NCBI GenBank assembly: GCA_045641325.1 | Contig: JAZUGU010000080.1 | Coordinates: 1-45,391 of the forward strand | DNA: 45,391 nucleotides | Direction: 5' to 3' | From: Candidatus Avispirillum sp. | GTDB lineage: Bacteria; Bacillota; Clostridia; Oscillospirales; CAG-272 | Shown here: positions 1 through 45,391 of the stretch, piece after piece | How the letters are laid out: each line of letters begins with the position of its first letter | How positions within the stretch are numbered: position 1 is the first letter of the stretch | Program-made: the position numbers and the translations under genes | The notes under the pieces: generated by a model | What the model saw: the letters and a program-made list of their open reading frames with translations, nothing else | Told to the model about the DNA's origin: nothing | Databases searched by the model: none

Positions 1-154
1 AGATATAATAAAATGACCGAAACTTTCGTTTCGGTCATTTTTTCATTAGATATTCGGAAAATCTCCCACCATTCGTGACCTAATAGAGTATTTCTTCTTT
101 CCGGTCAGTGGTGAAAAAATCCCTAAGTGAAGCCCCGTAAAAGCACCTCTTTTT
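1..154 (+). repeat. Structured interspersed non-coding element, copy 1 (5' part cut off by window edge)
   Basis: AGATATAATAAAATGACCGAAAC-TTTC-GTTTCGGTCATTTTTTCATTAGATATTCGGAAA...TTTCCGGTCAGTGGTGAAAAAATCCCTAAGTGAAGCCCCG aligns by eye with 35648-35785 and with the reverse complement of 40320-40457. Confidence 0.9.
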
Positions 155-168
155 ATTTGAATTTCGTT

Positions 169-729
169 TTATTTAAATATCGGCTTCAACTGCTTTCCGT
201 TCATCATTTTATTGAACGAGGGGATCAGCTCATTGAAATCCGCTACAAGAGAAAACGGTTTATTTATAGGATCATCCTGGAGCATCGGCACGAAATACAC
301 GCTTTTTTTATTGAGCAGGGAAGCTATATTTTTCAGATTTGCGGATAAAGCGTCGTTTGAAGCAAGACAAATGAGCAACGGTCTACCGCATCTGAGATGA
401 GCTTTAGCCGCCATTGTGACTGACGTGTCCGTTATGCCGAGTGACATTTTCGCAAGTGTATTTCCCGTGCAGGGCGCAATAATAAGAGATTCAAGAGGTA
501 TTGCAGGACCGAATTTTTCCGCTTCTGTTATCGTTTTGATACATTCATGTCCCGTAATATTTTGAATAATACTAATAAGCTCTTCAGCCTTACCGAATCT
601 TGTATTTGTTGTCGCCGCCGTCTCGCTCAGTATCGGGATAACCTCATATCCGGAAGATATAAGGGATTTCAGCGTTTCTATTGATTTTTTATGAGTGCAG
701 AACGAGCCGGTAAGTGCATATCCTATCAT
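169..729 (-). CDS. spoVFB: Dipicolinate synthase subunit B
   Basis: IGYALTGSFCT N-terminus, IIAPCTGNTLAK, flavoprotein-type; directly downstream of spoVFA. Confidence 0.93.
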   Translation of the reverse strand: MIGYALTGSFCTHKKSIETLKSLISSGYEVIPILSETAATTNTRFGKAEELISIIQNITGHECIKTITEAEKFGPAIPLESLIIAPCTGNTLAKMSLGITDTSVTMAAKAHLRCGRPLLICLASNDALSANLKNIASLLNKKSVYFVPMLQDDPINKPFSLVADFNELIPSFNKMMNGKQLKPIFK

Positions 730-732
730 AAA

Positions 733-1557
733 TCATCCTCCGATTTCACAAATCAAATTATTTAACGTTTCAAAAACGATTTTTCCGGCAGTTTCCGGGT
801 AAAACTTACCCGGAAGTGACAATGCTTTTACCAGCCGTTTACCTAATATTTGCTCGGCTTCCTCCGTAAATCCTCCGGGATTTGACGCAAGATCAATAAA
901 TATCGTAGAATCATGATTTTCGATGCATTTGTCTCCTATAATACGGTAGGGAACAGTATTGAAACATACGTCGGCATTGTCCGCGTTCATAAGATAATCA
1001 CGAAGCGCAATAGTCCCGTATCCTTCGATGCGGGCATTTGTAAGGGCTTCGGAGCTTCTTGCAGTTACCGTAACGTTTCCGCCGAGAGCATATAACCTCT
1101 TTGATAATGCTTTTCCGATTCGTCCATAGCCGACAATAGTGTAATCAGCACCGAAAACAGTCCGTTTTGTAAGGTTAGAGGCTATCATAATTGCGGCTTC
1201 CGCCGTCGGTATGGCATTAAGAATACAGAATTCTTCGCGTGCGGCATAATCATATACCGATAAATTATATTCACGTGCTACTCTGAATATGAAATCGGAT
1301 AACATTCCGCCGAAAATTATTGTATCCCGTGCAAGTAATGAAAACAAATCATCTGCCGTTATGGCATATTCCGCATTCAATCGACCGTCTTCAGTAAATG
1401 AACGGACGGGAAGTACTGCATAATCGCATTTTATACTGTGCAGGGAAGTATCACAATCACAGAAGCTGCAAGTATAACCAAGCTTCTCAAAACCACTTGC
1501 AGCGTACTGTAAACGTCTGTCACAACCGAAAAACATAATTGTTTTTGTATTATTCAT
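733..1557 (-). CDS. spoVFA: Dipicolinate synthase subunit A
   Basis: LNAIPTAEAAI, GYGRIG Rossmann motif, FNTVP, IDLAS.PGG, LPGK; start placed at the ATG of MNNTK. Confidence 0.9.
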   Translation of the reverse strand: MNNTKTIMFFGCDRRLQYAASGFEKLGYTCSFCDCDTSLHSIKCDYAVLPVRSFTEDGRLNAEYAITADDLFSLLARDTIIFGGMLSDFIFRVAREYNLSVYDYAAREEFCILNAIPTAEAAIMIASNLTKRTVFGADYTIVGYGRIGKALSKRLYALGGNVTVTARSSEALTNARIEGYGTIALRDYLMNADNADVCFNTVPYRIIGDKCIENHDSTIFIDLASNPGGFTEEAEQILGKRLVKALSLPGKFYPETAGKIVFETLNNLICEIGG

Positions 1558-1671
1558 TTCAAATTCCGATGCATCTGCAATCAATTCAATACATTATATG
1601 ATTCGATACTGCATACGACCAACACATCATTCATATATTCTACCGTAAGCTATGTGAATGGAGAATGAGAA

Positions 1672-1980
1672 ATGACAGATACACCGAAAATCGTAAAAAA
1701 TCGCGATTTTGACTCTCAAGGGAAAAAAAGATGTGTATTATTTGCAGAATATATAATAAAGACAAAGGGAACAGTAAGAGAAACGGCAAAGGAGTTCGGG
1801 ATAAGTAAATCGACGGTACATAAAGACGTAACAGATAAACTGATGAGAACTGATAAACGATTGTATAAGGAGGTCAGAAAAATTCTCGAAAAAAATAAAG
1901 AAGAAAGACATCTCCGGGGAGGACTCGCGACGAAAAAGAAGTATGAAGAGAATAAAAACCATATAAAAAGCCGGTGCTGA
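1672..1980 (+). CDS. spoIIID: Sporulation transcriptional regulator SpoIIID
   Basis: TVRETAKEFGISKSTVHKDVT HTH and NKEERHLRGGLATKKKY signature. Confidence 0.95.
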   Translation: MTDTPKIVKNRDFDSQGKKRCVLFAEYIIKTKGTVRETAKEFGISKSTVHKDVTDKLMRTDKRLYKEVRKILEKNKEERHLRGGLATKKKYEENKNHIKSRC

Positions 1981-2001
1981 CAGCATCGGCTATATTTATT
2001 T
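1969..2001 (+). terminator. Intrinsic terminator of spoIIID
   Basis: AGCCGGTGCT-GAC-AGCATCGGCT hairpin followed by a T-rich tail. Confidence 0.6.
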
Positions 2002-2003
2002 GA

Positions 2004-2032
2004 TTGACAAATCGAACTGCATATGTTAATAT
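2004..2032 (+). promoter_or_regulatory. Sigma-A-like promoter
   Basis: TTGACA-17 nt-TAATAT with TG extended -10. Confidence 0.55.
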
Positions 2033-2049
2033 AGAACATCAGATATAAG

Positions 2050-2141
2050 AGGGCACTTCCCGAAAATTATCTACCCAATTATACAAAATGCAAATTTTGT
2101 ATAATTGGGGGAAGCGAAATACGCCGCAAAGTGCCTGTTTT
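2050..2141 (+). ncRNA. Candidate structured sRNA or leader (unit A)
   Basis: Outer stem GGGCACTT/AAGTGCCT plus T tract, perfect 16-bp inner hairpin CCCAATTATACAAAAT-GCAA-ATTTTGTATAATTGGG; lies just downstream of the promoter. Confidence 0.4.
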
Positions 2142-2156
2142 AGCATTATAATAAGA

Positions 2157-2233
2157 ATTGAGCCTATCACACGGACGATGCGCTGCATGTCCGACAGCCA
2201 TGGCTGTTTGCCGTGACCAATGATAAGCTCATG
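2157..2233 (-). ncRNA. Candidate structured sRNA (unit B)
   Basis: Minus-strand outer stem TGAGCTTATCA/TGATAGGCTCA enclosing further short stems; begins just downstream of a minus-strand promoter. Confidence 0.35.
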
Positions 2234-2238
2234 AGATG

Positions 2239-2266
2239 ATTATACTTCTATTTTCAAATTAGTCAA
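2239..2266 (-). promoter_or_regulatory. Sigma-A-like promoter pointing leftwards with no sizeable ORF downstream
   Basis: Minus strand TTGACT-16 nt-TATAAT. Confidence 0.5.
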
Positions 2267-2317
2267 TATTTTTTGTAAAAAAATGTAAGTTTGAATACAA
2301 CTCTGTCGGAGGTCCGG

Positions 2318-2953
2318 ATGGCTAAGTTAAATAATATGCACGCAAAAACTCAACGATTAGTCGTATTGTCCTTGCTTGCCTCACTCATAATAATTCTGCA
2401 GCTTACATCGAGCTTTTTAGTAAAACTCGGTTTATTTTCCATTTCATTGGTACTTATACCGATAACTGTAGGCGGAATTCTTTACGGAATCGGCGCAGGA
2501 GCTTTGCTTGGCGGCATATTCGGTCTTATATGCTTTATCGCCGGTATTATGGGTATAGACGGCGGAACCCTTACTATGATCCAGTACAATGTCTGGTTTA
2601 CTGCTCTTATAGCCATAGGTAAAGGAATTTTTGCAGGTGCTGCATCAGCTGCCGTTTACAAATTGTTCATATTTATAACCAAAAACAAACAGACAATGTC
2701 CGCAGTATTTGCGTCAATTGCTACTCCTGTTGTGAATACGGGCTTGTATCTGATCGGTATGGTATTCTTATTTAAGAATTATCTTATAGGTCAGCTTGGT
2801 GTTTCGGATAATGTAACCGGAAGTTCATTGATCCTTGTAGTAATTGGTATTATATGGGTCAATTTTATCATTGAATTTATCCTAAATGTCGTAATTTGCC
2901 CGATTATTTCGTCTTCTTTACTTAAAAACGGAAAAATTAAACGTATCAGATAA
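2318..2953 (+). CDS. ECF transporter S component (PanT-like)
   Basis: About 6 hydrophobic segments, IPITVGGILYG.GAGALLG.IFG and VVNTGLY motifs; GGAGG RBS before ATG 2318. Confidence 0.75.
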   Translation: MAKLNNMHAKTQRLVVLSLLASLIIILQLTSSFLVKLGLFSISLVLIPITVGGILYGIGAGALLGGIFGLICFIAGIMGIDGGTLTMIQYNVWFTALIAIGKGIFAGAASAAVYKLFIFITKNKQTMSAVFASIATPVVNTGLYLIGMVFLFKNYLIGQLGVSDNVTGSSLILVVIGIIWVNFIIEFILNVVICPIISSSLLKNGKIKRIR

Positions 2954-2959
2954 AATTAC

Positions 2960-2989
2960 TTGCAATTATATCCATATCTATGATATAAT
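2960..2989 (+). promoter_or_regulatory. Sigma-A-like promoter
   Basis: TTGCAA-18 nt-TATAAT with TG extension. Confidence 0.45.
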
Positions 2990-3014
2990 ATAAAAAAATT
3001 ATTCGGAGGCTATA

Positions 3015-3458
3015 ATGGCAGCAGCAAATGTTAAAGTAAAAGTGGTTTCTTCCACCAAAAAAGCTAAAGTAAAAACCTATGCAAACGCGATAGCACAGGC
3101 TCTTAAGTGTATCGACTACGATGTTCCTCCCGCATTTCCCTGTGACAAGGAAAGAGTCGTATTTATCGGTATGACTATCAAGGACGCTCCCGATGACAAG
3201 CTCAGACTTTTCTGCCGTGAGCTTACAAAACAGAGAGCATTCAATGTAGCTCTGTTTGTAGACGGTCCCCAGAAAGAAAGCAATAAGGGCCTTCAGACTG
3301 TTATTGAAGTACTCAAAGAGGCCGGAACAAATGTCCTTGACGATGATATCTATTATGTAAACGGCGGTGGTATTTTCGCAGGAAAGAAGATTTCTCTTGA
3401 AGAGCGTACCGAGATCGTTCGCTGGGCAGAAGGAATCGTTACAAAAGTGTCTGAATAA
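3015..3458 (+). CDS. Hypothetical protein, possibly flavodoxin-like fold
   Basis: GGAGG RBS, own promoter and terminator; alpha/beta pattern (VVFIG, NVALF, GTNV) reminiscent of flavodoxin-like proteins. Confidence 0.7.
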   Translation: MAAANVKVKVVSSTKKAKVKTYANAIAQALKCIDYDVPPAFPCDKERVVFIGMTIKDAPDDKLRLFCRELTKQRAFNVALFVDGPQKESNKGLQTVIEVLKEAGTNVLDDDIYYVNGGGIFAGKKISLEERTEIVRWAEGIVTKVSE

Positions 3459-3482
3459 TATTGATACTTCCCTTTTGAATTT

Positions 3483-3515
3483 AAAAAGACCGGAGCTTTG
3501 ATGCTCCGGCCTTTT
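3483..3515. terminator. Bidirectional intrinsic terminator
   Basis: AAAAAGACCGGAGC-TTTGAT-GCTCCGGCCTTTT between convergent genes. Confidence 0.75.
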
Positions 3516-3523
3516 GATTTTAA

Positions 3524-5422
3524 TTATGAATTGAATTCTTCGGGACTTCTGTACGTCGGTACAACATCCTTCATGACGTTCTTCAGATTTTCTTCGCTTC
3601 CGTTCTCAACGGCTTTGCGAAGGATATCAAGCTTCTTTTCGATTTCTCCGTCTTCAAGCTGTTTATCACGTTCAATGAATATAAGCTCATTGTCAGTCTT
3701 GTCAAGCTCTTCTGTTTTCACAAGAAGCTCTTCATACAACTTTTCTCCGGGGCGAAGTCCGGTTTCCACAATAGCTATGTCTGTCTGTCCGCTGAGCTTG
3801 ATCATATTCTCGGCAAGATCGAGGATCTTGACGGGCTTGCCCATATCGAGTACAAACAGCTCTTTGTTTTTAGCCATAGCTCCGCTTTGCAGCACAAGCT
3901 GAGCTGCTTCGGGAATTGTCATGAAATACCGTATTATACGCTTGTCCGTAATGGTAACGGGACCACCGGATGCAATCTGTTTTTTGAACAGAGGGATAAC
4001 GCTTCCGGCGCTTCCCAATACGTTTCCGAAACGAGTCGCAGAACAAGCCATATTGCCTTTGTGATTGAGAACTATCATCTCGCATACACGCTTTGTAGCA
4101 CCCATCACGTTAGTGGGATTTACGGCCTTATCCGTGCTGACCATGATAAATTTCTCAACATCGTACTTTTCGGAGACTTCAACTGTGTTAAGCGTACCGA
4201 AAACGTTGTTTTCAACAGCCTCTATACAGTCATCCTCCATAAAAGGAACGTGCTTGTGAGCGGCTGCGTGAATGACGACCTGAGGACGGTATTTATTAAA
4301 TATGCGTTCCAGGCTGTGTACGTTGCATATGGAAGCGATGACAACCTTAATATCAACTTCATCACCCATAGCAATTTTCAGCTCCTGCTGAACCTCATAA
4401 GCGCCGTTTTCGTATACGTCAAGAATGATCAGCTGCTTCGGGTTCATTTTTGCAAGCTGTCTGCACAGCTCGCTGCCGATACTGCCGCCGCCGCCGGTTA
4501 TGAGAACGACTTTATCCTTATAGTATTCACCGGTAACGTCGTTGGTAACGTCAAGAGGTTCTCTGAACAGAAGGTCTTCTGCATCAAAATCACGGAGCAG
4601 ACGCTTTCCGCCTGCCGCCTGCATCATGGGAAAATCGTAAACCTTCAGTTTATAGCCGAGATCCTTATATTTCTCGTAAATCGCTTTTTTGTTTTCACCG
4701 CTGAGCTGAGGAACGGCAAATATAATTTCCTGCACCTCATGATTTTTCAGATTCTTTGCTGTATTATCATCCTCGGGAAATACGGGGAGATTATAGATTT
4801 TTCTGCCGATTTTAAGCTTATTTGTCTCGATGAAGCATCTGGGCGTATAGGTCGCATGCTCATTATTGAGAAGTTCTTCCGCAAGGCTGACACCGACACG
4901 GCCGGCACCTACAATGGCAACTCTGATTTTCTGACCGTCAGCATGCGGATGGATCTGAACTTTCCCGCCGGAAACAAATTTGAGAAGTCCGCCGAATCTG
5001 CCGGTCTTATAAAAATATCTGTATATCATCCTGATGGCAAGAGCTGCCAGACAGTTTACACAGATAAATGCAAGTACGAGAGTGAAAGTAAATGTTTCAA
5101 CGATTCTGAAATCATTTACGAAGTTATATACGATGAATGCACATCCGTCCGAAAACAGCAGACGTATGTAGCACTGGATGCCGCCGTATCTCCAAATCTG
5201 AGTATAAATACCGAATAAGAATCTGAAAAAGAAGATGCACACAAATGAAACTGCGGCATGATACAGAACTCCTCTGAATGACAGAGCTCCGAGGAAGCAG
5301 TACGATCCGAGAAGGACTACTACTACTGCAAGAAATACAAAAATATCATACAGAAATAAAAGCCACCTGATGGTACCGCTTTTATTGCCGAATATTTTTT
5401 CCGCAATCTTTTTTATTTTCAT
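3524..5422 (-). CDS. Membrane-anchored UDP-sugar 4,6-dehydratase (CapD/PglF-like polysaccharide biosynthesis protein)
   Basis: 4 N-terminal TM segments, GAGRVG, ITGGGGSIGSELCRQ, HAAAHKHVP, STDKAVNPTNVMGATK, RFGNVLGSAGSVIP; RBS AAAGGGG before ATG 5422. Confidence 0.92.
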   Translation of the reverse strand: MKIKKIAEKIFGNKSGTIRWLLFLYDIFVFLAVVVVLLGSYCFLGALSFRGVLYHAAVSFVCIFFFRFLFGIYTQIWRYGGIQCYIRLLFSDGCAFIVYNFVNDFRIVETFTFTLVLAFICVNCLAALAIRMIYRYFYKTGRFGGLLKFVSGGKVQIHPHADGQKIRVAIVGAGRVGVSLAEELLNNEHATYTPRCFIETNKLKIGRKIYNLPVFPEDDNTAKNLKNHEVQEIIFAVPQLSGENKKAIYEKYKDLGYKLKVYDFPMMQAAGGKRLLRDFDAEDLLFREPLDVTNDVTGEYYKDKVVLITGGGGSIGSELCRQLAKMNPKQLIILDVYENGAYEVQQELKIAMGDEVDIKVVIASICNVHSLERIFNKYRPQVVIHAAAHKHVPFMEDDCIEAVENNVFGTLNTVEVSEKYDVEKFIMVSTDKAVNPTNVMGATKRVCEMIVLNHKGNMACSATRFGNVLGSAGSVIPLFKKQIASGGPVTITDKRIIRYFMTIPEAAQLVLQSGAMAKNKELFVLDMGKPVKILDLAENMIKLSGQTDIAIVETGLRPGEKLYEELLVKTEELDKTDNELIFIERDKQLEDGEIEKKLDILRKAVENGSEENLKNVMKDVVPTYRSPEEFNS

Positions 5423-5603
5423 AATCAGTCCCCTTTTTTCGGGTTTATACATACCTAGATTAATTATGCCATTATTCGTCAATTTTGTCAATGAATTAAT
5501 GAAATATTATTTTCTTTAAGTCATATTTTGTTAAACATAAGTACATACAAACAACGAAAGTATTTACCGAATAAAATAAACAGTAAGTTTTTTCAATAAA
5601 GTA

Positions 5604-5632
5604 TTGACAAAACAAAATACATCTGTTATACT
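5604..5632 (+). promoter_or_regulatory. Sigma-A promoter of ylxM-ffh operon
   Basis: TTGACA-17 nt-TATACT with TG extension. Confidence 0.75.
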
Positions 5633-5657
5633 CTGTAAAGTGTTTTGCTTTACAGAG
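5631..5657. promoter_or_regulatory. Perfect 10-bp inverted repeat over the predicted start site (operator or 5' hairpin)
   Basis: CTCTGTAAAG-TGTTTTG-CTTTACAGAG. Confidence 0.6.
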
Positions 5658-5670
5658 ACCGGAGGCGGAT

Positions 5671-6018
5671 ATGTTTAATAAAGATATACACATTTCCCTT
5701 CTCCTTGATTTCTACGGTGACGTTCTTTCGGAGCGCCGTCGTCAGGTCACATCACTGTACTATAATGATGACCTTTCCCTTTCCGAAATTGCCGATATCA
5801 GCGGTATTTCGCGCCAGGGTGTCAGAGATTCCATTAAGAAAAGCGAAACAGAGCTTCTTCTTCTTGAAGAGAAATTAGGGCTCGCAAGACGCTTTGAAGA
5901 GCTCAAGGCGGAAATCAATGATATCAGCACTTCCCTTTCCGATATCAAAACCGATAATGCCGACATTACAGATAAGATACGGTCTGCGCAGGACCGTCTC
6001 AATAAGCTCAATATCTGA
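5671..6018 (+). CDS. ylxM: YlxM family HTH protein (SRP-associated)
   Basis: LLDFYG.VLSERRR...YYNDDLSLSEIA...ISRQGVRD; upstream of ffh. Confidence 0.92.
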   Translation: MFNKDIHISLLLDFYGDVLSERRRQVTSLYYNDDLSLSEIADISGISRQGVRDSIKKSETELLLLEEKLGLARRFEELKAEINDISTSLSDIKTDNADITDKIRSAQDRLNKLNI

Positions 6019-6030
6019 TCAGGAGATGCC

Positions 6031-7362
6031 ATGTTTTCCAGTCTTTCCGATAAACTGAATAAAGCGCTCGGAAAGTTCCGTAACAAAGGAAAACTTACCG
6101 AAGCTGATATTAAAGAAGGAATGCGAGAGATAAAGCTCGCCCTTCTTGAAGCCGACGTCAGCTTTAAAGTCACAAAGGACTTCGTGAAGCAGGTATCCGA
6201 GCGTGCTGTTGGAGCTGAGGTAATGGAAAGCCTCGTTCCCTCACAGCAGATCGTTAAAATAGTAAATGAAGAGCTTATATCTCTTATGGGATCAACGCAG
6301 GCGAAGCTCGAGATCTCATCCAATCCTCCCACTGTTGTTATGATGTGCGGTCTGCAGGGATCGGGTAAAACCACTCACTCTGCAAAGATCGCATCTCTGT
6401 ATAAAAAGCAGGGAAAAAATCCTCTGCTTGTTGCATGCGATGTTTACCGTCCTGCGGCTATCAAACAGCTCCAGGTCGTCGGTGAAGCAATTGGCGTTCC
6501 GGTATTTGAAATGGGAAATGAATCCCCTGTGAAGATAGCGGAGGAAGCAGTCAGCTATGCCAAGAAGAAAGGCTACGATATGGTCTTTCTGGATACAGCC
6601 GGCAGACTTCACGTTGACGAAGTCCTTATGAAAGAGCTCAGCGACATTAAAGCAAAGGTTAATCCCACTGAGATCCTGCTCGTGATCGATGCAATGCTCG
6701 GACAGGATGCCGTAAACGTTGCCGAATCCTTCAACAATCTGCTTGATATTACCGGTGTTGTGCTCACAAAGCTTGACGGTGATACCAGAGGCGGTGCGGC
6801 GCTTTCCGTCCGTCACGTAACAGGAAAACCGATAAAATTCGTCGGTACCGGAGAAAAGCTTGACACAATCGAGCCCTTCTACCCCGACAGAATGGCGTCA
6901 AGGATCCTCGGTATGGGTGACGTGCTCACGCTTATCGAAAAAGCGGAACAGGTCATTGACGAAAAGAAAGCCATAGAGCTTGAAAAGAAAATCAGAGAAA
7001 ACACCTTTACCCTTTCGGATTATCTTGATCAGCTGAGACAGCTGAAGAGCATGGGAAACCTTGACAGCCTGATCGGTATGATACCGGGAATGAACACAGG
7101 CGCTCTCAAAGATGCCAAGGTCGATGAAGGGGCTATGAAGCGTACTGAAGCGATCATCCTTTCAATGACGGAGAAAGAACGCAACAAGCCCGACATTATA
7201 AACGGATCAAGAAGGAAAAGGATCGCCGCAGGCAGCGGCACTTCCGTTGAGGAAGTCAACAGACTCATGAAGCAGTATGAACAGATGAATAAGATGTTCA
7301 AACAGCTTTCCGGTGCCTCTAAAAAAGGCAAAAAGAAGATGAAAATGCCGTTTCAGTTTTAA
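6031..7362 (+). CDS. ffh: Signal recognition particle protein
   Basis: [24 protein letters not shown], Met-rich M domain with [11 protein letters not shown]. Confidence 0.98.
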
Positions 7363-7406
7363 CGGATTTTTATAAAAATTATATATACATTTCGGAGGAA
7401 AAGAAA

Positions 7407-7649
7407 ATGGTAAAAATCAGACTCAGAAGAATGGGCGCGAAGAAGAACCCCTTCTACCGTATCGTTGTTGCAGACTCCCGTTATCCCCGTGACGGCCGTT
7501 TCATTGAGGAAGTCGGTACTTACGACCCCATGACCAATCCCGCAACTGTTAAGCTGGATACTGAGAAGATCAATGCTTGGGTGAAGAACGGCGCACAGCC
7601 CACTGACACCGTAAAAGCTCTTATCAAGAATTACACCGACGCTGAATAA
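7407..7649 (+). CDS. rpsP: 30S ribosomal protein S16
   Basis: [25 protein letters not shown]. Confidence 0.98.
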
Positions 7650-7669
7650 TTCGGCGAGGGGGTAGTTCA

Positions 7670-7906
7670 ATGATAGATCTTGTTCGTCTTCTCGAAGACA
7701 TGGCAAAGTCCATCGTTGATAACCCTGATGAGGTTAAAGTCCAGCAGGAGATCAACGGAGACAATGTCACACTCACTCTCAATGTTGCCGAAAGCGACAT
7801 GGGTATGATAATCGGAAAGCACGGCAATATTGCAAAGGCTATCCGCACCGTGACAAAAGCAGCTGCAAAGCTCGTTAACTTAAAGGTCACGGTAGAAATC
7901 AGATAA
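7670..7906 (+). CDS. khpA: KH-domain RNA-binding protein KhpA (YlqC)
   Basis: IVDNPDEV...DMGMIIGKHG..AKAIRT; follows rpsP. Confidence 0.92.
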   Translation: MIDLVRLLEDMAKSIVDNPDEVKVQQEINGDNVTLTLNVAESDMGMIIGKHGNIAKAIRTVTKAAAKLVNLKVTVEIR

Positions 7907-7932
7907 GAAAAAGCCCCGATGGGGCTTTTCTT
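7907..7932. terminator. Bidirectional intrinsic terminator
   Basis: GAAAAAGCCCC-GAT-GGGGCTTTTCTT. Confidence 0.8.
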
Positions 7933-8497
7933 ATTGCTGATTCAAGGTATACCCTTTATATCTTTTGTTCACTATTATCGGTAGACCGACGGCACACCGG
8001 GCTTTTGAATTTATGCGGTTGATATGAGTTGATGCGCTGCATCGCTTCACATCGGCAAGGCAGAAAGCCGCAACAGCTTCCGGTGAATAAGTTTTATCTG
8101 AGTAGAGGAACAGATTTAGTATCCTCATTTCAGTCGGAGTCAGATACAGACGTCTGCCGCGGTAAAATACGTTTCCGTCCGACACGGTAACTCTTTCCCT
8201 GCTATGCTCGAAAAAACTCCCGAAACGAGCTGTAATAGCTTTCATGACTTCATCTGTCATAGGAAGATATTCATCTATGCACACCGTATCACATTTACCG
8301 TACATCGATGCAACATACGTAACGTCATCTAACAGATACTTTTCCGTAACAATTATAAGTTCACAGGGAAGAAATCGGTCAAAGTGCCTGCTGTCCGTGA
8401 CAATGCACGGAATGCTCATTTCAAGAAGAAGCGGACGAATATCGTATCTAATACGTCTGGCGGTATCATCTACTACGATTATCAGTTCTAATTCCAC
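7931..8497 (-). CDS. Putative regulator with C-terminal OmpR-type winged helix
   Basis: LYLTPTEMRIL...STHINRINSK...IVNKRYKGYTL; N-terminal IIVVDD receiver-like remnant; GTG start uncertain. Confidence 0.65.
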   Translation of the reverse strand: MELELIIVVDDTARRIRYDIRPLLLEMSIPCIVTDSRHFDRFLPCELIIVTEKYLLDDVTYVASMYGKCDTVCIDEYLPMTDEVMKAITARFGSFFEHSRERVTVSDGNVFYRGRRLYLTPTEMRILNLFLYSDKTYSPEAVAAFCLADVKRCSASTHINRINSKARCAVGLPIIVNKRYKGYTLNQQ

Positions 8498-8542
8498 CTT
8501 TCCGGCATATAATTTGGCATAACGAACGAAAGGCGGAACACC

Positions 8543-9040
8543 ATGTTTATTATGTCTGTCAAAGGAAAAACCTTGAAGATCGCAGCTGTCCTCATAGCGG
8601 CGGCGATAGTTATGTCGTCTTTGATCTTTCTTCTGCCGGACGCTCCTGCAGTATCTGCGGGATCAATATTTGAAGGCAGCGACAAAATCAACTACGACAA
8701 AATAAAAACAAATGAACAAAGAACGGAATTCCTGCGTCAGTTCGGTTGGGAACCGGGTGATGACTGCATCGAAGAAACAGAAATTAAGATACCTGCAGAT
8801 TTTGACAAAATCATGAAAGCGTACAATGAGGTACAGAAATCGCAGGGGCTCGATCTTTCAAAATTCAAAGGTAAAACCGTTACGCGTTATACCTATGAGA
8901 TAACGAACTATCCTGAATACACGGGTAAAGTATTTGCAAACGTCATCGTTTATAAAAACCGCGTCATAGGCGGAGATATTTGCTCTTCGGATGGAGAGGG
9001 CTTCATACACGGATTTGAGAAAAAAGCAAATCCTCAATGA
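8543..9040 (+). CDS. Membrane-anchored/secreted protein, DUF4830-like
   Basis: N-terminal TM; FLRQFGWE, IPADFD...YNEVQKSQGLDLSKFKGKTVTRYTYEI.NYP, VIGGDIC. Confidence 0.75.
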   Translation: MFIMSVKGKTLKIAAVLIAAAIVMSSLIFLLPDAPAVSAGSIFEGSDKINYDKIKTNEQRTEFLRQFGWEPGDDCIEETEIKIPADFDKIMKAYNEVQKSQGLDLSKFKGKTVTRYTYEITNYPEYTGKVFANVIVYKNRVIGGDICSSDGEGFIHGFEKKANPQ

Positions 9041-11410
9041 TCATTTGTGCTTGATATCGATCACGGTCACGCCGTAATCGCCCTCACCGTACTGCCCCGC
9101 TCTGTATGAAGCAACACGTTTATCGTTTTTAAGATAATTCCATATTGAGTTTCTGAGAGCACCGGTTCCCTTTCCGTGAATAACGGTAACACTGTAAACC
9201 GATGCGACAATTGCTTCATCAAGATATTTGTCAACTGTGAAAACGGCATCTTCGCTTATCATTCCACGCACGTCAAGCGAAGGAGAGAAGCTTTTTGCAA
9301 CAGCTTTTCTGTAAGACTTATCACTGCCGGGCTTATCCTTTGTATCAGATGACACATCACATAATTTCAACTGGGAAACGTTGAACTTGGTCTTGAGAAT
9401 ACCCATCATGACCGTAACGTTTCCTTTTTTATCGGGGTCTTCAAGCAGTGTTCCTTTTGTGCCGAGGGATCTGTGTATCACCTCATCACCGGATTTCAAA
9501 GGTCTGGGAAGAACGTAATCGTCTTCATCGTCCTCTGTTTTCTGCGACTCATTGAATGAATGAACGCTTGATTTTATATTCTTCTTCGACTGGGAAAGCT
9601 TGTTTCCGAAATCTGCGGAATCCTGTGCTCTTTTAGCGTTATCAAGCTGCTTTAATATGAAATCGCTTGTGGCACGCGCGCTGTCAACGATCTGACGGGC
9701 TTTTTCTCGGGCTTTTTCCGCTTCCTTTTCGGCGCTGCCGAGCTTCGATTTCAGCTCGTCTTCAGCCTTTCTTTTGAACTCTTCATATTCACGCCGCAAG
9801 GTCGCGGCTTTTTCTTTTTCAGCCTCAAGCTCGTACCGTTCGCGGTCAAGCTTTTCAATAACTGCTTCAAAGCTTCTGCTTCCCGTGTCAACGTACCCGG
9901 ATGCCCGCTCAACGATACTGTCGGGAAGTCCAAGCCGTTTTGAAATAGCAAAAGCGTTTGACTTACCGGGTGTGCCGATTATCAGCTTATAGGTGGGTTT
10001 GAGAGTGTCAACGTCAAATTCGCAGGAAGCATTGCAGACCCCGTCTCTTTCAATAGCGAAAGCTTTCAGTTCTGCATAGTGAGTCGTCGCCGCACACAAA
10101 GCACCTCTATTCTGCACCTCTTCAAGAATTGCCATGGCAAGCGCGGCACCTTCGACAGGATCAGTACCGGCGCCAAGCTCATCAAAAAGGACAAGAGAAC
10201 GGTCGGTCATTTCGTTAAGTATCAAAACAATGCCTACCATATGCGATGAAAATGTGGAGAGTGACTGCTCAATCGACTGTTCGTCACCAATGTCCGAATA
10301 TACTTCGTCAAAGACGCGTATGGTCGCTTTTTCACAAGGTACCTGAAGTCCGGACTGAGCCATCAGCGAGAACAGGCCGAGTGTTTTAAGAGATACCGTT
10401 TTGCCTCCGGTGTTTGGACCCGTAATAACAAGCATAGACCATTTTCCGCCGACTTCTATCGTCACGGGAACAGCTTTCTTACCGATAAGAGGATGACGGC
10501 ATTTTTCAAGGAGAACAGTTCCCTTTTCGGTAATTTCCGGGGAGATCGCGTCCATTTCATATGCAAGCTCGGAGCAAGCGAATACGAAAGCGATATAAGT
10601 TATGTTTTCGTAATCGTGAACGATTATGGCGCTGACGGTTGATACAAGCTGTGAAAGCTCGTGGAGAATACGCTCTAATTCGTATTCTTCCCTGCTCTGA
10701 AGCTCACGCAGCTCGTTATTTGCCTGGACAACGCTCATAGGCTCAATAAAAAGCGTAGCGCCGGAAGCAGACGTATCATGTACCAGACCCGGTACTTCGT
10801 TCTTATATTCGCTTTTAACGGGAATAACGAAACGACCGCCTCTGGTAGTTACGATGTTTTCCTGGAGATATTTCGAGAATGAACCTCCCTGGGTGTATTT
10901 CTGCATGAGATCTGCGATTTTGGAATTGGTCTTTCTTATATTGTGTCTTATCTCAAGCAGTTCGGGGCTTGCATCGTCAGCTATCATTTCCTCGGAAATA
11001 ACAGATCTGAAGATCCTTGTTTCGATATCTTTTTTTGCGATCAGTCTGTCAAATACCTCATCGAGCGTCGTGTCGAATTTTCTGTCACTTTTGATATATT
11101 CGATAAGGCCTCTGGCACATCTGAGCACTCCGGCACAATCTAACAGTTCTCTGTGCGTGAGAGTAGCATCCTTGTCGGCTCTTTCACAAGCGGCAATTAC
11201 ATCCCTGACAGAACCGAAGGAAGGATTTCCCTTCTGACCGGCAAGCCTTTTGGCATCTTCTGTTCTCTTCTGATTAAGACGGACAACGTCAATATCGTCA
11301 GAAGGCATCAGAGAAAGAGCCATCTTTTTGGCGCCGTCTGTTGCGGCATGAGATGCGAGCATTTCTCTTATTTTATCAAATTCGAGTTTTCTTAAATTTT
11401 TTTCATTCAT
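9041..11410 (-). CDS. mutS2: Endonuclease/ribosome-collision factor MutS2
   Basis: ITGPNTGGKT, DIGDEQSIEQSLSTFSSH, DELGAGTDP.EG, C-terminal Smr domain (IHGKGTGALR). Confidence 0.97.
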   Translation of the reverse strand: MNEKNLRKLEFDKIREMLASHAATDGAKKMALSLMPSDDIDVVRLNQKRTEDAKRLAGQKGNPSFGSVRDVIAACERADKDATLTHRELLDCAGVLRCARGLIEYIKSDRKFDTTLDEVFDRLIAKKDIETRIFRSVISEEMIADDASPELLEIRHNIRKTNSKIADLMQKYTQGGSFSKYLQENIVTTRGGRFVIPVKSEYKNEVPGLVHDTSASGATLFIEPMSVVQANNELRELQSREEYELERILHELSQLVSTVSAIIVHDYENITYIAFVFACSELAYEMDAISPEITEKGTVLLEKCRHPLIGKKAVPVTIEVGGKWSMLVITGPNTGGKTVSLKTLGLFSLMAQSGLQVPCEKATIRVFDEVYSDIGDEQSIEQSLSTFSSHMVGIVLILNEMTDRSLVLFDELGAGTDPVEGAALAMAILEEVQNRGALCAATTHYAELKAFAIERDGVCNASCEFDVDTLKPTYKLIIGTPGKSNAFAISKRLGLPDSIVERASGYVDTGSRSFEAVIEKLDRERYELEAEKEKAATLRREYEEFKRKAEDELKSKLGSAEKEAEKAREKARQIVDSARATSDFILKQLDNAKRAQDSADFGNKLSQSKKNIKSSVHSFNESQKTEDDEDDYVLPRPLKSGDEVIHRSLGTKGTLLEDPDKKGNVTVMMGILKTKFNVSQLKLCDVSSDTKDKPGSDKSYRKAVAKSFSPSLDVRGMISEDAVFTVDKYLDEAIVASVYSVTVIHGKGTGALRNSIWNYLKNDKRVASYRAGQYGEGDYGVTVIDIKHK

Positions 11411-12189
11411 AATAAAACGGATTTATAAAAATCAAGTGTTGAAAAACCGTGTTCGAGGTGATTTATAAGGTAACCTTCACAGTACTGTGAAAGAAGGTAC
11501 ATATCATCCTCGTCAACGTTAAATGAAAGGAATTTGCCTGGTGAACAGTCAACTATATATCTCATGGCGCTGAGAACGCCCTCGGAAAGAAGATAGTACA
11601 GTCTCGCCGTACCGTTGTCCTCCATCATCTCTTCCTTTTCCGTGAAAGGTTTACAATCGCCGCATAAAAGCCTGCCGTTCATTACGTCCAGATACATTTT
11701 ATTGTGGCTTTCTTTGCCGCACCTGTCACAATGAGAAAGATCGGGGCAAAAGCCGCAGACGGCCGCACAGCGGAATTCAAATGCAGCTTTTATCTTTTTG
11801 AGAGGGATATCTTTGTTGGCCACGGCATACAGCGTGTTCAGAGTAAGCTGTAAAAGCTCCGGATCCGGCTGATTTTCAACAGAACAGCTGCAGCATACGT
11901 CACATACGTATGCCGCCAGAGAAAGCTTGTCCAGATCAGATCTGAGACCGAAAAAGCAGTCTATAAGCTCTGTTTCCTCAATATAAAAATACTTTTTCGA
12001 CTTTCTCAGCACGTAATTTGCATACGCAAAAGGCTGACATGAAACCATATTTTTGCTGCGAAGACTTCTGACACCTTTTCCGGTCACGGTCATGAGCCCG
12101 TATTCTTCAGTTACAAGAGTAATGATCTTATCACTTTCTCCAACGTCTGTTTCACGGACGTTGAGCCCTTTTACGCTGATACGTTCCAT
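11407..12189 (-). CDS. recO: DNA repair protein RecO
   Basis: GESDKIITL, CxxC...CxxC zinc finger; ATG overlaps the era stop. Confidence 0.92.
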   Translation of the reverse strand: MERISVKGLNVRETDVGESDKIITLVTEEYGLMTVTGKGVRSLRSKNMVSCQPFAYANYVLRKSKKYFYIEETELIDCFFGLRSDLDKLSLAAYVCDVCCSCSVENQPDPELLQLTLNTLYAVANKDIPLKKIKAAFEFRCAAVCGFCPDLSHCDRCGKESHNKMYLDVMNGRLLCGDCKPFTEKEEMMEDNGTARLYYLLSEGVLSAMRYIVDCSPGKFLSFNVDEDDMYLLSQYCEGYLINHLEHGFSTLDFYKSVLL

Positions 12190-13082
12190 CAATCTATTTC
12201 TTTGGGATTGAATCCGAAGTTGTTGAGGCTGAAATCGCTGTCTCTCCAGTTTTCCTTTACCTTGACCCAAAGATTAAGATAGACCTTCATCCCGAAGAAG
12301 TCCTCAAGGTCCTCACGGGCATATGATCCGATCCTTTTGAGCATCTCTCCGCCCTTTCCGACAATGATGCCCTTGTGAGATTCTTTCTCGCAGTAGATCT
12401 CGGCACGAATTGAAATCAGATCGTCAGATTCCTTGAATTCTTCTATCATAACGGCGCTTCCGTGAGGTATTTCATTAGAAAGACAACGAAGCAGTTTTTC
12501 ACGGATTATTTCCGCCGCGATCTGCTTTTCGGGCTGGTCGGTTATCATGTCTTCCTCAAAGAACCAATCGCCCTCATAAAGGAATTTTTCCGCCTCCATA
12601 AGAACGTCGGCAATATTCTTCTCTTTAAGCGCGCTTACGGGAACGAATGCATCGAAATCGTACAGCTCAGCGTACTGTGCGATGGTCTGCGCTACCGTTT
12701 CGCGGTTGCAAAGGTCTATTTTATTAAGCACGAGCATTGCGGGAAGCTCTTCTGCTTTAACTTTTTCGCAGATGTTCTTCTCAATGTCTCCGGGGCCTCT
12801 TCCAGCATCGGCAATAAGAATGACGGCATCCGCACTTCCGATAGACGAACGCACGGTCTTCATCATATAGTTGCCGAGCTTTGTTTTTGCTTTATGAATA
12901 CCGGGGGTATCAAGAAATACGAACTGGTTCTCGCCCTCAGTCAGTATTCCCATAATACGGTTACGGGTAGTCTGGGGCTTTGATGAAACTATTGCTATTT
13001 TCTCACCGAGGAGAGCGTTCATAAGCGTGGATTTGCCGACGTTGGGGCGGCCTACGATTGCAATAAATGCTGTTTTTGTCAT
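12189..13082 (-). CDS. era: GTPase Era
   Basis: GRPNVGKST, KPQTTR, DTPG, NKID, C-terminal KH domain. Confidence 0.98.
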   Translation of the reverse strand: MTKTAFIAIVGRPNVGKSTLMNALLGEKIAIVSSKPQTTRNRIMGILTEGENQFVFLDTPGIHKAKTKLGNYMMKTVRSSIGSADAVILIADAGRGPGDIEKNICEKVKAEELPAMLVLNKIDLCNRETVAQTIAQYAELYDFDAFVPVSALKEKNIADVLMEAEKFLYEGDWFFEEDMITDQPEKQIAAEIIREKLLRCLSNEIPHGSAVMIEEFKESDDLISIRAEIYCEKESHKGIIVGKGGEMLKRIGSYAREDLEDFFGMKVYLNLWVKVKENWRDSDFSLNNFGFNPKEID

Positions 13083-13114
13083 GTTAATACCTGTTCCTTT
13101 AAATTATCACGCTG

Positions 13115-13588
13115 TTATCTGTCAATTTTAAGAATTTTCATAATATCTTTCTGCCTTGCGAACATATCTTCCTCATCTTCAGGAGAAAGCTCATGATCGT
13201 ATCCCAGCAGATGAAGAACGGAATGTACCGTGAGAAAAGATACTTCACGTTTGAACGAGTGACCGAATTCCTTTGACTGCTCGTCCGCTCTTTCAAGAGA
13301 AATGACAATATCTCCGAGCTCCGCCGCATACCCTTCAACCGGCGTATCTCCGGCGCGGAAATCATACATTGGGAAAGAGAGAACGTCCGTTGCGCTGTCT
13401 TTTTTTCTGTACGCCTTGTTGAGCGCATGTATGCCCTCGTTATCAGTAAATGTTACCGATACCTCGCAGTCATATTTTACGTTTTCATATGTAAGAGCCG
13501 CAAGTATAGAACGACGGACAAGATTCCGGAGCGTGATGTCGAAATCAAACTTGTCCTGTGAATTGGTGTAATAAGTTTTAAGAGTCAT
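13115..13588 (-). CDS. ybeY: rRNA maturation endoribonuclease YbeY
   Basis: TDVLSFP, LGDIVIS, HSVLHLLGYDH; start at MTLKT overlapping the phoH end. Confidence 0.95.
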   Translation of the reverse strand: MTLKTYYTNSQDKFDFDITLRNLVRRSILAALTYENVKYDCEVSVTFTDNEGIHALNKAYRKKDSATDVLSFPMYDFRAGDTPVEGYAAELGDIVISLERADEQSKEFGHSFKREVSFLTVHSVLHLLGYDHELSPEDEEDMFARQKDIMKILKIDR

Positions 13589-14609
13589 TTCTGTCTCCCT
13601 TCCGGCGGGCTTTATATGTTTTTGCGGTTTTTTCCGCTTTTTCCCTGCCGTATTTCTCATATGCAAGGATTATCTTCTGTACAAGTCGGTGACGCACAAC
13701 ATCCCTGTCGGTAAACTCGTGAATAGCTATGTCTTCGATACCCTTAAGTATCCTGACGGCTTCGAGAAGACCGGATCTTGTCCCGAAAGGCAGGTCAGTC
13801 TGCGTAAGGTCACCTGTCACAACTGCTTTTGATCCGTTGCCGAGTCTGGTCAGAAACATTTTCATCTGCTCGGGTGTTGTATTCTGCGCTTCATCAAGTA
13901 TGATGAAACAATCATCAAGCGTACGGCCTCTCATGTACGCCAACGGTGCAATTTCAATCGTCATTTTCTCCATAAGACGGGCACAGTTCTCCATGCCGAG
14001 CATTTCATATAATGCGTCATACAGAGGACGCAGATAAGGGTCTATCTTACTCTGAAGATCTCCGGGAAGAAAACCGAGCCGCTCGCCCGCCTCAACAGCA
14101 GGTCTTGTGAGGATAATTCGAGATACCTCATGCGCTCTCAGCGCTTTAACAGCCATTGCAACCGCCAGAAAAGTCTTACCCGTTCCTGCAGGACCTACAC
14201 CCAGAACGACGGTGTTTTTCTTAATAGCCTCAACATATTTTTTCTGTCCTACAGTTTTGGCCTTGATGGGGCGGCCCTTTGAGGTAATGCAGATGCAGTC
14301 GTCGCCGTATCCCTCGAGCTCTTCACCTCTGCCGTCCGCTATCATTGAAATAACGTAATCAACAGTCTGGTCCGGTATGGTATCATTCATCTGAGAAAGC
14401 TTTTTCAGCTGTTCGACAACAGCCGCCGCCGGGATACACGATGCCTCGGAGCCTTCGATAACAACTGTGTCGCAGTCATTTGCGGCATCCTCGCGGTTGT
14501 AAATACGCACGCCGAAAGCCTCTTCGATCCTGTGAACATTTCTGTCGAAGCTGCCGAAAATACGCAGAGTTATTTCATTGCTGGGAATACTTACAGTTTT
14601 CTGTGCCAA
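13578..14609 (-). CDS. phoH: PhoH-like ATPase
   Basis: GPAGTGKT, RPAVEAGERLGFLPG, AYMRGRTL, DEAQN. Confidence 0.96.
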   Translation of the reverse strand: MAQKTVSIPSNEITLRIFGSFDRNVHRIEEAFGVRIYNREDAANDCDTVVIEGSEASCIPAAAVVEQLKKLSQMNDTIPDQTVDYVISMIADGRGEELEGYGDDCICITSKGRPIKAKTVGQKKYVEAIKKNTVVLGVGPAGTGKTFLAVAMAVKALRAHEVSRIILTRPAVEAGERLGFLPGDLQSKIDPYLRPLYDALYEMLGMENCARLMEKMTIEIAPLAYMRGRTLDDCFIILDEAQNTTPEQMKMFLTRLGNGSKAVVTGDLTQTDLPFGTRSGLLEAVRILKGIEDIAIHEFTDRDVVRHRLVQKIILAYEKYGREKAEKTAKTYKARRKGDRNDS

Positions 14610-14627
14610 TACGTTCAGCTCTTTCCG

Positions 14628-15779
14628 TTAGTTTATTTTGATCTCGCGTTTTTCGGCAATATCAGCAAGACAGTAAAGCTCGCAGTGAAGCCTTACTGCG
14701 TTGTCCGTAATTTCCGTTGAAACTTCCTTTGTCAGCATCTGCGATGTACCGATGGTTTCCGCCAGCTTTAATCTGTATAAGCTCATCAGCCGATTCATCG
14801 CTTCATCCTGAGTATATTTTTCGGTCACGGTTTTATACTCTCTGCGGCAGACGTTATGAAATTTCAGCGGTAAAGGCGTGCCGAAAAAATCCGCACAACT
14901 CTCCGATACTATTGTATCATATAATGCGTAAGGAATTCCATAGTTTGTAAAAAGATTTATATTATTTTTGAAAAATATAACGGATTTATCAACACACTCT
15001 CTGCCGGTATACTTTTTTACAGTATGCTCAAACGGTACTTCCACGTCAAATGATCTTGAAACTCTTGCAAAAACGCTTCCCTTTCCGCTCTCAAATCTTA
15101 ATAGATTTTCATTGTATGCGATGACACCGCTGACGAGCAGATCTCCTTTCTTTACAATGTCACCTATCAAAACGACCGGTTTTCCCTCAATCGCGGCCAT
15201 TCTCTCAATCTGTCCGTCCTCAGACGCGATAAGATTGTATACAGTACTGTCCGTATTCTTATATCCTTCCGATATTTCCCTGACCTCCACGTTCGCATGA
15301 GTACCGTCCATATTGACGGATATCCAGGCAATGCCGTCACTTTCAATAAGAAATCTGTTGTTTATGTCATCAAAATCAAGCCCTTTTATTCGCGTTCCGA
15401 CGGAACATCCTGCTATTTCAAGTGTGTCGGTTATGTACTGATCGGATACCGAACTGTTCCCGGTTACGTCAATTGACCAGATAACGGTTCCCGAAATATA
15501 AACGATTAAACTGAATATAAGAACACCCGCGGCGATCCCCCACCTTTTCCCGTACAGGTACAGCAGCCTCGGCAAACCGAAAATTCTGACTTTTACAATG
15601 TCACGTATTTCGCTAATATCAGTCAGCTTGTATAACGGAATTCGCAGTTTTGCGGAATTTCCGCAGATTTCGGAATGATTAAATGGTATTTCAAGGATTG
15701 ACAGAAGTGAAAATACACGGCCCGCATCCGTTAATTCGAATGTAAGCTCGGCAGTCCCGAGAATAAGATCAGCAAGCAT
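14628..15779 (-). CDS. yqfD: Sporulation protein YqfD
   Basis: TM then IWSIDVTGN, IAWISVN.DGT, VKKGDLLVSG; yqfC-yqfD-phoH synteny. Confidence 0.85.
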   Translation of the reverse strand: MLADLILGTAELTFELTDAGRVFSLLSILEIPFNHSEICGNSAKLRIPLYKLTDISEIRDIVKVRIFGLPRLLYLYGKRWGIAAGVLIFSLIVYISGTVIWSIDVTGNSSVSDQYITDTLEIAGCSVGTRIKGLDFDDINNRFLIESDGIAWISVNMDGTHANVEVREISEGYKNTDSTVYNLIASEDGQIERMAAIEGKPVVLIGDIVKKGDLLVSGVIAYNENLLRFESGKGSVFARVSRSFDVEVPFEHTVKKYTGRECVDKSVIFFKNNINLFTNYGIPYALYDTIVSESCADFFGTPLPLKFHNVCRREYKTVTEKYTQDEAMNRLMSLYRLKLAETIGTSQMLTKEVSTEITDNAVRLHCELYCLADIAEKREIKIN

Positions 15780-16036
15780 TAATTATCTCCCAGATCGATC
15801 ATTGTAACTGTTCCCTCAACAGTCATCACGTCTCCTCTGTAAACGGTCAGCTTCATATCCTTGCCGCATATTGATACTTTCCCGAGCCGTGTCATAACAA
15901 CGATTTTTTCGCCGGAATAATCGCTGATACCCAGGCATCCGGATACCATAAGCTCGCCGTTCCCGATAAGCTCGATAAAAGAAGCGGTTCCCGCAAGAGT
16001 TTCGGCATGATTTTTAAGTTTTTTCAGCTTTTCCAT
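15779..16036 (-). CDS. yqfC: YabP/YqfC family sporulation protein
   Basis: IELIGNGELMVSGC.GI.DY...I.G..MKL; precedes yqfD. Confidence 0.8.
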   Translation of the reverse strand: MEKLKKLKNHAETLAGTASFIELIGNGELMVSGCLGISDYSGEKIVVMTRLGKVSICGKDMKLTVYRGDVMTVEGTVTMIDLGDN

Positions 16037-16057
16037 AGAAACCTTCCGTGTTTTGAT

Positions 16058-16075
16058 TCATATACATTTATATGC
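16058..16075. promoter_or_regulatory. Overlapping divergent mother-cell sigma (SigE/SigK-type) -10 boxes
   Basis: CATATACATT on + and GCATATAAAT on - between yqfC and ylbJ. Confidence 0.45.
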
Positions 16076-16095
16076 AGTATTCCGGGGGTGTATTA

Positions 16096-17136
16096 ATGGA
16101 AAAAAGGTCCGATATAATATTGGTTTTCATTCTTGTGTTTGTAACTGTATTTCTTTTCATGTATCCGGACGAAATTAAAGAAACGGCGTTCGGATCTTTG
16201 AAATTATGCGCCCGCTCCGTTGTCCCGGTACTGTTCCCTTTTATGCTGATTTCGGGACTTTTAACAACTTCCGAAACCTTTATAAAGCTTGTTTCGCATT
16301 TACCTTTCGGTAAAATTTACGGGCTCGGAAATATAGCTTCGTGTCCGATTCTGTTCGGATGCTTTTTCGGTTTCCCCGTCGGTGCAAAATGCGCCGTTGA
16401 TATGTACAAAAGAGGTATATCCGGAAAAGAGGAAGCAGAACTGATTATAGCCGTATCAAACAATTCGGGACCTGCATTCATAGTGTCCGTGATCGGAGCA
16501 TCATTTTGGAAAAGCACAAAGCTCGGGATACTCTTGTATGCGGCTCAACTGATATCAGGTGTCCTTTCCGGAGTGATCATTACACGATTTATATATCCGC
16601 ATCACATAAGTCGTGGCGATTTTCGCGCCGCATCTGTTCCTGCTTCAAAAAGATTCACCGATTCGGTCAACGGAGCAGTAACCTCCGTGATAACGGTATG
16701 CGGCTATATTTGTACTTTTTCGGTTTTGAGTGAGATCCTGAAGCTACTGATTAAAGACCGCCGGATCTATATTACCGTTATCTCTTTTCTCGAGATAACC
16801 TCAGCCTCTCAGACAGCATCCAGCTTTGGCACGGAGTATTCATTGTGCATGTGCGCATTCGCTGTCGGTTTTTCGGGTTTGTCCGTAATATCACAGGTAT
16901 CATCGTTTGCCGCAGAAAACGGTTTATCCGTGAAAAAGCTTATAATAGTCAAGCTTTTGCAGGGCGTTATCTGTGCGTTGCTGATCCTGCCTTTCTCGCC
17001 GCCGGAACAGATCGCCAATGTATTTTCAGCGGAAATATCTCCCGCCTGCTCTTACGCTTTGTTGCCGGTTATATTGATGTTTATGGCAAAAATAACATTT
17101 AAGAGTCATAAAATGAAAAAATCACTTGATTTATGA
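16096..17136 (+). CDS. ylbJ: Sporulation integral membrane protein YlbJ-like
   Basis: VVPVLFPF, GFPVGAK, NNSGPAFI, LEIT, FSGLSVISQV; multi-TM. Confidence 0.82.
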   Translation: MEKRSDIILVFILVFVTVFLFMYPDEIKETAFGSLKLCARSVVPVLFPFMLISGLLTTSETFIKLVSHLPFGKIYGLGNIASCPILFGCFFGFPVGAKCAVDMYKRGISGKEEAELIIAVSNNSGPAFIVSVIGASFWKSTKLGILLYAAQLISGVLSGVIITRFIYPHHISRGDFRAASVPASKRFTDSVNGAVTSVITVCGYICTFSVLSEILKLLIKDRRIYITVISFLEITSASQTASSFGTEYSLCMCAFAVGFSGLSVISQVSSFAAENGLSVKKLIIVKLLQGVICALLILPFSPPEQIANVFSAEISPACSYALLPVILMFMAKITFKSHKMKKSLDL

Positions 17137-17180
17137 CAATAATTTTTATATAATAAATTAGTTAATGAGAAAGAAAGGCG

Positions 17181-17396
17181 GTGAAAGCTGTGCTTGATAA
17201 GTGTGAAAAGATATGTGCATACTGTGAGAATGCAGCTCCTTTATTTCATGAGGACACAGTGCTGTGCTCTGACAAAGGTATAGTTAACAAAGGATACACC
17301 TGCCGCAAATTCTCTTATGATCCGCTGAAGCGTGTACCGCCCAAGGGTGCTCACGCTCCCAAACTTGACTTTATTGATATAGATTCAGAGGACTGA
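17181..17396 (+). CDS. Small Cys-rich hypothetical protein
   Basis: GTG start with AAAGGCG RBS; CAYC...C...C..F.YDPLKR; ends 2 nt before prfB. Confidence 0.7.
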   Translation: MKAVLDKCEKICAYCENAAPLFHEDTVLCSDKGIVNKGYTCRKFSYDPLKRVPPKGAHAPKLDFIDIDSED

Positions 17397-17398
17397 TT

Positions 17399-18511
17399 AT
17401 GATCATTGAAATTGAAGAAGCCAAATATAAGCTAACAAACTTCAGAGAAGATCTGAAAGAACTGGGCAGTGCCTTGCGTATTAACCAGCTTAAAGACGAA
17501 GCAGAAGCACTTGATAAGAAAGCACTCGAGCCCGATTTCTGGAACGACCAGGAAAATTCCGGGAAAATTCTTCGTCAGACAAAGCAGATAAAGGACAAAA
17601 TCGAGAGATATGAAAAGCTCTGTGCAAAGCTTGAGGATGCCATTACTCTCTGTGAGCTCGCCATTGAGGAAAATGACGAAGACATGAAAGAAGAGATCCT
17701 CAATGAAGTCTCCGAAATCGAAAACGAAGAAGAAAAACAGCGCATTGAAGTTCTTCTCTCCGGAGAATACGACCACAATAATGCGATCCTCAGCTTCCAT
17801 CCCGGCGCAGGCGGCACAGAGGCACAGGACTGGGCTCAGATGCTTTACCGTATGTATACCCGTTGGGGCGAATCTCACGGATATAACGTTAAGCTCATAG
17901 ACTGGCTTGACGGCGATGAAGCAGGCATCAAATCCGCTACGATCACTATTGAAGGTCTTAATGCTTACGGATATCTTAAAAGTGAGAACGGCGTTCACCG
18001 TTTAGTCAGAATTTCTCCTTTTGACGGCTCCGGCAGAAGACATACGTCATTTGCTTCCGTTGAGGTGCTTCCCGAATTTGAGGATGACAACTCAATAGAG
18101 CTGAAAGAAGAAGACCTTGAGATCACGACTCACAAATCAAGCGGAGCCGGCGGCCAGCACATAAACAAGACCGAGTCCGCTATCAGAATCGTTCATATAC
18201 CCACGGGTATCGTTGTGGGATGTCAGACCGAGCGCAGTCAGCTTCAGAACAAGGAAACCGCTCTCAAAATGCTGAAATCCAAGCTTATGGAAATCAAGCA
18301 GAGAGAAAAGCTTGACCGTATCGAGGATATACAGGGTAATAAGACAAACATCGAATGGGGATCACAGATACGTTCTTACGTGTTTATGCCCTACACTCTT
18401 GCAAAAGATACGCGCACCGGTTTTGAAGACGGTAATATCCAGAGCGTTATGGACGGAAACATCGACGGTTTCATCAACGCTTATCTCAAAATGAATGCAG
18501 GTAAGGAATAA
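17399..18511 (+). CDS. prfB: Peptide chain release factor 2 (continuous ORF)
   Basis: SPF anticodon motif (RISPFD), GGQ (GAGGQHINKT), WGSQIRSY. Confidence 0.97.
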   Translation: MIIEIEEAKYKLTNFREDLKELGSALRINQLKDEAEALDKKALEPDFWNDQENSGKILRQTKQIKDKIERYEKLCAKLEDAITLCELAIEENDEDMKEEILNEVSEIENEEEKQRIEVLLSGEYDHNNAILSFHPGAGGTEAQDWAQMLYRMYTRWGESHGYNVKLIDWLDGDEAGIKSATITIEGLNAYGYLKSENGVHRLVRISPFDGSGRRHTSFASVEVLPEFEDDNSIELKEEDLEITTHKSSGAGGQHINKTESAIRIVHIPTGIVVGCQTERSQLQNKETALKMLKSKLMEIKQREKLDRIEDIQGNKTNIEWGSQIRSYVFMPYTLAKDTRTGFEDGNIQSVMDGNIDGFINAYLKMNAGKE

Positions 18512-18512
18512 T

Positions 18513-18537
18513 AAAAAAGCGGCTCTGCCGCTTTTTT
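18513..18537 (+). terminator. Intrinsic terminator
   Basis: AAAAAAGCGGC-TCT-GCCGCTTTTTT. Confidence 0.8.
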
Positions 18538-18547
18538 AACTGAAACT

Positions 18548-19309
18548 ATGAAAAAAGAAATTTCAAGACAGGGTGATTCACTCATCTTCGAAGGAATAAC
18601 TTCGATATCAGCCGTTATAAACGGCGGTTACAGAAAGATCGAAAGAATACTCATTGACCGTGAAAAGTGCGAAAAGAAGGCCCGTGAGGTCAATTTTCTC
18701 ACTAAAATGAAAGATGTTCACGGTTATAGTATGGATTTTGTAACCGGGGACCAAATAGAAATGCTTTCAACCGGCAATTCACACGGAGGCATCATTGCAG
18801 AATGCTCCGACAGGTCCATTCCCGGAATCGACGGATTAAGCGTGTCTGAAAAAGGATTTTACGTCATGATCGACGGTATTGAAGATCCTTATAATTTCGG
18901 TTATGCACTGCGCTCAATATATGCCGCCGGAGCAGATGCAGTTATACTTACCCCGAGAAACTGGATGAGTGCAGCCGGCGTCGTATGCAGATCATCAGCC
19001 GGTGCATCGGAGCTTCTGCCGTTATATACTGCAGAAGGCACCGCGGCATGTAAGTTTTTCAAAGACAGAAATATTAAAATAGCCGCCGCCGGAATACGTG
19101 ATTCCGTTTCCGCTTTTGATGCAGATCTTTCCCTTCCTCTGTTTCTTATCGTAGGCGGCGAAAAACGGGGTATTTCTTCTTCAGTTCTGAATCTTTGCGA
19201 TCTGACAGTTCGTCTCGATTACGGACGTGATTTCAAAGGCTCTCTGTCTGCCGCTTCTGCCGCGTCGATCCTCTCATATGAAATACTGAGGCAGAACAGA
19301 AACAAATAG
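18548..19309 (+). CDS. SpoU/TrmH-family RNA 2'-O-methyltransferase
   Basis: DGIEDPYNFG..LRS, SSAGA, VGGEKRGIS, SLSAASA. Confidence 0.88.
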   Translation: MKKEISRQGDSLIFEGITSISAVINGGYRKIERILIDREKCEKKAREVNFLTKMKDVHGYSMDFVTGDQIEMLSTGNSHGGIIAECSDRSIPGIDGLSVSEKGFYVMIDGIEDPYNFGYALRSIYAAGADAVILTPRNWMSAAGVVCRSSAGASELLPLYTAEGTAACKFFKDRNIKIAAAGIRDSVSAFDADLSLPLFLIVGGEKRGISSSVLNLCDLTVRLDYGRDFKGSLSAASAASILSYEILRQNRNK

Positions 19310-19406
19310 CCACAACCACTTTAATTTGCCATATATATTTATACCATAGATGCCAACAATATTACTGTGATGAATTTCACGTAATACAGCAAACGGGGTA
19401 AATATT

Positions 19407-19631
19407 ATGACAAAGAATACAAACGGTATGTCCTGCCTTGCAAAATATATTGCATGCGGAATGATAATCGGTTCGGCACTGGGTACTGCGGCCGCAGTCC
19501 TTCTGAAAAATATGAAGAAGACGAAATCATGCGGCTGTTCAAGAACTGCCGATACACTTCGCACAAAGGCTGCAAACGCTATGGACACTATAGGAACCGT
19601 GATGCAGAATATCGCGGACATGACAAGATGA
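19407..19631 (+). CDS. Small membrane-associated hypothetical protein
   Basis: GGGG RBS; GMIIGSALGTAAAV hydrophobic segment then amphipathic helix; followed by a terminator. Confidence 0.6.
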   Translation: MTKNTNGMSCLAKYIACGMIIGSALGTAAAVLLKNMKKTKSCGCSRTADTLRTKAANAMDTIGTVMQNIADMTR

Positions 19632-19661
19632 AAAACAGCCGGACACAGTCCGGCCGTTTTT
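19631..19661. terminator. Bidirectional intrinsic terminator
   Basis: AAAAACAGCCGGAC-ACA-GTCCGGCCGTTTTT. Confidence 0.78.
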
Positions 19662-19664
19662 ATT

Positions 19665-20384
19665 TTACTGTTCTTTTCTCTTACCGAGATATGCTTCTTT
19701 GACAGCTTCATTGGAAAGGAGCTCTGCGCCTGTTCCCTCCATGGTGATGGAACCCGTTTCAAGAACGTAAGCTTTATCACAGATCTGAAGTGCCATATTG
19801 GCATTCTGTTCTATAAGGAGAACGGTGATGCCGTTATCGTTTATAGTGCGAATGATCTTGAAGATATCCTGTACAACAAGAGGAGCAAGTCCAAGTGAAG
19901 GCTCATCCATCATAAGAAGTTCGGGACGTGACATGAGCGCTCTGCCTACTGCAAGCATCTGCTGTTCACCGCCGGAAAGCGTTCCGGCAAGCTGCCACTC
20001 TCTTTCCTTAAGACGAGGAAACAGCGAATATACGTACTCAAAATCCCCGGAGAGGTCATCCTTTCGGAGATATGCGCCGATGCGAAGGTTTTCTTTTACG
20101 GTAAGGTTCGGGAAAACACGTCTTCCCTCCGGTACCATGACTACTCCTGACTTAACTATCTTATCGGGAGAAAGACCGATAAGACTCTTATCTTTGTATG
20201 TAATTTCTGCTTTCTTGGGTTTAACAAGTCCGGAAATTGCTTTAAGTGTGGTGCTCTTTCCCGCACCGTTGGCACCGATGAGAGTTACTATCTGTCCCTT
20301 CGGAACGCTTAAGCTTATACCCTTAACGGCTTCTATACCGCCGTAGCTGACGTACAGATCTTTAATTTCGAGAATGTTATCCAA
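19665..20384 (-). CDS. livF: Branched-chain amino acid ABC ATPase
   Basis: GANGAGKST, VPEGRRVF, LSGGEQQMLA, DEPSLGLAP. Confidence 0.93.
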   Translation of the reverse strand: MDNILEIKDLYVSYGGIEAVKGISLSVPKGQIVTLIGANGAGKSTTLKAISGLVKPKKAEITYKDKSLIGLSPDKIVKSGVVMVPEGRRVFPNLTVKENLRIGAYLRKDDLSGDFEYVYSLFPRLKEREWQLAGTLSGGEQQMLAVGRALMSRPELLMMDEPSLGLAPLVVQDIFKIIRTINDNGITVLLIEQNANMALQICDKAYVLETGSITMEGTGAELLSNEAVKEAYLGKRKEQ

Positions 20385-21222
20385 CGTCGCTCACCCCCAA
20401 ATATGCATCAATAACACGCTGATCAGCCTGTACCTCGGCGGGTACGCCCTGGCTGATGACTTTTCCGAAATCGATAACGTATATTCTGTCGGAAATATCC
20501 ATGACAAGGTTCATGTGATGCTCAATAAGGAATACGGAAAGATCATATTTATCACGTATGTCACAAATGAACTGAGAAAGCTCTGACGTTTCCTGCGGGT
20601 TCATACCTGCGGCGGGCTCGTCAAGCAGAAGAAGAGAGGGCTTTGTTGCGAGAGCACGAGCGATCTCCAGTCTTCTCTGATATCCGTAAGGAAGAGACGT
20701 GGCAAGCTCATCAGCAAATTTATCGAGGCCCTGCTCAACGAGCAGTTCCATGGTTTCCTCACGCATCAGTTTTTCTTCGGAGGCATTGAGATGGAACATG
20801 GCGGAAAACACGCTTTGTTTAGCATTGAGGTGCTTTGCTGTCAGAACGTTGTCAAACACCGTCATGCTCTTCCAAAGACGTATGTTCTGGAAAGTACGGG
20901 CAATTCCCTTCTTCGTAATTACATCGGGTGTAGGATGTAGCACCTTGCCGAGATACATATCCGCGTTCTCACCCTTATAATTTCTGACCATCTTGCCGTG
21001 AGGATGATTGCGGACAATCGTTTCACCGTTGAATTCAACAAGTCCGTTCGTCGGTTCGTAAACACCGGTCACGCAGTTGAACGCCGTGGTTTTTCCGGCA
21101 CCGTTAGGACCGATAAGAGCTACGATTTCACCTTTGTTGATGTCAAGAGTGAGGTTATTTACGGCGACAACACCGCCGAACTGCATGGTAACGTTTTCAA
21201 CGTGTAATACATTACTGCTCAT
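20377..21222 (-). CDS. livG: Branched-chain amino acid ABC ATPase
   Basis: GPNGAGKTT, ARTFQNIRL, LPYGYQRRLEIARA, DEPAAGMN. Confidence 0.93.
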   Translation of the reverse strand: MSSNVLHVENVTMQFGGVVAVNNLTLDINKGEIVALIGPNGAGKTTAFNCVTGVYEPTNGLVEFNGETIVRNHPHGKMVRNYKGENADMYLGKVLHPTPDVITKKGIARTFQNIRLWKSMTVFDNVLTAKHLNAKQSVFSAMFHLNASEEKLMREETMELLVEQGLDKFADELATSLPYGYQRRLEIARALATKPSLLLLDEPAAGMNPQETSELSQFICDIRDKYDLSVFLIEHHMNLVMDISDRIYVIDFGKVISQGVPAEVQADQRVIDAYLGVSDVG

Positions 21223-22396
21223 TTTCCGTTACCTCCGCAGATTTATTTTTCTTTTTTGAGAAAAGCTTACTGAACGACAGTTCTTTATCTCCCATGATTC
21301 CCTTGGAGAAGAACAGCACGATTATCATAATGACGACGGAGAACACGACTTTTCTGAAACCGTCACGGAAGAACGGAACGGAAAGACCGAACACTTCACC
21401 GCTGTCAAGAAATCTGAGCCACCATTCAGAGCATGCGATATAAAGGAACGCACCGATACAGCTTCCGGTAACGGAGCCTATACCGCCAATTACTACGATG
21501 AGAAGGATCTCGTATGTCATAGCTGTCATAAAGGCACTTGCCTGCACGGTTGTCTGGTACATTGCGAGAAGCGCACCGCCGACACCGGCGAAGAAGGAGC
21601 TTATAACAAATGACATTCTCTTGTGCTTTGCAAGATTGATGCCCATTGCTTCTGCTGCGACCTCATCATCACGTATAGCTTTGAAAGCTCTGCCGAACGA
21701 AGAATTAATGAGAAGCACTATAAGGAGTATACAAAGAGCGACAATGATGAACGGAAACAGCGTACTTAACTTGAGAGTAAAGCTTCCGAAGGTAATCTTC
21801 ATATCGGAGAATGAAGTATACTTGCGAAGCAGGTTCGAACCGTTTGTAACAGGTCCGAGCACGTCCCACTGTGCAAACGCTCTGATGATCTCCGCAAATC
21901 CGAGAGAGGCTATGGCAAGGTAGTCACTCTTGAGCCGAAGCACGGGAATACCGATGAGGAATGCAAAAAATGCAGCGACAGCGCCTGCTATAATGATACA
22001 TGCAACAGACCCGAAGAAATTACCTGCATTTTCACCGAGGACTTCGGCAAAAATCTCGGGGATCGAGAATTTAATGAGTCCGCCGTCAAAATACTGATAT
22101 ACTGCATCATGGGAAGCGGCAGAGATAGAGAACGCCGCATAAGTGTATGCACCGAGAAGCATGAATCCTGCCTGACCAAGGGAGAACAGACCCGTGAAGC
22201 CGTTCAGAAGGTTCATTGAAACACAAACCAGAGAATATATGGCTCCCTTTTTAAGAACGGGTATCAGCATCAGAGTGAACGAATTCATGGGGAAAACGTT
22301 ATCAAGCAGAAGCAAGAGCACAAATACGACTGCGATGCAGATCAAGGCAACAAGGGTACCTTTGTATGATTTTTTCTGATTTATCATTTTACTCAT
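21212..22396 (-). CDS. livM: Branched-chain amino acid ABC permease
   Basis: GLFSLGQAGF, LRLKSDYLAIASLGFAEI, AIRDDEVAAEAMG. Confidence 0.92.
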   Translation of the reverse strand: MSKMINQKKSYKGTLVALICIAVVFVLLLLLDNVFPMNSFTLMLIPVLKKGAIYSLVCVSMNLLNGFTGLFSLGQAGFMLLGAYTYAAFSISAASHDAVYQYFDGGLIKFSIPEIFAEVLGENAGNFFGSVACIIIAGAVAAFFAFLIGIPVLRLKSDYLAIASLGFAEIIRAFAQWDVLGPVTNGSNLLRKYTSFSDMKITFGSFTLKLSTLFPFIIVALCILLIVLLINSSFGRAFKAIRDDEVAAEAMGINLAKHKRMSFVISSFFAGVGGALLAMYQTTVQASAFMTAMTYEILLIVVIGGIGSVTGSCIGAFLYIACSEWWLRFLDSGEVFGLSVPFFRDGFRKVVFSVVIMIIVLFFSKGIMGDKELSFSKLFSKKKNKSAEVTENEQ

Positions 22397-22404
22397 ACTG
22401 CACC

Positions 22405-23295
22405 TCACACCTTATCCGTAGTCTTCTCACCGAAAATACCGGTAGGTTTAACGGCAAGGATGACTATCAGAAGAACGAAAGTGAAAGCATCGGAGAACGT
22501 GGTATAGCCGAGGCCCTTAATAATGTTCTCGCAGATACCTATGATGAATGCACCTACGACAGCACCGGGAACAGAGCCGATGCCTCCGAATACAGCGGCA
22601 ACGAATGCTTTAAGACCGGGCATTGCGCCGGACGTGGGAATTACGGATGAGTAATTGGAAAAATACAGCAGAGATCCGACTGCCGCAAGACCGCATCCGA
22701 TAATAAAGGTAAAGGAAATTACGGAATTGATTTTAATGCCCATGAGCTGCGATGTCGTAAAGTCCTTGGAAACCGCGCGCATAGCCATACCGATCTTTGT
22801 ATACTTGATAAATATAACAAGAATGGCTACAAGAACGATTACTATCACGGGAGTGATAACGGTGACTCGGCTTGTTGTTGCACCAAACACAGTGATTTTA
22901 TCGGAAAGCCACGGGATCTTGGGATAGATCTTGGGAAGACCTCCGGTAAAATAAAGAGCGCAGTTCTGAAGAAGATACGATACGCCGATCGCAGATATCA
23001 TAACGGACATTCTGGGCGCGGAACGGAGCGGCTTGTAAGCAACACGCTCAATCACAACGCCGAGGATTATCGTGGCTATGATCACAATGGGGATCGTAAT
23101 ATAGAAAGGCAGTCCCGATGCGGTAAGATACACCATCACAAGACCGGAGACCATAAAGATATCGCCGTGAGCGAAATTTATCAGTCTCAATATACCGTAC
23201 ACCATGGTATATCCTATGGCAATCAGAGCGTACTGACCGCCGACGGATATTCCGGCAAGAATATACGGCAGATTTTTAGCAAGAAAAGCAGCCAT
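22405..23295 (-). CDS. livH: Branched-chain amino acid ABC permease
   Basis: YALIAIGYTMVYGILRLINFAHGD, KAFVAAVFGGIGS. Confidence 0.93.
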   Translation of the reverse strand: MAAFLAKNLPYILAGISVGGQYALIAIGYTMVYGILRLINFAHGDIFMVSGLVMVYLTASGLPFYITIPIVIIATIILGVVIERVAYKPLRSAPRMSVMISAIGVSYLLQNCALYFTGGLPKIYPKIPWLSDKITVFGATTSRVTVITPVIVIVLVAILVIFIKYTKIGMAMRAVSKDFTTSQLMGIKINSVISFTFIIGCGLAAVGSLLYFSNYSSVIPTSGAMPGLKAFVAAVFGGIGSVPGAVVGAFIIGICENIIKGLGYTTFSDAFTFVLLIVILAVKPTGIFGEKTTDKV

Positions 23296-23443
23296 AATAT
23301 ATGTATTGCCTCCAGTTGATTTGCAAAATGCTTAAAAATACTCTCTTCAAAAAGAAAGAATTTCTAAGCACTTTCCTTTTGAAAGAGTTATGGCGAGAAC
23401 TGTATTGTTCCCGCCATAATCTCAATACTCTTATAGCGATAAA

Positions 23444-24625
23444 TTACTTAACGGACTGCTGAGAAACGAAGTCCCAAGCACCGGTCTCGGTATTAGCGCT
23501 TTTGATATAAGCAGTGTCACGGATAGCATCGCCGATCTCGTCGAACTGGATGTTGCCGCTGACACCGGTGTAGGTAACGCCGGGAAGAGCTGCCATGATC
23601 TTGGCAGGATCTTTGGAATCAGCTGCCTTGATAGCCTCAAGTGCGGTATAGTATGCATCGTAACCCATTGCGGAAACAGCTGCGATGATATCGTTGCCGC
23701 CGTTGTTGGTCAGATACTGCTCGTTGCCCTCGGTGTTGAGCCATTCCTTGATGCCGTTATCGAATTCGGGGTTGCCGCCTTCCTGATAGAAGGTGGAAAC
23801 GTAGATCTGAAGATCCTTGCCGGTTGCGGCTTCGAGGATAACGTTGGAATCCCATGTGTCGCCTGCAACGATCGGAATGTTGATACCCTGCGCATCTGCC
23901 TGGTCAACGATAAGCTGAGCATAGGAGATAGAGCAAGGAGCGAAAATAACTTCAGCGCCCTCATTCTTAGCCTTGGTGAGGAAAGAAGTGAAGTCGGAGT
24001 TGTCCTTCTGGAAGGATTCCTGAGTTACGGACATGCCGAGGCTCTCAGCTGCCTGTGCGAAGTAGTTGATCAGACCCTGGTCGTAGTCGTTTCCGAGCTG
24101 GCCGAGGCAGTATGCCTTCTTTGCACCGAACTGCTCGGATGCGAAGTTAGCAAGAACCGTGCCCTGGAAGGGATCCAGGAAGCATACTCTGAAGTAGTGA
24201 TCGTTGCCCTCGGTAACCTGAGGGTTGGTACATGTAACACCGATAACGGGAATGCCTGCATCCTTGAAAGTATCGGAACCGGCGATGGATACGGAAGAAC
24301 CGTAAGAACCGAGAACTACGGAACAGCCTGCGGATACGAGAGTGGAGGCTGCGGATACAGCCTTGTCGTTGGAAGACTCGTTGTCAGCATACTTGAGCTC
24401 TACCTTGTACTCTTCACCGCCGATAGTAACGGTAGGAGTGAGGTAGTTCGCATACTGCATACCGAGAGTTTCCTGCTTGCCGCCTGCGCCGTTGTCACCG
24501 GAGGAAGGCTCGAAAACGCCGATGTAAATTACTTTTTCGTCAGTCTTCTCACCGCAGGAGGTAACGAACAGAGCGCAACCGAGGCAGAGAGAAACTGCAA
24601 GTACGAGTGCTAAAATTTTCTTCAT
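23444..24625 (-). CDS. livK: Branched-chain amino acid ABC substrate-binding lipoprotein (LivK/LivJ family)
   Basis: Lipoprotein signal (VTSC), FRVCFLDPFQG, first gene of the liv operon. Confidence 0.88.
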   Translation of the reverse strand: MKKILALVLAVSLCLGCALFVTSCGEKTDEKVIYIGVFEPSSGDNGAGGKQETLGMQYANYLTPTVTIGGEEYKVELKYADNESSNDKAVSAASTLVSAGCSVVLGSYGSSVSIAGSDTFKDAGIPVIGVTCTNPQVTEGNDHYFRVCFLDPFQGTVLANFASEQFGAKKAYCLGQLGNDYDQGLINYFAQAAESLGMSVTQESFQKDNSDFTSFLTKAKNEGAEVIFAPCSISYAQLIVDQADAQGINIPIVAGDTWDSNVILEAATGKDLQIYVSTFYQEGGNPEFDNGIKEWLNTEGNEQYLTNNGGNDIIAAVSAMGYDAYYTALEAIKAADSKDPAKIMAALPGVTYTGVSGNIQFDEIGDAIRDTAYIKSANTETGAWDFVSQQSVK

Positions 24626-24827
24626 GATTTTTCCTTTCTTGCACCTTCTGGTGCAAACAGATTATTAAAGGTAAATCAGAGATTTACACTTAATGTAGTA
24701 ATTATAATTCAAAAACAGCGAAAAGTCAATGAAAAGAGGACATTTTTTGAATAAATCTTGAACATATCATTCATTTTAGGAACTTTTAACAAAATGTCAA
24801 TTGGATAATTGTGCAAAGTACAAGGAT

Positions 24828-24866
24828 AAAAACAGAGCCTGCGGGGAAACCGCAGGCTCTGTTTTT
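24828..24866 (-). terminator. Intrinsic terminator of the catabolic operon
   Basis: AAAAACAGAGCCTGCGG-GGAAA-CCGCAGGCTCTGTTTTT. Confidence 0.85.
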
Positions 24867-24868
24867 AA

Positions 24869-25834
24869 TTATTCAGCTTTGATTTCGGATAATTCTACGA
24901 CCCTTCCGCCTTCTTCACGGCTTCTGAGTCCCGCGATAACAAGCTTCATAAGCTCAACACTATCCTCGAAAGGAACAGGCTCAACGCCGGTGCGGAGCCA
25001 GTTTACGAACAGGTCAAGCTGTTTCTTGAATGCATAATATGAATCGTTGCACTGCACGTAGTTGCTTCCAGCAGTACCGATCATAAGCATACCGGAACCG
25101 GCCATGCCGATTCCCTGCGGAATATCAACACGGCAACCGCTTTTATGGATAAGATGCACCTGTGCCTGCTCATATATGCCAGTATTCTGTGCGGAAATAA
25201 AGCCGGAGCCGAGGAGAGGATACATCTGTTCAAGTGCATGAATTCCGTAGGTTTCCCACTTCTTTGACATAGGCGCGCAGATGTACATGAGTTTTCCGAG
25301 CTCATATGTGGAAGCATAATATGGCTCAAACTCTTTTGCATATCTCATGCAGGAAGAAGTAATAAACTGTTTACCTTCTTTTCTCCACTTTACGAACGTC
25401 TGAAGGTCCTCTTCGGTGTTTACAAGAGGCTTGTCGATAAACATGGGAATTCCAGCATCGAGGAAAGGCTTGCAGCGCTCAACGTGCTCATTGCCGTCGT
25501 CGGTAGCGCAAATAACTGCATCGACCTGACCTATCATTTCAAGGGGATCGTCAACAACGTTGGGAATATTGGAGGCTTTTGCCATGTGCTCTGCCATTTC
25601 TCTTTCGGCATATCCCGTGCAGCAGATATGGGTAATATGAGCTCCGGGAATTCCGATCGTACAAGCAGGCTGCTTATAAAGGTACTCGGGAATTACGGGG
25701 AAAGGGCAATCATCCATATATTCCTTGTTATATCCGTTGAACATGGCGCTCCACGAATAGGGATGTCCGTTACCCTCGGTCATACCGAGGATACCAATTT
25801 TCAGTTCTTTATCACCAAGCGGTACTTTTGCCAT
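24869..25834 (-). CDS. Gfo/Idh/MocA-family oxidoreductase
   Basis: KIGILG..EGNGHPYSWS, VDAV...DDG..H, FIDKPL. Confidence 0.8.
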   Translation of the reverse strand: MAKVPLGDKELKIGILGMTEGNGHPYSWSAMFNGYNKEYMDDCPFPVIPEYLYKQPACTIGIPGAHITHICCTGYAEREMAEHMAKASNIPNVVDDPLEMIGQVDAVICATDDGNEHVERCKPFLDAGIPMFIDKPLVNTEEDLQTFVKWRKEGKQFITSSCMRYAKEFEPYYASTYELGKLMYICAPMSKKWETYGIHALEQMYPLLGSGFISAQNTGIYEQAQVHLIHKSGCRVDIPQGIGMAGSGMLMIGTAGSNYVQCNDSYYAFKKQLDLFVNWLRTGVEPVPFEDSVELMKLVIAGLRSREEGGRVVELSEIKAE

Positions 25835-25858
25835 TTTTATTGCCAAACCTTTCTTGAT

Positions 25859-26794
25859 TTACTTTTTAGGACGTGACAGAACTTCCATGATTTTGGGAAT
25901 ATTCACGTCCTTAAATGTTTCTTTGATCGCCGCAGTTGTTTCCTCGCTGATGTGAGGAGCCTCAAAATACTTCGCATTTGCAAGTACCTGGGAGCTGTTA
26001 TCGGATCCAAGCACAAGGCTTGTGATGCCGGGCACGTCACGCATAAATGAGATTGCGATCTCGGCGATGCTCATTCCCTCTTTTTCTGCGTATTCACGAA
26101 GCTTAAGTATCTTCGGTTTTGCATACTCAAGGAGGATAGGGTCGGTCATCGTATCCGTATCGAGGAAGAAAACGCCCTGCAGGAATACGCTTCTTACGAA
26201 TACGGTGAATTCTCTCAAACGGAGCTTTTCAACTACTCCGCAGTTAATGAGCCTCTGGTCAAAAATGCTCATGGGTATCTGTGTCGCGGTGTACTCGGGA
26301 TGCTTGAGGACTTCATAAACGTCCTCTTCCGTATAAACGGATACGCCGACCATGTCACAGTATCCTCTTGAAGGAAGCGTGCCCATAATTTTTGCCGTAA
26401 TGTCTGCCTTATGATAAAGGTTGCGGGAATTATGGAGCATGATGTTATTTACTTTGGAAACACCAAGCTTTGAGAGGGATGTTTCAACGTTTTCAATGAT
26501 GAACTTCTCTATCTCAGCATCGTCTTCTACCGTGAACTCGGGAACTTTTGTTGTGATAAAAGGTTTCTCCTCAACTGTTGCGAGGAATTTACCGAGTACG
26601 TCCTCGGAATTTCCGTATGCTCTTGCGGTATCAAGGCTGCACACACCGTTATCGAGAGCAGTTCTGAGCATTTCAAAGCTCTGCTCTTGTTTGGGCTGGC
26701 CAGCATTATTGGCGATGCCGTAATTCATACCGAGCTGTACCGTACCGAGAGACATCTCGGAAACGCGGGAGCCGCATATAGTTTTGAATTTCAT
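25859..26794 (-). CDS. Aldo/keto reductase
   Basis: LGTVQLGMNYG, DTARAYG.SE, ITTK, GVSVY, VRSVFLQG. Confidence 0.9.
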   Translation of the reverse strand: MKFKTICGSRVSEMSLGTVQLGMNYGIANNAGQPKQEQSFEMLRTALDNGVCSLDTARAYGNSEDVLGKFLATVEEKPFITTKVPEFTVEDDAEIEKFIIENVETSLSKLGVSKVNNIMLHNSRNLYHKADITAKIMGTLPSRGYCDMVGVSVYTEEDVYEVLKHPEYTATQIPMSIFDQRLINCGVVEKLRLREFTVFVRSVFLQGVFFLDTDTMTDPILLEYAKPKILKLREYAEKEGMSIAEIAISFMRDVPGITSLVLGSDNSSQVLANAKYFEAPHISEETTAAIKETFKDVNIPKIMEVLSRPKK

Positions 26795-27591
26795 TATTTG
26801 ACCTCGGAAATCGTTCTTCCGCTGATGGAATCGGCGATATTGCCGTAGTACTGCCACAGACCGACAACGTCGGCGCCGGCGGAAATAAAGGTATATCCTT
26901 CCGAAACAAGTTCATCGAAGTTACCGGGTCCGCCTACCGTACCTGCCCACTTACCGTGACGGCGTGCACATTCTGCGATCTTCTTTCTGGTTTCGATGAT
27001 TTCGGGAAGATCACACTCGTAAGGATGTCCGATACCCTGGCTGAAATCGCCGGGGCCGAAGAAAATCATGTCGATTCCGGGAAGCGCACAGATCTCCTCA
27101 AGCTCGGTGAGAGGCTCGGGATCTTCGATCTGAACTACAACGAATCTCTGCTCGTTTGCAGATTTTACATATTCAAACTCGTTGACAAGACAGTATGCAC
27201 CGTCAGCATTTCCGCCGTCGATGGGTCTTCTGCCAACGGGATGGAATTTGGTGAAATAAACGATTTTCTTTGCTTCCTCAAGGCTCATAAGATGAGGAAC
27301 CATGATGCCGGAGGAATCACCCTCGAGAGGGCGGACGATGTCGCTGTAACATCCTTTTGACACTCTCGTAAGGACGTCAACGTCAAAATTCTTTGCAGCT
27401 CTGACGGAATTCTCAATGAAAGACATATCATTGGGTACATGCTCCATGTCTACCCAGACACAGTCAAAACCGCACATGGCGGCAATCTCAACATTACGGA
27501 GATCGCTAAGGTTAAGTTTGATGCAAGTAGCTACTTTGCCGGATCTCATCTGGCGAAGTACTCTGCTTTCTCTCATGTGAATAGTCTGCAT
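26794..27591 (-). CDS. HpcH/HpaI class II aldolase
   Basis: GFDCVWVDMEH, GIMVPH, VQIED, DMIFFGPGD. Confidence 0.9.
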   Translation of the reverse strand: MQTIHMRESRVLRQMRSGKVATCIKLNLSDLRNVEIAAMCGFDCVWVDMEHVPNDMSFIENSVRAAKNFDVDVLTRVSKGCYSDIVRPLEGDSSGIMVPHLMSLEEAKKIVYFTKFHPVGRRPIDGGNADGAYCLVNEFEYVKSANEQRFVVVQIEDPEPLTELEEICALPGIDMIFFGPGDFSQGIGHPYECDLPEIIETRKKIAECARRHGKWAGTVGGPGNFDELVSEGYTFISAGADVVGLWQYYGNIADSISGRTISEVK

Positions 27592-27621
27592 AATTAGCCT
27601 CTTTATGTCCTAAATTTTATC

Positions 27622-28419
27622 CTATCTTGCAGTATAACCGCCATCAACGTTGATAGCAGCGCCGGTAATATAAGATGATGCATCGGATGCCAGGAATACG
27701 AGAACGCCCTGAATGTCTTTCTCGTTTGCCATTCTGCCGAGGTAAGTCATCTTTGCATATTTTTCAAGAAAATCGGGATGCTGGTTATTGAAGAGTCCGC
27801 CCAGATTGAGGCAGTTAACTCTGACGCCTGCGGCGCCGTATCTTCCCGCCATGAATCTGGTAAGATTCAGCATACCGCCTTTGTGGAAGAAATAATCGGG
27901 TGCGCCGATAGCATCCATTTCGGGATGTCCCTCATAGAGATAGGGGTTTGAGCCGCAGATACCCATATAGGAACCTATATTGATAATGCTTCCGCCGCCC
28001 ATTTTCTCCATATGATTTCCGAATGCACGGGTGATCGCAAACAGTCCTGTGCAGTTAACTGCCATAGACTTTGCAAAGTCTTCAATGGGACCGTCGTATT
28101 CGCCCATGGGACGGAGAACGGAGTTATTTACAAGGATATCAACTTGGCCGTCACGTGCGATCATTCTGTCAAGAAGCGCTTTGATGCTCTCTTCATCCTC
28201 CTGATCGTAGCTGTCCGCATATACCTTCTCATAGCCCATTTTATTGAGCTCATCACAGAAAGTCTTACACTTGTCATATCCTCTGGAAGCACAGCAAACG
28301 GTAGCGCCGGCATCCGCGAGAGCAATGACCATCTGCTTTCCGTAATAACCGGAACCTCCGGTTACAAGAGCAACTTTTCCGTCAAGGCGGAATCTGTCGA
28401 TTATATTAGCTCTTTCCAT
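27622..28419 (-). CDS. Short-chain dehydrogenase/reductase
   Basis: VTGGSGYYG, DILVNN, YFFHKGG (YxxxK), VDGG. Confidence 0.9.
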   Translation of the reverse strand: MERANIIDRFRLDGKVALVTGGSGYYGKQMVIALADAGATVCCASRGYDKCKTFCDELNKMGYEKVYADSYDQEDEESIKALLDRMIARDGQVDILVNNSVLRPMGEYDGPIEDFAKSMAVNCTGLFAITRAFGNHMEKMGGGSIINIGSYMGICGSNPYLYEGHPEMDAIGAPDYFFHKGGMLNLTRFMAGRYGAAGVRVNCLNLGGLFNNQHPDFLEKYAKMTYLGRMANEKDIQGVLVFLASDASSYITGAAINVDGGYTAR

Positions 28420-28433
28420 AGTTCTTCCCTTTC

Positions 28434-29699
28434 TCAGAAAAGCTTTTTGATCGCATCAACGATGATGCCGCCTGCTTCGCCGGTAAATATGGATGTACCG
28501 ACTTCATAGCCGCCGTCGTTGACAGCATCGGGAGTGAATATGTATCCGGGAAGAGATCCATTTGTAAGCTCGAATACAAATGTCTGCTTATAAGGAGAAG
28601 CTTCCTTGAGTTCGAGACCGTACTCAACGAAGATCTCGCCCTGAGTTGCGCAGATAAGAGTATCACCCAGCTTCAGAGTCATAACCTCGCAGGGGAGCTC
28701 ATCATCGGATATTTTACCCTTTGCGGCGATTTCGGAATAATAGAAGGTATTTTCCTTACCGAACATTTCAAGCTCGCAGTTACGTTTCTTGATATAGTCG
28801 TCATCGGGCATTTCACGGAAAGCCTTGCGTGCCTCTTCCATTTCTCTGGTAGCAACGTCCAGCGGAGGATACTCTCTGATGGGAAGCTCTACCTCAGCGG
28901 ATTTGAAGCAGATATCAAAGTCATCCTTGAATTCCATTCTCTCAATGGTATGGAAGACCTCAACAGCAAGGGTTGAACCGACACGAGCGGATTCCTCAAA
29001 GTTCTGACCGACTCTGTGATATCTGGAGGACTGGTTACCGGATGTACCCTGTGCAAACATAAATTTAGCTTCAGGATAAGCAAAATGGAAATATCTTCTC
29101 ATATATCCGGGATAATCAGCGGTTACATAGAGGTTTTCCGCATGCAGATATGTAGGATGAAGTGCATAGTTGGTAAGGATTCCTCTGACAGTACCCTCGG
29201 TATCCTTAACGCAGATAACGTTTACGCTGTCATCCTGCAGGCCGTTTTTGAATCTTCTGTTTCCGCCGACACCCTGCTCTTTTCCGCAATGTCCGATACC
29301 GATACCGACAGTTGCTTCAAAGGTATTTGCTTTTGCTTCTCTGATACAGGCTTCAACTTTGGGAAGAAGCTCTGCAATATAAGTGGGGTCATCATGAAGT
29401 CCTTCCGCGATCTCTGATGCGAGAGGCGTTGCGGACCAGGGACCCGAATGTGTATGAGAGGTGGTGAACATAATGTTTCCGCCGATTTTCTCACGGATCT
29501 GTCTGCAGTACTTCTTACCGAAGAACAGAAGATCGAGAGTCACCATTACGATATCGTCTTTACCGTTGTTCAGGTAAAGAGCTCCGCAATAGAGAGGATC
29601 ATGGATACCGATATTCGGTCTGGGACAATGGGGATAGCCTGCCATCTGCACCCCTTCCTTGGGTGAGATGTCGACAATAGCAATTCCTGCTTTAAGCAT
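28434..29699 (-). CDS. Neutral/alkaline ceramidase-like amidohydrolase
   Basis: GIHDPL, SHTHSGP, NYALHPT, ADYPG, QGTSGN, GEIF.E.G, GGYE. Confidence 0.78.
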   Translation of the reverse strand: MLKAGIAIVDISPKEGVQMAGYPHCPRPNIGIHDPLYCGALYLNNGKDDIVMVTLDLLFFGKKYCRQIREKIGGNIMFTTSHTHSGPWSATPLASEIAEGLHDDPTYIAELLPKVEACIREAKANTFEATVGIGIGHCGKEQGVGGNRRFKNGLQDDSVNVICVKDTEGTVRGILTNYALHPTYLHAENLYVTADYPGYMRRYFHFAYPEAKFMFAQGTSGNQSSRYHRVGQNFEESARVGSTLAVEVFHTIERMEFKDDFDICFKSAEVELPIREYPPLDVATREMEEARKAFREMPDDDYIKKRNCELEMFGKENTFYYSEIAAKGKISDDELPCEVMTLKLGDTLICATQGEIFVEYGLELKEASPYKQTFVFELTNGSLPGYIFTPDAVNDGGYEVGTSIFTGEAGGIIVDAIKKLF

Positions 29700-29720
29700 T
29701 TTCTTTATACCTTCTTTGAA

Positions 29721-30803
29721 TTAAGATTTATAAACGTTGATTACATTGAAATCGGAGTCAAGAGTGACAATATCGGCGTCTTTTCCGGCTTCAACAGAGC
29801 CCTTCTTATCATAAATGCCCATAAGACGGGCGGCATTTGAACTTGTAACTTTTACCACTTCTGGCATGGTAAAGCCCAGGTTGTAGAAATTTCTTGCAAC
29901 TGCGTTCATTGTGAGCTTCGAGCCGTCAAGCTCATCGTTCACAATATTGACGTCTTCGCCCTGTCCTTCGCCGCCGCAGGCATCCGTGATGCCTATAATA
30001 CGGTCAGCGCCGGCAATCTTCTTTACAAGCTTGACCATCTCGGGACGGACGTGGACACCGTTTTTATCGCAGATAATCTCATAGGTGAGATCATCCTCCA
30101 GAAGAACGGCAGAATTGAAATCCGTTTCAATAGTGCCCATCCAGCGAGTCGGCATAATGGAAGCGCCGGTAGCGTCAAAAAGGTGCGTTACGTTTTTAAC
30201 GCCTGCCGCAGATACTCTTCTTATATCCTCGGGAGATGCTGCGCTGTGACCGACAGCGGGCACTATACCTCGGCTTACAAGATCACGAAGGAACTGATCG
30301 GTGCCCTTGACCTCGGGAGCAAACGTTACGTGTCGAACAACAGGGTTATCTATCAGTGGCAGATAATCCGAGGGCTTTGCATCGAGTCCGACTCCGGTGC
30401 TGAATGCACCGTAATTAGGATTGAGATACGGACCTTCAAGATGAACACCCATAACGTTGGGGCATTCGGGCATCAGAGATGCGATCCTCTCAATGGCCGT
30501 GCGCAGAAACTCCAGCCCCAGATCGCGGTAGAGCGTTGCGCACATGGATGTGGTACCGTGCTTCAGATGAAATTCCGAAGCTTCTTTCAAATCCTCGTAA
30601 ACCCATTTAATACCGCCGGCATGGCAATGTATGTCGATGAATCCGGGCAGGATCCAGCCGTCAACGGTGATCTTATCGCCGCACTCGGGAGCCGATGATT
30701 TTTCCCCGGCGTAGATTATGCGACTGTCACGTACCGCAACAGCCGCATTTTCCACTACCTCGCCGGCAATTACGGACCTGCCGAACAAAGTAAATTCAGT
30801 CAT
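29721..30803 (-). CDS. N-acetylglucosamine-6-phosphate deacetylase-like amidohydrolase (NagA family)
   Basis: PGFIDIHCH, GVHLEGPY, APE, GHS, THLF, ITD, GKDADI. Confidence 0.88.
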   Translation of the reverse strand: MTEFTLFGRSVIAGEVVENAAVAVRDSRIIYAGEKSSAPECGDKITVDGWILPGFIDIHCHAGGIKWVYEDLKEASEFHLKHGTTSMCATLYRDLGLEFLRTAIERIASLMPECPNVMGVHLEGPYLNPNYGAFSTGVGLDAKPSDYLPLIDNPVVRHVTFAPEVKGTDQFLRDLVSRGIVPAVGHSAASPEDIRRVSAAGVKNVTHLFDATGASIMPTRWMGTIETDFNSAVLLEDDLTYEIICDKNGVHVRPEMVKLVKKIAGADRIIGITDACGGEGQGEDVNIVNDELDGSKLTMNAVARNFYNLGFTMPEVVKVTSSNAARLMGIYDKKGSVEAGKDADIVTLDSDFNVINVYKS

Positions 30804-30804
30804 A

Positions 30805-31737
30805 TTAATATCCTACAGTCTCCCAGCAATCAAAGGGCTTTGCGATCTCTTCCGACATATAAACGTCGGTGTCCCAGAGCTGAAGCATGGAAGAAGGAAC
30901 CAGAGGAGTTACTTCACCGTAGCAAACAAGACGGGAGATCATTCTCTGCCATGCGGAGAAAGTACCCATAGTCGTGATGGCGTGCATCTCAAAACGGTTT
31001 CTTGAGTTCTTAGCATCAACAGGGCCGATAGTTGCAGCCTTGGGAGGTACGTTGGCAATATCTCCGGAGCAGCCGAAGCAGCCATGGAGAGAGTTCTGCA
31101 TGATGGTCATGGGATTAAGAGTAATGACTCTTGCTTCCATGTTTATGTACTCTTCAATGGGAGGACAGCCGAACTCGGGGGTGCAGGGATCGATAAATGC
31201 CAGGTGACCTGCCCAGCCGGGACCGGAATAGCATATATCGGCACCGCCTTCACCGCAGTCGGCGATCATCTTAGAATAATCATTGATGTTTTCGTTGGTG
31301 GGATAATGTACCTGGGAGAGAGGCATACGAAGGTCCTCTCTGATTTTGCCCCAGAAATACTTAACGTTGCTGTGAGCAAATCCTGCGGCATAATCAAGAG
31401 GAGCGATATTGCCGTCCTGATCAGCCCATTCATCCATGCAGAAAATATGCACGTTGCGGCAATTGATATTAAGCCGGTTAATGGACTCGGCAACAGCCAT
31501 ATATTCAACTGGACAGGGGTTAGGAAGGATCATGGTGAGTTTCTCGTTCATCATATCCGATTTTGCGATTCTTGCAACCATATCACCTATCCAGATGCCG
31601 TCTACATTGGGAACGATGTGAATACGGAAATTGGGATTGGGGTGCTTCTCCATATCCTCGCGCTTGATGTTTCTGCACTTTTCGAGGATTTCCTTATTTT
31701 TGTAAGGGACGAAGGGAGCGGGATCGAAAGTGAACAT
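30805..31737 (-). CDS. Divergent glucosamine-6-phosphate deaminase/isomerase (NagB-like)
   Basis: FCMDEW, GPGWAGHLAF, P..AATIG, VTPLVPSS.LQ. Confidence 0.72.
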   Translation of the reverse strand: MFTFDPAPFVPYKNKEILEKCRNIKREDMEKHPNPNFRIHIVPNVDGIWIGDMVARIAKSDMMNEKLTMILPNPCPVEYMAVAESINRLNINCRNVHIFCMDEWADQDGNIAPLDYAAGFAHSNVKYFWGKIREDLRMPLSQVHYPTNENINDYSKMIADCGEGGADICYSGPGWAGHLAFIDPCTPEFGCPPIEEYINMEARVITLNPMTIMQNSLHGCFGCSGDIANVPPKAATIGPVDAKNSRNRFEMHAITTMGTFSAWQRMISRLVCYGEVTPLVPSSMLQLWDTDVYMSEEIAKPFDCWETVGY

Positions 31738-31762
31738 GTTTATATCTCCTTAAATAAATTAT

Positions 31763-33055
31763 TTACGATTCAAAAATCTTTTTAGTGCCGGCCGCCGGGA
31801 TCTTTCCGCATGAAGCAAGGATGGCTGCGCCGAGAGAACCGGTTTCACAGGTATCGAGAATTTCAACTGGAATGCCGGAAACTCTGGCAAGTATCTTACA
31901 CCAGATATCGCTTTTGGAACCGCCGCCGAAAACTTTAAGACTTTCGGCTCCTCCGAGCGATTTAACAGCATCACTAATATCTTTGGAAACGCCCTCATAG
32001 AGAGCATAAATGATATCGGCCTGAGTAGTTGAAAGCGTTATTCCGGAAATCGTACCGCCGGAATGAAGACTGCAATCAAAGGTAACGCCGTTCGCTCCGG
32101 GCTCTGATTCTTCGGCCAGCGCATCCATTTCCTTATAGGTTTTTCCACCGTAAAGGTTTTTCGAAAGCCAGCGAAGAGCCGCACCGGTAGTCATAAGCGC
32201 GGTTTCCGAAATATACTTATCGTCATTAAAGCGGAAAAGGCAGGAACCGCCGACAGCACCTTCGGTGAATTTCGAAATTGCGGTCGCTGTACCAAATGAA
32301 ACCGTGCACACACCATCCTTGATGCCTGCACCTATTGCAGCGAGTTTCTGGTCCTGACCGCCGAGGTACACTTTACATCCGGGGTCAATTCCGCATCTGT
32401 TGGCGACTTTAGGTAAAATTTCTCCTACTTCATCGCCCATACAACCAACATCGGGTAATTTTGAAACATCGAAATGAGCGAAATCAAGCAGTTCACGGTC
32501 CCAGCACTTATTGTGTATATCGTAAAGCATAGAGCCGCCTGCGACCGTGTAGTCGGTCAGGGGTTTGCCGCACAGACGCATATTGATGAAATCAAGCGGG
32601 AAAAGGAACTTGTATGCTTTGTCATATATTTCCCTGCAGTTGTCATAAAACCAGCAGAGCTTGGGGAGAGAATAATCGGGTATGCAGGGTTTGCCGGTAA
32701 TACCGAATATTTTCTGTTCTCCGAAAGTATCACGAAGCTTTTCGGCATAGCTCTCGGCGCGCATATCAAGCCAGCTTATGGCATTGTACAGTGTTTTTCC
32801 TTCCTCATCAACGGGAACAAAAGAAATGCTCTGCGTGCTTACGGAGATACCTTTTACTGCCGAAATACCGGTTTCCGAAACAACGTGCCGAAGTCCGTCA
32901 CAAATGAGGAACCACCATTCATTGGCGTCCTGCTCAACATACGAACCCTTGAAAATAAGCTCATATTCTCTGTTATATTCACACAGTACTTTTCCGTCTG
33001 CATCGAACATCACCGTTTTGCATCCGGTAGTGCCGAGATCTATTCCGATGTACAT
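31763..33055 (-). CDS. FGGY-family carbohydrate kinase
   Basis: IGIDLGTTGCK, EQD..EWW, AISWLD.R, GGQDQ, SFGT, GGGSKS. Confidence 0.9.
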   Translation of the reverse strand: MYIGIDLGTTGCKTVMFDADGKVLCEYNREYELIFKGSYVEQDANEWWFLICDGLRHVVSETGISAVKGISVSTQSISFVPVDEEGKTLYNAISWLDMRAESYAEKLRDTFGEQKIFGITGKPCIPDYSLPKLCWFYDNCREIYDKAYKFLFPLDFINMRLCGKPLTDYTVAGGSMLYDIHNKCWDRELLDFAHFDVSKLPDVGCMGDEVGEILPKVANRCGIDPGCKVYLGGQDQKLAAIGAGIKDGVCTVSFGTATAISKFTEGAVGGSCLFRFNDDKYISETALMTTGAALRWLSKNLYGGKTYKEMDALAEESEPGANGVTFDCSLHSGGTISGITLSTTQADIIYALYEGVSKDISDAVKSLGGAESLKVFGGGSKSDIWCKILARVSGIPVEILDTCETGSLGAAILASCGKIPAAGTKKIFES

Positions 33056-33133
33056 GAAAAATTACCTTCCTCGAATTTCTCTAACAATTATAGATAATAT
33101 GTCATTATTTGTCAATAATTACAGAGCTTTTTT

Positions 33134-34177
33134 TCATATCATTTGCGGGTGTATTTTTGAAAAATATGCAGGATCGTCAATACCGGCTGCAAGCGTGTAA
33201 ATTCTATCCGAAAATTCAGACAGATTATATTGAGTCAGAGCCGCACCAGACAATGAATATCGGTCGGAAGCATTAGTAATTACGGGCAATTCACACTTAT
33301 TTCTGATCAAAGACAGATATTGTCTTCCCTTTTCATCTGCCGCAAGAAGACGTGTAAATGCAGCGTCTGCTCTGATATCCTTCAAATCCGTGTTGCAGAG
33401 ATAATAGAGCGCCGCTCTTCTCAGTCTCGAATTAGTATATCTTTTTGTAGCCGCAAGCTCATAGAGCTTTTCGGGGTCATTTGTTTTCTGCGCTGAGTTA
33501 TACAGTCTTCCGCCGACGCCGCCTGCGGATTCTGCGGTTTCGGGCGAGCGGTTATCCGATCTGAGCTTAAGGAATTCAAGTCTTGTCAGTTCGTCCGGAG
33601 ATACGGCGTTCTCATCATTTTCATAAAGCCGCGATCTGATTTCGGAGGCGCTTTCCGTATCGATCCTTTTGACGGCGTGCAGATTCACGGATGCTCTGCG
33701 GCAATATTCAACAGCGAGAATATCATTGGGTGACGAAAGAATGCTTTCGGGAACGTCCGGATATGCTTTTTTTATTATTTCAGCTCTTGCGTCTGCGGCA
33801 CGGCTGTTCTTAGTGAAAGGCTGAGAGTCAAGGACTGCCGCTGCTATTTTCAGTGCATCTGCATCTCCGCATTCACTTCCGAACCATAGATCCGTTGCAT
33901 ACAGATTTTCCGCTATTCTCACGCCGGCTTTTGCAAAATATTCTGCCGAAGAGGAAGAAAAAGGAAAAGGGATTTCAACGCATACATTTGCGCCGCCCGA
34001 CACGGCACTTACGGCTCGTCTGTATTTATCGTATACCGCACACTCACCGCGCTGGACGAAATTACCGCTCATAACGGCGATTACAATGTCGCTGTCGGTG
34101 GCGGCTTTTTCAAAAATGAAGCGGTGTCCGGCGTGAAATGGGTTAAGCTCACATATAACGGCTGAAATTTTCATCAT
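33134..34177 (-). CDS. tmcAL: tRNA(Met) cytidine acetate ligase (YlbM family)
   Basis: ELNPFHAGH, MSGNFVQRGE, SAEYFA, FGSE, PNDILAVEY, SASEIR. Confidence 0.88.
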   Translation of the reverse strand: MMKISAVICELNPFHAGHRFIFEKAATDSDIVIAVMSGNFVQRGECAVYDKYRRAVSAVSGGANVCVEIPFPFSSSSAEYFAKAGVRIAENLYATDLWFGSECGDADALKIAAAVLDSQPFTKNSRAADARAEIIKKAYPDVPESILSSPNDILAVEYCRRASVNLHAVKRIDTESASEIRSRLYENDENAVSPDELTRLEFLKLRSDNRSPETAESAGGVGGRLYNSAQKTNDPEKLYELAATKRYTNSRLRRAALYYLCNTDLKDIRADAAFTRLLAADEKGRQYLSLIRNKCELPVITNASDRYSLSGAALTQYNLSEFSDRIYTLAAGIDDPAYFSKIHPQMI

Positions 34178-34309
34178 TTGGAAACAAATCCTCAAAAACT
34201 ATTGAAATCCGAGAAAATATTATGTATAATGAACTGTCTCGTGTCATTATTATTTTATAACACGTTACTATAATTGTCAAATATTTTTTATATACTGAAA
34301 GGGATAAAA

Positions 34310-35512
34310 ATGAAAGTACTTGTAGTAAACGCAGGCAGCTCTTCGCTGAAATATCAGCTTTTTGATACTGCCGCAAACACCGTTCTCGCAAAAGGTATCT
34401 GTGAGAGAATAAAGATCGACGGCCGCATCGAGCACAAGCTTCCCGACGGCACAAAGATCAAAAAGGACATTCCCATGCCCGATCACGCAGTTGCAACTCA
34501 GATAGTTATCGACTACCTGACCGATCCCGAATTCGGATGCATCAAGGATATGAGCGAGATCGAAGCCGTAGGACACAGAGTTGTCCATGGCGGTACTTAC
34601 TTCACCAAGTCCACACTCGTTACCGATGAAGTTGTTGAAAAGCTCCGCAAGTGCGTTGACTTTGCTCCTCTTCACACCCTTGCTCACATCATGGGTATCG
34701 AGGGCTGCACGAAAGCAATGCCCGGCGTTCCCCAGGTAATTGTTATTGACACCGCATTCCATCAGACCATGCCTCCTCAGGCTTATACCTATGCTATTCC
34801 CTACGAAATGGCAAAGGAATATGAGATCCGTCGCTACGGTGCACACGGTACTTCCCACAGATTCGTTTCTCAGGAAATGTGCAAGATCCTCGGCAAGACC
34901 GAAGGAACAAAGGTAGTTACCTGCCATATCGGTAACGGCTCATCCATTTCCGCTGTTAAAGACGGTAAGTGTATTGACACCTCCATGGGTATGACTCCTC
35001 TTGCAGGCGTTATGATGGGAACACGCTGCGGCGATATTGACCCTGCTGTTGTTACCTATATCATGAAAAAGACCGGAAAGACCCCCGACGAGATGAGCTC
35101 ATTCATGAACAATGAGTGCGGTTTCCTCGGCGTTTCCGGAATTTCTTCCGACAGCCGCGATATCGAAGCTGCTATTCTTAAGGACGATGAGAGAGCTTAT
35201 CTCACCGCTACCACCCTTGCATATCAGGTCAAAAAATATATCGGCTCTTACGCAGCTGCAATGAACGGTCTTGATGCAGTTGTATTTACGGCAGGCATGG
35301 GTGAGAACAACCCCGAGCTCAGAGAGAGAGCCTGCACGGATATGGAGTACCTCGGCATAAAGATCAACAAGGATGTCAATGCAGCAGCACATCATCAGCC
35401 CAACATCGTTGAGCTCTCAACTCCCGATTCAAAGGTAAAGGTTTACCTTATCCCCACGAATGAAGAGCTTATGATAGCAAGAGATACTGAAGATATCGTT
35501 GCAAATCTCTGA
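34310..35512 (+). CDS. ackA: Acetate kinase
   Basis: VNAGSSSLKYQL, GHRVVHGG, DTAFH, HIGNGSS, MGTRCGD, TNEEL. Confidence 0.97.
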   Translation: MKVLVVNAGSSSLKYQLFDTAANTVLAKGICERIKIDGRIEHKLPDGTKIKKDIPMPDHAVATQIVIDYLTDPEFGCIKDMSEIEAVGHRVVHGGTYFTKSTLVTDEVVEKLRKCVDFAPLHTLAHIMGIEGCTKAMPGVPQVIVIDTAFHQTMPPQAYTYAIPYEMAKEYEIRRYGAHGTSHRFVSQEMCKILGKTEGTKVVTCHIGNGSSISAVKDGKCIDTSMGMTPLAGVMMGTRCGDIDPAVVTYIMKKTGKTPDEMSSFMNNECGFLGVSGISSDSRDIEAAILKDDERAYLTATTLAYQVKKYIGSYAAAMNGLDAVVFTAGMGENNPELRERACTDMEYLGIKINKDVNAAAHHQPNIVELSTPDSKVKVYLIPTNEELMIARDTEDIVANL

Positions 35513-35523
35513 TATAAACGTTG

Positions 35524-35800
35524 AAAGTGCCGCACGTTAGGAGCCCTCACATAGGGAGAGAGGCGCCGCTGATTGTTCGTTCTGAATACCGTCGGCGTAA
35601 CAGCCTAAAGGCTGAGGTACGGCAGGTGTTCAGAACGAACAAAGGAAACATATAATTAAATGACCGCAACTTTCGTTTCGGTCATTTTTTCATTAGATAT
35701 TCGGAAATTTTCCCACCGTTCTTGGTTTATTAGTCTTTTTTCTCTTTCCGGTCGGCGGTGAAAAAATCCCTATGTGTGCGCTCCGTTTGTGCGGCACTTT
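35524..35800 (+). repeat. Structured interspersed non-coding element, copy 2 (core 35540-35784)
   Basis: Nested stems: AAAGTGCCGCAC/GTGCGGCACTTT, GGAGC/GCTCC, CACATAGGGA/TCCCTATGTG, CGCCGCTGA/TCGGCGGTG, 18-bp TTGTTCGTTCTGAATACC/GGTGTTCAGAACGAACAA, AAATGACCG/CGGTCATTT. Confidence 0.92.
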
Positions 35801-35816
35801 TTTGTTTAAAACGAGG

Positions 35817-35845
35817 TTGACAAAATGTTGTTTAAGTTATATAAT
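35817..35845 (+). promoter_or_regulatory. Consensus sigma-A promoter of the glycan-precursor operon
   Basis: TTGACA-17 nt-TATAAT. Confidence 0.85.
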
Positions 35846-35877
35846 AGGATAGATTATAATGTGTTGAGGACAAGACT

Positions 35878-36564
35878 ATGAGTGTTGCTCTTGAAGGTAT
35901 TGCACCTGAGGATGTTCTTTCTCTTGAAAAAATCGAATATAAAAAGCCAGCCTCCGCATATTTGTTTTTCAAGCGTTTCTTTGATCTGCTATTCGCAATA
36001 ATTGCCGTTATCATACTATCCCCGCTGATGCTCATCGTTGCAATTGCAATAAAGCTCGAGGACGGAGGCCCGGTTATACATAACAGAATGTGTGTCAAAG
36101 CTGACGGTTCACTTTATAAAATGCACAAGTTCCGCAGTATGAAGACCGATGCGGATTCTCTTGAAAAATGGCTTTCCCCTGACGAGATCAAACAGTTTTA
36201 TGCAGAGGCGAAAATCGAAAACGATCCCCGTATTACAAGATGCGGTAAAATCATAAGAAAGCTCAGTATTGATGAATTGCCCCAGCTGTTCTGCATTATT
36301 GAGGGCACGATGAGCTTTGTAGGTCCCCGTCCCATAACGCCGCAGGAAACCATTCATTACGGGGACAAGCTCTCAATGGTACTTGAGGCAACTCCCGGTC
36401 TTACCGGCAACTGGCAGGTAAACGGAAGAAGCGATTGCTCCTATAAGAGCCGTAAAAGGCAGGGGCTTGAGCTCTACTATGTAGCAAACAGATGTCTTTC
36501 ACTTGACATAAAGATTTTCTTTAAAACCTTCAAGGTCGTTCTATCGGGAGAAGGTGCCAGATAA
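35878..36564 (+). CDS. Initiating sugar (phospho)transferase, bacterial sugar transferase family
   Basis: KRFFD + TM, KFRSM, DPRIT, SIDELPQL, MSFVGPRP, PGLTG.WQV.GRS. Confidence 0.92.
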   Translation: MSVALEGIAPEDVLSLEKIEYKKPASAYLFFKRFFDLLFAIIAVIILSPLMLIVAIAIKLEDGGPVIHNRMCVKADGSLYKMHKFRSMKTDADSLEKWLSPDEIKQFYAEAKIENDPRITRCGKIIRKLSIDELPQLFCIIEGTMSFVGPRPITPQETIHYGDKLSMVLEATPGLTGNWQVNGRSDCSYKSRKRQGLELYYVANRCLSLDIKIFFKTFKVVLSGEGAR

Positions 36565-37307
36565 TGAAAGCATTTCTTCTTGCAGCTGGCTTCGGCACTC
36601 GTCTTCGTCCGCTGACAGATACGGTTCCCAAATGCCTCGTGCCCATATGCGGCGAACCTCTGCTGTCCCATTGGCTGAAGCTTCTCGAATTTCACGGAAT
36701 TACAGACGTTTATATAAACACACATTATCTTGCCGAAAAGGTCAGCGAGTTCATAATTGAACACAACAGAAACTCCTCCGGCATCAAAGCCCATGAACTT
36801 TATGAAAAAGAACTGCTCGGAAGCGGCGGTACCGTTAAAGCAGGCAGAGAAATCGTCGGTGATGATGATTTTCTCATATGTTATGCTGACAATCTGACAA
36901 ATATTGATCTTACGGAGCTCATAAATAAGCACAAGGAACTGAACCCCGTCCTGACAATGGCACTTTTCCGCACCAACAAACCTAAAATGTGCGGTATTGC
37001 AACTCTTGATAACGAAATTATCACAGAGTTCACCGAAAAACCGGAAAACCCCAAATCCGACCTCGCCAACGCAGGCATATATGTCGCGTCCAAGGAAATT
37101 TTCGAATATATGCCGGATGCCGAGGTAATTGACTTCGGTCACGATGTACTTCCCCGCCTATGCGGTAAAATGGCGGGAATTGAAACACATTCTTATCTGA
37201 TCGACATAGGAACACCTGATAATTATAAACTTGCACAGGAGCAGTGGAAAGATCATGATTATTTCAAGAACACCTCTCCGGATCAGTTTTGCGGGCGGCG
37301 GAACTGA
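36564..37307 (+). CDS. Sugar-1-phosphate nucleotidyltransferase, HddC-like
   Basis: LAAGFGTRLRPLT..PK, ANAGIY, DIGTP; context of hddA/gmhA/gmhB. Confidence 0.85.
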   Translation: MKAFLLAAGFGTRLRPLTDTVPKCLVPICGEPLLSHWLKLLEFHGITDVYINTHYLAEKVSEFIIEHNRNSSGIKAHELYEKELLGSGGTVKAGREIVGDDDFLICYADNLTNIDLTELINKHKELNPVLTMALFRTNKPKMCGIATLDNEIITEFTEKPENPKSDLANAGIYVASKEIFEYMPDAEVIDFGHDVLPRLCGKMAGIETHSYLIDIGTPDNYKLAQEQWKDHDYFKNTSPDQFCGRRN

Positions 37308-38226
37308 CATTTGCGATTACTACAAAGAAAGAGGCGGAGCTGTTGTCAGCGCCGCCATTAACAAGTATATCTATATCACCGTCAATAAAAAGTTTGACAA
37401 TGATATAAGGATCAGCTATTCAAAGACCGAAATCGTTCCAAGCGTTATGGATGTTCAACACGAACTCGTTCGTGAATGTCTCAAGCTTGCCGGTATAAGC
37501 GGCGGTATTGAGATCACGTCCATCTCTGATATTCCCTCCGGCACGGGTCTCGGATCTTCAAGCACGTTCACCGTAGGAGTCCTTAATGCTCTGTTCTCAT
37601 ACACGCATCAGAATCTCGGCGCTCGCAGACTGGCTGAGCTTGCATGCAAGGTTGAAATAGATATTCTCGGACATCCGATCGGAAAGCAGGACCAGTATGC
37701 GGCGGCGTTCGGCGGTCTCAACTATTTTGCATTCAACGCAGATGACAGCGTAACACATAAAACCATTGATCTTTCCGATATGGATCTTCGCAAGCTCGAA
37801 AGCAAGCTCATGATGCTCTACACCGGTCGACACCGCAGTGCCGACAACATTCTAAAGGAGCAGAAGCAGAATACGGCTTCAAAGATTGAAACGCTTGATT
37901 ACATGAAATCACTCGCAGACGATCTTTACGAAGAATTAAAATTTAAAGGCGTCTCTTCATCTTTCGGTGAATGTCTCAATAAGGGATGGCAGAAAAAGCG
38001 CGAGCTTGCTAACGCTATTACGAATCCCGAAATCGACTATGCATACCAGAAAGGGATCGAATCAGGTGCCATAGGCGGAAAGCTTCTCGGTGCAGGCGGC
38101 GGCGGTTTCTTACTGTTCTATTGCGATGAGCAGCACCAGGACAAGGTAAGAGAAAGCGTTGGTCTTCCCATTACTGATTTTAAAATTGATTCATACGGAT
38201 CAAGAATCGTTTATTTCGCCTCATGA
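37255..38226 (+). CDS. hddA: GHMP kinase, D-glycero-D-manno-heptose-7-phosphate kinase-like
   Basis: TPLRISFAGGGTD, PSGTGLGSSS, GKQDQYAAAFGG, GKLLGAGGGGF. Confidence 0.85.
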   Translation: MIISRTPLRISFAGGGTDICDYYKERGGAVVSAAINKYIYITVNKKFDNDIRISYSKTEIVPSVMDVQHELVRECLKLAGISGGIEITSISDIPSGTGLGSSSTFTVGVLNALFSYTHQNLGARRLAELACKVEIDILGHPIGKQDQYAAAFGGLNYFAFNADDSVTHKTIDLSDMDLRKLESKLMMLYTGRHRSADNILKEQKQNTASKIETLDYMKSLADDLYEELKFKGVSSSFGECLNKGWQKKRELANAITNPEIDYAYQKGIESGAIGGKLLGAGGGGFLLFYCDEQHQDKVRESVGLPITDFKIDSYGSRIVYFAS

Positions 38227-38750
38227 TAACGGTCTTTCTTGACAGAGACGGTGTTCTCAACGAAAATGCAAGACCGCATGAATATATCTCGAGTCCGGAA
38301 AAATATATACTCCTGCCCCGTGCTGCGGAAGGTGTTGCTCTTCTCAACCGGAACGGTGTACGTGTTCTTCTTGCCACAAACCAGAGAGGGATAGCCCGCG
38401 GTTTGATAACCGTTGCGGACCTTAACGGCATTCACGATTATATGAAAGCTCTGTTGAGCAGATCCGGTGCGCATCTCGACGGCATCTATTACTGTCCTCA
38501 CAACGAGAATGAATGCAATTGCAGAAAGCCGGCTCCCGGAATGCTGGAAAAAGCGGCAAGTGAACATAGTATTGATAAATCACATTGCTGGATGGTCGGA
38601 GATAAAGCATCCGACGTTATGTGCGGAAAGAACTTCGGCGTACGAACGGTCCTCATAGGAGACAATAATGACTGTGATGCTGATTATCTTTGCAATGATC
38701 TTCTTTCAGCCGCGGAACTGATTCTTTCGATAGAAGGAAGGGAAAATTAA
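38223..38750 (+). CDS. gmhB: Heptose-1,7-bisphosphate phosphatase (HAD IIIA)
   Basis: FLDRDGVLN, TNQRGI, CPH...CNCRKP.PGM, MVGD. Confidence 0.9.
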   Translation: MITVFLDRDGVLNENARPHEYISSPEKYILLPRAAEGVALLNRNGVRVLLATNQRGIARGLITVADLNGIHDYMKALLSRSGAHLDGIYYCPHNENECNCRKPAPGMLEKAASEHSIDKSHCWMVGDKASDVMCGKNFGVRTVLIGDNNDCDADYLCNDLLSAAELILSIEGREN

Positions 38751-39722
38751 ATGAAAGTTCTTATAACCGGCGGTGCCGGATACATAGGAAGCCACACCAA
38801 CAGATTTTTCCGTGAAAAAGGGATTGAAACCGTCATTCTCGATGACCTTTCGGATGGCCACGCAGAAGCGGTCCTTGATTCAAAGCTCGTTATCGGAAGT
38901 TTCGGAGACGAAGCACTGCTGGATAAACTGATGACGGAGGAAAATTTTGACGGTGTTATTCACTTTGCCGCATTTGCAAGTGTGCCGGATTCAGTTGTCC
39001 GTCCTTCCAGATACTATCACAACAACGTTTCGAATATGATATGTCTTCTTGACGCATGTGTCAGACATAATATCAAATATTTCGTATTTTCATCTTCTGC
39101 ATCCACGTTCGGTGACCCTGTAACGGTTCCTATGGATGAAAGCCATCCGCAGAAGCCCATCAATGCTTACGGCATGACGAAGCTTATAGGCGAAAAAATC
39201 CTTGCAGACTACGAGCGTGCTTACGGGATCCGCTACTGTGCATTCAGATATTTCTGTGCCGCAGGTGATTCGGAAGACGGAATCATTGGCGAGGCACACA
39301 ATCCCGAAACTCATCTTATACCCGTTATGGTCAAAGCCGCTTTGAACGGAAAGCCGTTCAAGGTGTTCGGAACTGATTATGACACAAGGGACGGAAGCTG
39401 TATCAGAGATTTCATTCACGTAAAAGACCTGGCAGAGGCTCATTGGCTCGGTCTCGATTACATAATGAAAAACGACAGATCCGATCATTTCAATCTCGGA
39501 AGCAATACCGGCTTCACTGTACTTGAAATGATCAAAGCTCTTGAAGAGGTTTCGGGCATCAAAGTACCTTATGAGCTCAGCGAAAGACGTGACGGAGACC
39601 CCGCCGTTCTCGTCGCATCAAACAAAAAGGCAGAAGAAATCCTCGGCTGGAAGCCGAAATACAGCGATATCCACAGAATTCTCAGCGATGCATTAAATTG
39701 GGAGAAAAACAGGAGATATTGA
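38751..39722 (+). CDS. galE: UDP-glucose 4-epimerase
   Basis: TGGAGYIGSH, HFAA...V.DSV, YGMTK, ETHLIP, DGSCIRDFIHV. Confidence 0.88.
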   Translation: MKVLITGGAGYIGSHTNRFFREKGIETVILDDLSDGHAEAVLDSKLVIGSFGDEALLDKLMTEENFDGVIHFAAFASVPDSVVRPSRYYHNNVSNMICLLDACVRHNIKYFVFSSSASTFGDPVTVPMDESHPQKPINAYGMTKLIGEKILADYERAYGIRYCAFRYFCAAGDSEDGIIGEAHNPETHLIPVMVKAALNGKPFKVFGTDYDTRDGSCIRDFIHVKDLAEAHWLGLDYIMKNDRSDHFNLGSNTGFTVLEMIKALEEVSGIKVPYELSERRDGDPAVLVASNKKAEEILGWKPKYSDIHRILSDALNWEKNRRY

Positions 39723-39725
39723 CCT

Positions 39726-40289
39726 ATGGATTACAGAAGCGGAATTAAGAATTATCTTTCCCGTGTTGCAGATATTGTAAATTCCCTTGATACAAACGAA
39801 ATCAACGAAGCCATCAACGCCATCTGCGATGCAGGTGACAGAGGCGCAGTCATATGGGTCATGGGAAACGGCGGCAGTGCCGCAACAGCGTCCCATATGG
39901 TATGTGACTTTTCAAAAGGGGTATATCACTCCCCTGCCGGAAAAAGATATGATTTCAGATGCCTTTCGGACAATACTCCTATTTTTACGGCTATTGCCAA
40001 TGACGTTTCCTATGATGATGTCTTCTATTTACAAATCAAAGACATTATAAAGCCTGAAGATCTGGTCATTGCCATATCAGGAAGCGGCAACTCCGAAAAT
40101 GTGATCAAAGCCTGCAAATACGCAAAAAGCGTCGGGACTCCCGTTGTCGGAATGACCGGATACAATGGAGGAAAGCTCGACCCGCTTGCGGATTTCAAGC
40201 TTCACGTTCCCGTAGATGATATGCAAATCACAGAGGACGTGCACATGATATTTGACCACATGATAATGAAAATTCTCAGCAGCAGATAA
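39726..40289 (+). CDS. gmhA: Sedoheptulose-7-phosphate isomerase (SIS)
   Basis: GNGGSAATASH, TAIAND, ISGSGNSENV, EDVH. Confidence 0.88.
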   Translation: MDYRSGIKNYLSRVADIVNSLDTNEINEAINAICDAGDRGAVIWVMGNGGSAATASHMVCDFSKGVYHSPAGKRYDFRCLSDNTPIFTAIANDVSYDDVFYLQIKDIIKPEDLVIAISGSGNSENVIKACKYAKSVGTPVVGMTGYNGGKLDPLADFKLHVPVDDMQITEDVHMIFDHMIMKILSSR

Positions 40290-40290
40290 A

Positions 40291-40569
40291 AAATCCCGTC
40301 AGACCCGGATATCCGGTTGCGGAGCTTCACTTCGGGATATTTTCACCGCTGACTGGAAAGAGTAACAAGAATAAATATCAAAAAACAGTGGGAACATTCC
40401 CTAATAGCTAATGAAAAAATGACCGAAACTCGTGTTTCGGTCATTTTATTATATCTTTCCTTTGTCCGTTTTGAACGCCTGGCGTACCTATGTACGCCGA
40501 CGCCGCTTCAAAACGAACAATCAGCGGCGCCTCTCTCCCTAAGTGGACGCCCCTTTCTGACGGATATTT
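40291..40569 (-). repeat. Structured interspersed non-coding element, copy 3 (core 40321-40553)
   Basis: Reverse complement reads GGGGCGTCCACTTAGGGAGAGAGGCGCCGCTGATTGTTCGTTTTGAA...TTCAAAACGGACAAAGGAAAGATATAATAAAATGACCGAAAC...TCAGCGGTGAAAATATCCCGAAGTGAAGCTCC, colinear with copy 2; fills the whole gmhA-rqcH intergenic space. Confidence 0.92.
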
Positions 40570-42311
40570 TATTCTTTCATCGATTCAACTTTTGCTTTAT
40601 CCACATTTACCGTCGCAGACCAGTTAGTGTGGTATATAACGTATCCGGGCTTTGATTCCGGAGGCTTTTTAATATTGCGTACCTTTGTGTAATCAATTTC
40701 AGCAGACGTCATATCGCAGGCTTTTGAATAAACAGCTGCTATCATGGCGGCATCCGTAAAATCATCAACAGACGGCTCGGGAAGTCCTACGCAGACCATG
40801 ATCACATGTGAGCCCGGCATGTTTTTGGCATGAAACCACCAGTCGTTTCTATCGGCCTTACGGAAAGTAAGCCAATCGTTTGCAGTGTTGTTTTTACCGC
40901 ACAAAACAGTATAACCGCCGCCGGTCCTGAAAGTGATATATGAGGGTGTTTGCTGCTTTTTATCGATAAACTGTCTGAATTTGGATGCGTAGCCGCTGTG
41001 ATAAAGCTCACTTCGTATCTCAGACATTTCTTTTTCCGTGACGGCGTGAGAAAGAGCCTCGCCTACACTTTCTATATACGAAAGCTCTGATTTTGACAGC
41101 TCAATTTGTTTTGAAAGGTGTTCTTTTGCCGATTTGGATTTTGCATATCTCTTATAATACCGCTGCGCGTTTTGAGCAGGTGTCAGCCTTGAATCAAGAG
41201 GTATGTTCACCTCATCACCCGTGTTATAGTCGACAAGAGCGGCGCCCGTCATGCCCCGTTTCAGACAATAAATGTTTGCTGTGACAAGATCGCCCCAGAG
41301 TCTGTATTTTTCACCTTCTGCGCAATCATCAAGTTCTTTCAGCTGAATAGACAGTTTTTTCTGTATCCTTGCCGTCGAATTGGCTATGATTTTCTGAATA
41401 TCCGATGCTTTCTGACTCAGCTTTTCATCGCGGCTTTTTTCCTCAAAATATACGTCGAGCATCTGTCCGAAAGTATCATATATGACACATTTATAATCTT
41501 TTCCGTACTGCTCAATGGAAAAAAACGAGTATTCGCGCGGTTTTCCGTTTTCGTCAAAAATCACATTGGGTAAACCGTTGTGAGAGGCAATATTATCAAG
41601 CATTGTGAAAAAGCTATCACAGAGAGTCGCAGAACACTCTCTGAGTGTTGCAGATGAATGCCCTCCGCATTTATGAGCAAGCTCCCGCGCCGCAAGAGGA
41701 GATATTCCGGCAAACGCAGATACAATGAATTTCTCGCACAGTCTCTCCGGATCAGCACCGGCGAGTCTGTTAAATGTATCTTTATCAATTGTAAACGGGT
41801 CGAGTTTATTTTGCCTCGGCGGCAATTCATATATCATCCCGGGAAGCATCTGGCGCCGGCTGCTGTCTGTGAAATCGATCTGTCTTAAAATATTAATGAT
41901 TTTTCCGCTGTCATCTGTGAAAACGATATTCGAGTACTTCCCCATCATTTCCACAATTATGTGCATCTTTTTTCTGAATCCGAGCTCATCTGTCGTATCA
42001 AAAACAAGCCTTGCCGCACGTTCAAAGCCAAGCTGCTCCGCACATTCAAATATTGCGCCCTGCAGATGCTTTCTGAACAGCATACAAAGCATGGGGGCCT
42101 TCATGGGATTTTCGGATTTCTGCTCCGTCAAACCTATGCGGGGGCATCTTGAACCGGCGTTTACAAGCAATCGTCTTGAGCCCTCTTTGCCTCTGATAAT
42201 AAAGACGAACTCGTCTCTTGCAGGCTGATATATTTTTTCAACTCTTCCGCCGCCGACGTACTCATTGATCTCATTGATGACAAACGAAAGCATCCCTGCA
42301 TCAAAAGCCAT
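40569..42311 (-). CDS. rqcH: NFACT family protein (RqcH/FbpA)
   Basis: MAFDAG, KIYQP, EMMGKYSN, NAQRYYKRY.K, GKNN..ND, WFHAK.MPGSHV, IDYT. Confidence 0.92.
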   Translation of the reverse strand: MAFDAGMLSFVINEINEYVGGGRVEKIYQPARDEFVFIIRGKEGSRRLLVNAGSRCPRIGLTEQKSENPMKAPMLCMLFRKHLQGAIFECAEQLGFERAARLVFDTTDELGFRKKMHIIVEMMGKYSNIVFTDDSGKIINILRQIDFTDSSRRQMLPGMIYELPPRQNKLDPFTIDKDTFNRLAGADPERLCEKFIVSAFAGISPLAARELAHKCGGHSSATLRECSATLCDSFFTMLDNIASHNGLPNVIFDENGKPREYSFFSIEQYGKDYKCVIYDTFGQMLDVYFEEKSRDEKLSQKASDIQKIIANSTARIQKKLSIQLKELDDCAEGEKYRLWGDLVTANIYCLKRGMTGAALVDYNTGDEVNIPLDSRLTPAQNAQRYYKRYAKSKSAKEHLSKQIELSKSELSYIESVGEALSHAVTEKEMSEIRSELYHSGYASKFRQFIDKKQQTPSYITFRTGGGYTVLCGKNNTANDWLTFRKADRNDWWFHAKNMPGSHVIMVCVGLPEPSVDDFTDAAMIAAVYSKACDMTSAEIDYTKVRNIKKPPESKPGYVIYHTNWSATVNVDKAKVESMKE

Positions 42312-42351
42312 ACTATGTCCCCCTTCTCATGAATTGTGTATATATATTCTT

Positions 42352-43050
42352 TTATTCTTTGATTCCGCAGATATAAGAATATCTTTTTCCTTCAAGTTTG
42401 AAACCGCATTTTTCAGCAAGCAAATATGACGGTCTGTTGAATGCGGAGCACTTATATCTTACATTTCTGCCGTTGTCCAAAATATGCTTTGACAGAGCGG
42501 TTACACAAGCAGAACCGAGTCCGCGCCGTCTGTGTTCTTCATCCGTTTCGACGCTGATTTCAACGGATCTGTCACTATATACGACATCGTTCATCCCTGC
42601 ATAAGAAAGAATCTTTCCGTCCTTTTCGACGATGAAAATCACGTCTTCACCGTCGTCGTTCAGTTCAATATCACAACCGGTGTTTCTGCACAGCTCACTG
42701 AGTACCGAATTGTCATCGATCATCCTTGTGACTTGTTCGCAGCCGCCGTATAATTTATCCGAACTTGTCAATATATATTCAAGCATCAGTTCGCCTTCAT
42801 GAGAATAATGCTCATATCCGAGCTTATCCATAATTGCGCCGAATTTTTCGTTGACCCATATCAACGAATCAGGTGAAAAGATATCAGTGCCGAATTTTGA
42901 CAGAAATTCCCCTGCAAGTTCTTTGCAGAATGAGTACGTAGTTATTTCAATTTTTCCATCAGTTCCCTGAAAAACTTCAAGCGGAACTGCGATACAGGAA
43001 TCACCGGACAGAACGGACTCCTCGAGGTCTTTGTTTTCAAGCCTAATCAT
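42352..43050 (-). CDS. GNAT-family acetyltransferase
   Basis: EISVETDEEHRRRGLG, N..S..LAEKCGF. Confidence 0.82.
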   Translation of the reverse strand: MIRLENKDLEESVLSGDSCIAVPLEVFQGTDGKIEITTYSFCKELAGEFLSKFGTDIFSPDSLIWVNEKFGAIMDKLGYEHYSHEGELMLEYILTSSDKLYGGCEQVTRMIDDNSVLSELCRNTGCDIELNDDGEDVIFIVEKDGKILSYAGMNDVVYSDRSVEISVETDEEHRRRGLGSACVTALSKHILDNGRNVRYKCSAFNRPSYLLAEKCGFKLEGKRYSYICGIKE

Positions 43051-43215
43051 TATACATCTCCGGTTCGAAATTTGACTTATTACATAATAGCATAACAGAT
43101 TATATCTGAATTTTCAATAATTTGCAAAAATTATATTTTATATGTAAATATACTGGATTTTCGGAGCGATATGTGATATAATTAGCAGGTATATAATCTT
43201 TTGAAAGGAATTCCT

Positions 43216-45391
43216 ATGTCTAATTACATTGAAAAAGCCGAAAAACTGACACTTCCCGTTGTTCCTACAAGGGGAATTATCGCTTTTCCGTCAGTTCCTC
43301 TGAGCTTTGAAATAGAAAGGGACGTATCCGTTGCGGCATTAGATGCAGCTGCGGAATACGATATGTATGTGTTCCTGCTCTGTCAGAAAGATCTGGGAAT
43401 CGAAACCCCTTCCCCCTCTGATCTTTATGAAGTGGGAACAGTATGCAAAATAAAACAGACCGTCAAATCTCCCGACGGCATAATCCGTGTGATCGCCGAG
43501 GGAGTGTGCAGAGGAACCGCGTTATCGTTTACGGGTCTCGGAGATGCGATGTATGCCGATATCGTTACCAAAACGATCACGATAGATTCCACCGACAGAA
43601 ACTCAAAATTCGAAGCTCTTATGAGAGAAACCATTTCCTCTCTTGAAAAGATGCTGACGTTTCTTCCTGCTGACGGATCAAATATTCTCCTTACCGCCAA
43701 ATCGATCAAAAATCCCGGCCAGCTTGCTGACTTCATTGCATCCGGTGTTCTGGTAAAGGTGGAAGACAAGCAGCAGATCCTTGATATTTTTGAACCTGTC
43801 GAGCGCCTTGAAGAGCTTAACGTGATTCTTGAAAAAGAAACCAAGCTTCTTCAGCTTGAAATGAAGATCCATAAAAAAGTCAGAGAGGCTATTGACGACA
43901 ATCAGAGAGATTATTATCTCAGAGAACAGCTTAAGGTCATCCAGAACGAGCTGGGCGGCGACAGTGAAGACGAAGCAGACGAATATTACGATAAGATCGA
44001 TGCCGCAAATCTTCCCGAGAACGTCAGAGAAAAGCTTTATAAAGAGGTATCAAGACTCGCAAAATCTCCTTTCGGCAGCCCCGAAGCAACAGTTCTCCGC
44101 AATTATCTTGACATCTGCCTTGAGATTCCCTTTAACAAATATACGGAAGACCGCGTTGACGTAGCAAAAGCCAAGAAAATTCTGGACAGGGATCACGACG
44201 GACTTGACAAGCCCAAATCAAGAATACTTGAATTTCTTGCTGTTAAACAGCTGAATCCTCAGCTCGGTCATCAGATCATATGCTTCGTCGGCCCTCCCGG
44301 TGTCGGCAAAACCTCGCTCGGTTCGTCAATCGCAGATGCGATGAACAGAAAATTCGTGAGAGTATCACTGGGCGGAATCAAGGACGAGGCTGAGATCAGA
44401 GGTCACAGAAAGACGTACGTTGCAGCTATGCCCGGCAGGATCGTTACAGCGCTCACGCAGGCAGGCTCAATGAATCCCGTCATGCTTCTTGACGAGGTTG
44501 ATAAGCTTTGCTCCGATATGAGAGGCGACCCTGCATCGGCACTTCTCGAAGTATTTGACAGTGAGCAGAACAAGAACTTCCGTGACCACTTTGTGGAAAT
44601 GCCCTGTGACCTTTCAAAGGTAATGTTCATCGCAACGGCTAACACGGTTGATACTATTCCCCGCGCTCTCCTTGACAGAATGGAGATAATCGAACTCAAT
44701 TCATACACGAAAAATGAAAAACTCTCCATTGCGGTAAATCATCTTCTTCCCAAACAGCTCAAGCGGCACGGCATGACAAAACGTCATCTCAGAATGACGA
44801 ATGACGTCATTGAAGAAATAATCGACGGATATACGAGAGAATCCGGTGTCAGAAATCTTGAACGCGAGCTTGCATCCCTTATCCGCAAAGCGGCAAGAAT
44901 AATGATCGAGAGCGGTAAAAAGACTGTCACCGTCACTAAATCGAATCTTTCAGAGCTTCTCGGCCCCAGAAAATTTCTCGATGAGGAAAAGCAGACGGAG
45001 GATGAGATCGGTGTTGTCAACGGTCTTGCATACACCTCGGTCGGCGGAGATATGCTGAAGATCGAAACCGCAATAATGAGCGGGACCGGAAAGCTTGATC
45101 TTACGGGTACATTAGGTGATGTTATGAAAGAGTCTGCTCATATAGCACTCAGCTACATCCGATCCAATGCAGATGTATTCGGCATTGACAAAGATATTTT
45201 CAAAACATCTGATATCCATGTCCATGTTCCCGAAGGAGCAACCCCAAAAGACGGACCTTCCGCTGGTGTCACAATGCTCTCTTCTATGGTCAGTGCTTTG
45301 ACCGGGACACCCGTGCGCCACGATACAGCCATGACCGGCGAGCTCACTCTTACCGGAAGAGTTCTTCCCATCGGCGGTCTTCGTGAAAAAA
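43216..45391 (+). CDS. lon: ATP-dependent Lon protease (3'-truncated by window end; absent from ORF track)
   Basis: GAAAGGA RBS, ATG 43216 ([20 protein letters not shown]); in-frame [12 protein letters not shown] at 44281 and TPKDGPSAG catalytic Ser motif at 45241. Confidence 0.97.

What the first reader, a model, noticed from the sequence alone, without database searches (positions are those of the whole stretch)
35512..35806. Element appears embedded in the loop of locus-specific terminator stems
Seen: the conserved core (GGRGC...GCYCC) is closed by an outer stem unrelated between copies. Copy 2 has AAAGTGCCGCAC/GTGCGGCACTTTTTT starting 12 nt after the ackA stop. Copy 3 has AAATATCCGTCAGA/TCTGACGGGATTTTTT abutting the rqcH stop. 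Copy 1 ends in GCACCTCTTTTT. Each outer 3' arm ends in a T tract, and deleting the core in copy 2 leaves an ordinary intrinsic terminator. No target-site duplication is evident. Inference: either a mobile element that targets terminator hairpin loops as a safe harbour, or a 3'-UTR RNA domain with a freely covarying basal stem. Hairpin targeting has precedent (REP-targeting IS elements, group IIC introns next to terminators), but this element has neither group II domain V nor an ORF.
Basis: partly seen in the sequence, partly recalled or inferred. Interest (0 to 1): 0.8.

Follow-up and report, generated by a model that had tools for sequence, protein, structure and literature searches.

The report
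Mini transposon inside terminator hairpin loops
A small non-coding jumping-DNA element, present in roughly fifty copies in this uncultured gut bacterium, sits exactly at the tip of the hairpins that end genes, a harmless landing place that it seems to find by shape rather than by sequence.

Summary
The 35512-35806 feature is one copy of a ~236-248-nt non-coding repeat. The genome holds 40 complete copies plus contig-end pieces. 24 of 34 G000 copies, and 20 of 23 in a second species (G045), are enclosed by a locus-specific A-tract/stem/T-tract hairpin, against ~13% for mismatched flank pairs.

The ends lie 13 nt outside TAGGGA and TCCCTA, and 53 of 81 copies then have identical 2-nt flanks (20 expected). 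With one duplicate removed, the flanks rebuild ordinary terminators, mostly with 3-5-nt loops and the duplication at the loop apex.

One orthologous site in G000 is empty, with the same stem and a GGAA loop. Two more have near-identical stems. 16 of 23 sites lie between convergent genes (background 17%). The same 19-nt terminal inverted repeat heads other ~276-nt elements in 16 further gut Clostridia assemblies.

Best reading: a MITE-type superfamily that integrates at terminator-hairpin tips and carries its own bidirectional terminator. No transposase with matching ends was found. A conserved, covarying plus-strand fold remains unexplained. I rate it a new variant of a known kind.

The parts
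35524..35535 (+). Copy 2: 5' arm of the split host terminator (AAAGTGCCGCAC, A tract plus stem)
   Evidence: Read. It pairs with 35789-35800 (repeat finder I5; 12-bp stem).
35537..35538 (+). Copy 2: left copy of the 2-bp target-site duplication (TT)
   Evidence: Fixed-distance rule, (row G000_C80 +: AAAGTGCCGCAC g[TT]t GTGCGGCACTTT).
35539..35785 (+). Copy 2 of the element (247 nt). It runs from 13 nt before TAGGGA (35552) to 13 nt after TCCCTA (35767-35772).
   Evidence: It was the query that found 61 matches in the own genome.
35539..35557 (+). Left terminal inverted repeat AGGAGCCCTCACATAGGGA
   Evidence: Pairs with 35767-35785 (I5; helix 1). The same motif heads other element families.
35564..35572 (+). 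Inner inverted repeat / helix P3, 5' strand CGCCGCTGA (partner TCGGCGGTG at 35752-35760)
   Evidence: Helix 2: 98.4% of cells paired, with a conserved G-U at columns 27/243.
35573..35642 (+). Long internal hairpin H1
   Evidence: Self-complementary match. Helices 3-5, with 5 pairs changed on both sides.
35629..35656 (+). Promoter-like TTCAGA-16-TATAAT inside the element, pointing into H2
   Evidence: 10 of 12 matches. The same motif is in copy 3. Function not tested.
35657..35690 (+). Internal A-tract/stem/T-tract hairpin H2 (AAATGACCGCAAC-TTTC-GTTTCGGTCATTTTT), a bidirectional terminator-like module
   Evidence: the repeat finder D2. Helix 7. The equivalent hairpin of copy 3 was scored terminator-like.
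35767..35785 (+). Right terminal inverted repeat TCCCTATGTGTGCGCTCCG
35786..35787 (+). Copy 2: right copy of the 2-bp target-site duplication (TT)
35789..35803 (+). Copy 2: 3' arm of the split host terminator plus T tract (GTGCGGCAC TTTTTT)
40319..40554 (-). Copy 3 of the element (236 nt), flanked by AA (40555-40556) and AA (40317-40318). It lies between the convergent NFACT/rqcH and SIS-domain genes.
40556..40570 (-). Copy 3: 5' outer arm AAAATATCCGTCAGA, overlapping the rqcH stop codon
   Evidence: The joined flanks fold at -20.5 kcal/mol.
40288..40318 (-). Copy 3: 3' side, a small extra hairpin CCGGATATCCGG, then the arm TCTGACGGGAT and a T tract
1..138 (+). Copy 1: 3' part of an element cut by the contig start. 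It ends in GCCCCGT and is followed by AA, then GCACCTC and a T tract (143-154).
   Evidence: the repeat finder D1 (86% identity to copy 2). The partner arm was not found.

Best explanation
The feature is one copy of a non-autonomous DNA transposon of the MITE kind. It is ~236-248 nt long and non-coding. It has ~19-nt terminal inverted repeats (N-GGRGC-NNN-CACW-TAGGGA), extended by a second inverted block (CGCCGCTGA/TCRGCGGTG). It makes a 2-bp target-site duplication.

Its target is not a sequence but a shape: the apex of the loop of intrinsic, mostly bidirectional, terminator hairpins at gene 3' ends. Insertion splits the hairpin. The A tract and 5' arm stay on the left, and the 3' arm and T tract stay on the right.

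The element carries its own central A-tract/stem/T-tract hairpin and folds into a rod that brings the two host arms back together. Gene ends should therefore stay terminated and the insertion should be nearly neutral.

Shown: the copy family, the terminal repeats, the 2-bp duplication, the loop-apex position, the enrichment at convergent gene ends, empty orthologous sites, and the same ends on other element families in related gut Clostridia.

Inferred: movement by a trans-acting transposase that makes 2-nt staggered cuts at hairpin or cruciform tips (the enzyme was not found), and preservation of termination by the internal hairpin.
For: Copy family:
- 61 matches in the own genome.
- 70 local blastn hits of at least 60 nt.
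- 40 complete copies paired by end anchors.

Enclosing hairpins:
- 24 of 34 copies in G000 and 20 of 23 in G045 have a perfect outer stem, against 13% in mismatched controls.
- Joined flanks fold with a median of -16.7 kcal/mol, against -9.6 for mismatched pairs.
- Arms of contig-end pieces pair across contigs.

Target-site duplication and insertion point:
- 53 of 81 copies have identical 2-nt flanks (G000 20/33, G045 14/22, other genomes 19/26). The shuffle expectation is 20.3, sd 3.4, and other boundary offsets give 3-17.
- Of 41 rebuilt empty sites, 28 have loops of 3-5 nt, and in 34 the duplication is centred within 1 nt of the loop centre.

Empty orthologous sites:
- G000 C33 reads AAAAAAGGCCTCC-GGAA-GGAGGCTTTTTT where G045 has the same stem split by the element.
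- C39 and G045 C1:7944 have near-identical stems with compensated changes.
- The closest species without the element has ordinary terminators after ackA and rqcH.

Genomic setting and distribution:
- 16 of 23 sites with both neighbours called lie between convergent genes, against 16.6% of 1329 adjacent gene pairs (p 2.6e-8).
- The element was not found in 24 same-genus, 16 same-order or 4 closest-AckA genomes.

Mobility defined by the ends:
- A composite carrying a nested second repeat has itself multiplied.
- A tandem dimer and a ~40-nt form consisting only of the two terminal repeats exist.
- The same terminal repeat heads ~276-nt elements with a different interior in 16 other assemblies. 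11 of 26 have perfect outer stems, against 4.5% in controls.
Against: - No autonomous partner was found. PF01797 and PF01548 are absent from G000, and PF00665 and PF01609 from G000 and G045.
- PF13358 hit one of five carrier genomes, but that IS630-like element has unrelated ends.
- PF13586 and PF13359 are absent from five carriers.
- The rve ORFs in G047 lack the terminal repeat.
- Terminal-repeat scans of genome and metagenome contigs gave only short non-coding elements.
- All of these are draft metagenome bins, which often lose insertion sequences.
- Only 3 of 11 one-sided orthologous comparisons show the same or nearly the same stem. In 6 the other genome has an ordinary terminator with an unrelated stem. 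A small control suggests ordinary terminators also turn over: 2 of 6 are exactly conserved.
- 28 of 81 copies lack matching 2-nt flanks.
- 10 of 34 G000 copies have non-matching arms. Some of these have the true partner arm on another contig end, so assembly chimeras or recombination are likely.
- The interior keeps a covarying plus-strand fold rich in G-U pairs, which a purely double-stranded cut-and-paste model does not need.
Confidence: 0.75

Rival explanations
1. The element does move into terminator loops, but not by a classical DDE cut-and-paste reaction. It moves through a folded single-stranded (plus-strand) intermediate. A hairpin-specific enzyme, either an HUH-type or recombinase-type protein or a host protein outside the known transposase families, joins the element's closed rod to the target loop.
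For: - The fold is kept across 42 copies: 97.8% of cells paired, and 10 of 59 pairs changed on both sides (0 of 500 shuffles reach this; slid controls give 3-5).
- There are 174 G-U cells against about 54 non-pair cells, so only the plus strand keeps the helices.
- Helices P3, P4 and the terminal-repeat stem span the internal terminator, so a terminated transcript could not form them.
- No transposase with matching ends was found in up to seven carrier assemblies.
Against: - Terminal inverted repeats plus a fixed 2-bp duplication are the signature of staggered double-strand target cuts.
- No Y1 HUH gene is present in G000.
- Orientation is not tied to proxies of replication direction: gene-strand bias gives 27 against 29, and GC skew gives 21 against 37 on a weak skew.
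- The copies share descent, so the covariation counts overstate the number of independent events.
Confidence: 0.15
2. It is a structured non-coding RNA family, a 3'-UTR domain or small RNA gene. The basal stem is part of the RNA and simply covaries freely. The copies are paralogous genes rather than insertions.
For: - The fold is conserved with compensatory changes.
- The plus strand folds better than the minus strand in 34 of 36 copies; copy 2 with its arms gives -130.8 against -115.3 kcal/mol.
- The element contains a conserved promoter-like motif and a terminator-like hairpin.
Against: - There is a 2-bp duplication flanking the ends.
- There are empty orthologous terminators with the same stem.
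- The outer stems rebuild normal terminators with 3-5-nt loops.
- There is no orientation preference at tandem gene sites (2 against 3).
- It is absent from sister species.
- Other repeats are nested inside it, and the composite is itself amplified.
- There is no Rfam match.
- The internal terminator would stop a transcript before the 3' half that the basal stem needs.
Confidence: 0.05
3. The outer stems are not pre-existing terminators. They are either produced by the insertion process as an inverted duplication of the target, or carried along with the element.
For: - In 6 of 11 one-sided orthologous comparisons the other genome has a terminator with an unrelated stem.
- The stem GCACCCC/GGGGTGC recurs at several copies.
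Against: - The empty allele at G000 C33 has the same stem with a 4-nt loop, and two further empty alleles have near-identical stems.
- Most stems differ between copies.
- AAAGCACCCC and GGGGTGCTTT occur 11 and 10 times in the genome, so this is simply a common terminator stem.
- Ordinary terminators also diverge between these species (small sample).
Confidence: 0.03

Closest known systems
Bacterial MITEs (for example Correia/NEMIS, RUP, ERIC, Chunjie, QMITE). I saw passages of the reviews PMC10969869 and PMC3184786.
   Same: Small, non-coding and multi-copy, with terminal inverted repeats, a short target-site duplication, a very stable predicted fold, an intergenic location, and copies nested in one another.
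   Different: The target is the apex of sequence-diverse intrinsic-terminator loops, not an AT-rich or TA site. The 2-bp duplication is AA, TT, TA, TC, GA or TG rather than a fixed TA. The element carries its own bidirectional terminator-like hairpin. No partner insertion sequence with the same ends was found.
REP-targeting insertion sequences (IS1397, ISKpn1, IS621, ISPsy8, ISPpu9/10, ISRm22). I saw passages of Tobes and Pareja 2006, PMC1525189.
   Same: They insert inside extragenic palindromic hairpins that often lie between convergent genes. The hairpin is split by the insertion, and short duplications occur (3 bp for ISPsy8).
   Different: Those elements are autonomous and recognise one conserved REP sequence at a fixed point. 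Here the stems and loops differ from site to site, so recognition has to be structural or extremely relaxed.
IS30 family, including IS1630 of Mycoplasma fermentans
   Same: As I recall, the family makes 2-3-bp duplications and prefers palindromic hot spots, and IS1630 uses terminator-like inverted repeats as targets.
   Different: As I recall, IS1630 duplicates the whole inverted repeat instead of splitting it at the loop. No rve-domain gene is present in G000 or G045, and the rve ORFs in another carrier lack the terminal repeat. Membership is therefore not supported.
Group IIC introns
   Same: They use intrinsic-terminator hairpins as landmarks for a harmless insertion.
   Different: They are retroelements with a ribozyme and a reverse-transcriptase ORF, and they insert after the hairpin. 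Here there is no ORF and no Rfam intron match. There are terminal inverted repeats and a 2-bp duplication, and insertion is inside the loop.
IS200/IS605 relatives and REP/RAYT systems (passages of PMC1525189 seen; PMC3333891 appeared only in the search listing)
   Same: Hairpin-centred, non-coding, high-copy repeats in extragenic space.
   Different: Those have no terminal inverted repeats and no duplication, and they depend on a Y1 HUH transposase. PF01797 was not found in G000.
SPRITE, the pneumococcal Rho-independent terminator-like element (mentioned in passages seen)
   Same: A dispersed repeat that contains a terminator-like hairpin.
   Different: In the passages I saw, SPRITE is not described as lying inside host terminator loops. 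It shares no sequence with this element.

Membership tests
MITE (non-autonomous TIR transposon) | Short (under about 500 bp) and non-coding | tested here: met
   Copies are 220-248 nt, and composites are 356-369 nt. There is no ORF of 80 aa or more inside copies 2 or 3.
MITE (non-autonomous TIR transposon) | Terminal inverted repeats | tested here: met
   The two ~19-nt ends pair (I5; helix 1, 95.5% of cells paired). The same ends occur on other element families.
MITE (non-autonomous TIR transposon) | Target-site duplication of fixed length | tested here: met
   53 of 81 copies have identical 2-nt flanks, against 20.3 (sd 3.4) expected. Other boundary offsets give 3-17.
MITE (non-autonomous TIR transposon) | Many dispersed copies, with presence/absence differences at orthologous sites | tested here: met
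   40 complete copies. There is 1 exact and 2 near-exact empty orthologous hairpins, and 4 sites are filled in both species. No same-species polymorphism was seen.
MITE (non-autonomous TIR transposon) | A cognate autonomous element with the same terminal repeats encoding the transposase | tested here: not met
   None was found. The assemblies are draft bins, so absence is not shown.
Group II (class C) intron | Ribozyme domains (domain V) and usually a reverse-transcriptase ORF; insertion downstream of a terminator hairpin | tested here: not met
   There are no Rfam hits at the gathering threshold and none relevant at E up to 10. There is no ORF. The position is inside the loop.
IS200/IS605-derived element or REP/RAYT | No terminal inverted repeats and no duplication; a Y1 HUH transposase in the genome | tested here: not met
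   Terminal repeats and a 2-bp duplication are present. PF01797 gave no match in G000, which is 96% complete.
IS110 family / bridge-RNA element | A DEDD transposase, no terminal inverted repeats, and an RNA-programmed sequence-specific target | tested here: not met
   PF01548 gave no match in G000. The targets differ in sequence, and terminal repeats are present. What looks like an IS110-type C-terminal fragment sits on G045 contig C34, unrelated to the element (named by eye, not scanned).
IS30 family | An rve-domain transposase flanked by the element's terminal repeats; a 2-3-bp duplication | tested here: inconclusive
   The 2-bp duplication is met. PF00665 is absent from G000 and G045. It is present in 1 of 5 other carriers, but without the terminal repeat within 4 mismatches.
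IS630/Tc1-mariner-derived MITE | A strict TA target duplication; a DDE_3 transposase with matching terminal repeats | tested here: not met
   Only 4 of the 53 duplications are TA. The single DDE_3 element (G045 C34) has other ends.
Known structured RNA family (Rfam) | A match to a curated covariance model | tested here: not met
   There were 0 matches at the gathering threshold in the window. The best sub-threshold match covers only the internal hairpin (Yfr10, 30.7 against 43 bits). Nothing lay on elements in 12 related loci.

The most novel reading that the evidence does not exclude
The superfamily is moved by an enzyme that reads DNA shape, namely the tip of a hairpin or cruciform, instead of sequence. 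It may act on a folded single-stranded plus-strand form of the element, and it may belong to no known transposase family, since none with matching ends turned up in up to seven carrier assemblies. That would make it a natural, sequence-independent 'safe-harbour' integrator aimed at transcription terminators.
Probability: 0.2. Interest if true: 0.85.

Novelty: new variant of a known kind. Interest (0 to 1): 0.6.

Why it matters
Transposons that pick a harmless address are rare and useful. This one appears to recognise a structure that every bacterial genome has in hundreds of copies, the loop of an intrinsic terminator, and it brings a replacement terminator with it.

If the enzyme can be found, it would show how a transposase recognises a hairpin tip without a sequence cue, and it would offer a way to insert DNA at gene ends without breaking genes.

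For genome annotation of uncultured gut Clostridia, the finding explains a class of ~240-280-nt highly structured intergenic repeats. These repeats break short-read assemblies: many contigs here end inside copies. They could also be mistaken for non-coding RNA genes or for unusually long terminators.

The locus-specific arms can also be used to link contigs across the repeat.

Tried and rejected
- Rfam: nothing at the gathering threshold in the window or on elements in 12 related loci. At E up to 10 there were only chance-level hits; the best, Yfr10, covers just the internal hairpin.
- Public runs: no RNA holder was listed. I laid the contigs of four DNA or unknown-kind runs on 34300-42300. 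No contig bridged an empty site at either copy, cover of the flanks was thin, and the pieces were only 150-330 nt, so this says nothing on polymorphism. Loose ends at 35536 and 35538 in two runs continue into other A-tract/GC-rich flanks.
- Transposase hunts: see the Against line in Best explanation.
- Apparent long elements with partner ends 2.1-3.3 kb away were false partner matches enclosing ordinary genes.
- Four loci with one terminal repeat and no partner are a ~60-nt short form followed by a terminator.
- Viral contigs 20-mer scan: 0 hits. blastn against plasmids and phages: no match. The metagenome scan for the terminal repeat gave 19 loci with no coding element.
- A flank search in G045 through 'relatives' found no ortholog, so I fetched the whole of G045 instead.
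- Orientation against replication proxies: GC skew 21 against 37 (p 0.036, but the median skew is only 0.018), and gene-strand bias 27 against 29. I treated this as no bias.
- The mean energies printed were corrupted by outliers, so I use only the 34-of-36 count and the copy-2 values.
- Baseline terminator turnover rests on only 6 hairpins, some of them inside genes.
- Literature searches found no description of a MITE aimed at terminator loops, and no paper containing the terminal-repeat sequence. The library lacks most subscription journals, and supplements were closed.
- The EFAR, IS1630, IS30 and RAG hairpin-tip work is recalled only.
Full report
WHAT IS THERE

The region 35512-35806 holds one copy of a repeat that occurs three times in the window.
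- Copy 1 is at 1-138 and is cut by the contig start.
- Copy 2 is at 35539-35785 on the plus strand.
- Copy 3 is at 40319-40554 on the minus strand.

The gene ending at 35512 is an acetate kinase, and the minus-strand gene ending at 40569 is an NFACT/RqcH protein. Copy 2 lies between ackA and a sugar-transferase gene on the same strand. Copy 3 lies between the convergent rqcH and a SIS-domain gene. Copy 1 abuts the 3' end of a minus-strand flavoprotein gene.

The window is contig C80 of a 1.9-Mb draft genome of 172 contigs, 96% complete. Its AckA is closest to proteins from uncultured gut Clostridia, some of them titled Candidatus Avispirillum.

COPY NUMBER AND DISTRIBUTION

In the own genome:
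- The element gave 61 matches, with only 40 of 93 candidates scored.
- A local blastn gave 87 alignments, 70 of them at least 60 nt long.
- End anchors paired 40 complete copies. The remaining real pieces lie at contig ends.
- A profile search gave 65 hits of at least 60 bits.
- Copies are 75.6-97% identical to copy 2.

In other genomes:
- The element was not found in 24 other species of the genus, 16 other families of the order, or the four genomes with the closest AckA proteins.
- An exact 20-mer from its interior occurs in only one other species genome of the 185,579-species collection. That genome is G045, and the scan returned 17 loci from it. G045 holds at least 24 distinct complete copies, including one head-to-tail dimer.
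- There were no matches in viral contigs, plasmids or phages.

THE ENCLOSING STEMS

A perfect Watson-Crick stem of at least 6 bp, starting within 7 nt of each element end, joins the two flanks at these rates:
- G000: 24 of 34 copies, against 13.0% of 1122 mismatched flank pairs.
- G045: 20 of 23 copies, against 12.6% of 506 mismatched flank pairs.

The joined 28-nt flanks of 33 copies fold with a median of -16.7 kcal/mol, against -9.6 for mismatched pairs. 16 of the 33 lie below the control's fifth percentile.

The arms are an A tract plus a GC-rich 5' arm on the left, and the complementary arm plus a T tract on the right. Their sequence differs from site to site.

The 10 G000 copies without matching arms still have arm-like flanks. 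For several of them, and for pieces at contig ends, the complementary arm sits at another contig end. Part of the misses are therefore assembly chimeras or recombinants.

Two subfamilies differ by a 1-nt deletion near the 3' tip, and this hid the boundary. Once I measured the ends from the conserved inner motifs, the element became 13 nt + TAGGGA ... TCCCTA + 13 nt. With these ends, 53 of 81 copies have identical dinucleotides on both sides.
- By genome: G000 20 of 33, G045 14 of 22, other genomes 19 of 26.
- By dinucleotide: AA 24, TT 18, TA 4, TC 3, GA 3, TG 1.
- Shuffling the partners gives 20.3 (sd 3.4), with a maximum of 33 in 2000 shuffles.
- Shifting either boundary by one base gives 3-17 matches.

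Removing one dinucleotide and joining the flanks rebuilds hairpins in 41 copies with a stem of at least 5 bp.
- The loops are 4 nt in 16, 3 nt in 6 and 5 nt in 6.
- The duplicated pair is centred within 1 nt of the loop centre in 34 of the 41.

Copy 2 rebuilds AAAGTGCCGCAC-G[TT]T-GTGCGGCACTTT.

EMPTY SITES

I rebuilt G045 from its 85 contigs and compared the two genomes in both directions.
- Of 39 G000 copies: 24 had no colinear ortholog, 8 had flanks that were too short, 4 were filled in both genomes, and 3 lacked a full copy in G045.
- Of 23 G045 copies: 16 had no colinear ortholog, 2 were filled in both, and 5 lacked the element in G000.

Adding one more diverged G045 copy and the two window loci in the closest element-free species G041 gives 11 one-sided comparisons.
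- One is a clean empty site. G000 C33 reads AAAAAAGGCCTCC-GGAA-GGAGGCTTTTTT, where G045 has GGCCTCC-C[GA]-element-[GA]A-GGAGGC.
- Two have near-identical stems with compensated changes: G000 C39 against G045 C62, and G045 C1:7944 against G000 C103.
- Six have an ordinary terminator with an unrelated stem at the same intergenic position, including those after ackA and rqcH in G041.
- One filled copy has lost its arms while the empty allele keeps a terminator.
- One site holds a ~35-nt remnant of the element.

A small control suggests that ordinary terminators also diverge between these species. Of 6 hairpins, 2 are exactly conserved and 4 are conserved within one mismatch per arm.

GENOMIC SETTING

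Of 23 sites with both neighbours called, 16 lie between convergent genes, 2 and 3 lie in the two tandem orientations, and 2 look divergent. Convergent pairs make up 16.6% of 1329 adjacent gene pairs by the same rough gene calls, which gives a binomial p of 2.6e-8.

I found no orientation preference relative to neighbouring genes or to the local gene-strand bias (27 against 29). GC skew gave 21 against 37 on a very weak skew.

ANATOMY

An alignment of 42 copies (23 from G000, 19 from G045) gives the following consensus:
- a terminal-repeat stem;
- a second inverted block, P3;
- a long hairpin, H1;
- a short long-range helix, P4;
- a central hairpin, H2, flanked by an A tract and a T tract, which is terminator-like in both directions. 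The equivalent hairpin of copy 3 was scored as terminator-like.

On this structure 97.8% of cells pair, and 10 of 59 pairs show changes on both sides. No shuffle out of 500 reaches these values, and slid controls give 3-5 such pairs. There are 174 G-U cells and about 54 non-pair cells, so the complementary strand would carry C-A mismatches at those places. The plus strand folds better in 34 of 36 copies. The copies share descent, so these counts overstate the number of independent events.

A promoter-like TTCAGA-16-TATAAT motif inside the element points into H2 in both complete window copies. It is untested.

A WIDER SUPERFAMILY

The terminal motif GGRGCGCTCACWTAGGGA was found at 82 loci in the species collection. 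Besides chance hits, it heads complete non-coding elements of 161-278 nt, mostly ~276 nt. Their interior is different but they have a similar rod-like fold. They occur in 16 further assemblies titled Acutalibacteraceae, Clostridia or similar.
- 11 of these 26 copies have perfect outer stems, against 4.5% in controls.
- 19 of 26 have the 2-bp duplication.
- None overlaps an Rfam family.

WHAT MOVES IT

This is not resolved.
- Y1 and IS110 transposase domains are absent from G000.
- rve and DDE_Tnp_1 are absent from G000 and G045.
- DDE_Tnp_1_2 and DDE_Tnp_4 are absent from five carriers.
- The one DDE_3 (IS630-like) element, in G045, has unrelated ends.
- Four rve ORFs in another carrier lack the terminal repeat.
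- Scans with the terminal repeat gave no coding element.

All of these genomes are draft bins, and bins often lose insertion sequences.

HOW IT MOST LIKELY WORKS

Terminal inverted repeats at a fixed distance from inner motifs, together with a 2-bp duplication, point to a transposase that binds both ends and makes 2-nt staggered cuts in the target. The targets share no sequence and vary in stem length, but the cut always lies at the loop apex. The enzyme therefore has to recognise the distorted tip of an extruded hairpin or cruciform, or a hairpin in transiently single-stranded DNA.

Mobility depends on the ends. A composite carrying a nested second repeat has itself multiplied. A tandem dimer also exists, as does a ~40-nt form that consists only of the two terminal repeats (L192).

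The central bidirectional terminator-like hairpin and the rod-like fold would keep both neighbouring genes terminated. That would explain why copies survive at gene ends. This last step is inference.

The conserved plus-strand fold, which spans the internal terminator, is not explained by this model. It keeps a single-strand intermediate in play.

At one site filled in both species, the two elements belong to different subfamilies although the near flanks are almost identical. Gene conversion between copies, or repeated use of one loop, must therefore also occur.

COMPARISON WITH WHAT IS KNOWN

By its tested features this is a MITE, and only the partner element is missing.
- The nearest precedent for the target is the set of insertion sequences that insert in REP hairpins, often between convergent genes (passages of PMC1525189). 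Those recognise one conserved sequence.
- Reviews of bacterial MITEs and small repeats mention terminator-like repeats such as SPRITE, but no element aimed at terminator loops (passages of PMC10969869 and PMC3184786).
- My searches found no such description, and no paper containing the end sequence.
- Group IIC introns, IS200/IS605 and REP/RAYT, IS110 and IS630 each fail a defining feature that I tested here.
- IS30-like behaviour (2-3-bp duplication, palindromic hot spots; IS1630 and terminator-like repeats) is recalled from memory and is not supported by any gene I found.

VERDICT

I rate it a new variant of a known kind, namely a MITE superfamily with structure-directed insertion at terminator loop tips. 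The mobilising enzyme is unknown, and a conserved single-strand fold is unexplained.

Noticed in passing
L014:1346-1712 (G000 contig C161:4608-4974); also G000 C23:17456-17829: Long variants of the element (356-369 nt) carry a nested second repeat of ~118 nt with its own hairpin. That repeat also occurs alone at about ten other places (for example C114:732-817 and C5:29318-29397). The composite has itself multiplied to at least 8 places, several at contig ends.
   Followed up: partly
G000 contig ends, for example C59:34-150, C104:66-180, C41:8665-8780: A third repeat family sits at or near the ends of at least 25 contigs. It has the form CGACCGTGGCAATCTCT...AGAGATTGCCACG, with inverted ends, and it probably also breaks the assembly.
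   Followed up: no
L119:4309-4370 and L128:2843-3100 (G045); G000 C64:5184-5245: Short CTTAAAAC-type tandem units, and in some cases a longer GC-rich repeat, lie directly upstream of the terminator arm at several element sites in both species.
   Followed up: no
window 35629-35656 (+) and 40448-40475 (-): A conserved promoter-like TTCAGA/TTCAAA-16-TATAAT motif lies inside the element. It is placed so that a transcript would start at the internal terminator hairpin.
   Followed up: no
L245 (G045 contig C34, 2069 nt): An IS630-like element sits inside what looks like the C-terminal part of an IS110-type transposase gene. The IS630-like element has an HTH ORF, a DDE_3 ORF in another frame, and ends TAGCAATCC... 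flanked by TA. It is unrelated to the element studied.
   Followed up: partly
L149:907-1378 (G045 contig C15): Two copies of the element lie head to tail. By the 13-nt rule, a single AA separates them, and AA also flanks the pair on the outside.
   Followed up: partly
G000 C64:4936-5183 against L119:4072-4308: The same terminator loop is filled in both species, but by different subfamily variants. Identity is 81.6% inside the element, while the near flanks are almost identical. This suggests gene conversion between copies or repeated insertion into one loop.
   Followed up: partly
L192 (an Acutalibacteraceae MAG), minus strand around position 1181 of the reversed locus: A ~40-nt form consists only of the two terminal repeats joined by GGAATT, followed by GTTAGCGGCG. 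It looks like an internally deleted copy.
   Followed up: no
L193, L210, L231, L240, L380, L386, L388: A ~60-nt short form has the same 5' end (GGRGCGCTCACTTAGGGAT...TTGAGTGACGTCCTC) and is followed by a separate terminator hairpin. It occurs in Lachnospiraceae, Ruminococcus and Murimonas records and in gut metagenome contigs.
   Followed up: no

What the first reader, a model, noticed from the sequence alone, without database searches (positions are those of the whole stretch)
35524..35800. Multicopy ~240-nt structured non-coding element with compensatory base changes (3 copies in 45 kb)
Seen: three diverged, colinear copies (1-154 partial, 35524-35800 +, 40291-40569 -) that encode no conserved ORF. 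They share nested stems and a multi-way junction. Differences between copies mostly preserve pairing: CACATAGGGA/TCCCTATGTG vs CACTTAGGGA/TCCCGAAGTG (A-U to U-A, plus one mismatch); TTCTGAA/TTCAGAA vs TTTTGAA/TTCAAAA (C-G to U-A); GGAGC/GCTCC vs GGGGC/GCTCC, with GCCCC as the 3' arm in copy 1; CGCCGCTGA paired with TCGGCGGTG or TCAGCGGTG, with TCAGTGGTG in copy 1. The apical hairpins differ in sequence and length but remain hairpins. Unpaired segments (GAGAGG, A-rich loop, TATAAT, TTCATTAG, TCCCAC) are conserved. Wobble pairs read as G-U on the strand of the upstream gene, which points to selection on an RNA of that strand. Inference: an unannotated structured RNA family or a non-autonomous mobile element. 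I do not recognise it as a known riboswitch, ribozyme, SRP, RNase P, tmRNA or intron.
Basis: partly seen in the sequence, partly recalled or inferred. Interest (0 to 1): 0.9.

Follow-up and report, generated by a model that had tools for sequence, protein, structure and literature searches.

The report
Structured repeat that homes to terminators
The three copies belong to a non-coding, tightly folded repeat of about 240 bases that sits inside or beside transcription-terminator hairpins, occurs about 60 times in this gut Clostridia genome, and has relatives across a whole bacterial order, with no database family and no known enzyme that moves it.

Summary
The window holds two full copies and one cut copy of a 236-nt core. 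The 1.9-Mb genome holds 64 strong matches, 38 of them complete. No Rfam 15 family matches and there is no conserved ORF.

Each copy lies in the loop of a different A-run/stem/T-run terminator hairpin, mostly between convergent genes. Orthologous sites in relatives carry a plain terminator, so the copies are insertions.

Covariance models find the same architecture in 20 of 150 genomes of the family. The central hairpin occurs in 22 of 150 genomes of the order, often in many copies, and in at least 120 metagenome contigs. There the whole terminator is often duplicated on both sides.

Covariation is strong: 59 of 64 pairs, 93% paired against 65% shuffled. G-U pairs outnumber A-C by 210 to 14, so one strand folds.

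Seven transposase or reverse-transcriptase families were absent or not enriched.

Best reading: a non-autonomous mobile element that targets terminator structure. The mechanism is unknown, and an RNA function is not excluded.

The parts
35524..35538 (+). Left arm of the host terminator after the acetate kinase gene: A-run plus GTGCCGCAC, then 3 loop bases. It is not part of the repeat.
   Evidence: The sequence is unique to this locus and complementary to 35789-35797. The acetate kinase ORF 34274-35512 is confirmed by Pfam.
35539..35786 (+). Copy B, a complete 236-position core that carries a 12-nt tip insertion in P4.
   Evidence: nhmmer model positions 1-236, score 258. CM R1 score 257.7 bits. 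Alignments A1 and A2.
35548..35572 (+). 5' strands of the long-range helices P2 (35548-35557) and P3 (35564-35572), with the unpaired GAGAGG between them.
   Evidence: They pair with 35767-35776 and 35752-35760.
35573..35642 (+). P4, a long hairpin whose apex (GSCGTAC-N4-GTACGSC with flanking CGTC/AGAG) is the most widely conserved part of the superfamily.
   Evidence: Core model R2 finds it in 22 of 150 other genomes of the order.
35644..35648 (+). P7 5' strand (GGAAA), which pairs with 35745-35749.
   Evidence: In A2, A-U 31 / C-G 9 at one position. In the cross-genus alignment, 5 of 5 pairs covary and 100% of cells are paired.
35657..35691 (+). P5, a GC-rich hairpin with an A-run before it and a T-run after it (terminator-like in both directions).
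   Evidence: The T-run is not kept in all genera.
35745..35786 (+). 3' strands of P7, P3, P2 and P1. The core ends at GCTCCGT.
35787..35803 (+). Right arm of the host terminator (GTGCGGCAC) and its T-run.
   Evidence: Complementary to 35527-35535. At the orthologous site in G009 a plain terminator follows the acetate kinase gene.
40318..40554 (-). Copy C, a complete core on the minus strand, between convergent SIS-domain and NFACT genes.
   Evidence: nhmmer model positions 1-232, score 230. Pfam for the neighbouring genes.
40288..40317 (-). Host terminator right arm (TCTGACGG, 40296-40303), its T-run, and a small inner hairpin (CCGGATATCCGG).
   Evidence: In G009 the orthologous 42-nt spacer is a plain two-tier terminator without the element.
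40555..40567 (-). Host terminator left arm (CCGTCAGA, 40556-40563), directly after the stop codon of the NFACT gene.
1..136 (+). Copy A, the 3' part of a copy (model positions 98-233), cut by the contig start. A convergent flavoprotein gene follows at 169-729 on the minus strand.
   Evidence: nhmmer score 129. Pfam. 27 of 344 contig ends of the assembly lie inside a copy.

Best explanation
The three copies are members of one local subfamily of a large superfamily of 210-350-nt non-coding interspersed repeats in gut Clostridia. These repeats insert into or next to intrinsic-terminator hairpins by recognising the hairpin structure, not its sequence.

Shown:
- The element is an insertion in a pre-existing terminator.
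- It is multicopy, nested and sometimes tandem.
- Its multi-helix fold (P1-P3 closing helices, a P4 hairpin with a conserved apex, the P7 long-range helix, the P5 hairpin) is conserved by covariation across genera, and it is the + strand that folds.

Inferred:
- It is non-autonomous and is moved in trans by an enzyme not yet identified.
- Joining happens at an extruded (cruciform) terminator. Joining in the loop (this genome) leaves no duplication or one of at most 2 nt. Joining at the feet of the stem (most other genera) duplicates the whole terminator.
- Because P1-P3 pull the two ends together, the host arms can still pair in front of the T-run, and P5 adds an internal stop. Insertions would therefore be nearly harmless and accumulate at gene 3' ends.
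- The strand-specific fold reflects either a single-stranded intermediate of fixed polarity or a protein-binding fold on that strand.
For: Copy number: 64 strong nhmmer matches in 1.91 Mb (38 complete, 21 cut by contig ends, 5 other partial), 0.69% of the genome. Summed depth over the element was about 1004 against about 8 for the flanks in the best DNA run.

Terminator embedding: for the 31 complete copies with flanks, left-flank/right-flank duplex energy had a median of -18.1 kcal/mol against -11.2 for 930 mismatched pairs. 22 of 31 were at or below -14, against 25% of controls (Mann-Whitney p = 2.4e-7).

Context: 16 of 23 copies with both neighbours called lie between convergent genes.

Empty orthologous sites with plain terminators:
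- copy C site in G009
- C138:49499 site in G029 and G009
- C134:16152 site in G009
- acetate kinase site in G009
G029 carries the family but is empty at the C138 site.

Patchy spread: blastn finds it in 1 of 31 other same-genus genomes. The exact 22-mer occurs in one other MAG out of 185,579 species.

Wider family: R1 matches in 20 of 150 family genomes. The R2 core matches in 22 of 150 order genomes, in 11 of 30 families, with up to 32 or more scored matches per genome. The apex pattern occurs in at least 120 metagenome contigs, many titled human gut.

Whole-terminator duplication: seen flanking 7 of 8 printed copies, about 5 of 11, and 10 of 68 metagenome copies with unique palindromic repeats of 19-37 nt.

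Nesting and arrays: a second 120-nt repeat lies inside 5 or more copies. Tandem arrays occur in G131, G168 and several metagenome contigs.

Fold: 59 of 64 pairs covary; 93.1% of cells are paired against 64.6% shuffled (0 of 500 shuffles reach it) and 42-48% in the slid controls. G-U against A-C cells: 210 to 14 in A2 and 105 to 33 in A3. The + strand folds 15 kcal/mol better than the - strand.

Precedent: IS1272 targets stem-loops of unrelated sequence. Its authors model joining at the 5' feet (whole stem-loop duplicated) or at the loop (PMC5678879, sections 22 and 29 read).
Against: No enzyme was found.
- Y1_Tnp and TnpB: 0 of 2 genomes (G000, G029).
- RVT_1, IS110 DEDD and DDE_Tnp_1: 0 of 5 multicopy genomes.
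- rve: 1 of 5, an IS481-like element with unrelated ends.
- Across the order sample, Y1_Tnp occurs in 8 of 23 element-positive genomes against 56 of 151 overall. DDE_Tnp_1_6 (IS1182 type) occurs in 3 of 23 against 20 of 151. Neither is enriched.

No ORF-carrying version appeared among 68 metagenome copies.

No exact empty/filled pair within one species was obtained. The laid contigs showed no joint that skips the element. The junction chemistry is therefore unproven. In this genome the apparent 2-nt flank match (12 of 19 copies, mostly TT) may be part of the element.

A plain cut-and-paste element with terminal inverted repeats does not need an internal P4/P7 junction conserved across an order. 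That conservation fits an RNA or protein-binding function as well.

No orientation bias was seen against GC skew (18 to 25) or the majority gene strand (11 to 12), so there is no sign of a replication-strand-linked single-stranded DNA mechanism.

Caveats: A3 was fitted to the model, which flatters pair counts. ORF calls were crude. Most genomes are incomplete MAGs.
Confidence: 0.6

Rival explanations
1. It is primarily a functional RNA: a 3'-UTR or terminator-embedded structured RNA (an insulator of convergent transcription, a protector against 3' exonucleases, or a protein-binding or sponge RNA). Its copies were multiplied because they are useful. Mobility would be secondary.
For: Covariation with up to 5 pair types per position across genera, and a P4 apex and internal loop conserved across an order. 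There is a strand-specific G-U excess. The position at gene 3' ends means read-through from the upstream gene would transcribe it. Single-copy members sit in ordinary intergenic regions.
Against: Orientation is not tied to the upstream gene (2 to 3 and 5 to 5 in tandem contexts). A full-length + strand RNA would therefore often not be made, and no conserved promoter lies outside the fold. Distribution is patchy even within one genus (1 of 31). Copy numbers of 20 to 60, tandem arrays and nesting are typical of selfish repeats. The one RNA run laid gave no cover of the element, but it barely held the organism, so expression is untested.
Confidence: 0.22
2. It acts as double-stranded DNA, like REP/BIME elements: a binding platform for a nucleoid protein, gyrase or a regulator. 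The palindromic P4 apex would be a dimer site. It would spread by recombination.
For: The apex is a perfect inverted repeat, GSCGTAC-N4-GTACGSC, with an invariant sequence. The bias to convergent gene junctions resembles that reported for REPs (passages of PMC3184786).
Against: The lower P4 stem, P7, P5 and P1-P3 keep pairing but not sequence. The G-U against A-C asymmetry (210 to 14) has no meaning in duplex DNA.
Confidence: 0.08
3. It is an ordinary decayed MITE of a classical DDE insertion sequence. The 'structure' would be only terminal inverted repeats plus chance palindromes.
For: The termini are inverted repeats of about 40 nt. Two end sub-families exist, and mosaics mix them (C64, C168, C158, C117). 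That pattern fits inverted-repeat lineages rather than per-copy compensation.
Against: Internal long-range helix P7 and hairpin P4 covary across genera. No parent IS with these ends was found. The targets are hairpins of unrelated sequence.
Confidence: 0.1

Closest known systems
IS1272 (IS1182 family) structure-dependent transposition into stem-loops in staphylococci (PMC5678879; abstract and sections 22 and 29 read)
   Same: Targets are inverted-repeat (stem-loop) structures of differing size and sequence, often just downstream of genes. There are no classical short duplications. The authors' model includes joining at the 5' feet (whole stem-loop duplicated) and at the loop. Those are the two outcomes seen here.
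   Different: IS1272 carries its own DDE transposase and replaces the target stem-loop. Here the hairpin is kept (arms on either side) or duplicated. There is no ORF. DDE_Tnp_1_6 is absent from this genome and not enriched among carriers. The ends are unrelated.
REP/BIME and REPIN elements mobilised by RAYT (passages of PMC3184786 read; the RAYT link is from general knowledge)
   Same: Non-coding, hairpin-forming, many copies, enriched at gene 3' ends and between convergent genes. They also occur in composite and tandem arrangements.
   Different: REPs are 20-40 nt simple hairpins. This element is a 236-nt multi-helix junction. Y1/RAYT genes are absent from G000 and G029 and not enriched among carriers.
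Bacterial MITE-like repeats with RNA-level folds: ERIC/IRU, Correia, RUP, bcr1, and SPRITE (Rho-independent terminator-like element). These are listed in PMC3184786; details on ERIC are recalled.
   Same: Small, non-coding, with inverted termini, folding into long stem-loops. Some carry terminator-like hairpins. For some (ERIC) the mobilising enzyme is also unknown.
   Different: None is described (in what I read) as lying inside host terminator loops or as duplicating whole terminators. None has a branched junction conserved across an order.
Class C group II introns, which insert after terminator stem-loops (general knowledge, not read here)
   Same: They home to intrinsic terminators by recognising the stem-loop.
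   Different: These introns are over 600 nt ribozymes with domain V and usually a reverse transcriptase. Here there is no Rfam intron match and no RVT_1 in 5 of 5 carrier genomes. Insertion here is in the loop or comes with hairpin duplication, not simply downstream.

Membership tests
MITE (non-autonomous derivative of an insertion sequence) | Terminal inverted repeats | tested here: met
   P1-P3 make the first and last 35 nt or so complementary.
MITE (non-autonomous derivative of an insertion sequence) | Short fixed-length target-site duplication | tested here: inconclusive
   In G000 the 2-nt flank match is 12 of 19, mostly TT, and follows the end sub-family. Elsewhere whole hairpins of 19-37 nt are duplicated.
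MITE (non-autonomous derivative of an insertion sequence) | No transposase ORF, many copies | tested here: met
   The longest ATG ORF has a median of 26 aa and is not conserved. There are 64 strong matches.
MITE (non-autonomous derivative of an insertion sequence) | A parent IS with the same ends | tested here: not met
   None was found among 68 metagenome copies. The IS481-like and IS1182-like loci have unrelated ends. Only seven enzyme families were searched.
REP/REPIN-RAYT | A RAYT (Y1 HUH) gene in carrier genomes | tested here: not met
   0 of 2 genomes. Across the order sample, 8 of 23 carriers against 56 of 151 overall.
IS200/IS605-derived PATE | Y1 TnpA and/or TnpB; subterminal hairpins without terminal inverted repeats | tested here: not met
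   The termini are inverted repeats.
IS1182/IS1272-type element | Target is a stem-loop structure irrespective of sequence | tested here: met
IS1182/IS1272-type element | DDE_Tnp_1_6 transposase; replacement of the target stem-loop | tested here: not met
   The transposase is absent from G000 and found in 3 of 23 carriers against 20 of 151 overall. The stem-loop is retained or duplicated, not replaced.
Any Rfam 15 RNA family (riboswitch, ribozyme, intron, HEARO, raiA, Clostridiales-1 and others) | Covariance-model score at or above the gathering threshold | tested here: not met
   0 matches in the window, in 15 loci and, at E up to 1, only chance hits in 4 canonical members.
Group II intron, class C | Domain V/VI ribozyme core and an associated reverse transcriptase | tested here: not met
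   No Rfam intron hit. RVT_1 in 0 of 5 carrier genomes.
Intrinsic (Rho-independent) terminator | GC-rich hairpin followed by a U-run; actual termination | not testable with these tools
   The sequence features are present for the host arms and for P5. Termination itself needs Term-seq or reporter assays.

The most novel reading that the evidence does not exclude
The conserved P3-P4-P7 junction, with its invariant apex and CGUC/AGAG internal loop, is the active core of a new kind of self-sufficient or host-enzyme-dependent mobile nucleic acid. A folded single strand (RNA or DNA) would recognise terminator hairpins by shape and direct its own integration without a dedicated transposase, in the way ribozyme-based or guide-based mobile elements work. 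It has spread through an entire order of human-gut Clostridia.
Probability: 0.12. Interest if true: 0.92.

Novelty: new variant of a known kind. Interest (0 to 1): 0.66.

Why it matters
This is a widespread structured element that no database annotates. It occupies dozens of terminators per genome in common gut Clostridia.

- **Gene expression and annotation.** It alters the 3' ends of many genes.
- **Assembly.** 27 of 344 contig ends of this assembly lie inside a copy.
- **Mobile DNA.** It is a natural case of structure-directed rather than sequence-directed insertion, with both outcomes predicted for cruciform targets (loop insertion and whole-hairpin duplication).
- **A testable question.** No mobilising enzyme could be found. 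Partner hunting by phylogenetic profiling, and assays for single-stranded or RNA intermediates, are now possible with the two covariance models built here.
- **Practical use.** If the fold keeps terminators working while carrying 240 nt of cargo, it is also a ready-made scaffold for terminator engineering.

Tried and rejected
**Known RNA family.** Rejected.

**Small protein gene.** The ATG in P5 has an SD-like AAAGGAAAG upstream, but the frame length varies from 0 to 42 codons with early stops. Rejected.

**IS200/IS605 PATE or omega-RNA remnant.** No Y1 or TnpB gene, and the ends are inverted repeats. Rejected.

**IS110 bridge-RNA remnant.** No DEDD gene in 5 of 5 carriers. Targets have unrelated sequences. 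Rejected.

**Retroelement.** No RVT_1 in 5 of 5 carriers. Rejected.

**IS1182 partner.** Not enriched, and the ends are unrelated.

**rve hit in G091.** This is an IS481-like element with its own inverted repeats.

**Integron attC-like reading** (GTT at both junctions). Considered from the sequence only. Copies are dispersed rather than in cassette arrays, and attC recombination would not duplicate the host hairpin. Not tested further.

**K-turn in the P4 internal loop.** Checked by eye against the recalled consensus. It does not fit.

**Replication-strand bias.** None against GC skew (18 to 25) or the majority gene strand (11 to 12). The skew is weak and the contigs are short, so this is weak evidence.

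**Empty-site joints in public runs.** None seen. The RNA run gave no cover of the element. I treat both as uninformative.

**Exact 22-mer of the local subfamily.** 0 stretches in JGI metagenomes.

**Phage and plasmid collections.** No blastn match. One IMG/VR contig carries a member between a choline-binding-repeat gene and the terminase.

**Single-copy members.** Examined for an adjacent mobility gene; none seen by ORF listing (no Pfam run on those).

**Literature.**
- Searches.
- Read: passages of PMC3184786; passages of PMC8040213; outline, section 22 and passages of PMC5678879.
- I found no description of this family. These four searches do not prove it is unpublished. The supplementary tables of PMC8040213 (3161 candidate RNAs, 250 of them palindromic) were closed and may list it.

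Full report
**1. What is in the window.**
- Reading the three places and aligning them confirms three colinear copies.
- A profile built from 30 full copies of the genome places the core at 35539-35786 (+), 40322-40554 (-) and 1-136 (+, the last 136 positions, cut by the contig start).
- Rfam 15 has no match at gathering score anywhere in the window. A permissive scan of copy B gives only chance hits.
- The neighbours are ordinary genes. Acetate kinase (34274-35512) and a sugar transferase (35878-36564) flank copy B. A SIS-domain gene (39726-40289, +) and an NFACT gene (40569-42311, -) converge on copy C. A flavoprotein gene (169-729, -) converges on copy A.

**2. Copy number.**
- The window is contig C80 of a 1.91-Mb assembly of 172 contigs, 96% complete.
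- nhmmer finds 64 matches above 85 bits: 38 complete, 21 cut by contig ends and 5 otherwise partial. Together they make 13,250 bases, 0.69% of the genome.
- 27 of the 344 contig ends lie inside a copy.
- Copies are 75-97% identical to copy B.
- In three DNA runs that hold the locus, summed contig depth over the element is 10 to 100 times that of the flanks.

**3.
- Outside the conserved core (AGGRGC ... GCYCCGT) the flanks differ at every locus. The left and right flank of the same copy are complementary: an A-run and a GC-rich arm on the left, the matching arm and a T-run on the right.
- Seven of the 38 complete copies lay too near a contig end and were dropped. For the remaining 31, the flank-to-flank duplex energy has a median of -18.1 kcal/mol, against -11.2 for 930 mismatched flank pairs. 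22 of 31 reach -14 or lower, against 25% of controls (p = 2.4e-7).
- Each copy therefore sits in the loop of a different bidirectional-type intrinsic terminator.
- Of the 23 copies for which my crude ORF calling found a neighbour on both sides, 16 lie between convergent genes. Two are in tandem genes with the same orientation, 3 in tandem genes with the opposite orientation, and 2 between divergent genes.

**4. The copies are insertions.**
- In genome G009 (same genus, no copies) the convergent SIS/NFACT pair is separated by 42 nt forming a plain two-tier terminator. The window has 272 nt there.
- The convergent junction at C138:49499 carries a plain terminator in both G009 and G029, although G029 has the family elsewhere.
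- The junction at C134:16152 is a plain terminator in G009.
- Downstream of acetate kinase, G009 has a plain terminator followed by the same sugar transferase gene (only the loci returned in + orientation were readable in that print).
- These genomes are only about 75-81% identical in the flanking genes, so the stems have diverged. These are empty orthologous sites, not exact pre-insertion sequences.
- At least one insertion (C64) shares its flank with a G029 copy and may be ancestral.

**5. Distribution.**
- blastn finds the local subfamily in 1 of 31 other genomes of the genus and in 0 of 29 genomes of other genera sampled.
- Its most conserved 22-mer occurs in only one other record set among 185,579 species, a MAG titled Candidatus Avispirillum sp.. 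That genus is filed under Clostridia incertae sedis. The 22-mer is absent from the JGI metagenome collection.
- A covariance model of the whole element (R1) finds matches in 20 of 150 other genomes of the family. Full-length, multi-copy matches occur in G168 (14 scored, the cap), G075 (9), G091 (8), G131 (6), G034 (5) and others.
- A 72-position model of the P4 hairpin (R2) matches 22 of 150 other genomes sampled across the order, in 11 of 30 families. These include G209 (32 scored, the cap), G288 (28), G248 (21) and G215 (20).
It also hits one IMG/VR contig, where the element lies between a choline-binding-repeat gene and the terminase, portal and capsid genes of a phage.
- Members from G000, G168, G075, G091, G131, G288, G209, G248 and G038 have no Rfam match.

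**6. Architecture outside this genus.** The common form is:
[host terminator] - [small hairpin made of two terminal-like arms] - [element: P2, P3, P4, P7, P5, an AT-rich variable stretch, then the P7', P3' and P2' strands, often ending ...GACAGTCTGA] - [the same host terminator again].
- The whole terminator hairpin is thus directly repeated on both sides.
- By my reading of the printed flanks this holds for 7 of 8 copies and about 5 of 11.
- It also holds for 10 of 68 metagenome copies, which have unique palindromic repeats of 19-37 nt at fixed offsets.
- Another subfamily is preceded by a solo copy of its own 3' end, or stands in head-to-tail arrays. Examples are three 251-nt units in G131, two of them identical; three units twice in G168; and spacings of 217-239 nt in metagenome contigs.
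- In G000 and in G029 some copies carry a nested 120-nt module between P7' and P3'. That module also occurs elsewhere in the genome.

**7. The fold.**
- On 41 copies from G000 and G029, RNAalifold predicts 64 pairs, 9 with compensatory changes.
- On 35 copies from other genera (34 distinct rows; aligned to R1, so the counts lean towards the structure), 93.1% of 1744 cells are standard pairs. The shuffled figure is 64.6% (0 of 500 shuffles reach the observed value), and the partners slid by 1-3 columns give 42-48%.
- In that alignment 59 of 64 pairs show changes on both sides. P7 is paired in 100% of cells with 5 of 5 pairs covarying. P4 is paired in 94% with 14 of 15 covarying.
- G-U/U-G cells outnumber A-C/C-A cells by 210 to 14 in A2 and 105 to 33 in A3. 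Columns with at least two such cells number 14 against 3, and 14 against 6.
- Copy B folds to -129.4 kcal/mol (z = -10.65) on the + strand and to -114.6 (z = -9.78) on the - strand.
- The structure is therefore selected on one strand of a single-stranded molecule.
- Two end sub-families exist in G000. Mosaic copies mix them and lose some pairs. Part of the 'compensation' within this genome is thus lineage sorting rather than repair within a copy.

**8. Which molecule folds?** This is not settled.
- Orientation does not follow the neighbouring genes, GC skew (18 to 25) or the majority gene strand (11 to 12).
- A full-length + strand RNA needs read-through from outside. That happens for only part of the copies.
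- This favours a property of the element's own life cycle (a single-stranded intermediate, or a protein that binds the folded strand) over host selection on each 3' UTR. It does not prove it.
- The T-run after P5 is present in G000, G029 and G168 but not in G091 or G131. P5 is therefore a structural hairpin first and a terminator only in some lineages.

**9. The missing enzyme.**
- No Y1 transposase or TnpB in G000 or G029.
- No reverse transcriptase, IS110-type or DDE_Tnp_1 gene in five multicopy carriers.
- One rve gene in G091 belongs to an IS481-like element with unrelated inverted repeats.
- Across the same order sample, Y1_Tnp (8 of 23 carriers, G000 included, against 56 of 151 overall) and the IS1182-type DDE_Tnp_1_6 (3 of 23 against 20 of 151) are not enriched.
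- The IS1182-like loci lack the element's end motifs.
- None of 68 metagenome copies carries an ORF.
- MAGs lose repeats, and only seven families were tried. Absence is therefore weak evidence.

**10. Closest precedent.**
- IS1272 of staphylococci inserts at inverted-repeat structures of different size and sequence, without short duplications.
- Its authors propose attack on a cruciform. Joining at the 5' feet would duplicate the whole stem-loop. Joining at the loop would duplicate only the loop (PMC5678879).
- The element here shows just these two outcomes, but it has no transposase and a far more elaborate conserved fold.
- Other comparators are REP/BIME/REPIN, ERIC, Correia, bcr1 and SPRITE (passages of PMC3184786).
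- A catalogue of candidate structured RNAs from human microbiomes lists 250 palindromic candidates, 230 of them with terminators (PMC8040213). Its tables were not available to me.

**11. Verdict.**
- It is a new, order-wide family of structured, non-coding repeats associated with terminators.
- It is most likely a non-autonomous mobile element that targets terminator structure (confidence 0.6). An RNA-level function is a live alternative or addition (0.22).
- It is a new variant of a known kind (bacterial small interspersed repeats; structure-dependent insertion), not a new category on present evidence.

Noticed in passing
G000 C161:4644-4763, C23:17492-17611, C122:9884-10003, C114:732-844, C125:1939-2052, C105:4590-4702, C52:10573-10677: A second structured repeat of about 115-120 nt. 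It is nested in some copies of the main element. Elsewhere it lies directly upstream (reverse orientation) of diverse genes such as peptide deformylase-like, HD-domain and Clp-like genes, ending in an RBS-like GAAAGGAA before the start codon. It may be a mobile 5'-UTR or promoter module. It has no Rfam match.
   Followed up: partly
G000 C41:8529-8934, C17:3214-3642, C106:56-452, C136:120-535, C131:810-1179, C127:783-1151: A third repeat family of about 380 nt, GC-rich, with many local hairpins, lying beside terminators. It has no Rfam match. Self-BLAST links 186 repeat intervals of the genome into one component.
   Followed up: partly
G000 assembly, contig ends: 27 of 344 contig ends fall inside a copy of the element, so this repeat is a main cause of the assembly's fragmentation.
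   Followed up: yes
L189 (IMG/VR contig, 5978 nt), about 520-900: A member of the superfamily lies in a phage contig between a choline-binding-repeat gene and the large terminase, portal, scaffold and capsid genes. This is a possible vehicle for transfer between hosts.
   Followed up: partly
G000 C72:740 and C98:32: Two copies share the same left flank but have different right flanks. Only C98's right flank is complementary to the left. This points to recombination between copies or an assembly chimera.
   Followed up: no
G000 C64 about 5190-5250; G029 loci L034, L037, L099: A short tandem-like motif (CTCTTAAAACTTAA...) precedes the terminator at several element-bearing loci in both species.
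   Followed up: no
window 35817-35845: A consensus sigma-70-type promoter (TTGACA, 17-nt spacer, TATAAT) follows copy B directly and precedes the sugar transferase gene.
   Followed up: no
G029 C15:1604-2079 (L097): Two copies lie head to tail, 2 nt apart, inside one terminator hairpin.
   Followed up: partly
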